A stretch of DNA of 64,000 bases, taken from positions 71,548,001 to 71,612,000 of the forward strand of contig OZ241830.1 of the NCBI GenBank assembly GCA_965202585.1, in the 5' to 3' direction. Source of the stretch: Thalia democratica. Lineage: Eukaryota. Below the pieces are notes generated by a model that saw only the letters and a program-made list of their open reading frames with translations, ran no database searches and was not told where the DNA came from. Below are positions 1-64,000 of this stretch, one piece after another. The translations under genes were made by a program, and so were the position numbers. Numbering within the stretch: the first letter of the stretch is position 1; every line of letters begins with the position of its first letter.

Positions 1-1070
1 GTAAAATTGAAAACTTTGGAATGAATACTTGCATTATTTATTTTTTAAAGTTGAGCTCAGAGATTATTTAGAGTTAATACGGTTGAATGTACGAGCCAAT
101 GAGAATCATATGACGAAATGTTTAAAACTAAATACTGATGCAACAAAACATCATAACATGACAGGCAGTTTATATGTAACCAGTTAGTTAGTTTGGTGTG
201 TAGCTTGAAGCAACAAAATATCTTGAACATTTTTGTGAATGCTTATTGTAAGTAGTGTTTTGTTTTAAAAGTGAATATTTCAACAGGTGTTTAATTGTTT
301 AAATATTTAGTCTAGGTTTATAGTTTAATAGTTTATTAAAAATTTTACAGTTTCTTGTTTACTAATAGTTTAATTTAATTTTTAGTTTTTGTTTTAAGTC
401 TTTTGATATAGATTTAAATAGCTTCCAGTTTTTAAAGTGTTACCAATGTAATTAATAGTTTCGTATATGCTAGTATTTCTTGTTGTGTTTTATATAAAAG
501 ATTCATCACTCAAAACTGTCGTGTCTGATTATAGAAAGTAGTCTCAGTTATAATTAAGTGTTTGTTAGATATTAATAATATAAGGTAGGATTTAACTATG
601 ATGGGTAGTACTAATAAGTTAAGTGTACCACAATCAGTCCACAACTTTACTACCAAATTGTCAACCTTTGCTAGCTGTTCTACTGATTATTAGATTTAAG
701 TAATTTTTTTTCAGTTTTTAAAAACTTCATTCTGACTCAGGCTTGTTTATACTCACTCTAGTTAGTTTTATTGACTTAAACAGTGGCAACCCTGCTAGTT
801 TGAAAATTTTTAGGAATTTTAGAAAATCTTGGACTGCCTCAGGCTAGTTTAGTTTTATATAAAAACTCAGGTTAGTTTTCTTTTAGATTTTGAATGAGTT
901 TGAGCTGATCCAGTTTTCAACATTTTGTAATTTTCTAGTGTATTTTGTTCAAGAACTTGATTTAAGATTTTTAATTGTAAATAACACCTAAATTTGTAAA
1001 CCTAATGGCTAGCTGTTCTACTTATTATTAGATAAAAGTTCTTTTTTTTCAGTTTTTAAAAACCTCATTC

Positions 1071-1299
1071 TGACTTAGGCTAGTTTAAACTAGTGATGTA
1101 CCGGACTCACTATCCGGGTCTGGGTCCGGCCGGATATTGCCATTTTCGTCTGATATCCGGATCCGGCCAGATTCTAATTTGAAAAAAAAGTCCGGATCCG
1201 GTTCCGGCCGGATTCTAATTTGAAAAAAAAGTCCGGATCCGGTTCCGGCCGGATTCTAATTTGAAAAAATAGTCCGGATCCGGGTCCGGTACATCACTA
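1071..1299. mobile_element. hAT-like MITE with three internal 41-bp tandem repeats
   Basis: Perfect terminal inverted repeat TAGTGATGTACCGGA ... TCCGGTACATCACTA. Internal unit CCGGATCCGGTTCCGGCCGGATTCTAATTTGAAAAAAAAGT has a 41-bp period. The flanks (gtttaaac / attacaac) do not form a TSD. Confidence 0.8.
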
Positions 1300-2060
1300 A
1301 TTACAACAAATATCGAAAAATTCTTTAGTTTGAATTTTAAATGTACAGTAATGCTTTTCTTACAAGAATTTATTAACAATTTAAAGCTATAGAGTACCTT
1401 AGTATCCTTACTCTAATTTTCGAAATAACCCAAGTTTTTCATTACTCAAGACTTTTTAAATAAGCTCAGCCCTCAAAATAATCTTTTACTGGTAAATAAG
1501 ACTTGGACACTGAAAAGTTGCAACCCCTATTGTACAACAAAGTATATAAAAAGTTTGTCTTTAAAGGCAGACTTTTAAGCCTGTTACAAATATGCACCTT
1601 TCATTTTTATATTCACTTTGACCAGTGTAAAAAATGCATAGCTTTTTAACAACTTATGCGGTTTTAACATTTATTAAAATGCTTATCTCTAAAAAGTTGA
1701 AAAAAAATCGACAGTTTTCCCAAAAATTGGTGATCAAATGCACTTTTCTAAAGTATCATTTATGTAGTTTTAAGTGATACTGTGTATACTAAAATTAGTA
1801 ATTGGTTAAATTTTAAATTTTACTTTTATTCATTAGTATTGAGTAAAGATTTACTTGATTAAAAGTTTTTATCTGGCTACATTCAAGTCAAGTTTAAATT
1901 TGAATTTTGTGTTAAGAGTTGGAATCTTTAAATGATAAGATTTTCTTAAAAAGGTATTTTTTTATTATTTTATTAGCTATAGTCCTGTCCTTGACTAGAC
2001 ATTAAAAGGTATTTGTGGTGTGTGCTTCGATAACCATAAGGTCCTTCCATAAGGCTCCTC

Positions 2061-2373
2061 CAGGGTTGCCATATGTTTTTGGCAAATTTTTTCCAGGTTT
2101 TTAAAGTTTCTTCCAAGTTTTTAAAATTACACGTTTTAGGGTTCACTTTTAGTTTGAAATTAAGTTTAAGGTAAAAAAATGTGTTAAATAGTACTACGAC
2201 ATTGAAAAGATATCTTAAAGCTTCTTTAAATGTGTTTGTTAATAAAAAATACTTTTAATGATGAAGAAATTTTTTTATGTATACGATAGATTTTTTGTGT
2301 CAAATCGAAATTTTACTACTTAACATGTAAAAATTGTTTAAAATTCCTAGTTTTATAGGACTTTTGGCAACCT
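2061..2373. mobile_element. hAT-type MITE (CAGGGTTGCCA end) nested in a short dispersed repeat
   Basis: Left end cagggttgcca, right end tggcaacct. It splits a module that occurs uninterrupted at about 45977-46090. Confidence 0.6.
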
Positions 2374-2996
2374 TTTTTTTTGGTGCACCATACCTATGGC
2401 AAAATATTTTGAGTGTTTTTTTATCGTTCAATAAACTCTAACATAGGGATAATATTTTGGGTCAGATTTATCAGATAAAAACTTTGCAATTAGGGTATTT
2501 TTATAAATTATTCTCTGCAACCTGAATGATTTAGGAAAATCATAGATTACTTTTCTTTATACCTTCAAACGCAAAGACATTGAACAAATTTTTATTTTTT
2601 TATAACATTAAAAAACAGTAGTTTTCAATTTTTTTTCCATCAAGTTGTTAAATAATTTTTCACATCTGCTGCTGTTTTTTTTTAATTATAACTTGGTTTT
2701 GATTAAAAAAATATATTTTGCAAGGTTTTTAACTGGAATTGTTTGACTAAGTAATATATTTACATATCTTCGACTATGTTTTTCAATTGAATAGTTACTA
2801 AATAATTTAGATTGTTATTTTTTTAGTTTGTTATGTTAAAAAGATTTCGTTTTACATGTTACATTTACAATTTAAAGAATTTTTTTTAAATCATTAATAA
2901 TAACATATTTTAAGGGATTACTACTATAATAATGTAACTTGTTTTAAATCAAACAATTTAAAGTTCTCGACTTAAATGTCTTTAAGGAGATTTATA

Positions 2997-3462
2997 TCCA
3001 ATATTTATTTTAATAGTTTACTACTACAAAACAATGTTTCACTCCTATACTTGCATATAGGAGATCCTCAGTTGTTGTAAATAGGTCTGAAATATTTTTT
3101 GAACAAAATAAATGGAAGTAATACAAAAATAAAAACTAATGGTTTAAAAGCAAAAATAAATCTTAAATATACTAAACTTAAGTAAATTTTTTTTTAGTTT
3201 ATGTTACGCTTTTAAGTTTATGTTACGCTCCAACAAAATTCTTAAAAGCGTAACATAAACTAAAAAAGTTTTTACTTAAGTTTAGTATATTTAAGATTTA
3301 TTTTTGCTTTTAAACCATTAGTTTTTATTTTTGTTTTACTTCCATTTATTTTGTTCAAAAATTTTTTCAGACCTATTTACAACAACTGAGGATCTCCTAT
3401 ATGCAAGTATAGGAGTGAAACAATGTTTTGTTAGTAATAAACTGTAAAAATAAATATGGGAT
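2997..3462. repeat. Long near-perfect palindrome (arms about 220 bp, 24-nt loop)
   Basis: 2997-3216 is the reverse complement of 3241-3462 with few mismatches, e.g. ctcctatacttgcatataggagatcctcagttgttgtaaataggtctgaaa / tttcagacctatttacaacaactgaggatctcctatatgcaagtataggag. Confidence 0.95.
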
Positions 3463-3470
3463 TACTACTA

Positions 3471-3675
3471 TTTCTAACCCTCGATCATTTCTAACCCGAT
3501 AAAATAAAACTCGATCATTTTTAACCCGATAAAATCTGACTCGATTATTTCTAACCAAATAATATCTAACCCGATTACTTCTAACCAGATAACTTTTAAG
3601 TCAGTCATTTCTAACCCGATCATTTCTACCCAGATCGTATCTAACCCGATCACTTTTAACCCGATCAATCTACCA
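3471..3675. repeat. Degenerate ~15-bp tandem array with a telomere-like CTAACCCGAT core
   Basis: Repeated tttctaacccgat units. A paralogous array lies at about 34580-34725. It accounts for the 5-aa-periodic ORF 3474-3668. Confidence 0.85.
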
Positions 3676-4559
3676 TATAATTAAAAATTTGTTTTCATTT
3701 AATTTTTTTGATGACAATATATTATAAAATTATCAATAAAGTTGTTTTGTAATAGAAAATAGTTTACTTTCTTTCAAAAAAAAGCTTAGTAGTTATTTAG
3801 TTTTAATTCTAATAAATTTTCTAATAAAAAATGTATTCTAACCTGTACTATTTTAACTTATGTCATATTTTTTTATTTTATACTTTTATCAAATACATAA
3901 ATCTTTTACAACTTTAATTGTATAAGATTCACTACACAGTTTTTAATATCATGAAGTTGTTCTTTGTTTAACTACTTAAAACTATATTTAAGTCAGACCT
4001 TGTCATTTACGTAAATTAGATAATTTTAACGCAAGTAAATAAAAATTATTTAACCTTTAAAAATGTAATTTTCATATACAAAATCTTTAAATTACAGTCT
4101 ATAAGCTACGCTGTAAGTCTAGCGCAAGTTTGTATAGTTTTTATGTTTATCTACTATAATTGTCAGCTAATTTTAAGCTTTAGCTTAAATATTTATACAA
4201 ATCATTTTATAGCTAGCACAGACCGATTAAGATAAAGAAACTTAAACAAACATAAGAGGCATTATTTATTTTTATTAACATAAGTGTTATAAACAATGTA
4301 GACAGTAAGAAAAAACAACAATTGATTCGTGTACTTTTATTTTATATAACAATCTAACAACCAACTGTAATGCAAACAAGTAATTTAAATAAAGGTTAAA
4401 CACTGACTCATGTCACTAACCAACAAGACATTGACGCTTTAAAAGAGATTATTTATCATAGTTTTTAAAACAATACGGAGTTTACAACAATCATATCACA
4501 GTTGCCTATAACATTAAGAAGTTTACAACACACTATTTAGGAGCAACTACTATCATAGA

Positions 4560-5170
4560 AGTACGGAGCTACAACTATCACATCACAGTAATGAAAGAGT
4601 TTACAACTATCACATCACAGTAGTGAAGATTTAACAACTATCACATCACAGTAGTGAAAGAGTTTATAACTATCACATCACAGTAGTGATAAGTTTACAA
4701 CTATCACATCACAGTAGTGAAGAGTTTTAAACTATCACATCGCAGTAAAGAAGAGTTTACAACTATCACATCACAGTAGTGACAAGTTTACAACTATCAC
4801 ATCACAGTAGTGAAGAGTTCACAACTATCACATCACAGTAGTGACAAGTTTACAACTATCACATCACAGTAGTGAAGAGTTTACAACTATCACATCACAG
4901 TAGTGAAGAGTTTTAAACTATCACATCGCAGTAGTGAAGAGTTTACAACTATCACATCACAGTAGTGACAAGTTTACAACTATCACATCACAGTAGTAAG
5001 GAGTTACAACTATCACTTCACAGTAGTGAAGAGTTTACAACTATCACATCAAAGTAGTAAAGAGTTTACAACTATCACATCACAGTAGTAAATAGTTTAC
5101 AACTATCACATCACTGTAGTTATGAGTACAACTATCACATTAAATAGTGAAGAGTTTACAACTATCACAC
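4560..5170 (+). repeat. 31-bp minisatellite, about 19-20 copies (ACAACTATCACATCACAGTAGTGAAGAGTTT)
   Basis: Directly visible tandem units with a 30-31 bp period and no spacers. Confidence 0.95.
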
Positions 5171-6244
5171 AATGATAACTACTGTGAATTAGTAGTTGTT
5201 TGCTTCATTACTTTTTAGACGACTATGATATAATAGTTGTTAACTCTTTAATATTTCGGAAACTATGATAAAGTTACTCTTTTAAAAGTGTCAATACACT
5301 TTTGATTTTTGACAGCAGTCTGAATTTGACTTCTTTTTAAATTTTATATTTGCAATACATTTGGTTATCAGGTTGTTATAAATAATTAGTGTAAACAAAT
5401 TATTTATTTTCTTGTTACTGTATACATTGTTAATAATATAATTTTTATGTTAATTAAAATACATTTGGTTATAACACAATTTTTTTGAGTTTATTTCTTA
5501 TTTTCAAAATTTTAAATTTAAGTTTATTTTCATTTTTATTTTTGTGCTAAAACTTAAGTATTTTTTATACAAATAAATAAATACAGGTAGAAATACAGTT
5601 TAACTCTAATAGCTTAAACTTTTTTACTCAAATTAACAAACTTTATAAAGGTAGTTAATTATTATTTTATAAGTATAGTAGGTACTATTAAAAAAATTTT
5701 GCATAAAGAAGCATTGAATTTTGGAGATACAAATTTTAACTTAAAACAAATAGAATAAGTGCTGAGTCTTATATAGAGTTGTGTAAGATGTTGATTTTTT
5801 AAATTTTAACGAAAGAGCAATTATAACTTGTTTGTATATTTTAGAGTTCTTATGCTTTTAGTACTTTTATTAATTATACTAATAAATAGCAACGAGCTCG
5901 TTAAACACCTCATAAATTGAGCTCTAATGAAATCAACGAATATAAGTGCACTATAATGTTTAAATTTCAATATTTCATAACTTCAATACTTTCAAAGAAT
6001 GTAGATATATACTTTAGGCCATGATTATTGAAGTAGTTTTAACTAAACATTATAATAAATTATTAAACTAGTATTTAGGTAAACAGGGTATTACCACAAA
6101 GTAAGAACGTTTAAATAATCTTTTTTTTCAAACATTTATTAAAGTTAATTTGTATAAATTGTTTATGAACTGTAGCGATTTACCGTACTGTATAAACTTT
6201 ATATACAATTTATGTTTTGTGTTAATTAATTTACATATCTTGTT

Positions 6245-6535
6245 TTATACTACTGTTATGTGATAGTTGCAGCTTCTCACTAGTGTGATGTGATAGTCGT
6301 AAACTCTTCACTACTGTGATGAGGTAGTTGTAAATTCTTACTACTGTGATGTGATAGTTGTAAACTCTTTACTACTGTGATGTGATAGTTGTAAACTTAT
6401 TACTACTGTGATGTGATAGTTGTAAACTCTTTACTACTTTGATGTGATAGTTGTAAACTCTTCACTACAGTGATGTGACAGTTGTAACTCCTTACTACTG
6501 TGATGTGATAGTTGTAGACTCTTCACTTCTATGAT
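6245..6535 (-). repeat. Inverted copy of the 31-bp minisatellite, about 9 copies
   Basis: Units actactgtgatgtgatagttgtaaactctt are the reverse complement of the 4560-5170 unit. Confidence 0.9.
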
Positions 6536-6539
6536 GATG

Positions 6540-6830
6540 TGTCATTTTTGCACGAGAATAAGAAAATAAATTAAAGAAAAAGAAATAAAGTTTTAAGAAA
6601 AAAATATAAAAAATAAATAATTAGTAAAAAAAAGTTACCGACTGAGGATAAGGGTTAAAAAATTAGTAAAAAGTAAACAAAAAAAACAAATACAAAAGAA
6701 TCAAGAGTGAGAGTTAGGGTGATAATAGAAGTAAAAAATAATTTAAGAAAATTTAAGAAAAATTAACAACTATAGTTTTTTCAACTCTTGAAAAGTATTT
6801 TCGTGCAAAATTGTCCCTTCCTGCAAAAGC
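6540..6830. mobile_element. MITE-like element with TTTTGCACGA inverted ends
   Basis: gtcatttttgcacgaga at the left and tttcgtgcaaaattgtc at the right, with an A-rich interior containing gttagggt. A related left end occurs at about 27745. Confidence 0.5.
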
Positions 6831-8168
6831 GTCTTTGTGCATATTAGACTCTTACCGTTTAATGGAATAGCACTTTTACTGCTGTTATATTTAGTCAAAC
6901 ATCAAATATTATAAAATCAGTCAACTAGAAAGCAAGTTATTCTAAAGCAAATTCACATTTTAAGTTATATCTATATAAAGCCATCCACAGTGTGCTGTGA
7001 TCACAAAGATATTGTAATCAAGATGGAATTCCAGGACTTAACTTATTTTTTATCATGTTGTTTATTGTAAAGTTTTTTTTTAATGTAATGTTTATTACTT
7101 ATATTTGACTTTTTTATTATATTTCCAAGTAGTTATATCTTAATTTAAATATTCATTCTTATAGTATATTATAACTAGATTTAATTGTTGTGTAAAAGTT
7201 TTGACCACATTTAAAGTATTTTCAAAAGTATGAGTTCTTTATTTTTTAGTGTTTTATATGTTGTTTAATACAAAATACAACCACCAAAATTCATGCCTAA
7301 TTTTTACAAGTAGTATAGAATTACTTAAAATACCATTAGGTTCAAAGTTTAGTTTAAATTTAGTTATGGACTTTAGTGTGGTTTTACACTACAAGAGAAA
7401 TCTACATGATGTTCTCGGGCAAAAGCTCACCAAAAACAAAATATTTTTTTCCTAAATTAAGTTTTACAAGTAAATTACCTTTTTATTTATCACATTTTTG
7501 TCTTAAAATCTTAGCTTATTGTTATTATACAATACGTTTTATTTGAAATTATATTAGAGGAAAACTTTCATTTGATTTTCAAAAAGCAAATCACACATGT
7601 ACTAACTGCCCATTTAAAAACCTTTTAGTTTATACCTATAACCAGGTACAATAAAGGGAAAGAAAAACAAACAGGCAATAAGGGGTCATATTAAACAAAG
7701 TGTAATAGGGGGATTATGTACTAAGGGTATTAGCATAACTTAAGTCCTAATAAGTCAAATAAAGTGGAAAACAATGTTTAAGTCAAAGTAAGCTACAAAG
7801 GGTATTGTCCCAATTTATTCCAATAAAATACAAACAGTTAACAAACTTAAGCCCAAATCACAAAAGTGTTGGCAAACTATAAGTCCAAACCACAAAACAT
7901 TACTAAAATAAAAGCCAAAAATCAGAAAAAGTTGGTGACAAAGTTTAGTCCACAGTGTCACAAAAGAACTGATAAAGTTTAGTCCACAAATTTGAAGCTG
8001 AACTGACAAAATTTAGACCATAAAGTCACAGTAAATCTAGTCAGAGTAGGTAAAATTAAGTACAAAAAGTAGTGACCAGTTTTAAGTCACAGTAAGTCGT
8101 GTTAAATTTCATGAAGTTTTTAAGGTTTTAAACCTAAATAGCATTACGTAAAAATATATTACTTATTA

Positions 8169-8590
8169 CAGGGTTGCCACACACACAGGTAAGTCAATGA
8201 ATTCAGAGAAACTCAGGGAATTTTCAAGTTTTAAAAAACCTCAGGGAAAGTCAGGGAAGTTTGATTCTCTTTTTTAACTCAGGGAAACTAAGGGCAGTTT
8301 TGGTTTTTTCTAAAAATTTCAGGGAAATTTAAGACTTTTTAAAAAGTCTCAGGGAATTTTTTTTTCTAGATCTATATGAGATTTAGTTAATCAAGTTTCA
8401 ATATTTTGTTCAAAAAAACTAATTTTATTCATTTTTAAGTGCTTATTTAGAAATTTTTTAGCCTTGCTAAGTTCTTCAATATTTTTGAATTAACAAAGTT
8501 ATTTTCAAATTAATTAAAAAAAAAATTGAGGATTTGAATAAAAATCAGGGAAACTCAGGGAAGTTTTTGGTCATTCAGGGAAGATTTTTT
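8169..8590. mobile_element. hAT-type MITE fragment with CAGGGAA subterminal repeats
   Basis: Starts cagggttgccac and carries many (t)cagggaa motifs. No clear right TIR. Confidence 0.55.
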
Positions 8591-9612
8591 GATCCAAAGA
8601 GTATAAACAACTAGGACAGTAAAGACCAGTAAAGTTCTAAACGTTTTTAGGAATTTGTATCATAAGTGTTTAATAGGCAAGACGTTTGAGTGTTTTTTCT
8701 TTATGTGTTACTATTATTTATCTGTTTTTTAAATGCTGCAATCTTTAAAATAGTTTCTAACACATGTTAATATTACTTTTAGGCTTTAATGAATACTTAA
8801 AATTTTGGTAAACATTTTAAATTAATTTTGATTATTAAAAATAAAAAACTTTTTAGAGGTTAAAGACAATTTTAATAAAATTATTTTAGCTATTTTATTT
8901 TCTAATTGACCTCAGTAATTTTTTGAAAAACATTTAGATTGGTTTTAAAATAAGTGTGCTTTTGTTTTTTGTCTATGAAAGAAAGGTAATTTGAGTGATT
9001 TTTAGTTAAAAAGTTGTTTCTTTTACAATGTTGGTGTTATTTATTGTCTAGATATTGAAAATCCTTGAAAATTAAGTATCCTGATAAAGTTTTCAGAGAA
9101 CTTTGATTTTTTTTAGTTTTGATATAAAATAAAATTTTGAAGGATCTTTTTTCTTATTCCTATATATTTAGTATTTCCTGTTAATTGATTTATAAGTTTT
9201 AAGATTGTTATTTTAAGTTTATAAAAAACACAACAAAGCATACCATTTGCTACTTTTGTAGATTTTTTTAGCATAAAAACTACAAAAGACAATTATTAAA
9301 ATATTTTAAACATTTGTATAATAGTTAACATATACAAAAGTCAGCGTTTTATCAAAAAAGCTAATAACAATTAAAAACCTGTAATACTTAAAGGAATCAA
9401 TTTAATCATATCTCCACACTTCTAAATCTTTATATCGCTTTTTATTTTTAAGAAGTATATATTTATTATGAAATCGAAACATATATCATAGTGTTTCGGT
9501 TTGAAAAATATAACGATAGTCTAGTTTAGCAGATTTATAAAACAAATTTTTTTAGAAGAAATTTAACATTTCATCAGATTAGAGTAGTTTTATTTTTAAT
9601 AGTAGAAACAAA

Positions 9613-9981
9613 ATGGATCAACAAAATGCAGATGTAGTTGAAAATGTAGAAGGGGATCAAGAACAGCCACAGCTGGAATATTTCAGGTGGGAAATTGATC
9701 CACGTTTATATGAACGACGTATTATGGGAATGAGGGCAATGAGTCTTTTGGGCACAATTGTACCCGGATTGACACCTGAACGAATTGAAAGATTCGAACA
9801 CTTTGGTGCTGACGAATCGTTAGTAGGTGAAAGATGTCTTGTTTGTATGAGTGACCTGGAAGTAGGGACGAAAATGGTTCGCTTGGACTGTCATGTTGAC
9901 CATTATATGTGCAAAACTTGTGCAGATGCGTGGTTTAAAGACCACAAAACGTGTCCTACTTGTAGGCATTTGTTCAATTAA
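9613..9981 (+). CDS. Small intronless RING-finger protein (putative E3 ubiquitin ligase), 122 aa
   Basis: C-terminal C-x2-C-x14-C-x3-H-x2-C-x2-C-x10-C-x2-C with the conserved Trp (CADAWF) and CPTCR end. It is preceded by GLTPERIERF, resembling the pre-RING helix of RING-H2 ligases. Start context is aaaATG, GC content is higher than the flanks, and AATAAA lies at about 10081. Confidence 0.75.
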   Translation: MDQQNADVVENVEGDQEQPQLEYFRWEIDPRLYERRIMGMRAMSLLGTIVPGLTPERIERFEHFGADESLVGERCLVCMSDLEVGTKMVRLDCHVDHYMCKTCADAWFKDHKTCPTCRHLFN

Positions 9982-10990
9982 ATGGCTTTAGGACACACTT
10001 ATAGAGAAAGTAGTAGTTGTGCTTTTCGTTTAACGTCTAAAAAACTGCTGAATTAAAACTATTTTATTGTAACAATTTATAATAAATTACTAATATAAAA
10101 CAGCTATATCAGCCAAACAAGTATTGTTATAAATTTTAGTTGTATAAATTTGTTTTAAATATTTTTTTAACATAAAAACTTCAAATTTTATGATTATACT
10201 TTTCTTAAAATATGAGCTAAGAAAATACGTACTACTAATCCTATTGAAAATAGTATTTTTTCAAATAGGTTTGTTTATTGTTAATCATTTCTTTGTTAAC
10301 TGTTTCAATAGTTATTGCTTATGAAAACTAAAATTTCCCAGCTGTAGGTTAAGAAAACTAAAGTATATAAAAGGTGATAAACTGCAGTAAATTATAAACA
10401 ACAGTATTTCAACTTTCTTTCAAATTTTAATTCAAACTTGTTATTAAATTGCTTTGATTTTATTATTAAATGACGAAAAACACACAAAGAAATATCGTAA
10501 CTATGTAGGTACATATTAATTAGATAAAATAATTTATTTTTACTCTGTTTTGAGACAATATCTTGCAGATGTGTTTGTTATAAAACATTTTAGAAATTGA
10601 ATTAAAGTTTAAAACAGTCGAGTCGCGGAGGTAAAACCGGAGTGAAAGTGTAAAAGTTAAGACTTAAGAGCACCAGCTATTGTAAAAATAAAACTCAGTT
10701 TTGATGTTTTAATGAAATCCATTTGCAGAATATACACAAAGTTATACAATAGATAAAAAAAGTTGTTTAAAATGACTATATTACATTAATTTAATAATTA
10801 TAAAGATTAGGCTAATTGGTTCTATAAAGGTTTTTTTCAACATGAGTAAATAACTACTGAGTTAAATAAAATATTTTAAGTCATTCATGTATGTAATTGG
10901 TTTAATTTGTGGATATCATATTTGCAAATAAAATCAACCTAAAGAAATAAATAAACATACTTAAAATGCATATATCAAATATCAACAAGT

Positions 10991-11266
10991 TGTTACGATC
11001 GCTCGGCTCTGCTGTACTATTCTTAGACGGAGCCGGCGGTCGAGACTTATCTTATACGTTAATAACGGGGCAGGCGCGTTGCCTGACCCAGAGCGGGTGA
11101 TCATTTTGAGCACTTGCTTAATGACTTTCTACGACTCATTACGCGTTACTATCTATTGCTATACAACGAATGAATAGTCAAGTAAGTATAAAACTAAAAA
11201 AATAAATACAAAGGACACAACTGTTTATTAATTGAACTCACAATATAAAATATAAAATACGTAACT
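10991..11266 (+). mobile_element. Probable solo LTR (Ty3/Gypsy-like)
   Basis: GC-richer 276-bp island bounded by TGTTACG ... CGTAACT (inverted ends, one mismatch), with an internal AATAAA. Flanks aagt/aatt match 3 of 4 as a TSD. Confidence 0.45.
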
Positions 11267-13890
11267 AATTTCTGAATTAACATACCAAGTTTATTTTGAT
11301 TTAATTCTGTTTTTTGGTTAAACTGTTGAAAAACTTACTGGAAAAAAAATCGGACCTGGTGCACGATAACCTTTTAGTTATCGAGTCGCAACCAACGTAT
11401 TTCTTTCAAATTTTTGTCCCGGGCAGTATGTCCAGGACATTATGTCCAGAACAGCATGACATTTAATTATGAATTAAAGCTTTTTAGTGTTAAAGTAAGT
11501 TACATGTATCTTAAAATAAATAGAGCTCACTGTTAAAAAAACAATAATCATAAATTTGAAACCTAAGCCATGTGGATAAAACAAGTTAATTTTATAATTA
11601 CCACCCTTGGTAGACAACTTTATAGTGTATATTTTGTAGCGCAAATTATCGAGACTTAAATAGAACTATTTATTGTAAACTTTTTAGCTTTATGGTTTAA
11701 GGTATGTTAACAAAATATTAAGCATTTTTAGTTTTTACTTTAGTTGTATGATCATCAATATTTTGAATGTCTAACTGCTCTGTAGAGGTAGAAAGTCATC
11801 TTATTTTTTTCTTTCAACTATTTAACTTCTATAATAAAGCTAGCGTAACGATTTCGATTGTAATGAAAATCGATTTTTAAATCAAAGTACTTTATTTTGT
11901 ATTATTTAGCTAGTACAGTTTTTTTTTTGCACATTTATTCATTGTAAAAGCATTTTAAATTAAGTTGTCTCAATTTCAATTATACAATTTGTTTATAGTT
12001 ATCTAACAGCTTTGTAAATATATTTCAATAAACAGTAGTTTAGTTTCAACCTATACTTATAACCTATTAAGATTGTAGTAAGTTCGAGTTACACTTTAAA
12101 CACCTACTTTATCAATTAAAGAGATCAGCCTAAAACTAGTTTTAGAAATATCTAAGGATATGATTATAGTAGCGCGTTATAGTCATCAACCGCCAGGCCC
12201 GCTTTATATAAATAACCAAGCATACCCATGGGTTAGTTTAAATGGACCAGTTTTAGTTTTATCAACTGCTGTTAAAACGTGCACCGTCCAAGTATTTATG
12301 TGTAGTTTGATTTTGGTACTGGTTTTAACTAAAAAATTTAAACGTAAGTCACTCATTTTCATAAAAGTTTATTTATTTATTTCGTTTAGCTCTTTATCCG
12401 AATATACTTGCTAAAAAACTGATAATAATGTAGTATAAATGTAATTATAAACAGTAGTTTTGAAATACGTAGCTAAAAATTGTTACCTCATAAAGCATAA
12501 AAGTCTGTTTAAAATGATGGAATTAGGATTGATTTATACTTAGCTGATTTGAAGTTGATTTTCATCTTTTTATTTTTTAAATAATGTATTTATCTTTTTA
12601 ATTTTAAGTTTTTCTTCCGTTTTTGGTTTCTAAATAAATATTTAGTTTTACTGTTTTTAAAACATTGATATTTATTATTTTTTGTTCATGTTCGCTCAGT
12701 ACTGTAACAGTTACATTAAAATACAAACAAATATTTTTAATTAAACAAATGTTTGTTTTAAGTAGGTTAACACATATTCTTACTAAGATTAGATGTAAAA
12801 AGATGCATTTTAAATAAATTAATTTTAAAATCGTTAACAACTTATTGAAAATTCAAAAAACAATCGTCATCAATTAAATTTTTTTTCAAATATTTTAGTT
12901 TTAGTTATGTTCACAAACAATATGAACAGTATTTTTGTTATTTAGAAACAAAACTCTGCACTTTTAGGTTGAAATGTTGTGTAAACTAATAATTAAAGAT
13001 TTTAACTAAATGTATATTATCATCTTTTTGCACTAACTTAAATTGCATTTATAATATAAATTTATAATCATCATTTAAGTAAAACTTAAAAAAAATTCAA
13101 ATACTTTCGAGTTATTAGTTTTAATCAAGCATGAAAATTACGTCAGTATTTTTTTTTTAATTGTAGAGACTATTTGTTTTATTATTATTGTAAGTTTATT
13201 GTCATGCGATGGACCCAGGCGTCAAAACCTAGGCCACTTATACAGAAAGACATACAACAAAAAGACAAAAATAAACCAAAATTGTACATTAAAAATGAAA
13301 AACAAAAACTGAGTTTAACTAATTAAAGTTTAAAAATTAACATAAAAACACCAAAAATTATAACACAAAATTTATAATTCCGGTGCTTCCGAAAAAAGAA
13401 CAACAATATCCTACTTCAACTTCACCCGAACAGATGGTTTCACTCCAAAACTGGTTTCACTTTCATTCGAACGACTGGCTTCACATTATTTGAACAACTG
13501 GTTCAGCTTTCATTTGAGTAACCGGCTTAACTTTTATCCATACAACTTGTTTCACTTTTATTCGTATAACTAGAACTGCTTTTATATGAACAACGTTTTT
13601 CTTTTTTCTTAGGAGAGCCTGCTTCATATTTACTTTCAAATCTTTAATACTCAGATAACTCAGCGTTTGTTGGACTTTCGTAGTAGCTGATAAATATTGA
13701 GAACACTGACTATAAACAAAACTTAAGAACCCAAGGCCTCTAGCACTTTAATAGCCCAATAAACTATGTATTAAGGAACAGGTTTTGTTATACACAGAGG
13801 AAAGGCGCCGCCAATAAAATAAAGCTATAGGTTTAACCAAATTAGACAAATACAATCAGTGGTTAATGAAGAAATAAGAACAAAAAAAAA

Positions 13891-16869
13891 TCACTTATGA
13901 ATTTTGCTAACAAAATATTTATTTAAATCAAACTTTTTTAACCTTAACCGAAAATGCTCAACTTTTTTACAAGAAACTAAATCGTTTGGAAGCTTGTTCC
14001 ATAATTCAACTGAACGATAAAAAAAAGAATTATGCCAAACATTATTATTGAAACTATGTCTGCATGTAAATTTTCTGCTGTTACCTCTCAGTAAATAAGT
14101 ACATTTATGAGGTTCAAAAATAGACTGTAAATTAATTGTAGTTTCACTACTAATCAGTTTGAAAAAAGTAATTAAGTCAAACTCAATCCTTCTATACTCT
14201 AAAGACTTAATACCAAGTTTTGAGAGTCTATCAAAATAAGATGTGTATGAGATGTTACAACGGTTGAAGACTATTCTTGTATATTTTCTTTGAATGGATT
14301 CAAGATGGTTAATATCTTTCTTCAGGTATGGAGACCAAATTGGTGTGTTGTATTCTAACTTAGGACGAATGTAAACGAGATAAATTTTTTTGAGAATGTT
14401 TATATCTGTAGATTTAAAACTCTTTAAAACTTGAAAAGAAATAGTTGATGCAATTTGATAAACGTAATTAATGTGGTGGTTCCATTTTAGGTTTTCAGCA
14501 ATAAAAATTCCCAGATCTTTAAACACTTTAGTTGAAGGTAACCTTATGTTGTTTATGCTAAATTCAGAAGTGATACTAGATGTATTTTTTTGAATGTTTA
14601 GAACCTGACATTTACTAGGATTTAAAACTAGTTTTCTTTCTTTTAGCCAATGATAAATTTTATCCAAAGATTTTTGTAGAATTGTGTTAGAATGGCTAAA
14701 AATTTTTGTATCGTCTGCAAAGAGATTTATGTTGCTATCGACATCTACTTCTAAAGCTATATCATTGATATAAATTATAAATAAAAGTGGGCCAATAACC
14801 CCTCCTTGAGGCACTCCACTGAAAACAGGTAAAGACTCTGAAAAAGTGTGACCAATAACTACTTTTTGGGTTCTGTTTTCAAGGAACTCTTTGAACCAGC
14901 TTACTAAACTTTTATGAATTTTGTATTGAGTTAAAGTCTTTATTAGTTTAAAATGGGATACAGAGTCAAAAGCCTTTTGAATGTCTGTGTAAATAACTTT
15001 AGTTGACTTATTGCTTAGAAATGAAACCAGCCATGAGTGTAAGCAATTCAACAGTTGATAACTAGATGATCGATTAGGTAGAAAACCAAACTGTTTATGT
15101 GAAATTAGCTTATTTAAAAAAAGGTGATCAAGTATTTTTAGAGAAATTATATGTTCGAAAATTCTACAAAAACTGCTTGTTAAAGAAATGGGTCTGTAGT
15201 TTAAAGGGTTGTACTTACTACCTTTTTTGTGCACTGGTATGACATATGAGACTTTCCACTGGTTTGGTACAGAGGATGTAGCTAGTGAACAATTAAAAAT
15301 TAGTGAAATTGGGAGAATTAGAGAATGAATAGTACGTTTAATAAAATATGAAGGAATGTTTTCAGGCGTTCTGATTATTTTATCTTTTAAATGATTAACA
15401 GACTTTATTATTTCATCATTGCTTATGAAGAAGTTTTTCATTTCCAGACACTTTTTACTAACAAGTGTAAAATTTTTGTCATCACAATCTTTAACAAATA
15501 CCTTTTGAAAGGACCTGTTAAAAAAAGAGGCTTTATCAAGTTCTGATATTATTGGAATATTATTTTCATTAATTAATACAGGTAAAGAAGGTGTTAACTT
15601 GAGCTTTGATTTTACATAGCTGTAGAATTTTTTTGAGTTTGTGTTTTGGCAAAAACGTTTTTCATGTTCTATGTTGAACACTTTCACTGCTTTTTCATAT
15701 CTTTTTGATACAGTTTTGTATTTTTCTATCATCTGCTTATCTAACTTACATTGTTTGTAGAGTTTTAGTTTTTCTCTTAACAACTTTTTTATATCAAAAG
15801 GATATGTTTTCATTTTTCTGTCTTGTTTAATCAAAGGCACAAATTGTTTGATTGAAAAGTTTATTGTTTTGGTAAATTTATCATAAAACATTTGTAGATT
15901 TTTTGAGTTGTTAAAAAGAACTTTCCAATTTATATCTGATAAAAATTTATTAATATTCTCAAAATTTGCTCTACGAAAATCTGGATAGAGTGATTTAGGA
16001 GATGGTTTTTTACTTTTGTGAACACTTATCCCAAACAAAATAACATTGTGATCATTTATATTTGTTAAAGGTGAATCAACCAAATGAAACTTAACTCTAT
16101 CTAATGCCATATAATTACAAAGCAGTAAATCGAGGATATTACCGTTCTTATGGGTAGGTGAGTCAATAAGTTGTGTAAGGAGATTATCTGAACAAAATTT
16201 AATAAAACATTTGTGACAGTCATTGTAGGTTGTGCTTGGGATATTCCAGTCTATATTTGGCAAATTAAAGTCACCTAAAATGTAAAAAGGAGACTGTTTT
16301 GGAATAAGGTTTCTGATTAAGTCGATCATGTTTGAAACAACAGCTAGAGATTTAGAAGAATTTGGAGGGATGTAGACACATAAAAATCTCAATCTGAGTC
16401 CTTTAAGAATCAAATCAAAACACAAAAATTCAAAACCATCAGATGAAACAAAATTAGGTTTTACTTCAATTAATTTTAAAAAGTTTTTAAATATAACAGC
16501 AACGCCTCCTCCCCTGCCTATTCTGTCATTACGGATTATATTATACCCTAGAGGACAAAAATTTGAATCAATAACATTTGAATTTAACCATGTTTCAGTA
16601 AAAAAAAATAAATCTAAATTTTGTGTACACATATAACATTCAATGAAGCTTATTTTGTTTAAAATAGATCTTATATTAGTATATGAAATGTTTAAAAATA
16701 AATCTCTACTAGAGGTTAAACTATTAGAAAAAACAGTGCCTGAGGCCTTAGTATTAGAACAATTAAAGATTAAACTAGATGACTTAAGATGCAAGTCAGT
16801 GTTTAAGCTAGACTTATTAGGCCCAGAGATCCTGGGCGTTAAACCGAAAGGGCAGTTGAGTACTTTCAA
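13891..16869 (-). CDS. CR1 ORF2: apurinic endonuclease plus reverse transcriptase, 992 codons
   Basis: APE motifs YTNIRS, FTETWL, GDFNLP, LDLLL, DH. RT motifs YRPISL, QFGF, DIQKAFDSV, GVPQGGVIGPLLF, FADD. CR1-type C-terminus YIRPKLEYNTPIWSPYLKKDI..LESIQR. The frame opens on TTG and its first ATG is codon 80. Confidence 0.97.
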   Translation of the reverse strand: MKVLNCPFGLTPRISGPNKSSLNTDLHLKSSSLIFNCSNTKASGTVFSNSLTSSRDLFLNISYTNIRSILNKISFIECYMCTQNLDLFFFTETWLNSNVIDSNFCPLGYNIIRNDRIGRGGGVAVIFKNFLKLIEVKPNFVSSDGFEFLCFDLILKGLRLRFLCVYIPPNSSKSLAVVSNMIDLIRNLIPKQSPFYILGDFNLPNIDWNIPSTTYNDCHKCFIKFCSDNLLTQLIDSPTHKNGNILDLLLCNYMALDRVKFHLVDSPLTNINDHNVILFGISVHKSKKPSPKSLYPDFRRANFENINKFLSDINWKVLFNNSKNLQMFYDKFTKTINFSIKQFVPLIKQDRKMKTYPFDIKKLLREKLKLYKQCKLDKQMIEKYKTVSKRYEKAVKVFNIEHEKRFCQNTNSKKFYSYVKSKLKLTPSLPVLINENNIPIISELDKASFFNRSFQKVFVKDCDDKNFTLVSKKCLEMKNFFISNDEIIKSVNHLKDKIIRTPENIPSYFIKRTIHSLILPISLIFNCSLATSSVPNQWKVSYVIPVHKKGSKYNPLNYRPISLTSSFCRIFEHIISLKILDHLFLNKLISHKQFGFLPNRSSSYQLLNCLHSWLVSFLSNKSTKVIYTDIQKAFDSVSHFKLIKTLTQYKIHKSLVSWFKEFLENRTQKVVIGHTFSESLPVFSGVPQGGVIGPLLFIIYINDIALEVDVDSNINLFADDTKIFSHSNTILQKSLDKIYHWLKERKLVLNPSKCQVLNIQKNTSSITSEFSINNIRLPSTKVFKDLGIFIAENLKWNHHINYVYQIASTISFQVLKSFKSTDINILKKIYLVYIRPKLEYNTPIWSPYLKKDINHLESIQRKYTRIVFNRCNISYTSYFDRLSKLGIKSLEYRRIEFDLITFFKLISSETTINLQSIFEPHKCTYLLRGNSRKFTCRHSFNNNVWHNSFFYRSVELWNKLPNDLVSCKKVEHFRLRLKKFDLNKYFVSKIHK

Positions 16870-17161
16870 CTATTTTGTTTTGTTTTATAACGTATCTTAT
16901 GTTCAAATTTTTACTTTCAGCTTCTGCTTGTTTTTGTTTTAGTTCAAATCTCAATTTTCTAAAATGTTCCATCTCTGATTTTGTTCGATCAATATTAATG
17001 TAGATACTAATTTGTTTTCCCAGATGCTGTATTTTAAGGTTTTTTAGACTCAACAGTCGTTTTCTGCTAGATTGTGTCAGTAGCTTCAAAATTATTGGTC
17101 TCGTTTTATTGCCGTTGTATTTACCGATACGGTATATTGTATCTAATTCAGTTTCTGCTAT
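16817..17161 (-). CDS. CR1 ORF1 C-terminal fragment (RRM/L1TD1-like)
   Basis: Hand translation IAETELDTIYRIGKYNGNKTRPIILKLLTQSSRKRLL...IYINIDRTKSEMEHFRKLRFELKQK...QDLWA*. The R-x-G...RP-I-I-L-K pattern is typical of LINE ORF1 RRM domains. It overlaps ORF2 by 53 nt. Confidence 0.8.
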   Translation of the reverse strand: MAETELDTIYRIGKYNGNKTRPIILKLLTQSSRKRLLSLKNLKIQHLGKQISIYINIDRTKSEMEHFRKLRFELKQKQAEAESKNLNIRYVIKQNKIVESTQLPFRFNAQDLWA

Positions 17162-17719
17162 CTAGTTTTTAAGGATAATTTCACCATAATTTAAATTTGA
17201 TTATTATATGTCGTTTAGAAATATAAATACTAAAGACTAATAAGTGATACTTTAAGTTAGAAAAGGGTTTACAAAAAAAAAAACTACCATGATTCTTGTG
17301 TTCACAACATTTATTTTATAATTTATAAAATATGATTGAGTTTTGAAATTTACAATAAATATTACAGGAAAATTAAATAGCATTTGGATTTGATAAATAA
17401 CACTGTATCACGATTCGGCAGATCTTAATTTTAGGCATCCAATAGATCACTTGCTTAAATTTATTAAAAGGTTTCACTTTCAGGAAAAAAGTTTAGTTAT
17501 TGCTTTATAATTTTAATTTTGCTTTTGTGAGAAAAAACAAATTTTTAAACTTTCGAAGAGAGGATTTATTGAACCTAAAAAAATTATATAATTTAAAATG
17601 ATTGTATTGAAAACTTTTTTATATTTATATATTGTACATTAACTAATCTATTGTTTTTAATTAGATTGGTCTATATGTAAAATTAAATTAATATATTAAA
17701 AATTATTTGTAAATTTTAT

Positions 17720-18220
17720 GTAATAAAACATCGAGTTAGATTTACCGCAATTAGCATTTTAAGGGTTAGCATAAAACCTTGAATCCCAAAAAATCTCAAA
17801 AGACCTGGAATTTGACAACTTAGGCTATAAAAACTTTGAAAACCGAGGAACTTAAGAAGTTTTGAAAAAACAATGAAATTTTTAACAAAAATAGATAAAA
17901 AACCTGGAATTTCAAACAAAATAACTAAAAAACCTTAAATTTTGAACAAATTTTTACATTTGAGTAGTAAAATTTTGGTTTGACACTAAAAATCTAACAT
18001 CTATATAAAAAAAGTTATCATCATCTAAATTTTAATACGAAAAGATAAATTTAAAGTAGCTTTTTAATATGTTTTCAATGTTGTTATACTGCCTTATACC
18101 GTTTTTAACCTTTAACTTAACTTTTAATTATAAATAGACCAAAAAACGTGTACTTCACAAACCTGGATGAAATTCAGAAAACCTTGGAGAAATTTCCCAA
18201 ACCTTCCTGCATTGTGTTGT
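17720..18220. mobile_element. hAT-type MITE family member (AAACCTGGAA repeats)
   Basis: Shares aaaacctggaa repeats and the aaatagacc..gtgtactt block with the copies at 26400-26631, 58102-58320 and 60548-60871. Confidence 0.55.
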
Positions 18221-21200
18221 ATTATGTGTTAAGTTTGATAATACTGATATTATTGTATTTTACTATTAAGTACTGAGCAAGTTTTATTTTAATTTAGGAA
18301 AGTTTATTTACAATGTCATTATATCTATAAAGATTTAATTCTTTTAGTTTTCTTTTAAATTATTGGTTGTAATTTTTGCATTTTGTTTAATTTAATAATA
18401 TTTTACAAGGTATTTAAAGTGTTTTTTACGTATATTATTACTTTTGTAAAGAAATATTTCATTTAGTTACTAAATGATATTAATGAGATCACCAGATATG
18501 ACTAAATTTATTTTCAAATACTTTAGTGTACAATGTAAAACTGTTTTGACAAAACGTTAAAAAAATATTTTTAAATATCTAAAATTAATTGAATTTTTAA
18601 TTTTTTTTCAATTTTTGTTTATAAGTTTAATTGAAATATCTTATTATTTAAGTATTTTCAAATACAAGTTTAAACAAAATATAAAACTTTATCTATGTTT
18701 TTAGTTTTACGTATGAGTTTTATCCTTTAAATGTTAGTAGTCGATATAATTTTGACAGTCAAATTGACATAATAAATGAATATCAATAACTGAGAGCCTT
18801 TTATTTTAAATATCTTTAAGCATTCAAAAATGAAGTAGATAATTTACAACGGGATTTGATACAAAAATGTTTGCTAAATAAATATCTTTTACGTTACATT
18901 GTTTTTTTACAAAATTGGTTATGTTTAAAATGTTTCCAATTTATTAATTTTTTCTTACTTATAATTTGTTTTTGGTTGTTCTTACTTTTGACATACTAGA
19001 AAGCAGAAGTATTATTTCTTACATCAGTACAATTTTGTTCAATTAAAAAGTAACCTTAACTATACTTAACTTTAAAAATATATTAATTCAATGTTAATGT
19101 GAGAGTTAATCCTTGAGAAATGCGCTTGAGTATCTGAATTCATAATGTGTGGAATTATACAGCTTGACTTTTGTTTTTTTAGTAATTTGTCTTGTTTCAT
19201 TTGTATTGTTTTTAGTACTACATTAATAATTTGCTTCATCAGTATCTATCTATAAACTTCCCTACCCGCTTTAAAATTAAAGAATTAAGTTTAGATGTAA
19301 AGCTATGAAAAGATCATTTACATAATTACTTACACTTTCTATTTTTACCTTTTTGTTCAACTTAGGGAGTAAATTTAAGGATTAAACATTAAATTTGATT
19401 TGTATATAGGGTAAAAGTTTAACCTGTTTTAGATTTAAAAAAAAGCATTAAAATTTTGATAAAACTTAACCTTTTTTACAGTTTTTTGATCTTCGTAATA
19501 ATTCTATCAAAATCTAATGCTTGTTTTATGATATCAAATTAAGTTTTACTATTATTTCAGTCTTTGTATGTAACTTATATTTTTGAGTATCATAGTTTGG
19601 TATTGTTTCTTAATATTTTTGACAGATACTACATTTCATAAAATTGTTTAAGATTAGAAATTTATTTTCAAATATATTTTTTTAATAGATGCTAATCTTT
19701 TAAAGTGCTTTTTTTTTTTCCAACTTATACTTATTTGAACATTTATCAGGTATTCCTGAAATGAAACTACACTATAATACTCTAATTATAATTATTTACT
19801 TTTAACTAACAGTAACAGCTTTATGTTTAAACCATTGAGAAGTTTCATACAAAAGTTTAACAATAAAAAATATAAGTAGTTCTGATGGTTTTAATAACAA
19901 ATATTATAAAATTTTCTCTTTTTGTTAAGATGATTTTAGAAAACTGTACTGCCCTTTATAGTCATTGTCTCTCGAAAAAAGGTAATAAAAAATTGATTTG
20001 ATATACAATAATAGCTCGTAAGATTTTTTAACATTAATAACTTACGTCATTTGAGTGTTAAGTGAAGATTAAATTTCCTAGTTGGTTTTTTCACATTTGG
20101 TTTAAAGGTTCTAGTTTTTCTTTTTTTTCAATTATCTACTAAATGAAAAAAGTTATTTAATAAAACTTTAACTTATTTTTATACTAAGGATATAAAAAAG
20201 AAAATAATTTAAAGCTAAACTTAAAAACATATATTTAGTTTAGTTATTCATCTTTTAATTTATATTGTATGAATTTATCGTTTTAATATTATCAAAGATG
20301 TTTATCAATTGACAATTAGACCTTTAATACTTTAGTTAAAAACTTTAGATAAATTAATGCCATCTCAACACTACATTTCAAAATACTTTTTTTTTACTTA
20401 ACTAAATGTACAAAAATGGCACAATTTAAAACTTACACTAGATATTCTTGAGTTGATAATGAAGAGGAAAAAAGTTTTAGACGTAATTTTGATTTTTTTA
20501 AGGCTGGTTTAAGAACTCAAAACAGATGTCAGTCGAAAATGTTTTAATTAAACTATATTAGGGCTTCCCAAAGTGGGCCATTGTAGAAAGTCATAAATCA
20601 ATAGAGAGGGAAGGGGAAAGCATAAGGCTATCTCTTAAAACTTACACTAGATACTCTGTAGTTGGTTATGAAGGGCAAAGAAAAATTAACCATAGAGTAT
20701 TTTTTTTAAATTCTTGTTGGAGGCCATTGATTTTTTATATATTTGAAGAAGGTCTAATGATAATATGTTTTGAAACTCCTGCTTTACAGGTATATGTCTT
20801 GAATTTTTACTTTAGTGAAATTTTAATTTATGTTTTTCAATTTAATTTTTATTGTTTATAATTCAGGAATATTTAAATGCTATTAGGGTCAGACTGTTTA
20901 AACTTTCTTATGTTCTTATTATATTTATTGTCACTAAAATGCCAGTTGTCAAATTATTGTTAATTAATGAGCTTACATAATAACTTTTAAATAAATAGTT
21001 ATTAATAAAAAATCATAGTTAGTATTCAACTATTCTCAGTAGCAGTAAAAAAAATTTGACTTAATGTCATCTAGTTTTAATATGCAAGAAGTGTTTATGC
21101 TAAGTTTTATTATTTTTTTTTATTTAGTAGTGTTTAAAAAGTTTCAAGCATGTTAATTATGTCTCAAACTAGGCACGGAGCTTGGTACGTTTCTGCAAAT

Positions 21201-24121
21201 CTACAGAAACGTAAAAATTTGTGCGGAAAAACTCGCTTTTCTTTCGATTATTCAGCTTTTAAGACCTTGTTCGATTATACTTAGTTTTGCAATCCTAAGA
21301 AATAATTTTATATTTACGGATTCTCTAGCACTTTTAGTGTCGTAAATATTGAACAAATTGAATACATCAAAATTGTATACAAATAGCTTGGTGTAAAAAT
21401 CTATTATCAAATAGCAAACTATCGTAAAAAAATCCATTTCGAGGCTGTAGATTTGGTTTAAATGATGTGAGAGAATAAAAAAAAGTAAGTGTGAGAGAGG
21501 ATCTTGTACTATTAAAATGTTTGTGGTGAGTCAAAAAGAATTTTACATTTTTGATACTTACGTTTTTTTCTCTTACAAAAGAGCAAACACAGATAGAAGA
21601 TATATGAAAAGAAAAATTTTAGAATAGATGAACCTCAAAGTAAAGTAACTAGAACAATTAACTTTTGTTTTAAATCAAATTGACTTTCTGAGTTAAATGT
21701 TTTAAGATTAAATCCCTGTGGTTGACAAATATACAAAAATGAAAAACTTTTATAACAGTAATAATAATCTCATTTCCTGAAGTTTTATCAAGAAGATTAG
21801 AATCTATTAAATCAGAAAAATAACACAATAAGACAAATAGCTTGCAACAAGAAGAAAAATTGAAAAATTTTAAGAATAACATAAACAATTTTTTTTTTGA
21901 ATATTTTAGAACTTTATTTTTTAATTAAAACTTTTTTTAAAGATTTTCTAAATGCTTAGTAAGTTAAAGTTTTTATTTTTCAAGATTAATATTAACAAAC
22001 TATAGTTTTTTTTATTGTATTTTAGAACTTTATTTTTTAGTTAAAAATGGTTTTTGAAATTTTATAAATGCCTACCTTAATTAAAGTTTTTATTGCATTT
22101 TTTAGCAAAGTTAAAAGATTTAAATTGTACATTGTAGCCACACACTCAAAGTATTCTGGATAACTCTATGATATTTAGAGTTTTATTTTTGAACTCAGGC
22201 TGATTCAATATAGTTTTTTTTATCTATGAAAAACTAAGGACTTTTTAAGTTTGTTAATAATGTCATAACAGATGTTTTTCTAGATTTGAATGAGATTTTG
22301 CTAGATAGTTTTAATAAATTTTTACATTATAACCAATTTTATAAAAAAACATTGGTAAATTTTAAAAGTTAGTCTTATTTCAAAAAATAAGAAGAAAAAT
22401 TCAAAAATAAAATCCTGGAATTGGTGTTGGTCATAGGGTAGAGCTCTTGTTAATACATTTTTTACTTGTATTGTTATATTATTTGTTTACAATGAATTTG
22501 TTTTCTATGCATATTGTTTTATTATATGAAGATTTTTTCAGAGTTTTTGGTTTTATTCCCAACTTTCAAAGGTTTTTCATTATCTCTGTTATTTTTTTTA
22601 TATTTATATTAACAATTTTTAAGTAGTTTACAAAATTACAAAAAATTAAGTTAGTGAATTTGTATTTTCTAGTTAGCTTTACATTTTGAAAATAGTTTAT
22701 GAGTTTTATTTGTATTACTACTGTAAATTTGGTACACTATGTGTGGATTTTAACAAATTAGTTGTTTCACAGATTTTTAAAACCAAGTTTAAAATTTAAG
22801 TTTTCTAAGGTTAAACTTATGCAAATATCATTTGAAAGTAAAGCCACCCACTTGATACCATTAACATTCAAAGCTATTAACAAAGTCAATTAATCTGAAC
22901 TTCAGTTTGTTACAATGAGTTCCAGATAAATACTTCAAGAAAATACTCTTTGAATGATGTTTTCAGACAACTATGTAAAATATAAAGCTTGTTTTAACTT
23001 GTTTTTAAATATTACAGTAAATTTTATTTTTCTACAAAGATTGTTGTTTACAATATGAAGATTTTTGTATTTTATATTTTCTTTAATTGTATCAAGAATA
23101 CGGATTGTATTTGTTGTTTTAAAATAAGTTTATAAATTATAGAGTGGTTTACTAAATTAAAAAAAATATCAGTTTAATTCTTTTATCTATGTTTGATAAA
23201 TGATAAAAAGTTTTAAAACAAGTTTTATATAACATTTCAATCTAAGATTAAAAAAATAAGTTAGTACTATTTATTTTAACAAGTGTATAGTTGTATTATA
23301 AAAATAACAAGTTAAAAAAAAATACTAATATATTTTATGTTCAAAAATCTTTATGTTTGAATTTATTTATATGTTTCACATTGTATCTAAAAAATATTAA
23401 TGTTTAACATTCAAGGTTTGTTAGTACTTAACTAAGTTGTTTTATTTAACAAGTTTGTTTTGTAAAAGAAAGTTTGATTCTTTTTTACAGCTTTTATTTA
23501 ACAATTTTTTTTAATTAGAAAAAGTTTTATTCTTATTTTACAGCTTAAATCTTTATGCTACCAAAGCTATTAATAACATTTACAAAGACGTGTGTTCATC
23601 CTTTCTTAATGAATTATTTTTGACAAAATAAAGTAACTGTACATCTGAATTTTATCTAATGTTGTGAACTTTTTTATTTTATATCCTTTTTGTTTTTTAT
23701 TCAACTCCTAAAATTTATGATTTTTATTTTAATAAAAGCAACAATTTTTGCAAATATTTTCTGAAGTGGGGAGACTGTTTTCAAAGTTATATAGTTTAGG
23801 TCTATCAGTAGTACTATTAACGTTAAATTCTTAATTAATACTTTTATTGTAAATGAAAGGTTTTATAGGCTCATAAAAATTTCAACACATGAAGAATTAT
23901 AGAGGGTCAAGAGCAGTACAACTTGCCTTGTAATCAGTTGTTCATTATACTTCAACATTCTATTTATTTTTAAGCTTTTAACAAAACTGCACACTTTCAT
24001 ATAAAATTAAAGGCAATTAAAACTACTCTATTCCCGTTATGACGTCATCACACATTATTCTTGATATTTTTTTTGCAATAAAAAAAAAAATTCCTCTGTG
24101 TAAAAAAATTTAAACAGTTTT

Positions 24122-24310
24122 TTACTTTATCATATGTCGACAAGACGATATGAATTCGCTCCTCTTATTTAAACAACCTTCCTTTTTTAACGCATACATA
24201 ACGGCTGTTGGTTCTTTTAAGCACAGCTTACAAACAGGGTTATTACCATCTGCTATTGGCTGCGCTCTTTTTATCACCCCCCAAGTTAATTTAAAATGAA
24301 TGTTTATACA
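24122..24310 (-). mobile_element. Penelope-like element 3' fragment (GIY-YIG endonuclease C-terminus)
   Basis: Hand translation NIHFKLTWGVIKRAQPIADGNNPVCKLCLKEPTAVMYALKKEGCLNKRSEFISSCRHMIK* matches the W..I....C.LC..E.....LNKRSE....CRH signature of Penelope ORF ends. Confidence 0.7.
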
Positions 24311-24799
24311 TATAACTATAGAGAGAGAATAAGGTGTTTATTTAAACTAAAGTTGATAAGACGTTCAGCTTTGGTGTATGACGAAATAATATAAGGTTTT
24401 ATTATTATTTAAGTACCATACTTTTGACTAACTTCTTTTTCGTTTTATCTTTTTTACTAAGTGATGCCGATTCATTTTTAAATTTATTCACAATAAAAAT
24501 CTTTAAATAGTTTGGAAGTCCTTAAAACTGAAACAATTCTTGAGTTCTTGATATCCTTATTTAAACTTTGATGAGTCCTTACTATATTAGTATTAATAGA
24601 TTCATCATTAGTATATTAGCTTGTTCTAGCTCGTTATATAAGGACTTTGTCAACCATATCGGCACTGCAATTTAAATACACAAAAATTCTAAAGCGCAAA
24701 GTATTCAATAATACAAACAAGTTTTTATTATTATTAATATTTGTACGACACAAAAGTTTTTGTTTTTAATATTTGAATGTGTTGAACTTTCTTCTCGAC

Positions 24800-25860
24800 T
24801 AAAACTGTTAACAAAGACAGTCAACAAGACATTTGTGAACCATCAAAGTTTCTAACAAATTGCTTAAAATCTGCAAGTAAAATTGAAGTAGATATTCTCA
24901 GTTATTACTGCAGATTGCTACTAAATTAATTTGAACGCAGCTTATTTTTGTCTATTTTCTTTGTTGAGAATGTTTGTTCATAAATATATGTAGACCCAAA
25001 CAGAACAAATAACTTCATAGCCATCTTTTTTAAATTAATAAACTTTGACTTAAAATTTTTCAATTTTAAACTTTACTTTTAGTGTACTGTCACATTGAAG
25101 TTTAATTAGTTCTAAATGTAATTACCAAGTGCATCTTTAATGTCAAACGTCATCGGTGATGAAACAATGTCAAATTCATCACTAAATTGTTTCAAGTTTG
25201 CAAAACGACGAACGAATTCATTATCAAGTGAAACTATGATATTATTTTAGTTATTTAGTCTCAATTTTTAATTTTTGCGAAATGCGTAAAGTTATTCTCA
25301 TTGAGATGGCGAGAAAAAAGTTCTAACTTTAATCCAAATGCCTTTACTACTAAGTAAAGTTGATGAGCAAAAGTATCTTTTCGCAGTAGTTTGGTATTCA
25401 ATTCTTTCATATGCCCAAATAAGTCAACCATGAATGCAAAGTCTGAAAGCCATTGCGTCATTCAAACATGGTCCAAAACTTTCCCTAAACTCAACCAGTG
25501 TGACCTGAGTCGGAATTTTTGAGAAGCGTTTTAAATTACCTGTGATTAAGATCTCTTGCTCGGATAAAATTAAATATCTTTACAACCGGGTTTACTACAT
25601 GTTGCATATCAAGAAATTTTTTACATAACACCTCCTGGTCTGTTTCTAGTGTAAAAATATCAATTTTCTTCCTCGACCAACCTCTGCAACTTTGTCACCA
25701 AGTCTTTTTAGCAAAGCAACATATTTTCCTGCTAATGCTAGAGGCCATTAGTAGTAACACTTACCGTATTTTCCTATGATAAGTTTATTTACAAATTACA
25801 TTATCAACACTTAGTAAAATATCGTTCCCAGTACTTGTTTTACTTATGTTCATCAAACGG
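24800..25860 (-). pseudogene. Decayed hAT transposase (GTF2IRD2/SPIN-like)
   Basis: Fragments QEVLCKKFLDMQHVVNPVVKIFNFIRARDLNHR, WLSDFAFMVDLFGHMKELNTKL and the dimerisation domain LFGSTYIYEQTFS...LRISTS, with multiple stops and frameshifts. Confidence 0.85.
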
Positions 25861-26029
25861 TTATCACTAAACTATACTATATAACTAATTGATCGATCAG
25901 GTCGCTTATCTGTTCGAATTTGTAAGTTTCTAAAAAAATTGAACCCATCTGGTTGCAAATCTATAAGCAGTATCCCTTATCTAAAAAAGCAAACATAGCA
26001 CTGCAGAAGTTAATTTTTGTTGGTATAAT

Positions 26030-26395
26030 GAGAAAATATATTTCCAGGAAAATGATGATGTTGCGTGTTCCCACAAGGTAATAAATGACGAAGCTGCAGA
26101 TAACTATAGCAAGATTTTGATTTAAAACCAGCTACTTTCCTTTCACCTGAGGACTCAAATTGTAAATGTGCAGGCCAACCCTATACAAAGCTGTGATTCT
26201 GCATTGTCTCGTTTGGATTCTTATAATAAACCTGGGTTTTCTGAAAGAGTTTTGATGAACCATGGAGTGTCACCAGAGAATGAGCTACGTCGTTCTGATC
26301 GCGTGAGAACCCGGAGAAGTATTTACGATGCCGAAAGTGCCTATAAACTTGTTAAAACTGTCTTTTACATTTGTTTTATTGAGTTGGTTATTTAA
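26030..26395 (+). mobile_element. Possible Gypsy-type pol C-terminal remnant
   Basis: SRLDSYNKPGFSE...ELRRSDRVRTRRSIYDA resembles the LRRS-x-R tail after LTR-retrotransposon integrases. Upstream frames are broken. Confidence 0.35.
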
Positions 26396-26399
26396 GCTG

Positions 26400-26631
26400 C
26401 TTTTCGTGCTTAGTTAAATTAAAATTCAGTTATTTAAATGTATTTTTTGACAACTCCAATTATTTTTAATCAAAAAAAAGTTTAGTAGCTATATAAAATA
26501 TTTTCAATGTTGTTGTACTGTTTAACAGTTTTTGTTGTTGTTATTGTTGTTGTTGTTGTATTTAAAAAGACACAAAAACGTCTACTTTCAAAAACCTGGA
26601 AGAAATTCTTCTCAAACCAGTGGCAACCCTG
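26400..26631. mobile_element. hAT MITE right end
   Basis: Ends in cagtggcaaccctg, the reverse complement of CAGGGTTGCCACTG. Same family as 60548-60871. Confidence 0.6.
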
Positions 26632-28633
26632 AATTCAGTTTTACTTAAAATTCGTTACTTAATTATGGATAACTGGTAATACTCATGCTTATTTAGTTCT
26701 AGTTTTAATTACTATTTTCTTGACAGTTTTTCTCTAGTTTAGATGTAGTTAATTAAAAATTTTGTTTATATCTTTTTTAGTAATAACAAATTTAAATTGT
26801 CAATGCATCTTAGTATTTTAAACGTATTAGTGGTTAGCAAAAATTGCAGCTTTTATTTGTTAAATGTTGTTTAATTATTGTCATTTTTCAAGGTTCATAA
26901 AATTTTTAGTTGGTAAGAAATTAGACAATCAACATTCAGTTTTTTATTTATTAATTTTTATCATGTAGTAATAAGAAAAACGTTACAGAATTTCAATCAG
27001 TAATTTTACAATATAAGACAAACAAAAATTAATGATATCAATATAGAATTAAAAAACTTTTTTGTGAAGATACAGGTTAGACAATATTGTTTTCATTATT
27101 AACAACTAAATATAAAATTCATCCAAGGACATATTGAATGCTATACGTTGTCTTCCAACTGCAGAATCTGTGTTTAAAAATATTTTAAACAGAATAATTT
27201 CACTAACATAAATACTCAATTTTTAACTTATAAAAGATACTTTTGTTTTTAAATATTTTGTATGGTAGAAATAAATAAAAAATAACTAAGTGCGGCATTG
27301 TAAACCATAACATAAGTACTAACTAAGCAATTTTTATTTAAGCTGCTAAAAAATGCAATGATTTTTGGCAGTGTTTTACAGCTTGTACATATGTCTAACG
27401 TGCACGACTATTCTAGTTCTTAAATTTATTTTAAAAGGGCCACAGCTAAAAACTGCTTTTGTACAATTGCAAATATTAATTTATTATAAAGTTGTAATGA
27501 AATCAATATTTCATTTTTACACGGCTCTAATTTCCCTATTAATTTGCAATATTCTGATAAGTCGCTATTAAAAATTTATGAAAATCCTTAGAAATTACGC
27601 TTTTTTACTTTGAAATTTGAAAGCTAAAACTGCAACACCGCATGGTGAAAAAATGCAGTAAAATATATGTTAGTTTTTTTTAATTTGTACCTCAGTACAA
27701 AACTGTGACCTTAATCCGCCACCCACGAAGACAGTTTTACACCAAGGATCATGTTTGCACGAGAAAATAAATATATAAAATAAAACTAAGAAGATCAATT
27801 TATACAAAAAAAAGTACTGACCGGGCAAATTCCGACCCTATTAAACATTGATAGTAAATACTAAATAAGAAATTATAACTAAAAAAAATAATATTAATTT
27901 TTAGATGGAAATTTTGCGCGGGTGGGATTCGATCGGGTGGGAAATGCAAAAATACCAGACTTATGTGGTGGACCTCATAAATAAAAATGATGAATTATCA
28001 TTATATCAAATATATTTGGTACACCATATGAAATCATATAACATTTTGTGATTTACAGCTACAAAAATAATAGGAAAAAATAATAATTTAAAAACTCTTT
28101 TATTTTAAGCGGTTATTGTTGTGTGTACACATTTAGGCCAGAAATACTTACAAAAATATCTTTTAAGTTTGTTTTAAAAAGTATTGTCTTTAAATGACTG
28201 AGTGTTGATATATTTTTTAAACTTTCGGCTAAATATTTAGGAAAAATTAAACACTGTAAGTCAATTAACAAAACGTATGACTCACTTTATAACAGGCTTC
28301 AAATAGTTTGTAGCTGTTCCATTATATATCTTCTTAGTATGTTGTTAGCCCAGCTCCTTGGTAAAATAGTGACCCAGTCGTATTTTTTGCTGAACTTAAG
28401 ATAATTTCTGTAAAAATGAACTATTTTGTGGTTAATGTGAATATTATAACCCATACTTTTCTTTTAGTTTAAACAGTTTAAATTTAGCTTGAATAACGCA
28501 CTTGAGCTTGAATAAATTTAGCTTGAATAACGACTTAAAACTTCTTATGAAAAACTAATAAAATTAAATAAATTATATTAATATATGACTTATTGGTTGC
28601 TTTAATTTCAGTTACTTATTACAACATTTACGT

Positions 28634-30621
28634 TCATTTTTTAAATAATTTACTGACACCAATTTCAGAACTAATTAAAGAAAATACAAACCCGTCATCT
28701 GGTTTTTCGAACATGCGTCTCAGCTTATCATAATCTGGTTCCTCTCTAAACTTCAGACTTCTAATAAATAAAATCTCATCATAAAAACTGATTGAAAATT
28801 TTCAAAACAATTTTATTTTCGACTGTTGTAACTGTCTAAGTTCAAACCGTAAAAACTAACTAAATTGTTTGAAATCTTACCTACAATAAGCGATATACTT
28901 AGCAAGCGGGTTGAATCCCCTACACAGCTCATCGAAGTTTGTCGCCATTTTCCGTTCAAGAATCTTCTCAAACATCAGTCTTTTTGACGATGCCTGTAAT
29001 CCGGTCCATGGTAATTTTGTAAAGAATTGAAGTAATACGTATCCAAGACTCTCAAGATCGTCTGCTCTTGAATGATTCCAGCAGTCAGTTGTAAAAGTAG
29101 ACATATATCTGTTGTAAAATAAACGGACACATTACTTACAATTGAAACAATTTTTTATCCATTATTAAAACTATACACTGTTTTACTAGATCAGTTATAA
29201 TAACTAAATGTTATTTTAACCCTTAAAATAAATATTTAATTAATTTTACATTAGTTTATGATTAAGTAATTTAAAAAACAATTGTCTAACCGGATGGTAC
29301 CTAGAGGATAATGAAGTCTTTCACTACGAATGTGCCTTTTATTTCTCATGAATCTACTAGCCAATCCAAAGTCTATAATGTAGACAGAGTTGCGATTATT
29401 ATTCAGCCCCATAACGAAATTCGCCGGTTTTAAGTCCCTGTAGTATAAAAAGTAAATAAATATTTTGCTTCTTTTTGCTTAACATTGTTTTAATAAAGTG
29501 CTTACAATGATAAAACTTATATTTTATAAAAGATTAACAAACTAATTAACAACTTTATAAGACGTCTTAAATATATATATTTTTGTTAATTGTATTGAGT
29601 ATCCACGTGCATTAAAAATAGATATTGAACTAATTACTTTTGCATCAAAAAGTTACAAAAGACTAAAATACGTTATTTAACATTAACAATATTAATATTC
29701 AAGTCAACCTGTGTACAATATTGTGGTAGTGAACAAATTCAAGTGCACTTATCATTTGTATGGCAAGCATTGTAATTGTTTTCCGAGAAAACACCCGATG
29801 AGAATGGTCAAATAAATCTTGCAACGAAGGTCCCAACAAATCCATAGCTAATACATTGTAACTATTTCCTAGAATCATTACATTCTCCTCATAATACTTT
29901 ACTGAAGGAACAACATTAGGATTTGAAATTGTCTGTACATTATTTCAATTTGAACATTAAACTGTTACAATAAATATGTATACTGTCAACTATATAGTTT
30001 TGCTATCAGTTATTCGAAAAAAACTTAATTTATATAGTAACTGTTAGTAAGTTGCAGCAACTTAAATAAATTAAACTTCCTACGTATAATAAAAGGTCGA
30101 CATTAAATTAATTAATTTCATAGAAATTTTAGATAATAAAATAACTGATGTTTTGTATTTAGTTACTTAAAGGCACGTTTTCAAGTTAGTTTAACGAAAT
30201 ACTATAAACTTGAAAATATTTAGTATAAAAATGTTTTAAAAGCATGCCAAATCTCAGTACCTGTTTGATAAAGTTTCGTTTTTAAGTCTTAAACAATAAT
30301 AACAATAAAATAATCATTAAAATTAGTTAAGTACAAATCCGAACATTTAAATATAGTTACTATAACATTAAGTATTACTACTAAATCACTTTATATCCTA
30401 AATAAAAGTTGTATAGCGTACTAATAATATTTAATACAATTTACTTTGTATAAGTGGTATTCATTGTGAAGCCTAGGTGTTCTGTTTCCGCAAAGTTCCA
30501 ACTTTATTGCAACTTCAACCATGGTTTCCTCATTTCTTCCCACGTAAACCTCTCCATAACCCCCTCTCCCAATATGCTCGACCAACTCATATCCTCCCAC
30601 TCTTACTCCGATCAGTGCCAT
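28634..30621 (-). CDS. Divergent casein kinase 1-like Ser/Thr kinase, 5 exons, 300 aa
   Basis: GT-AG exons 30621-30445, 29932-29709, 29437-29291, 29108-28881 and 28760-28634 total 903 nt in one frame. Motifs: GRGGYG, VAIK, NEY, MDLLGPSLQDLF, HRDLKPAN, DFGLA, GTIRY, SRADDLESLGY, LPW, EEPDY. Confidence 0.92.
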
Positions 30622-32853
30622 TGTTTGTTGCTTTGTCACAAAAATTAAATTGTTTATAAAGCTGAAAGTATAAATTAGAATAACTTTATTTTTCTATTCT
30701 GTTCTTTAAAAGTAGCAACAAAAATTCTTTCACAAACAAAACCAAATGTAAATTAAACTCATTTTGAACATATTTTTTTTTTAAACAAATAAGCATTAGA
30801 GAATTATTGTAGAATTAGTTGTACCTCACTTGAGTTGAATTACAAATTTCAGATATACTTAACTTGTTTCTTATCAAAAAGTTCTTTTATCATTTTTACT
30901 TAAGAAAATAGATTACATAAAGTAGAAAACTTGTAATATTTGATACTAAAGTTTTAAATAATTTTGTATCTATTTTTATATAACTTCTAGCACTAATCTA
31001 TAAATACTCAAATTACATATAAAGTAAAATACCTTCATATATATTTTAAAGCTGTTGACTTAAGCAAGATTACTAATTAACTGAAAAATGACTTTTATAA
31101 AATAAAGTAGACATAATACGACACAAATACAACAAAAGTTCAGCAAACTTTAAAATACTGTAACTCGTGATTAATTTTATTAAAGAAGTATAATTAGTAA
31201 TTAAAGCTTTTGATACAAATTAATAAAAATACCGTTTTTTTTAAAACAAAAATGGTAACAATTAAATTCATTATTTTTTTTTTTGTTTTTTAAGGTAAAA
31301 TATGTGGTAAATCTTTTAATAAGTACAAAATAAAAATGTTTGTTTCTTTTTTAACTGTTTTACACCGATTTTTGATGTTAAAAAATTGAAACAATTAAAT
31401 AAAAAGTTAAATAGATAAAATTTATTCAGCTACCTAAAAAATTTGTTTACTAAAAAAAAGTTGTCAGATGTATTTTGTGGGTAACAGAGGAGATTAATCA
31501 TAATGTATATCTCATCATACTTTTTTATTTTGTTCTTAAGACGATAACAATATATGTTTGATGACAAAATTACTGTCATATAATCACTTTATTTGCTAAC
31601 GCACAAGTAAAATAATTGCATTACGTTTAAGAAAGTTGATAAAATAATAATTTAGTCGGTTTTCAACAATTTTTACAATTTAAATAACGACACTAATTGA
31701 AGCCACTTTGACGAGGTGGAGTTTAGTGAGATCTGACTAAAACTAACAAACAAATTTCTGAATTTAGTTTATCGGTTTATTGTGGAATTTTTCACAGCTC
31801 AACTTTTTTTATTACAATTAAGCTAGAATATGATAGAACTAATATTTGATAATTTTATTAATTTTACCATCGATGTATATTAAATGCAATTAGTTAATAG
31901 TTTTAGTTTAGTTATCTGTTTTTATTTTAGCCCCAAATATTTTACTTTATTAAATATTTTCTCTGAAAGAGAATTCACTTTTTTTTCTGCAATACATAAT
32001 TTGTAAGTATCTTTGTTTCCAGTTTTGTTTTTAAAAGTTTAGTAATTAAACTTTTTTTAGATCCGGTTCAAGCCGAATCTTTGTTTGAAAAACAGACATT
32101 ACTAAAAATACATCTAAAACTACTGCAAAAGCTAGTTTTCTAAATTATAAACTTTTCTTCTATAAATTTAAAAAAAAGTATCTAATTATTTAAGGTTTAA
32201 TAGCATTATACAGATAAAAAAAGATTTATTTTTATTAAAAGGACGATTTAACGGAGTAACAGTTCTTTGAAAAATAATGTTGATATACTATATAAACAAA
32301 ATTTATTTAAATATCTAAGGTTTTAAAACTTTTATAAATTACAAAAACCTTTGACTAGTTTTTAAATTAAGTTGAAATTTAAACTCATTAAACTGCTTAT
32401 AATTGATAAAAAATCTCGACTTTATGTTTTTTGCTAAGTTTAAAAAATAGAAAAACAACATCGTAATAGCCAATAAAACATCATACTTTATTGACAGACA
32501 AACTACTTATTCTTGGAAAAAGTTTTATAAAATCAGCAAGCTATTTGCTCTTTAGCGCCTTAAAAATATTAGCCTGTTAATAGAACAAATAGAAGTAAAC
32601 AAAAGTTTAAATTTAAAAAATTCGAATGAAAAACTTTGTAAGATATATTAGTATTGAGAAATAAATAAATGTTTTCAACTTATTAGGATTTTGTTAGTGG
32701 AATCTAGAGCTATTTCTGTTTGTGTTTAGTTTGATCAACTTTTTATAACTAACTTGCTTAAAAAAAATGAACGCATAAAAGTTGATATATTTATTTGTTT
32801 TGCTTTTACATTAAAATTTATCACTTGAATCTTACATGTGTAAATAGTTATCA

Positions 32854-33167
32854 CAGGGTTGCGCAAACTGCAGCCCACGGACCAAACGTGATACGCAAAC
32901 CTAAAAAAATTGGCCTGTGATGTAAACTTCAGCTAAAAATTTAATTATTAAAATAAAGGCAAGTTTGAAATTTTGTGTAAAACAATCTTTTTTATTAATG
33001 CTTTAATTTTTGCCTGTAAGTAAACTACTGTCTAATTTGTTTCTATTATTTAAGGCTTTATTTGTGTGTATTTTATAGTTAAGTTAATTTTATCGATAAT
33101 TATTTTCTCTGCGAACAAGTTTTTAATTAAACCTGACCCGTAATTTGTGAGTGGTTGCCGACCCCTG
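32854..33167. mobile_element. hAT (Charlie-like) MITE
   Basis: Left end cagggttgcgcaaactgcagccc, right end ggttgccgacccctg (imperfect TIRs). A further left-end remnant lies at about 33295. Confidence 0.55.
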
Positions 33168-33408
33168 CTTATAGTACCAACTGGTATGCTAAAAATTTCC
33201 ATCTCAATTTTAGTCTGTCACGCAACAATTTTACTCTTAAATGTTTTAAATGGTTTACTTTACTTGTACTTTTTATTTTCAAAGTTGCTGTATACTAAGG
33301 GTGGGCAACTTACGGCAAAATCTAAAATGTTAAGTACAAGTCTTTAGCCCGCAACTTGTGTTTAGCTTTCAAATGAGATTTGTGTGAATTAAATGTATAA
33401 GAAGTATT

Positions 33409-35164
33409 TACAACAAATATGGAAACATTCTTTTAATTTGGATCTATATGTACAGTAGTGCTTTTCTTACAAGCATATATTAATAATTTAAAGTTCTTAT
33501 AGTTCGTTAGTATCCTTACTGTAATTTTTTAAATAACTCAAGTATTTCATTACTCAAGATTTTTCAAATAACCTAAGCCCTCAAAATAATCTTTTTTCCT
33601 GGTAAATATTACTAGGACACTAGAAAAGTTGCAAGCCCTATTGTACAACAAAGTGTATTAAAAGTTTGTCTTTAAAGTCAGTCTTTTTTGCCTGTTACAA
33701 ATATGCACCTTTTATATATATATTTACTTTCACCAGTGTAAAAAATACGAAGCTTTGTAACATACAAATGCGGTTTTAATATTTATTGAACGACAACTTT
33801 AAAACTTATCTCTAAAAAACTTAAAAAAAACCGATACTTTTCATAAAAATTGGTGATTAAATGCACTTTTCTAAAGTATCATTTATGTAGTTTTTAGTGA
33901 TACTGTGTATACTAAAATTAGTGATTGGTTAAATTTTAATTTTTACATATATTCTTTGGTATTAAGTAAAGATTTACTGGATTAAAAGTTTTTATCTAGC
34001 TACATTCAAGTCAAGTTTAAATTTGAATTTTGTGTTAAGAATTTGAATCTTTAAATGATAAGATTTTCTTAAAAAGGTATTTTTCATTATTATATTAGCT
34101 ATAGTCCTGTCCTTGACTAGACATTACAATGTATCCATGTGCCTCGATAACCTTAAGGTTCTTCCAGGGTTGCCAAATGTTTTTGGAAAAATTTTTCCAG
34201 GTTTTCAAAATTTCTTCCAGGCTTTTAAAATTACACGTTTTAGGGTTCAATTTTAGTTTGAAAATAAGTTTAAGTAAAATTTTTATTTTTTTCCATCAAG
34301 TTGTTAAAAAGTTTTTCACGTCTGCTGCTGTTTTTTTTTTTTATTATAACTTGGTTTTGATTTTTGAAAAATATTTTGCAAACTTTTTTTAACTGGAATT
34401 GTTTGACTGAGTAATATATTTACATATCTTCGATTATTTTTTTCTATTATAAAGACAAGTTAGTAATTAATTTTAACTATTAGATTTTTTAGTTTCTTAT
34501 GTTAAAAAGATTTCGTTTTAAACTTACAATTTAAAGCATTTTTTAAATTATCAATAATAAAGTATTTTAAGGGATTACTATCATTTCTAACCCGATTAAA
34601 TCTATCTCAATTTTTTCTAACCCAATAACATCTAACCCGATTACTTCTAACCAGATAATTCCTAAGTCAGTCACTTCTAACCCATCATTTCTAAACAGAA
34701 CATATCTAACTCCATCAATCTACCATCAAGTAAAAATTTGATTTCATTACATTTTTTTGATGATAATATGTCATAAAATTAACAATAAAGTTGTTTTATA
34801 ATAGAAAATAATTTACATTCTCTCAAAGAAAGCTTAGTAGTTATTTAGTTTTAATTCTAATAAATTTTCTAATAAAATTTAGTTTAACCTATACTATTTC
34901 AATTTATGTCATATTTTTTATTTTATACTTTTATCAATTACATAAATCAAACTTTTTCATTTATATTGTATAAGATTCACCACACAGTTTTTTAATATCA
35001 TGAAATTGTTCTTTGTTTGACTATGTAAACTGTTGAAACTAAATTTAAGTTAGACCTCTTTGTCATTTACGTAAGTTAGATAATTTTAACGTAATTAAAT
35101 GAAAACTGTTTAACCTTTAAAAACTTAATTTTCATATACAAAGTCTTTAAATTACAATCTATAA
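33409..35164 (+). repeat. Copy B of the dispersed duplication (partner 1300-4104)
   Basis: Collinear with copy A but lacking the palindrome insertion and about 450 bp. It ends at the left TIR of the Buster element. Confidence 0.9.
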
Positions 35165-38100
35165 CAGGGTTTCCCAAACTCATTTACTAAATCGCCCCCT
35201 TTTTAGAAATTTGAAAAAAAATCGCCCCCCATTATTTTATAAAGTAGTTTTTTCTTCTTGAGTACGCACTTTTGAGCCAAAATAGTTGTATTCGAAATAT
35301 AATTTAGTCTGGAACTTCTAATGCGCGCACTTTTGGGCTGTGTCAAAAGTAATTTACAGAGCTTGAAAAATTATTTTGCAGTTATTTTCTTATAAGCCAA
35401 GTAAATTGTATTAAAATACTTAAATATTTAAAAGCCTTTTTTAATCTGTAAACCATTCTGTTTAAATATGAATTGTTCTTAAACAAATAAAACCTTTAGG
35501 TTAGTTGTAGACAACGTTTTTAGTCAGCAAGTCATTTTTACTAAAAAATCCTTTCTAAAGTTGACTTGTTAAAAAATGTACTTGCGGGCCGCGTAATTTA
35601 AAAAGCTAACATATAAGAAAATTTAAAAACTCGAGCAAAATTGTAATAAATTGATTTACTTTTGTTGTGATCTAGGAAGTACTATTGTGAACAGAAAACC
35701 AAACTAATAGCGTATTTCAAAGTATTAAGTATCAAAAAACTAAATTTTACTTATTTTGCACAAGTAGTTTACAAGTTACTTAGCGGGCCGAAATTTGACT
35801 GGATCTGGACCGTAAGTTACCCATCTAAAATCTTAACTGAAACTTGACATAATAATAATCTCTTAAATAACGAATTTCGGACATTTAGAAGTGAATTCTA
35901 AGTAACTTATTTAAGTCGCTTAATATACTTAAACTATTTCATAAATAGGCATATTCTAAAATTACTTTACCATAGATTAAAAAACTACAAAAGAATGAAC
36001 AGCTTATTTTACACATAAGAAAATAAATGTTAAAACATCATTGCTGATATAGTTTTAGGAAGTTTGACCGACTAGTTGATTATCTCCCATGAAAAGTGTT
36101 TTTTTCAATAGCTTCTGTTAATGCAGAAAAGTTATTAATTTCAATGCTAAAATATATTATAAGCAAGTTAGTTGTAAAGTTAAAGTTTAATTTTATAAAC
36201 TATATAATTCGTAGTAGAGTACTATGAAACAGTATTTGACTTGAAATAACCTTTTAAAAACTAGACCTTAATCCTAACAATGTTCTATTTTATTTATTTA
36301 TTTATTTTATATCAAAAAACAAAAATAAAGGTGTTACAGTTAATTTTGTGAACAGAAAGTAATCAATTATTTTTTTTATTACATTTAAATTTTGCTTTGT
36401 AACTGTAGTAGTCTTTTCGATGGCTTATTTAATTCTGTTTAAAAATGAATTTGTTTTCTAGCTACAACCTATAATAATTTATCATAGGAAAACAGTGAAA
36501 AATTATAAGCTAGGGTAGAAATATCAAAATAAACAAAACATTTTAATTGTCAAAATATTTTGAATTAAGATAAAACAAAAAACAGTTGTACTACTAGTTT
36601 AAAATTCCTTAATATACACATTTTTCTACAATAATAAATCAAGTTAGAAAATAAAACTGACTTTAAGAATCTTTTTAGTGAAATAGTTAAAGTCATTTCA
36701 AATAGAGACCTCAAATCTATACTCTTTTAAATTCAAAAAATATTTTGTGCAATAAAAAATTTAATGGTTTCAAGATGATTTTCTTATACAGATTAAACAA
36801 GTAATAACAAAAATCTGTCAAATAAGTATCTTTTAAACAAGCACTTATCACTATGCTCTAGAAACTTTTAGTGTAATGTAAAACAACAAATATAAAATAC
36901 AAAATTAACTATGTCAAAACATAATTATAAATAACTATAAAACATAAACCACTCAATAAATAGATACTTCCGCTTGAATTTGCACTTTGAACAAAATCAA
37001 AAAGTGCGAACTCAAAAATGCATTATCATTTTTTTACAAAATGATAAACTTCAATATGTTATAATGCAATAATGTTATGAAAAAGCGTAAAATCCACTAA
37101 ACATGAAATAAACTTTTATTAAAAATGATTGATCTATATAAACTGTTAAGTATAATAGAATTTTGAATTTACCAATACTTATTTAGCTATATACTTTATC
37201 TAAGTTGAATTTAAAAAATTATAATTTGAACTTTTTTTGGGTAAAAAGTGCGAACTCAAGAGATGTCTACCGTAATTAATAGTCATAAAGCATTAAGCAA
37301 ACCTGATGTAGAATAGATAACTTAATAAAATTAATATTATAAAAAGACTACTTAAATGCAATACAAAACAGCTTAAATAAAAATCTTTTTTAATTTCAAT
37401 TAAAATTGAACACCTTACAGAAAATAATGTCTGCAACTTAATTCTAATCTAATGTGAAGGATGAGCTTTATGACTGCTTGCAAGTTTTTCTATACCTGGT
37501 TGTAAATCAGTCAAATAAAGTCACCCCCTTTACAAATATCTAGATTATATACTTAATTCAAGATGTTGATAACTGAACTGAAAGTTTTCTCAACAACATA
37601 GCTAGAAGGAAAAGCTATAAACAGCAATCTAACTTCCTCCCAAATGACGGGATACTTTTGCCTTAGTTTTTATTGAGTCCAAAGCTTTCATGTCGTTCGT
37701 TAAAAAAAATTGCTTTAAGTTCAAGGTAAGCTTGTAAGTCTGAGAAAGTTTTCTGTAAGTCAACGTTTACTTCAGACAGGTAATAAGAAGCTAATTTTCC
37801 ATCTTTAATACTTTGTTTAGATTTCTTGAACAAGTTTGTGATTTTACACTGTTTTGTTTTCTCATCTCCATGTTTTATGGAAAACTCTACATTCTTATCT
37901 ACATGTTTGGAATGAAACCAATACTTTGCGTTACAGAATAGACTTTTTTTGTTAAAGTTTTACCTCAGGGTCAACTATTTAATGGCAAGCTAAAATTAGT
38001 AAAATAACAATATGGAAAGTAAAATTTTATAACTGCCCAAAGTTATAAAATCGCCCCCCATTCGCCTCCTTACTAGTTATCGCCCCCCCCCCCCCCCCTT

Positions 38101-38180
38101 TCGCCCCTTTACTAAAATTCACCCCCAAATTACTAAAATCGCCCCCAGGGGGGCGATATCGCCCACTTTGGGAAACCCTA
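35165..38180 (-). mobile_element. Non-autonomous composite Buster/Charlie hAT element, copy 1
   Basis: TIRs CAGGGTTTCCCAAA / TTTGGGAAACCCTA, TCGCCCCC subterminal repeats, and flanks atcTAtaa / atcTAaac (Buster-like nnnTAnnn, imperfect TSD). Transposase remnants at about 37420-37990 have an internal deletion relative to copy 2. Confidence 0.85.
35242..37272. mobile_element. Nested TIR element (possibly Tc1/pogo-like) inside the Buster copy
   Basis: Left gtag...tcttgagtacgcactttt and right aaaaagtgcgaactcaagagatgtctaccg|TA form imperfect inverted ends. Internal gtgcgaactc repeats are present. Confidence 0.55.
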
Positions 38181-38538
38181 ATCTAAACAAAGTTTTAGTA
38201 ACATTTATTGAAAGTTTAAGTGTAAATGAGACCAAGTTTTACTAAGCATGCAAATGAAAACAAGTTAAGTATCTGTATAGAACTAGTCAAAACTGTAAAA
38301 ACAATAGTATGTTACTAACAATTTTGTAGTATTGTAGCTTTTTAAAAATCCTTAAAAGTTTATAGTTAATAAAAAAAACTTTTCTGTTATTTTCGGTTTT
38401 AATAAAAGTAATCAAAAGAAAAATCGAAAAAAATTTAGACAAGAAGTATAAAGGATAAATGAGTACTAAACGTAAATGCTCGCCCAAAAAGTACACAAAT
38501 ACAGATAAAACTTTAGAAATCATTGCATATAATAGTTG

Positions 38539-41500
38539 CTAGTTTTCAGCAGGTTCGTAACTACCACATCTAGCAAAACTTTCAGGAACTCTTTTTTTGA
38601 CAACTCCAGGTTCTCCTACTTGAATCACAAGAAACATTGCTGAAAAATTACTTTTGTTTTACAAGGTGAATTGTTATTAGTTATATTCGAATTTTAGTAG
38701 GAAAAATTTCTTTCAAATTACTTAATTCTATAATCTAGCTAGATCACATATCAACAAAGTGCGGCTTGTGAAGCAAAAATATGCGGCCCGCGATATATTT
38801 TTTAGCAACAATATACTTTGAAAATCATTATAAATAGAAACTTGTAAGAAAAACTTAAAATAAGGAATTTAATTTAATAATAGTAACTAATCGTCTCTTT
38901 TTTTTATTTTTTCATCATGCTTGAAATTTAAAACTTTTGTTGTTATAATCACTACAATTCTTCCAAAAACTCGCGACCCAAAGCAGATTTTTTTTAAACA
39001 ATGCCACCCGCGTGCAAGATTTTTCGCAAAGGTGTTCTTTTACATGTGAAAAGCCACAGACCACTTCTCTAAATCAGTAATATTTCTTAAAGTGTCTATA
39101 AGTTAATTCGTGGGAAAAAAACTTTAAAAGCTTTTTTTATAGGTACGGTGTCTATATTAATTTTACAAAGCTATTTTTTTGTTTTAAAATATTTTATGTG
39201 TTGTATGCATAACAATTACAGCTTACCTTATAAAATGTTTTTTATATAAAAAATAATTTTTAGTGTTAAGTGTGCACAACAGTTAATGAACTTATTTACT
39301 ATATAGGTGCTACCTTTTAGAGCTAATAAACGCTGGTTTAATTTTATTTATAAAGAATTTATTTTTATACGAACACTTAGTTTTTATATAAACAAACTTA
39401 GTTTTTTTTATTTGTGAATATTATTAAGTTTTTAGAAAACTGCAGTACATCAAAGTATTGTAAATAAAGGTAAAATAAGTGACACTTATCAACAAACAAT
39501 CAAAAGTATACAAAAAATACGTTTAAAATTGAAGTTTTAAAATATGAAAACAATCTTACTTAAATCATGGAACAGTATGTGACAGTGGAGAGGCCAAAAT
39601 CCGGGGTTGTCTGAAAAGAACCTGACAATAGTGTATCCTCTGTTCGGTATAATTACTGTGTCTTTCATTGGGGGATTCACCAACTGTCTATCAATTTTAG
39701 TATTGTAGTATATATCCTTCATTTTCTCCATTAGAAGGGGTTCACTCTCGTTAGCCCTTTTAAGAAACATAGTTTTATATATTTCCCATACTTGATTTTA
39801 AAGTAAATTTTATTTCAAACAAATAAAAAAACAACTGGAAGTAAACAACTGTCAGTAGCTTAAATTACCTATCCATTGCAACAACAGCATATGGTTGACC
39901 GTGTAAATGAATGGGGTGTCCCGACTTATCTTTATCTCCTCCCTTGTCGAATATAACCATTTCTATTAGCTGGTTGCTTTTCACTTTCACTACGTGCACA
40001 CATTGCTTTTTCTGTAGCGATTACTAAGGTTACATTTTAGCCGAACGTACAGTCAATAAATGGGTAATTTGTCAGCAATTTAATGACACAAATCTAAGTT
40101 TAGAACAATAAGAAGTGTTTTAAACTATCTATTATACTAAATTTGTTTTGTGATTTTGTACAATGGATTTTTTTTATTACACTAGTAATAACTTATTTTA
40201 ATTTTGATAGAAATTATGGAAGAAAAAGAATATAATTTGCAAATGAGTTTTACAGTGAAAATTAGTTTGTGCAAAACGACTAACATGTTTCGGAACTATG
40301 AAGTTTGGAGCATTACAAATTGTACTCTTATCTATTGTATCGTACTGAAAAAGCAAGGGTCGGTCGGCTTGCTCGTACACTATGTTATTAATCACTGGTG
40401 TTGGAGAAAAACTAAGTTGAAAAAACAACGTTTCGTCAGGAGTGCCTCTGAGTTTCTCAGAAATGTTGCCAACAGATTTCAGCTGATTTACGTAAACTGG
40501 ATTTACCACACCATTTTCCTTCAACATAGGATTTAAATTTCTAAATTCTTTAGTTTTGTTCGTTGAAGGTAGAGTTGTGTTACTAACTGATGGGTCATCG
40601 TATCTAAAGAAAAACTAAGATTTTTACTTATCAATTTTATATTTGTAAGGCGTACAAAAAATAGTTTTAGTTTGACAGATAAGTATATTTAGCTAACTTA
40701 AATTTCAATATATATTAGTACTTTAAGCTTTGGATAGTTAGCATGATGAAATTAAGCTTTAAAATATAAAAAGTTAAACATTTCTCTAACAACAAATATT
40801 TTAGATATTAAATTTAGAAAATAGATTAGTTACAAACGTTTATTCCAAAGTAGCGCAGCAATTTCAAAATTTATTTTCTAGCTGAACAAGGCTGTTTGAA
40901 AACCATGAAAAAAATATGTGTTTAAATTTTTTCAAACAAAATAATACTACATAATGTATTTTTAAATACTCTTTTGTTGATTATTACCTGACAATGGCTT
41001 TTTGTGAAAGATTCGCACACTCAGTATAATTATTTGCTATAACTCTCATCCAGTAATTAGAAGGATGTTTATTTGCATTTACTACAAAATCATATCTTTC
41101 GCCTGGTTGGATCGTTATTGTTGAAACCTAATAACGTATTAATAAGCTATAGAAAAACAACTTCTAAAATAATTTTTCTTAAATTTTCTTATCACTTTAA
41201 CGTACTTCCTTTAATTTTTTAGTAGTTTTTAACCGTACTAAACGTAGTTTTACAAAGATATTTTGTTAAAAAGGCACAAAAATGTGTAATAACTTACAAT
41301 CTCAGGTTGAATATCGTTTCCATCAGTACTGATTACCATGAGTTCATGATCGTCTATGGTTATCTATAAATTAAATAATATGTTTCACTCTTAATAGTAA
41401 GTTAAAACATTTGTTTACTGTACCATGTCCATAATAAAAAAAAAACAAAGTAATTCACTCGACTCTATTAAGTTAAAAAATATTTTCAAATACTAACTAA

Positions 41501-44500
41501 GTTTACAAATAAGTTTAATTTCAAACGAATAAAATTGAAATTACAAAGCTAGTTATATGTAAAATCCTAAAATTTATTTCATAAATATTAAGCAGAAAAC
41601 TTCAGTATTAAAACTAATCTTGTTGGCTCCTTATTTAGACCAGAGTTTGTTAGATGGGGTGGTATTGAATACAAAAAGAGTTCTAATTTACAAATTAATA
41701 GTAAACTCTAATTTACAAACACAAAAAAACAACTATAGCTTGAATAAACAAGCTCATTTTGGTACTTTGTATAGTACTTTCATTGCTGTCTTCTTTATCA
41801 ATTATAAACTGATTTAGAAGTTATTCTTAAAATAAAATTTATAAACAAAAGTAACCTGTAAGGCGCAGTAAAGGGTTGCATGGTTGATAGCTCTGAACCG
41901 AGTTCGTTTATTTGGAGTTAACAAAAACAATTCGTATGGTATTGTTGTTGAGTCAGGCGTTTGCTGAAAAAAAATGTTTGATGAGAAGATATGCTTAACA
42001 AAAAAGTAGTGAATGTAGTGTACAGATTTCAAAAAAATCTAAACATTAAAATAAGTGCTTTAGAATGTGCACACTGGTTAAGTAAGAAGTTTTTACATTA
42101 AAAACGAGCTAACTAAGTTATAAAGATAGTTCTTGCAGGAAATCGCTGTTTAGTATCGACATTACTTGAATATCAATTTTAGTTAAAGGGAAACTTGCTC
42201 ATACGTTTATTTTCTTTCTTAAAAAAGTTTTTTCTTTCTTAAATTTTAATTAATCTTACTCCTTTTTCGTTGATAACAATGTTCTCTGCTTTCAGCCCGT
42301 CTGGGTTTTTTCCTGAAAAAGCAGAAGTATACTTGTCCAATGCAGTTGTGTGAAACCAATCGCTTACCATGAAAACGTGCTTGTCAATATCTGTATTTTT
42401 AAGTGTTATTTTGTTTTCCTTTTAAAACTTGAGTTTGCTTTTTTAAGCTTAAAATATTTTTTTGCAACTTAAAAGTTGTCTGAGAAAGAAAACCATTTAT
42501 CATGTCTTTATTTTTTTTTTAGTCATTTGCTAAAGTATTGTGCATATTTTTCTAAAATTCAGTTTAAATTTTTTTATTTTCTATAAAAAACCTTGATAAG
42601 TAAGTTTTTTCAGTATTGTGAACTTTTGAATACACGTAAAATAAGCTTAACTTACCAATATCGTACAAATCTGAATGAACATTGTCTTGTTTTGCTTGCC
42701 TGACAATCAGAGGTCCTACAAGTCCGTCACCCCTTTGCAATGAATTGTGTGAATGCCACCAATGAGTACCTTTTTTGAATAATTATATAGAAACAAAGCA
42801 ACTTTAGGATGATTTTTAAAACTTTTCAGTGTTGCAGTAAACCCTGTATTTTTCAAGCCTATGCTACAAACTAAACCTGTATTTAGAAAGTCTAAAAATA
42901 GCTATTCAATTCGTTGTTAAAAGTCAACAGTAGCTTTGTTTAAGCGAATTTCAATTTTTTCTTACTCATATAGATTAAGACATACATTAAATTTACAACA
43001 TATTTTTGAACATACCGTGGGGATAAGCTGTGAATTTGTACCGCAAACTTTCAGAAGCTGACAGTGGACACTGGGACACCATTGGAACTCCGTCCATCCA
43101 CTGCGAATCCCTCATGTCCATACCGTGCCAGTGGATTGTCATGGCGTCCCCGTTTTGAAGGTTGTTGTGAACGTTCACCACTATTGTGTCGTTTTCGCAT
43201 ACCTGAAAAACAAGTAGAAAATATAAAGTTGCATAAAAAAAATAGTTCGGTAGAGAAGTCAATGGAGCTCAAAGCGTACAGCGACGCAAGGAAAACTTGT
43301 ATAACATAACAGTAGAATTTTAGAACTCATAAAACACACCAGTTTATTTTTTGTACTGTTTTGTATTACGTAATTTGTTGTAGTCAAGTAAAAAGAAAGA
43401 AATATTTATTGCTGTGAATAAAAACGCTTAGTTTATTGATCTATCTTGAAGCTGTAGAATTACGAGTTATATCTAAAATTACAACAACCTTTATAAAAAC
43501 AAGCTTTTTAAAGCTGGCATTTTCATTTTATAATAAGTATGTTTTATGATGCATAAAAATATTACTGTCTACTGTTAAACTTTAACTATCTTAAACTATT
43601 TATACTGACCGAAACAACAGGCCAAGGTAGATGATCATTAATTTGAATGATTGGTTTGGAAAAACCGTCTGCAGGAAAGCAACCTTTGTTGTAGCAATCT
43701 GAAGCTTTAGTTGTGCAATTACCACAAAGTCCATATGCGAGTGTTCTGCTCCTGATAATTGTACGTTGTATAATATAAAATTGTTCTTTGAAACAAAATA
43801 GTTTTTAAGCTAACAGAATACTTATTTACTTTTACAAGTTTATTATAGTTTAGTGTTGATTCTAAAACTGTCTTAAACTTAAAATTACGATCAATAAAGT
43901 AAAAAAGTACTGTTAACAATAAGTGTAGTTCACACAAAATCACTCTTATTAGTAGTAGTGTTTTAAATAAGAGTTACTAATTGGTTTAATATAGAAAATA
44001 TCAAACGAAGTTAGATTTTTGTCTATCATAAAACATAGTTGTAACTCAGAACTTATTTTTGTAAAGGTTTAAGATTAGAATAATTTAGAATTCTTTTCTT
44101 TTTTAATTCCCTATAATTAGATTTTGTTTTAAAGTTTTAAATACTGAAAAATTAAACAATAATACAGGGAGCAAAAAGGCAAACCATTTAATATTCCAGT
44201 CGTAACGACAAATCATTGTCTCTCCTACAACGCATGTTCTATCACATCGGTGTGGTGCTTCATTACCTACATAAATTGTCAGTGACAGTTGATAAAGTTT
44301 TATTTTTCATATTGAAAAGCAAGCAATATAAACTCAAAAATGTAAAATAGCTTACAACAGTTATGATCATAAAAAGTAGTGCGTGTTTTTGACAGTTTAA
44401 GTTATTTAAACAAGTTTAATTTTAGTTGAAAAACTAACATTTTTTACAAATAGTCACCGTTATTGGTTAAACACAATTAAGTCAAAAGTTTTCATAAAAA

Positions 44501-45277
44501 TTTTCTAAAATAATATTAGCTTTAGTAAGTATTAAGTATTTTTTTCTTTACTCAAAAGTACCCAATTGAATTCTTTAGCGGGTTTATATAAATATGCTTT
44601 AAGCTAAGAATATACGTAGTAAACGATACTCATTTTACAAACTACAATCAAAACCGAGTTTGTCACGTTTTAAAAATGAATAGCTTGTAATTTCCGGTCT
44701 TTAAGCTTTTGTTTTTTAAACTATATTGTTGTATTAATAATATTAATGAAGATTTTTTGTAAAACTAGCTTGAATTTGTTATATAATAACTTAATTACTT
44801 TTGTATATTTTTCAGACTTCTAAAAATTATTTTTAAAGTTTATAACTGTTTCCACTTTATTTACAAAACGCTCTGCTTTAATTTAAAATTTATTTATAGA
44901 TACGTTTTTTTTGTTTAGCACTTAGAAGTTTATACTTTAATTAATCTTGTTTATTGTTAAACATATTAAAACTTACTTTTGAATAATAATTAGTTATCAA
45001 ATACAATGTAAAACTTTTTCAGCAGAAATTTATTTGCTAAGTCAATGTTGAAAACAAAAAATAATTTTTTTTATTTAAGAAAATTTATATCTCATACTGT
45101 TTTTATATCAAGCGAAACTATAATAGTAACTTACTTTAAGCTATACATTCTTAAAACTTTAAGAAACAAATAAAGTTTTAAAAGTGTTTATTAATACTTT
45201 GTTTTACACTTACCTAAATAAAAAGTTAATCCGAGTCCAAATAGTTGCATAAAAACTAAAAATGATGACGTTTTCAT
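38539..45277 (-). CDS. Secreted laccase-type multicopper oxidase, 13 exons, 597 aa
   Basis: GT-AG exons 45277-45214, 44266-44185, 43751-43610, 43202-43016, 42769-42656, 42390-42260, 41963-41856, 41363-41298, 41127-40988, 40603-40285, 40011-39869, 39756-39560 and 38639-38539 total 1794 nt with consistent phases. Signal peptide MKTSSFLVFMQLFGLGLT, Cys-rich N-terminus, and copper motifs HWHG, WWHSH, HPIHLHG, HCHILFH. Confidence 0.93.
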
Positions 45278-47614
45278 GATTATTAAAAGAATAAAACTGT
45301 TAAGTAAGAACCTGTTTAAGTATAAACAGTTTATAATTTTCAACATTATAGACAACAAAAAAAGTAATCTTTAGAAAGTGTTTTGTATTTAATTTTTAAA
45401 TAAGTTTTCTACTTAAACATTTTGAGAGTGTGCTTGATCTTATATCTGCGATGTATACCTACTTTAACTTAATAAAATAAGTTAACTTTAACACGAGTTT
45501 AAAAAAGCATGTTTCTTTTATGTTTTCTTTTTACGACATGAAATCAATTATTACGATTTAGTTTTACATTACATGGATGTTTTAATTTTTAAGCTTTTAA
45601 AAGTATGAATCACTATCTAACTTATTAGCACGTATAATAAACTGTACAACCATGATTTTCTATATTGTGTTAGTAAATGTATTTGTACGTTTATTACTTT
45701 TTAAACTATTTTGTACACCAAGTATTACAACTATTTTCTTAAGAATATTTTTATACTAAAATCTTTCAATAAATATGTCTTATTTAAGTAAGTTCATCAA
45801 AATATGCATTAAAAAAGCTTCAATAAAGCTGTCCTTTTTTGTAATATAATGTTACTGGTTTTTGTATCAAAGCATAACAAATGTTTTTAATTGAGTACAT
45901 GAAGTTAAATTTAATTATTTCATAGCATTTGAACGGTAATTTAGCTATACCTAATGACTTCTATATCTATAGTATTGGACAAGACTTTAAAAGGTATCCA
46001 AGTGGTGTACGACTCGATGACCGAAAGGTTCTTCGTGCACCAGGTCCTAGGACCAAATATTTTGAGCGTTTTTTAGTGGTTCAATAAACAATATTACTTC
46101 AAAAAATATTCATACTTTTCTTCAGTTTAAATATTTTTTGTAAGTACTACATTTGATGAAAGAAAATTTATATGAATCCGATAAAGGTTTACAACTTTAA
46201 ACTTTTACTTTAACAAGAAATATTACTTGGTTTCATTAAACAAAAAAGTCTGACTAATTTGTATATAGTGGCTTGAATACTAAAGGCAAAAAGCTCAAAC
46301 TGATTTTTAAATCAAATTAAGTATAAACAAAAAAAAAAACTGAACTTTTATTTTTCTTAGCTGTAAAATTGTTACACAACACGAGTCCAAATAGAAAACT
46401 TGTATCAATCTATTTTATATAAAATTTAAAAAAAAAATCAATCGACTTGTTAGATTTACTAGAAAAACTGTGAAATTTGTAGGGAAATAGGAATATAACT
46501 TTTCAAGCGCATTAAATTGTTTGAAATATATAACTAAAACATTTGAGTTATGTAATCTATTGAAAGATTGTATAGTAATTGTTAATCTTGAATTTTTATT
46601 CGTTTTCACTTTGTTTTAATCTTGATTGATAAACAATGGTACATTATGTCTCACGTTATCGAAACTTATAAACTGACTTCAAACTGCTCTTTTTGTTTAG
46701 TGCAATTTCCGTTTAGGCAGACAACTATTTATAGCATTTTGATATTGTGTCACAGTTACCAATTTAAAATAATGCAGCTTAATAAATCATACATTCGTAC
46801 GTAAATTGTGACAAAATTGTGACAAAATTTAAACATTTAAGCTAATTGTGGTGATTCACAGTTTGAGTGTCTTGTGTTACGTAAACCTTTGTTAAAAATG
46901 TAATCAAAGTTATGTAATATCTACCTTTTTGTGTTCAATTATCTATTAGCCCAAATTAGATAAATCATTTTCTATTTATAGTCTTATACTAATATTACAC
47001 TTATTTTCAAACTTTTCATTAACTTATATTTTCATTATCCTTTCTGTAGAGAATGATAAATAAGTTAATTACTTTCTTGCTAAGTTCTAAATTAAGTTTT
47101 TAATATTTTTTCAAAACAAGCTTTATATGCAAACAGTAAAGATATATTCATGAAGTTTAAAGTTTTTATAAAAACATATGATATTATTTATTTTATTGAA
47201 ACAAAAATAACTTAATACAGCTTTTATGAAGCTAATCAAGTTATTTAACTCAATTACAAAACATTGATGCAACAAAAACATTTAATGATTATAAGTCTGT
47301 GTCTACAAATTTGTGCAAAGTATTAATCTGTTCTATAGTCACAACCTACATTATTTCAACATTTAACAATATAAAAGTTACTAATAATTATTTTGTAATC
47401 GCAAAAAAAGAATCACAACTTTATAAGTTTCAAGTCATAAACAACTATTAACAAAATAATATATTTCTTTTTTTTTTCTTTTAAAGTTTTATAAATGTAA
47501 AAGAGGGAAGTTTTACAAAAGAAATTTAAAACTGGAAATTTTCTTTCTTCAATTTCTCTATTCCTTAGTATTGTTTGTTGATGAGTGAAGATCTATTTTT
47601 ATTATCACTTTAAA

Positions 47615-47993
47615 TAGAGTTGGGCAACGTAGTAAGGCCCGTGGAGCGAAAGTTACTGGCCCGGTATTGTTTGGAAAAGTTTAGTGGAATCCAGTCAACG
47701 AAGGGTAAAACTGCGGCCCGCGAGCATATACATCTGGCCCACTAAACGACTTTTTGAAACTTACGCTGATAATCTAGGATTAAAAATGAAAATAAAAAAG
47801 AATGTCTAAGGTACAATTTACGAAAAGTTTTAAATTAATACTAGGTTTAGTAAAACAAAACATAGATTTAGTAATTTTTAAATGAATTTGATAAATGCGC
47901 AATTTTATTGAAATAATGGAAATTGTAATGCTTTAGTTTTAGACTTTATTTTTCTGCATCTGGCTCGCTTTCTAAAAACGTTGCTAATCCCTA
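47615..47993. mobile_element. hAT MITE
   Basis: Imperfect TIRs tagagttgggcaacgt / acgttgctaatcccta and internal gcggcccgcg motifs. Confidence 0.6.
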
Positions 47994-48949
47994 AGTTATA
48001 GTATCAAATACACTTAAAATTTATTTTTGCAGGCTGGACAGCAATGCTAAATATAAATTTAAAGTTTGTTAGTTATAAAGATACAACAATACTTTACAAG
48101 TGAACTTACACTGAAAAATTCAATGCTCAATCTTTTTATTCAAACAGTACTTGAAAAAGTTAAGTCCTGCTTTAAATACAATAATTTTTATAATTTATAT
48201 CGGAGTTTTTTTTTTCTATAAATTAAATTGTCAAAGTTTTTTAGTTTAGTTTTACCACAATAATCACATAAACAACTTTCAATCAAAAATAGTTTTGGAT
48301 TTCAAATTAGACTGCATATTTGATATTGTCATGTTTTAAATTATTACACGAACGTGTTTTTGAAACTTTTCCTATTTTGATGGAGGACGAAACCGGTCGT
48401 AGGTTGTCTCAAATACTGTTTTTGATGTTCATGTGGTAAGTTCATTATTTATTATTGATGGTGCAAAGCATCTCAACTTTGTTGATGATGGCCGTATTAA
48501 ATAGTGGTTAAAACTGATCAAACGAACACAGACTATAATCTCACAATAAAAAAAGACGCCAAAGTGTTCAGTCCTATGACCTGGTTCACGAAAAAACGTT
48601 TTGGTTATCTAGTTGCACACCACGGATACGTTATAAAGTCTTGTCCAGGACGATCAGCTAACAATGTCTGAGTATGAATGATTTAGCTGTATCAGTTTTT
48701 TCAAGTTTACCTACGAACGGCCGCTTCAGTACTTTTGTACTAAAGCCCGTTTGATAAGATCTCAACAGCAGTTTCTTGCGACAATGTCTGCCTGATGAGT
48801 TCTTGTCAGGACGAAACCGGTCGTAGGTTGTCTCGGATACTGTTGTTGATTTTTTTATGGAAAAGTTCATTATTTACTATTTTAATAAGATTTTTTAGTT
48901 GATATTTTCAAGGAACCAATAGAAATTAATAATGTAAAATGTATGACAA

Positions 48950-49195
48950 TTAAATTCTAAAACAATTGTTGGTTGCAACAAGTTTGTTAGAATTAAAACG
49001 CCCCAAGGTTGCGTTATGCATTTGTTGTACAGACCATGCGCCATAGTTTCAGTAGGTGGAAGTTTCGCTATATTTGACAGTAATGACCGTACTTGTTTAT
49101 TTTATGATATAGAAAATAACTTATGGTCAAAAGGACCATACGTAATTAACAACGACGTTTCAAATTTTTGTTGCGAAAAAGTACGTCAGTTGTAA
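48950..49195 (+). pseudogene. Possible BTB-Kelch-like C-terminal fragment
   Basis: Hand translation TIVGCNKFVRIKTPQGCVMHLLYRPCAIVSVGGSFAIFDSNDRTCLFYDIENNLWSKGPYVINNDVSNFCCEKVRQL* has a Kelch-like YD...N.WS blade. Stops lie immediately upstream in frame. Confidence 0.4.
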
Positions 49196-50363
49196 AAAAT
49201 TACGTCAGCATATGTATACAAACAAACTACTAGAATAATTTTCATGTAAGTAAATAAACAACAAAAATTATTATACTTTATATTTACTTCATTTCCGTAA
49301 TTAATTTTATCATGCACTAAACAAAAATGTTTTATTTTTTTTTATGTGAATAAACTAAATACATTATAATTTAAATTATCAAAAGAGCAATATACCAAGT
49401 GTATTAGTACATCATTAAGATCTGGTGGGTGATATTCACTTTTAAGTTAAAGTATTATAGATTTAACTTACTTAAGAAAAATTACTTAAGGACTAGATAG
49501 AATTATTCAAATGTTCTGTTAATTTTGAACTCAATTAAACTATAAAGTTCACTCATGTTTTAGTTTACGAAAAAAAGTATAATATGATTAAATAAATAGT
49601 TATAATAAAAATAAATAAAAAAAACCGAAAAAGGGTAAGTGTTAGGGTGACGGTGATTAAAAAGAGAGAAAAATAAAAATACCACATAAATAAACAAATA
49701 CAAATTAAATTTTTGGAATGGAACCGATCGGGTGGAACTTGATTCGGGTTTGAATTGTGCGGATGGAAATTGATCGGGTGATGTTTCTTTACCTTTGTAA
49801 AATATCAGTAATAGTTAACAAGTTTATTTATTTCATAGTGAAAAGTCAGAAAAAACAAACAAAAAATTGAGAAACAACTTACAGCAGTGTTGATCATAAA
49901 TTTTAGTTTCTTTTTGACAACTTTAAGTTGTCTAATTTATTTTAGTTTTTATTAAAACTCTATCAATTTTTAAGTGTTACAAGTTTTAGTAGTTATTGAG
50001 TAAACAAAAAAAAACAAAATATTTTATTAGTTTTTGTAAACAAAATATAAGTTTTAGTTAATTATTAAGTTACTTTTTTTTTACAGTAACCCTCTCAATC
50101 CTTTAACCAAGGCTATATAAATATGCCTTTAAGCTAAGAATATAAGTAGTAAATAACACTCATTTTACAAACTACAATCAAAACCGAGTTTGTCGCGTTT
50201 TTAAAAATGAATAGCTTGTAGTTTCCGGTCATTTTAATTTTTACATTATGAGCGCTATTGTTGTTTTTACGATAGCAAGTAGGGTTTTATTATTTACTAT
50301 CGTATGTTAGGCTTTTTAGTAAGACTAGGTAGACTGGTTTAAATAAAAACTAACTGTTTGTAG

Positions 50364-52939
50364 CAGGATTTCCCAAACTCATTTACTAAATCGCCCCCTT
50401 TTCAGAAATTTGTAAAAATTTTCCCCCATGGTTGTATAAAGTTTTGTTTTTTCTTCTTGAGTACGCACTTTTGAGCCAAAAAAGTTGTATTCGAAAAATA
50501 ATTTAGTCTGGAACTTCTTATGCACGCACTTTTGGGCTGTGTTCAAAGTAATTTACAGTGCTTGAAAAAAATAATTTACAGTTGTTTTCTTATTAGCCTA
50601 TTAAAGTGTATCAAAATACTTAAATATTTAAAAGCCTTTTGTAATCTGTAATCAATTCTGTTTGCATATGAATTGTTTTGAAACTAATGAAACCTTTAAG
50701 TTACTTGTGGACAACTTTTGTAGTCAGCAAGTCATTTTTACTAAAAATCCTTTCTAGTGTCAACTTTAAAAAAACATTACTTGCGGGTTGCATAATTTCA
50801 AAAACTAACATATAAGAAAATTAAAAAACTCGAGCAAAATGGTAATAAATTGATTTACTATTATTGTGATCGGGAAATAATATTATGATCTGAAAACCAA
50901 ATTGAAAGCGTGTTTCAAAGTAGTAACTAATATTCATTAGGCTTTAAGCACACCAGTTGTAGAATAAATAACTTAATAAAATTGTTATTATAAAAAGGCT
51001 ACCTAAATACATACAAACCAGACTAAATAATAGGTACTATAAAAAATCAAATAAAATAGAAAAACTTAGAGAAAAAAATGTCTGCTACTGAAGTCTAACC
51101 TTATGTGAAGGATGACTGCTAGCAAGTCTTTCTATATCTAATTCTAAATCAGTCAAATAAAGCCTTAAGTCAACTCCTTTACAAATATATAGATTATAGT
51201 TTTTGCTCAAGATGTTGATAAGTGAACTTAAAGCTTTCTCAACAACATAGCTAGAAGGAAAAGCTATAAACAACAATCTAACTTCCTCCTAACAATCCAG
51301 TCATACACATAGTTCTTTCGAAAATCGTTTCATATCGTTCTTTCGAAAAATTTATTTTAAGTTCAAGGTCAGTTTGTAAGTCTGAGAAAGTTTCCTGTAA
51401 GTCAACGTTTACTTCAAAAATATCTGCTTCGAAGGGATCCATAATCCACTTCGGGACGTCTAATTGAAAAACGTCAGAAAATCGTTTATGAATATTATAT
51501 TTAAGCAGTTCCAGATGAGATGAAGATACTTCTACTACACTTTTATTTATTTGAAGTTTTAAGTTTTTTAAACTTGCGAACTGTGAAACTGATTATATTT
51601 GAATTTTTTTTCATACAGTTCAAGTTGGTTTGTGAAACTGGTTATCTTACTTTTGACTTTTACAAGATTTAAGTTTTTACCTTGTAAAGTTTTGTACAGA
51701 TTGTCGATCTTAGCATATAAGTCTGACGTGTAAGCAATGTCTATTTTTCTTTTAACAAGATTGTCTACCAATACCTTATCCTTTTCAGAAAAAAAAATCG
51801 ATAACTGAATTAAAAACAGCCAAAAACTTTCTAAATAGTTTCCTTTTGGTAACCATTTCACTTCTGTATACATTATCAACTTATGAAAAACCTCATCATT
51901 GTCATTGCAAAGCTGTTTAAGTAGATGACTTTGTAAAGCATGCCTTTTCATTTTTTTAACAGCTTTTATCATAAAAATTTGATGAATCATTTAAACGGAC
52001 GCTCAAATTTTTTGCAACTAAATGTTGGCAATGTATATCGCAATGAATAGTTAATTTATCATGGTTTAACTCTTTGTAATATGTGATTAATTTACGATAC
52101 TTTCCTATCATAGACAGAGCACCATCTGTTGCAATTTCTATAAGATGTTTTGAAGGTGTTTTATTTATTTCAAACTATTTTTTAACTTTCTAAACACAAT
52201 CCTTCCTGTGTTATGCGTTTCAGCTAGCTTGGAAAACGCTAGTTCTTCGTATGTTGTATCATCAACTATTAAACGCACGCAAACAAGAAAAGACATTTAT
52301 TTTCCGGAAAAGTGGACTCGTCAACCTGCATTGAAAAAAAATTATTGCACATCATTTGAACTAAATTTTGTTCAATACATTCTGACATTTCATCTATACG
52401 TCTTTTAACAGTTTTGTTGCTTAAAAGAATAGAACGTAAAACATTACTGATGTTTTTATATTGAATGACTTTTTCCTGAACTGTTTTTAAGACAAGAATA
52501 AACGTTTTTTTATCCATAGTGTGAGGAATTATGAGAAATAGACAATAAGAAGCTAATTGTCCATCTTTAATACTTTCTTGTAGATTTCGCGAACAGGTTT
52601 GTGATTTTACACTGTTTTGTTTTCTCATCTCGTCGTTTTCTGAAAAAAATCTACATTTTTATTTAAAAGTTCGGAATGAAATCTATACTTTACGTAAACA
52701 AAATAGACTTTTTTTGTTAAAGTTTTACCTCAGGGTCAAATATTCAATGGCAAACTCAAATTAGTAAAAAAACAAGTTAGAAAGTAAAAATATTTTATGA
52801 CTGTCCAAAACTATAAAATTGCCCCCCATTCGCCCCCTTACTAGTTATCGCCCCCTCCCCTTTCGCCCCCCCCCCCTTTCGCCCCTTTACTAAAATTCGC
52901 CCCCCAACTTACTAAAATCGCCCACTTTGGGAAACCCTG
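50364..52939 (-). mobile_element. Composite Buster/Charlie hAT element, copy 2
   Basis: TIRs caggatttcccaaa / tttgggaaaccctg and TCGCCCCC subterminal arrays. The right flank atctagac fits the NTCTAGAN target consensus but the left flank does not match. Confidence 0.85.
51100..52700 (-). pseudogene. Decayed Buster transposase (ZBED5/SCAND3-like)
   Basis: ORFs 52269-52628 (LSNKTVKRRIDEMS...FSMQVDEST) and 51568-51990 (YTEVKWLPKG), plus IHCDIHCQHLVAKNL and AFPSSYVVEKALS. Frameshifts and stops separate them. Confidence 0.9.
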
Positions 52940-55900
52940 ATCTAGACTAAATCACTAATTTTTAGCTGACAAGTAGGTGTTCAAACACTTATACTAAAAA
53001 ATAAGAAGTGAATATAAGGTTCTGAGTAAATAGTTGAAGATTAAAAGCACAGAAATAAACTAACTTAAATAAACTATCTGTTAAGGCCTCTTTAGTTGTA
53101 AAAAAGTATTAAAATATTAGAACTTTTAATAAAGTGTAATGTTAGTCTCAACGGTCTTTCTTTGATTTTTATTTTGCTATTTTGTATATGCTTGTATTAT
53201 TCAACAATAAAGTGACGAAGTTTAAATTATTAAGTTTATGATTTTAGCTTTTAGATTTTAAAGTTACAGTTCTTTAAACAAACTTCGGTGTATACTTTAA
53301 AACTTCTTTATATAAAACTAATAACATCTTTTAATGCTTAGAGAAAGATAAATAGAGTGTTATAAAGAAGAACCTAAAGATTTTTTTAATGTATCAACCC
53401 TAAAAAACCGTTTAGAAAAAAACTTAAATTGTTTTAGTAAAAGTATGTAAATTACTGCTATTTTACTCGGAAAACCGACTATACACAATAAAAAGCAACC
53501 GAATCAATGTTATTTTAAAATAGAACAAAAGAATACTTTACTTAAACTAAATTCATTATAAACATTCAAAGGCACCCGTATTTTTTTGACTGCATTTTGA
53601 AACAAAATTACTTTATAGTTTAATTTTTATTTCTTTTTTTTTATTGTGCAAGCGTTGGACTTGAGCATCAGCATTCGAGCCGCTAAAACAAAAATCAGAT
53701 AAAGATGAAATACATAAACTTAAAGAAACAAAATATAAAGCAGACAAAATTAAACACTAAAAAAAACGCACAAAACATAAATTGTTATTACAATAGAAAT
53801 AACATGAACACTAAGTGTAAAAAATGAACACATCATTTTTAGGTAAACGGTTTTTATGAAGCTCCTTTGAACTAGGGCTTCCAAAACTTTTATTCAAAAG
53901 GCCCCCTTTATAGAAATTAAAAATGCTATGGCCCCTCAAACAAGATTTCTCTAAAAACAGCTTCTTTTACAAGAAAATTATTGTTAGATAATTGTTTTAG
54001 TTAATAAAAAAAAACTATACAGTAATCTTCTATATTGTACCAACATATGTTTATGTGTGTTAACGAATAAACACACTTCAACTGGATTTTTAATGGAAAG
54101 AAATGGTTTTATTTTATTTATATTCCAGTGAACTTGTTTCACTAAGATCTTTTCTTAGCAAACGATTAAATCTATCTTTTGAACAGAACAGTTATTTCAG
54201 TTAATATGTATTTACTTTTAGTAAATATAAGAATGTGATCATAAAAGAGTTTATGTTTACTATTTAAAATTTAAAAAGAATTAAAAAGGAAAGTTTTTTT
54301 TTCCCGAGACTTCAAACCAAGTGTAGTCAATCATTGCTTTTATGGGTTAAACAAAATTTATTTTATTTATAAAAAATTAAAGCAATTTTTTCTTAGAGCA
54401 TTTCTCTTCAACAACATGTTACAACATTGAATAAAGCAACTAAATTACTTAAAAATTTATTACACAAAAACATAATAAAAAACTTTATTATGATTTAAAA
54501 CATTACTTGACATTGATAGAATTAAGAAAACCTTTTTACCTTACAACATTGATTTATTGTTTTGAAATTTTGTAAACCGGTTTTGCAATGTTTCATGATT
54601 TTTTTTTTAATTTAAAGTTTTTATTAGTCTTTGATATGCAACTGAGTCAAATACCTTTTGATTGTCAGTATAGACAACTTTGATAAACTCAATATCAAGG
54701 TAAGTAAACAAAAGTAAGTATTGGCCAAGAAAACAGGCACGTCAACAGCCGAATAGATGATTAGTAACTTGGGAAAAATATAGATAGTTCAGGTGTTAAG
54801 ATAAAAAAATGATTAAATTTTTTTTACACACAATGTATTCGAAAATTCTAAAAAAGCTACTAGTTAAGGATTGTCTACAGTTTAACAAATTATGTTTTGT
54901 ACCTTTCGTTGTGTAATGAAACAATGATAGTTCTAAAAGAAAAATAAACAATAACGATTTAAAGTTTTTTGGTATAGTAGATATTACAAAAGGGAAAATT
55001 AAAATTTAGAAACTAAGGAAACGTGATAGAACAGAAACTGCTTGTTGAATAAAATACAGTGGAATGTTTTCAGCTGATCTAAAACTTTTTTTTTAAATGA
55101 ATAATTGAGTTGTTAGTTTCATCGTAACTTATGTAAAAAATCTCCAACTTTATTGCAGATTTTGAGAGTTTGTTTAAAGCCTTAGTGGTCTTGGTTCTGT
55201 TAAAAAACATTTTGAAAATTTAAGAGTGAGGCTCTTTGAAAATAGAAGTCAACGGAACATTGGTATCATTGCAAAAAGATAGTGATGAAAAGTTTTAATT
55301 TCGAACTGACGGAGCTGTAGAACTTTTTTGAACTTTTTGCCAAAACTCTCACCGTCTTCAAACTTTTTTAATATTTAGAGTTATACATTTTAACAGCTAA
55401 CTGATACTCGTTTTATTTATCCTTATAGTTTTTGAAAAGTTATTTGCTTATCCTATATATTTATCAAAAGATAGTTTTGTATTAATATTGTTTAACAAGA
55501 GAATTTATTTTTCTCACTGTATAAATGAACAGAGCGTTTGATAAATTTTAATGTTAATCTAATTAACGTATCATAATTATGGTGTAAGATTGTTCCTTTG
55601 TTAAATAATGAAGTCTGATTTATGTATTGATATTAATACATTCTACTTTTTAGAATTTATGAAGTTTTTTTAGGGTTTGCTGCTATGTTATTTCCAGCTC
55701 TAATTTTAAGTGAAAACAAGTTGTCGTCAAAGCAGCTGTTAAAGGAATAATAACTGAATAGAATACCACTCTATATAAACCAAGATATGGTTGCAGGTTA
55801 TAAGATCAAGCATATTTACATTTTTGTGTGTTGGAGTTTCAATTATCTGAGTATTTTAATCAGTATAGAAACTAAGAAGGTTTTCATGGGATTAATTGTA

Positions 55901-58101
55901 GGTTGTACTGCGAATTTTCCAATCTTTACGTGGCAATTAAAAGTCTTTGAAAACACAAATAAACAGGTATTTGGGGAAAAGTATTAGTTAAATTAATTTT
56001 TTTTTTACAACTGATGAACATTTTTCGAGTTTGTTTTGAGAAAGGTATTTATAGAAAATTACATAGTTTTAAATTGCAAAAAAAAAACATCTACAAATAG
56101 ATACTAAAATTTAATTTTTTGTAACAGGAAAAGAAATTGTAGTTTGTATAACGTTTAAAGAATTTTTTTGAAGGACAGCAACACCTCCATCCCTACTTTA
56201 TTTATCTTTTTGACTAATTTCACTGATTTAAGGTGTCAGTTTAGTTTCAGCTAAAAGAGTAAACCAACATTTTTATAATCTTATTTAATCTAACTCCGTT
56301 TAAATTTTACAAAGCTACTTTTATAGTTTAAAAAAAAAAAACGTATTACTAACATTTTTAAAGACTTACTATTAATATTAAATTAGTAATTATCAATTAA
56401 ATTAATAAGTATTAATAATAAAATTAAATTATTTGTTTGTTTGTTTACTAATAAGTTATTAGTACTTATTAGTGCTTACACTGTCAGCTGCAAATCTAAG
56501 GCCCTTCTGATTGCTTCATGGTCGAAAATGACTTGAAACATTAAGGGTCAAAGGCTAAAAAGTAGTCCAATCAGAAGCCGTTTTGGTTTAAGAAGAAAAA
56601 TCACAAAAACCAGTTTTTGCTAAATGATGTTATAACACACCATATCCAGATTTCATTATAGAATAGACATTAAATCTCCAGGGAGCTGTATGAGGAAACT
56701 TATAGTAAGTTTAAATTAATTTTTAAGTAAAAGCTTTTTCTACAGTTAAAATAAAAAAAAATATAATATCTTTGAGTTAATCCTGTGTGACCTTTTAGTG
56801 TAAAGGTCTGAATGATGAATTCAAAACTCTTTGAGTTGAAAACTTTAAGATCAAAACCTAGTGGTTGATACATAAAAAAACTCTTAATATTAACCAAGTA
56901 AAAATAATTTTTTGTATATGTCTTATTAAGGCCATAGCATTGGTCCAAGTTTTTTTAAACATATTGAGTCTTAATTGAAATTTTAGAGTTTATCCTATAA
57001 GATACTTTTTAAAGAACAACTCTTAGTTTCCCAAACTTAAGTTTGTAATTTCCTTGTTTGGCAGATATTTAAAACAGTTTAAATTAAGTCCTAACCCCTT
57101 TTTATAAATTATTTACCTTTAGACATTTAATTTTTTGCTTATTACCAGATATTGCCCAACATTGCATATTTTGGGAAGTTTGTTTAAAATTTTATCTAAT
57201 AGTTAAATATTAAAAACAAGCTTACAAGCTACTGAGTGAAATTCTATGACTTCAAAAACATCAAAGTTGCCTCCTTTTTCCCTTTAACTTGTTTACTATA
57301 AGTGCTCAATAAAAGGCTTAATATCTCCCTTTTTATAAATCGTACTTAAATTTATGTTACAGAACCTAATTGTAATACCTAATATCTCTTTAATTTTTCT
57401 CGTAGAAAACCTATTTAAAGTAGCAGTTTGATACACAAAAAGACCTCTCCGTCATTGAGTTGCATACCCAACTAAATCAAAATTATAATGAGCTACAAAT
57501 GAAAAAAAGTTAATAGAATTAATTAAATTCTACACAAAAACTTGTTCTTTCAAAAACCTGCATTAAATTTGTAAAAAATTCAAAGCCTAGCCTGTTAAAA
57601 ATTTAAGTTAATTTATTTCTTTATATTTTAAGTGAGTTTTAAATTACTTTTACTTGTACCATAATTTGCTTGTGTAACTTTTCAACGTATTGTTTATTGG
57701 CTGCAAAAATGCGCTCAATAAGTATATAAAGTTATTTCAAATTAAGTGTTTCAAAATGTGTATGCGTTTGTAAATATCATTTTAAAAGTTATTTATTTAT
57801 TTTCTATAAATATTGTCATTAAGACACTTGAATTTAAATTTTAAGTTTCTACTAATGATAAATACAGATAACATAAACTATTGCATTTTTACAAATTGAG
57901 TGGAGTTTAGTTATTTTTCATTTTGAATTTGCTATATGTTTTTGACTTATTTAATCTATCCAGGTGGAGCTTCAATTTTCAAGTTATGTTTTTAGTATAT
58001 TATATCTTTGTTTTGTGAACCTACTTTACAAGTTTAAAAAGTTTGATGATTTTTTATTATCTAAATACTATCTGAAGTTATTCACATACTATTACTAGTT
58101 C

Positions 58102-58320
58102 TAGGGTTGCCACAAAACCTAAATTCCTGAATAAACCTGTAATTTGACAATTTGCCTAAAAAATAAACTGGGTTTTGAGAAATTTTGAAAAAAAAAAACT
58201 TGAACTTGGAACAAAAAATGTTTGAAAAACCTGAAACTTTAAATAACTTTTACTGTTTAGTAGTGAAATTTCAGTTTGACACAACAAAACTCAAGCTCTA
58301 AGTTATAAGCACTATTCAGT
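58102..58320. mobile_element. hAT MITE left portion
   Basis: Starts tagggttgccac and carries aaacctg repeats. Same family as 60548-60871. Confidence 0.55.
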
Positions 58321-60547
58321 TGTTACAGAATCAAAAAAATAAAAAAAAACTGATGAAATATTGTAGTTTTTGTAAAAATTCTTTGATAAAAACATATAGA
58401 CCAAAAATTTTACAGTGTCAGTTTTCTTGGAAATTAAAAAAAAATCATTAAAAATCTTTATTGATCTTTTATTTTGAGCTAGAGACCTCAAACTTTTAGA
58501 AAATCTTGTTTGAATAATTAAAACGACCATCAATTTTTAAATTTAAAAAAATAAAAATTGTTGAAGCAAAAAAAAAAAAGAAAAAGTTGGTTTTAAATAA
58601 ATATTTTGTTTTTCAAAGTTAGAAATCCTGCATTTATTCAACTTGAATATTTGTAATGGACTTTCTGCGAATATTTAAATATATTGGTAAAAATATGAAA
58701 GATGAGATAGATTCGTATTGAAATTATTTTTTTTAGGGTTTTTAGTTTGTGCCTTCCATTAAAAGCTTATTAGGTTCTTCAACTTTGATTATTTATATCT
58801 TAAAAATTACTTGAGAGTTTTTTCAATTGGTAAAAAATGTCTGATAGCACAGATAAAACTCAACAAAACAAGAACCACTCCAAAAATCAAGGTGGACCCC
58901 TCTATGACCTTAATTTTATTTGTTGAGTTTTATATTAGCTATCAGATACTTTCCTCAACTAAATTTAGAGCAACTTTTGAGATTATGAGGTTAAAATTGG
59001 TGAGTTCAATAGGCTCTTTTTGGAAGATGCAAACTAACAAGTAGAAATGAACTATTTCACTAAAAATCAATCTCTAACTCATTTAGATACTAGTTTTTTT
59101 CAATTTGTTTAGAATTCTTTAACTACTATTTAAATCTTTTAAATGTTGAACACTTTTTGAATTTTACTTTTGAAAAGAAAACATATTAAAAGTATAATAT
59201 TTTTTTTTTCAGAAGTTTCTGTTTTTTAATGTATTTTAATACTCAAAGTATTCAAACTATTAAAGAAATTTTTCTTGAAAAGTTAAGTTTAATTTCTCAA
59301 AAAAAAAAGAAGATAATAGCTTAGTAGTAAATGTTTAAATGTGTGATTAAATTGATAAAGACAAAATTGCGGCCCATAAGTTTATATCAGATACTTAAAA
59401 AAATTAACTTTAACTCAGAAATTTATTAAGATTTTGTACTAAACAAAAGTTGACTTGTAGTTAATACTTAGAGCTTTAAAATAAAACCCAATATAAATTT
59501 TGAAATAAGAATAAAAAAGTCTTACACCTTATCCCTTTAATAGCACTGATGTGTGCTGAAAAACAATATATAAGTTAAAAAATAATGCATATCTGAAAAT
59601 TTAATTGTTTTGCAAAACTAATTTCATAGCTATAAAATACATTTCAAGCAAAAGTTTTTGCAAAATATTTGGTTAATCAGATATGGTAAGTAAAAGTGGG
59701 ATTTATACTTCTTATTTAGATAATGTAGGAGTTAGGGGCATAGGGGGTAAATTACTTATTTCACAAATTGATCTTATTTTGTTGAGTTTTACTAGGCTAC
59801 AAGTTGCTTTTTACAGATTTAAAAAATTGAAAATAATTTTTGAAATAAAGCTGGTCAAAGCTGAAGACCACAATAGGTTTCTTATGGGATTTTATAAGTC
59901 TTATCTTTAAAAGAATTAAATCCTAAACATGGGTTGTTTTAATATTGAAGCATTATTAATTATATAATTGAAATGCATTTTGCAAAAAAAAAACATTAAA
60001 AATGACAATACAGTAAACATTAATTTTTTTTTGAATACAAAATTATGGACATGAACTGCCAAATTATACACAATGTTACTAAACATCATACAAATGAAAA
60101 GTAACAACCATTAAATAATATATTGTAATAATTTATTTCTCACAGGTGAGGTCAACACACACACAGAAGTTGAATTTGGAGTTCAACTTCAATCAAACAG
60201 AATTGAATGAATTGGAGAGAGCCAGAGGATTTTTGCTGCCAAACTTTTAATCAGAAAGTATTATTTTGACAGATTATTTGTTTAATGGCAGGTTTGTTTC
60301 GATTGCTTGTTAGGGAAATTTCGATTCAACATTTCAAACACTGGTAATGCTCTTTAAAAGTTAAGCTTTGATAACTGGTTGATCCAGTATTTTCAAAATA
60401 TTGTTTAACAGTAAAATACATTTTAGAAACATAATCAGCAATAAGCTTTGTTTCTTTTAAATTGTAAAAAGCATTTTATGGTTACTGTCTTACCTTTTCA
60501 ATTCCCCATTTAATTGGGTAGCAGCACAGTTAAATTTATTTATAATA

Positions 60548-60871
60548 CAGGGTTGTCACTTAACCTGGAAAAACCTGGAATCTGACATTTTAAGCAAAAA
60601 CAAACCTGGAAAAACCTGGAATTTTTACAATATCCACATGCTTAGTAGTAAAATTTCGATTTGACTCAAAAAAATTTATCATATAAAAAAAAAACCAAAA
60701 ATTTTTCTTATTAACAAACATATTTGAAGTATTTATTACTGTATCTTCTCAATGTTTTTAAACTATTTAACAAAGTTTCTTACCTATACCTTGACTTAAA
60801 ACTAAAAATAGACCCTAAATGTGTACTTATAAAAACCTGGAAAAATCTTGAAAAAACGAGTGGCAAACCTG
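60548..60871. mobile_element. Complete hAT MITE
   Basis: TIRs cagggttgtcact / agtggcaaacctg with aaaaacctggaa subterminal repeats. The TSD has eroded. Confidence 0.7.
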
Positions 60872-61039
60872 ATCATTTAAGAGTTTTTAATTTGTTGAAT
60901 ATCTTAAATCCTGAGAAGGCAATTATTATTTTTTATCTACTATAATAGCACTAACAGCAATTATTAACTAACTTATTAACTAATTTTTTTTCACTCACGT
61001 TTGGTTAATATATTTTTACTTCTTCTATCAAATCTGATG

Positions 61040-61800
61040 AAAATTTAGTTAAGTACACGGTAATTTTTTTTTGTCAAATAACTGCGCAATGCGTAAGTGG
61101 CCAGAAAACTTGAACCTTTCTACAATATTTAGATATACACTGCCGCAAACCTCTTTTTCAGCAGCAGAGAGATTTACAGACTCATGATCTGTTATGATTG
61201 AATTTATAATTCTAGCAACTAAGTTTTGAAAATTGCGTACATGGTCCTCTGCCTTTTTAACGGTCAAACTAGTGCTCTGCATTACCTTGTACAAAATTTC
61301 TACTTCAGGCATTAATGCAGCAAATACACTGAGCCAAATAAGAAATTTATTGTCTTCTAAAGTTTTGATGCGTTTGCGGCAGCAAAAATTGTTGGCAAAC
61401 CGTATCAATCTGAAGAATTTACAATTGATTTAAATCCATTGAGCAATTCATCTAAGTTCATGGCAATTTTTCATACTGTTCTTGAGCTGTAGTTCCATTG
61501 TGTTCTGGAGCCTAAAGAAACAGAGACTTCAATAGCCTGTTTTTCTCTGGCGATTTAGAAAAAAAAGTTTGGAATTTGATTGAGTTTTGCAAAGAATAGC
61601 CTTGCTACATTGTTGCAACTGCCATCTCTTGATAAAACCAAATTTACTTGGTGAGCAGCACAATGTACATAATGTGCGATGTGGTATAATTCTTTCTCCT
61701 TGACATGAACTTCTTCAATTCGTCCCTTCATCACTGATACATCATCATACGTCTGGGCGATTACTTTCTTTTTATTATCTTGTAAAATTTTGGCTAGTAT
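61040..61800 (-). pseudogene. Decayed hAT transposase (ZMYM1-like)
   Basis: Hand translation IAQTYDDVSVMKG...HYVHCAAHQVNLVL matches the QxYDGAxxMxG...HCxAHxLNL motif. It is followed by ORF 61049-61408 (FLIWLSVFAALMPEVEILYKVMQS). Confidence 0.8.
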
Positions 61801-62959
61801 ATATTATAGGATTTTTAATTATGAATTTAAGATTAAGTTGTGAAAGTATTAGATGGTTTGCTTAAAAATTGTAGAAAAACATAAATATTTATTCAAATAA
61901 TATTTTTGCTTTTTTTTACTTTTCCCTTCCAAAAAGTTTAAATAAGGTCAACATCTTAAAAAGTCCTTTACCCGCTTGTGCCCTTAAATAATGTAGTTTT
62001 TTTATTTAAACTTTACTTAAAAGCATCTACTAAAATAAAAAAAAAAACACTTTAAAAGAAAAACCTATTGTTTTCGTTTCGAATTCTTCTATATTTTCTT
62101 TGAGATTGTTGTTAAGTTCGATTTGGTCTTTCTTTTTTTACTCATTCAGGGTTGCATATCTAAAACATACTAAAGTTAGGTATATTTCTTTGGTTTAACA
62201 AAAAAATCGTCTTAATTGCCATTAAAACTTGACGGTTTTAGCATTTGGACTAGTTTTACACAGACAAAAGGTTATACTGTCTTCTGCTACAGCTTGTTGG
62301 CTAGCTTCTAAGATCTCATCAGTCATTTTCGTTAAAATACTTTATGATTTCGCATGTAAACCATTTCATTGAGTTAGAATAAGAAACAAATTACAACCCT
62401 AAATCATTCTAAGAAAGTTATTGGTGCAGTTGTAAAAAGTATACATAAAGTAATTGTATAGGCCCTATACAATATACATAGGGGTTGTTTTCAGAAAATG
62501 TAAATAGCGTGACGGTGGTAATAGCTATTTTTTGTCTTTGTTACTCTTTTGACCACCTGGTAAAGCCATTTTAATAACTCATACTTGTTTACTAATAATT
62601 TTTAAATAATTTCACACCTTTTCTTGTCCGGTTTCTTGATTTAGCTCATCTATTGCTGATTCAACTTTTTTCTGCCAAGATGAGTTTTGTTTTTAAACCT
62701 CTGATTTGCGTTTGGTATCTGTATTTCGCTTATATTTCCTTTTTTGTTTCCTGTAACAATTTAATTTAAATTAGATGTCAAGGAAATTTAGATTAGATTT
62801 CTACTATTTCATAGCTTTTGTTAATCATTTCCCTTGGTTTAAATCTGTATTCCTAATTGAAATTCTAAATACTAACATAAATCAATATTAGCATTTAAAA
62901 TTAAGAAAAGAATAATTTATTTAAGAAAACACAGTGGCCCACAGACACTTCACACAGAG

Positions 62960-63600
62960 TTAGCTAAATTAGACCTGAGACATTTATTTTACTACTTGAT
63001 GGACCTAGACTGCTCTTACTTAAAGTATTCGGTGGCTCAAAGACTTAAGAAGATTTAGCTAAATTATGTACCATACCTTTCTTAACCAAAATGGGACTCG
63101 AGACATTTACTTTACTGTTTGATGGACCTAGAACCCTCTTACCCAGAATATTCATTGGCTCAAAAACTTAAGAAGAGACTTATAGATTTGGTACCAACAC
63201 TTTCTTAACCAATTTTAATGGACCTGAGACAAGATCACCATATGTACTAGGTGAACTATTTGTTGAGTTCCTGTAAGGGAAAAATAAATAATCTTAGAAA
63301 AACCTAAATCAAGTAAATTTTCAACATTTTTTACTTAATTTTTAAATAAAAGATTCATTAATTTTTAACAATAATTTTTAATTAAGAATTAGCTAAATTA
63401 GGTACCATCCCTTTCTTTTTTTTGGGACCAATTTTAATGGACCTGAGACAAGATCACAATGTGTACTAGGTGAACTATTTGTTGAGTCCCTGTGAAGGAA
63501 AAATAGATAATGTTTAGAAAAATCCCAATCAAGTTAATTTTCAACATTAAAAATTTTTTTTTATAAAAATAAAAGATTCATTAATTTTTAACAATAATTT
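62960..63600 (+). repeat. Two adjacent imperfect tandem duplications (about 110 bp and about 220 bp units)
   Basis: ttagctaaatt...gagacattt..tact..ttgatggacctag occurs twice. ttttaatggacctgagacaagatcac...gtactaggtgaactatttgttgagt occurs at about 63215 and 63432. Confidence 0.8.
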
Positions 63601-64000
63601 TTCAAAATTATTTGTTGAAATATCTTCTGGAAATTTTTCTTTTATTTCAATAATGAACTCTATGAATTTGTTGGGCATTTTTAATTTTAAACAAATTATA
63701 AAAATAAACCTAAGCATGATAAAATTTTTAAGTAATCATAGCTTGAAAAAAAAGTATTTATCTTGTATAGAATATAAATAGTATGAGGCAATATTATTAA
63801 ATCAATCTCAGTATTTAGCAAATACTTCGAAAAGATCTTTCATTTATTATAAACAAATATTTTTAATTCTTATTTATTAAAATAGAAATATTCACGGAGC
63901 AGTTTATTTTTGATCTACAATTGCTAAGTTTTTTGTTTCTATCTGATTTCTTCATAAGCTTTTTGTTGTGTGAATTTGTAATGGCCATAACGTTTGGTGT

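Follow-up and report, generated by a model that had tools for sequence, protein, structure and literature searches.

A candidate PA-X-type +1 frameshift cassette at the ORF1-ORF2 junction of a putative CR1 LINE

How is the reverse transcriptase produced in a LINE whose second reading frame lacks a start codon where one would be needed? The tested cases, L1 and SART1, reinitiate. The question is raised anew by an element in the window (the whole stretch of 64,000 nucleotides analysed here), in which ORF2 is open from stop to stop and begins at TTG 16869, directly 3' of a TAG in its own frame. As the initial annotation had stated, ORF2 lies in the +1 frame and overlaps by 53 nt the ORF1 frame, which closes at TAA TAA (Table 1). 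The endonuclease motif YTNIRS occupies ORF2 codons 63-68, and a start at the first ATG would drop the strand bearing the Asn that aligns with Asn14 of human L1 ORF2p, a catalytic residue; AUG initiation would thus truncate the endonuclease, as had been claimed.

Table 1. Positions of the junction and of the other features of the element within the window.
Feature	Position	Strand	Remark
ORF1 3' remnant	16817..17167	-	114 3'-terminal codons of 305, covering the end of the RRM and the C-terminal domain; 5'-truncated copy
ORF2, 992 codons	13891..16869	-	AP endonuclease and reverse transcriptase; +1 frame; codons 1-79 without AUG
+1-frame TAG	16870..16872	-	a shift or start into ORF2 must lie 3' of it
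Candidate +1 slip site CCC_UUU_CGG (YCC_UUU_CG class)	16844..16852	-	
6-nt spacer	16838..16843	-	two codons in 62/62 core relatives (set-defining)
Predicted 6-bp GC-rich hairpin GCCCAG/CUGGGC, 5-nt loop GAUCU	16821..16837	-	
Tandem UAA UAA ending ORF1	16814..16819	-	
Endonuclease motif I (YTNIRS)	16666..16683	-	5' of first AUG
First in-frame ORF2 ATG (codon 80)	16630..16632	-	
Putative 3' UTR stretch, ~26 bp complementary to 16837-16810	13729..13765	-	candidate long-range partner
Predicted stem-loop, then A/AAT-rich tail	13211..13235	-	likely element 3' end

ORF1 is truncated at its 5' end at ~17167 in this copy, the contig loose ends lying at 17167, and no target-site duplication was found. 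The terminal stem-loop probably belongs to the element, judging from the longest contigs (4,974-5,124 nt) of relatives with a full-length ORF1. A search of the window for a sister copy returned only a decayed distant ORF2 at ~54550-55981, without recognisable junction; the relatives used below come from marine metagenomes and two organisms.

ORF2 matches RVT_1, Exo_endo_phos and Exo_endo_phos_2 above the Pfam cut-offs, as expected of an APE-type LINE, and its best match among solved structures is L1 ORF2p. The model of a full-length ORF1 relative matches human L1 ORF1p (2ykq/2ykp/2yko, E 3e-6 to 1e-4), so that ORF1 appears to be of type II (coiled coil, RRM, CTD); a PHD-like WxCxxC is present in 42 of 60 long ORF1 relatives. 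One criterion for the CR1 clade is an ORF2 without RNase H and without a C-terminal zinc knuckle. Neither had a Pfam match in ORF2, and no CCHC pattern was found past residue 760, which fits the CR1 label, but this trait is common to L2-group elements and the assignment is putative. Type II ORF1s occur in both CR1 and L2 lineages (PMC4120745), and a comparison with the Atlas returned look-alike clusters only, none of them named.

The proposed slip site and hairpin were both located as annotated, the former in the ORF1 frame, 6 codons after the +1-frame TAG and 9 codons before the ORF1 stop. The hairpin begins 9 nt past UUU and 6 nt past CGG; this 6-nt spacer agrees with the 6-9 nt at which 3' stimulators are usually placed (PMC5009743). 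It folds at -11.1 kcal/mol (z -2.67; 4 of 200 shuffles as good), and among the 25-nt hairpins of the 4-kb element only the 3'-terminal stem-loop is stronger. YCC_UUU_CG occurs once in the element and four times on both strands of the window. The overlap reaches 49% GC vs 29% for the element, in which CCC is used for 1 of 37 Pro, GCC for 1 of 15 Ala and CGN for 12 of 44 Arg. The arrangement is that of a PA-X-type site: YCC_UUU_CGN is read in the zero frame, upstream of its stop, where an open +1 ORF has its 5' end. An Rfam search gave a single chance match (E 0.4). A -2 slip, which would also reach the ORF2 frame, was rejected by inspection because re-pairing is impossible there.

A +1 slip of the PA-X/PLEKHM2 type, likely assisted by the hairpin, is the probable source of a predicted ORF1-ORF2 fusion. 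A small share of ribosomes would slip at CCC_UUU_CG, 6 nt 5' of the hairpin; tRNA-Phe would move from UUU to UUC, an in-frame ORF2 codon, as initially proposed, and tRNA-Pro could likewise shift from CCC onto CCU, with an identical peptide. The predicted product, ORF1p-linker-endonuclease-RT, would have ~1,280 residues, and RT could through this fusion be built into the ORF1p trimer. Unshifted ribosomes would terminate 9 codons on and make ORF1p, so that through the cassette ORF1p would be kept in large excess over RT.

The close relatives refute a private indel: sister ORF1s share identical ends, and the frame junction is not limited to this copy. One marine metagenome contig covers the ORF1 body through to endonuclease motif I without gaps. 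F-R is kept at the site in 32 of 34 close ORF1 proteins. Six subfamily members that otherwise share 82-83% identity agree at 26-27 of the final 27 ORF1 residues, and none of the 40 DNA variants listed for close relatives, from a set with nine further rows, falls within 16784-16885. No in-frame fusion was found among 150 ORF1 representatives (longest 517 aa), in agreement with the frame offset first described. In two outside relatives ORF2 follows in frame after a stop, UGA-CUA or UGA-CUG, the former a readthrough-type context, which suggests that fusions are tolerated. Some relatives do have an upstream in-frame AUG, at unconserved positions.

The called ORF2 starts are scattered, and for 11 of 31 in-clade ORF2 representatives the called start falls within the endonuclease; both points speak for the shift. 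In a sister ORF2 with 90% identity, the called start corresponds to query codon 19, one base past the ORF1 stop, and in another lineage an AUG lies 6 nt past the slip site and 20 nt before that stop. The latter two starts favour termination-reinitiation, the reported route for SART1 and human L1 (PMC2881922, PMC5972666), in which ribosomes would complete ORF1 and begin ORF2 anew close to the stop, using an AUG where one exists and a near-cognate codon elsewhere (here ACG 16839, AAG 16815 or UUG 16794), the hairpin or its UGGG holding the 40S subunit. The conserved UGGG is close to UGGGA, motif 1 of the calicivirus TURBS. However, a TURBS presents UGGGA in an exposed loop well upstream of the stop-restart (~45 nt region in influenza B), whereas UGGGC is found here, predicted to be paired and 2-5 nt from the stop. 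SART1-type coupling uses UAAUG where this element has UAA UAA G; one sister subfamily may have something close to it. Reinitiation also leaves unexplained an NCC_UUU_CG fixed 6 nt 5' of the hairpin and, in five lineages described below, an open +1 reading through the site, while start positions are unconserved and the stop floats by up to 42 codons. We therefore consider this route unlikely. Leaky scanning or internal initiation at UUG 16869 is far more doubtful still; the open frame does begin with this codon, and one or two relatives are called from that region, but it lies ~860 nt inside the 305-codon ORF1, at an unconserved position 32 nt from the hairpin.

The PA-X-type reading gains from more distant elements, for which nucleotides were deduced from proteins, DNA having been seen for close relatives only. 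Among 100 anchored distant ORF1 representatives, mostly ~30% identical, 62 carry a P-F-R-x-x-P-Q-x-x-W-G-like tail, this core being defined by F and W 8 residues apart. P, in a column outside the set definition, precedes F in 55 of the 62, and in 61 the codon of the residue after F begins with C (R, Q, H, L), K occurring once only. Position +4 is P, A, S or T in 58 core tails, position +5 is Q, H or R (C-purine-N) in 61, and the residue after W has a G-starting codon in 58. These substitutions match nucleotide rules (UUU_C; hairpin) better than amino-acid chemistry. The outer hairpin pair is Watson-Crick compatible in 46/62 tails (P-G 35, A-A 8, S-D 2, L-S 1), vs a mean of 27.2 and a maximum of 38 in 20,000 shuffles, and is broken by the residue combinations of the other 16 under Watson-Crick rules. 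A structure-stimulated cassette would be marked by a conserved 3' stem at 5-9 nt with compensatory changes. Here the spacing is 6 nt and the A-A combination has three origins on the best tree; after tree correction, which left just 2 independent pairs on branches with good support, covariation was non-significant. From W to the stop, core tails measure 1 to 42 residues, and the spacing from slip site to hairpin is fixed; in 29/62 a single residue separates W from the stop, which thus tends to lie close to the hairpin, and such a W-x ending would also suit reinitiation.

The same tail could instead be an ORF1p protein motif, P-F-R-x-x-P-Q-x-x-W, with slip site and hairpin as by-products and ORF2 made otherwise. 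AlphaFold models it as a short helix, and since the confidence is moderate (pLDDT 74-77), a protein-level constraint on the tail may exist; W is also kept in a subclade with other spacing (W-A-x-L-F-like context), and the covariation result after tree correction fits as well. A protein motif, however, would hardly exchange R for Q, H or L and not K, or Q for H or R and not E or N, and it cannot fix synonymous positions, as the ORF2 heads require.

Indeed, the ORF1 tail is recovered in the +1 frame on back-translating 5 of 18 testable in-clade ORF2 heads (34.9-43.3 bits), the controls giving at most 22.4 bits in the +2 frame (43 heads) and at most 29.7 bits for 25 out-of-clade heads. The five matching heads are separate tree branches. 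They force NCC_UUU_YG at the slip site, NCC at the 5' arm of the hairpin and C-UGG-G at its 3' arm, rare codons included; three of them start at a probable AUG made by ORF1 N-G codons, which counts against the shift. The CCC-type, UUU, CG and NCC codons so required make the protein-motif explanation very improbable. The motif and hairpin predicted to be conserved thus hold, in distant ORF1 and ORF2 records not tied to one contig, across ~30% protein identity and in both reading frames, which argues for conservation at the nucleotide level beyond amino-acid need. Overall, the viral-type frameshifting initially suggested is supported, and the computational tests aimed at refuting it failed to do so.

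These heads also bear on the idea that ORF2 is made from an RNA that is spliced, trans-spliced or started internally. UUUAAC...CCCAG|G looks like a branch point followed by a 3' splice site, and CAG is compatible at the position in 4/5 heads. Yet Q is replaced by H or R in 8/62 core tails, and H (CAY) and R (CGN) keep the stem and lose the AG, one head agreeing; moreover, no AUG lies between the site and the endonuclease motif in this copy's family. One RNA run gave 0 contigs for the element and weighs on neither side. We judge such an origin scarcely credible.

Scans for distant cassette-bearing DNA yielded 0 and 1 loci in metagenomes (the second covering 54/64 parts), 0 in viral sequences and 0 and 3 in genomes, and the cassette was absent from the examined ORFs of these four loci (L001, L007, L009; L008 begins inside the endonuclease). 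Separately, a degenerate-pattern scan hit five viral loci, none with a LINE protein, and these were discarded as chance.

Several known systems resemble the proposed shift. Influenza A PA-X uses UCC_UUU_CGU (PMC3498833) and amalgaviruses use UUU_CGN for an ORF1+2 fusion (PMC5052127); as here, UUU_CGN belongs to the upstream frame and lies where a +1 ORF has its 5' end, and the amalgavirus product joins a coiled-coil ORF1 to the polymerase, as proposed for this LINE. Unlike them, the present case is a LINE, with mostly CCC before UUU and a predicted, apparently conserved 3' hairpin at fixed spacing; in influenza, CCC in place of UCC cuts shifting by 40-70%, and no stimulator is evident for PA-X. 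Members of the YCC_UUU_CG class mapped experimentally are PA-X and PLEKHM2, whose UCC_UUU_CGG shifts at ~1.3% (PMC11451614). PLEKHM2 and the predicted ASXL1 site share the class, the CGG A-site codon and a noted 3' stem-loop, but these cellular genes swap a C-terminus, whereas here the shift would lead to an essential enzyme; the PLEKHM2 stem-loop has at most a weak effect and is nearly dispensable (PMC11451614). SART1 and human L1 are likewise bicistronic LINE RNAs with ORF2 dependent on ORF1 translation, human L1 with the same type II ORF1p fold, but they reinitiate to give a separate ORF2p (PMC2881922, PMC5972666).

The suggestion that such shifting is new for CR1 stands for the cassette, since we found no PA-X-type +1 cassette described in LINEs, but not for the general idea. 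The relevant passages state that ORF2 of Dictyostelium TRE5-A/TRE3-A needs a -1 frameshift (PMC5911963) and suggest +1 shifting, reinitiation or readthrough for Paramecium LINE groups 1-3 (PMC5405496). These are also APE-type LINEs with ORF2 beyond a frame problem, in other clades and hosts, TRE using -1, and those passages give neither motif nor stimulator. If true, the present reading would carry the PA-X-type +1 site over into the mobile elements of eukaryotic genomes, and may offer a case with a conserved RNA stimulator; its predicted product would be a Gag-Pol-like ORF1p-ORF2p fusion in a non-LTR element. Yeast Ty1 and Ty3 are LTR elements with other shift sites. As proposed here, their +1 Gag-Pol slip sets the ratio of structural protein to RT, according to the passage concerned (PMC5911963). 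The cassette being short and clade-wide, translation of ORF2 becomes directly testable by reporter, and gene callers would be truncating the ORF2s of cassette-bearing LINEs.

A further observation concerns the 3' UTR. A hairpin-centred scan found ~26 bp of complementarity between the junction and the putative 3' UTR stretch of Table 1; this pairing is post hoc, because a first test (exact 9-mers, whole-region duplex) had shown nothing special. Cross-pairing of the hairpin with the terminal stem-loop was no better than two local hairpins. It is conceivable, if rather improbable, that a two-tRNA +1 slip on CCC_UUU_C meets a roadblock switching between the local hairpin and the stronger 26-bp helix formed with the 3' UTR of the same element at a distance of 3 kb. 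Full-length RNA would then yield most of the RT, which, fused to ORF1p, would be delivered to the RNA encoding it and so provide a mechanism for cis preference.

The coordinates proposed in the initial annotation for the LINE on the minus strand all agree with the re-examined window sequence. Indeed, ORF2 opens at a TTG behind a +1-frame TAG, lies in the +1 frame relative to ORF1 with a 53-nt overlap, and has its first ATG at codon 80. Within the overlap lie, as claimed, CCC_UUU_CGG and, past a 6-nt spacer, a 6-bp hairpin followed by UAA UAA; the hairpin ranks second among the 25-nt hairpins of the element and is equalled in stability by 4 of 200 shuffles. ORF2 comprises 992 codons encoding an AP endonuclease and an RT, and in a profile alignment with human L1 ORF2p its part 5' of codon 80 contains the first strand and the equivalent of Asn14, which has a catalytic role in the human protein. 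The window copy is 5'-truncated, full-length ORF1 counting 305 aa with a predicted fold like that of L1 ORF1p. The element belongs to the APE-type LINEs, its ORF1 being of type II, and may be a member of the CR1 clade, in which overlapping ORFs were described in the 1990s.

Features of the LINE, of the remaining window and of two distant loci (window positions unless a locus is named)
Feature	Positions	Strand	Remark
ORF2 opening (TTG)	16869	minus	
Candidate slip site CCC_UUU_CGG	16852-16844	minus	
Predicted junction hairpin	16837-16821	minus	
5' truncation	near 17167	minus	
Possible long-range pairing	16837-16810 with 13765-13729	minus	~26 bp; second block in putative 3' UTR
Open frame, 88 codons	13481-13747		overlaps 24-nt repeat
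24-nt tandem repeat	13438-13571		degenerate, 5.7 copies, in putative 3' UTR
Terminal stem-loop	13235-13211	minus	arms like those of junction hairpin; then A/AAT-rich tail
Second LINE ORF2	54550-55981	minus	decayed, 30-49% identity; no junction recognisable
31-nt tandem arrays	4570-5169 and 6249-6536		opposite orientation
15-nt arrays, one kind	3470-3667 and 34580-34699		
UGA-CUG	L001 1013-1021		ORF2 in frame directly behind
UGA-CUA	L007 1475-1483		ORF2 in frame directly behind

The frame offset does not reflect a private indel. No indel occurs within the overlap in contigs aligned to 16540-17180 from 4 of 24 listed sequencing runs, three of which supplied 15, 119 and 224 contigs and the RNA run none. 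Among 40 of 49 variant rows from these 4 runs, none falls in 16784-16885; 18 map to 16575-16690 and 14 to 16886-16993, the linker has 2, and 6 lie further 5'. A single contig crosses 16679-17042 gap-free, ~80%-identical contigs cover the overlap without gaps before their alignment ends at 16811-16826, and one contig has a 5-nt deletion immediately 5' of the overlap that would leave the two frames unfused. Among 49 close ORF1 records, 34 reach a natural end according to an end-letter rule; 27 of these end exactly like the window copy and 32 keep F-R. The last 27 residues are 26-27/27 identical in six full-length members of one subfamily that are 82-83% identical elsewhere.

A full-library search yielded 721 ORF1 relatives; the best 150 included no in-frame ORF1-ORF2 fusion, because the longest has 517 aa. 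The C-terminal strand was aligned in 110 ORF1s, and 100 were retained after 4 misaligned ones had been removed by hand, together with 6 failing the anchor pattern. In the core set (62/100), defined by F and W eight residues apart, the unselected columns present P before F in 55, R/Q/H/L after F in 61 (R 54; K 1), P/A/S/T at position +4 in 58, Q/H/R at position +5 in 61 and G/D/A after W in 58. Read back to codons, these substitutions are those permitted with UUU_C and the stem N-C-C-C-R / Y-G-G-G-N retained. Outer-pair residue combinations are Watson-Crick compatible in 46/62, against a mean of 27.2 and a maximum of 38 in shuffles that ignore kinship. A quick tree of 56 of the 62 implies three origins of A-A and two of S-D; well-supported branches carry only 2 independent outer pairs, so that a tree-corrected covariation test is not significant. 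The stop follows W after 1 residue in 29 core ORF1s and after 2-42 in 33. Outside the core, 19/38 (by eye) have F then R/Q/H/L/P near the anchor, some at other spacing, and one distant group lacks the motif. The subclade of P0146, P0150, P0182, P0197, P0096, P0128, P0140 and P0194 ends in S/T/V/K-W-A/S-x-L/I, resembling a short protein motif; several of its members keep F and a C-starting residue at other spacing to W.

The strongest evidence for selection on nucleotides, as we infer from separate ORF1 and ORF2 records, comes from ORF2 heads in the +1 frame. A supported clade (FastTree) unites the query with 31 of 97 ORF2 relatives, and in five of its ORF2s (34-44% identity), which occupy separate branches, the called N-terminus extends through the junction (PFAGSPRISG, PFEISPSFAG, PFGLTPEFSG, PFDEIPSCTG, PFEVSPSLTG). 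When back-translated, these five score 34.9-43.3 bits with the profile of the ORF1 tail in the +1 frame. Scores do not exceed 20.1 for the remaining 13 testable in-clade heads (15 being too short for scoring), 29.7 for 25 out-of-clade heads and 22.4 for the +2 control frame. Pro-Phe followed by a G-starting residue in the +1 frame demands NCC_UUU_YG in the zero frame, and the later Pro and Ser/Ala/Thr-Gly demand NCC and C-UGG-G. In the window element, CCC represents 1/37 Pro codons, and C is the last base of 14% of codons. One ORF1/ORF2 lineage pair matches along a stretch of 8 codons, exclusively in the +1 frame.

Judged by its geometry and conservation, the cassette is real, clade-wide and recoding-like, and a +1 programmed frameshift is quite probably the mechanism behind it. 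By sequence criteria it agrees with PA-X-class sites, and it would work as they do, the defining trans-frame product being predicted. Published studies report ~1% +1 shift at YCC_UUU_CG through P-site tRNA-Phe re-pairing (PMC3498833, PMC11451614) and 3' stimulators mostly beginning 6-9 nt past the shift site (PMC5009743). The predicted hairpin, at fixed spacing, would pause the ribosome on UUU_CGG, whereas the stem-loop of PLEKHM2 is described as having little effect (PMC11451614); CCC, a weaker context at the influenza site (PMC3498833), here precedes UUU and may permit tRNA-Pro re-pairing too. The fusion would join ORF1 residues 1-296 to ORF2 codons 9-992 (~1,280 aa). No description of a UUU_CG-type site in a LINE was found in the literature covered, with Repbase reports and most subscription papers outside its scope. 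A -1 shift is said to be needed in TRE5-A/TRE3-A (PMC5911963), and +1 shifting, reinitiation or readthrough was suggested for Paramecium LINEs (PMC5405496), the supplementary tables of which may bear on the novelty of the +1 cassette.

Starts are called inside the endonuclease in 11/31 in-clade ORF2 representatives, two of which have cluster members with longer heads. Reinitiation is still alive as chief rival of the +1 shift, or as a second route to ORF2, and probable AUGs near the junction do occur in some relatives: within ORF1's N-G codons in three lineages, 6 nt past the slip site in one, and, for 4 of 15 listed members of a sister subfamily with 90% identity, one base past the ORF1 stop, a called M possibly being GTG or TTG, for which gene callers also write M. 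These positions vary between lineages, and every checkable one of these lineages retains the cassette.

Two distant LINEs outside the clade, L001 and L007, obtained in scans for relatives' DNA, have ORF2 in the ORF1 frame behind a UGA, without early AUG; UGA-CUA is cited as an alphavirus-type readthrough context (PMC13517186). Both are readthrough candidates, which hints at fusion as a recurrent solution; alternatively, each stop may be one nonsense mutation in that copy. The ORF1 frame of L007 also contains a PHD-like finger and VEVNPGP, a 2A-like stretch. L007 and two further loci, L008 and L009, are eukaryote-type LINE sequences inside three bacterial MAG records, probably through contamination or misassembly.

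An earlier, cruder test for long-range pairing in the element was negative. In a post hoc test on the window copy alone, predicted pairing of the junction with the putative 3' UTR reached -30.1 versus -17.7 kcal/mol for the local folds; it was the best non-self block among 180 and was matched by 1/200 shuffled UTRs and 2/200 shuffled probes.
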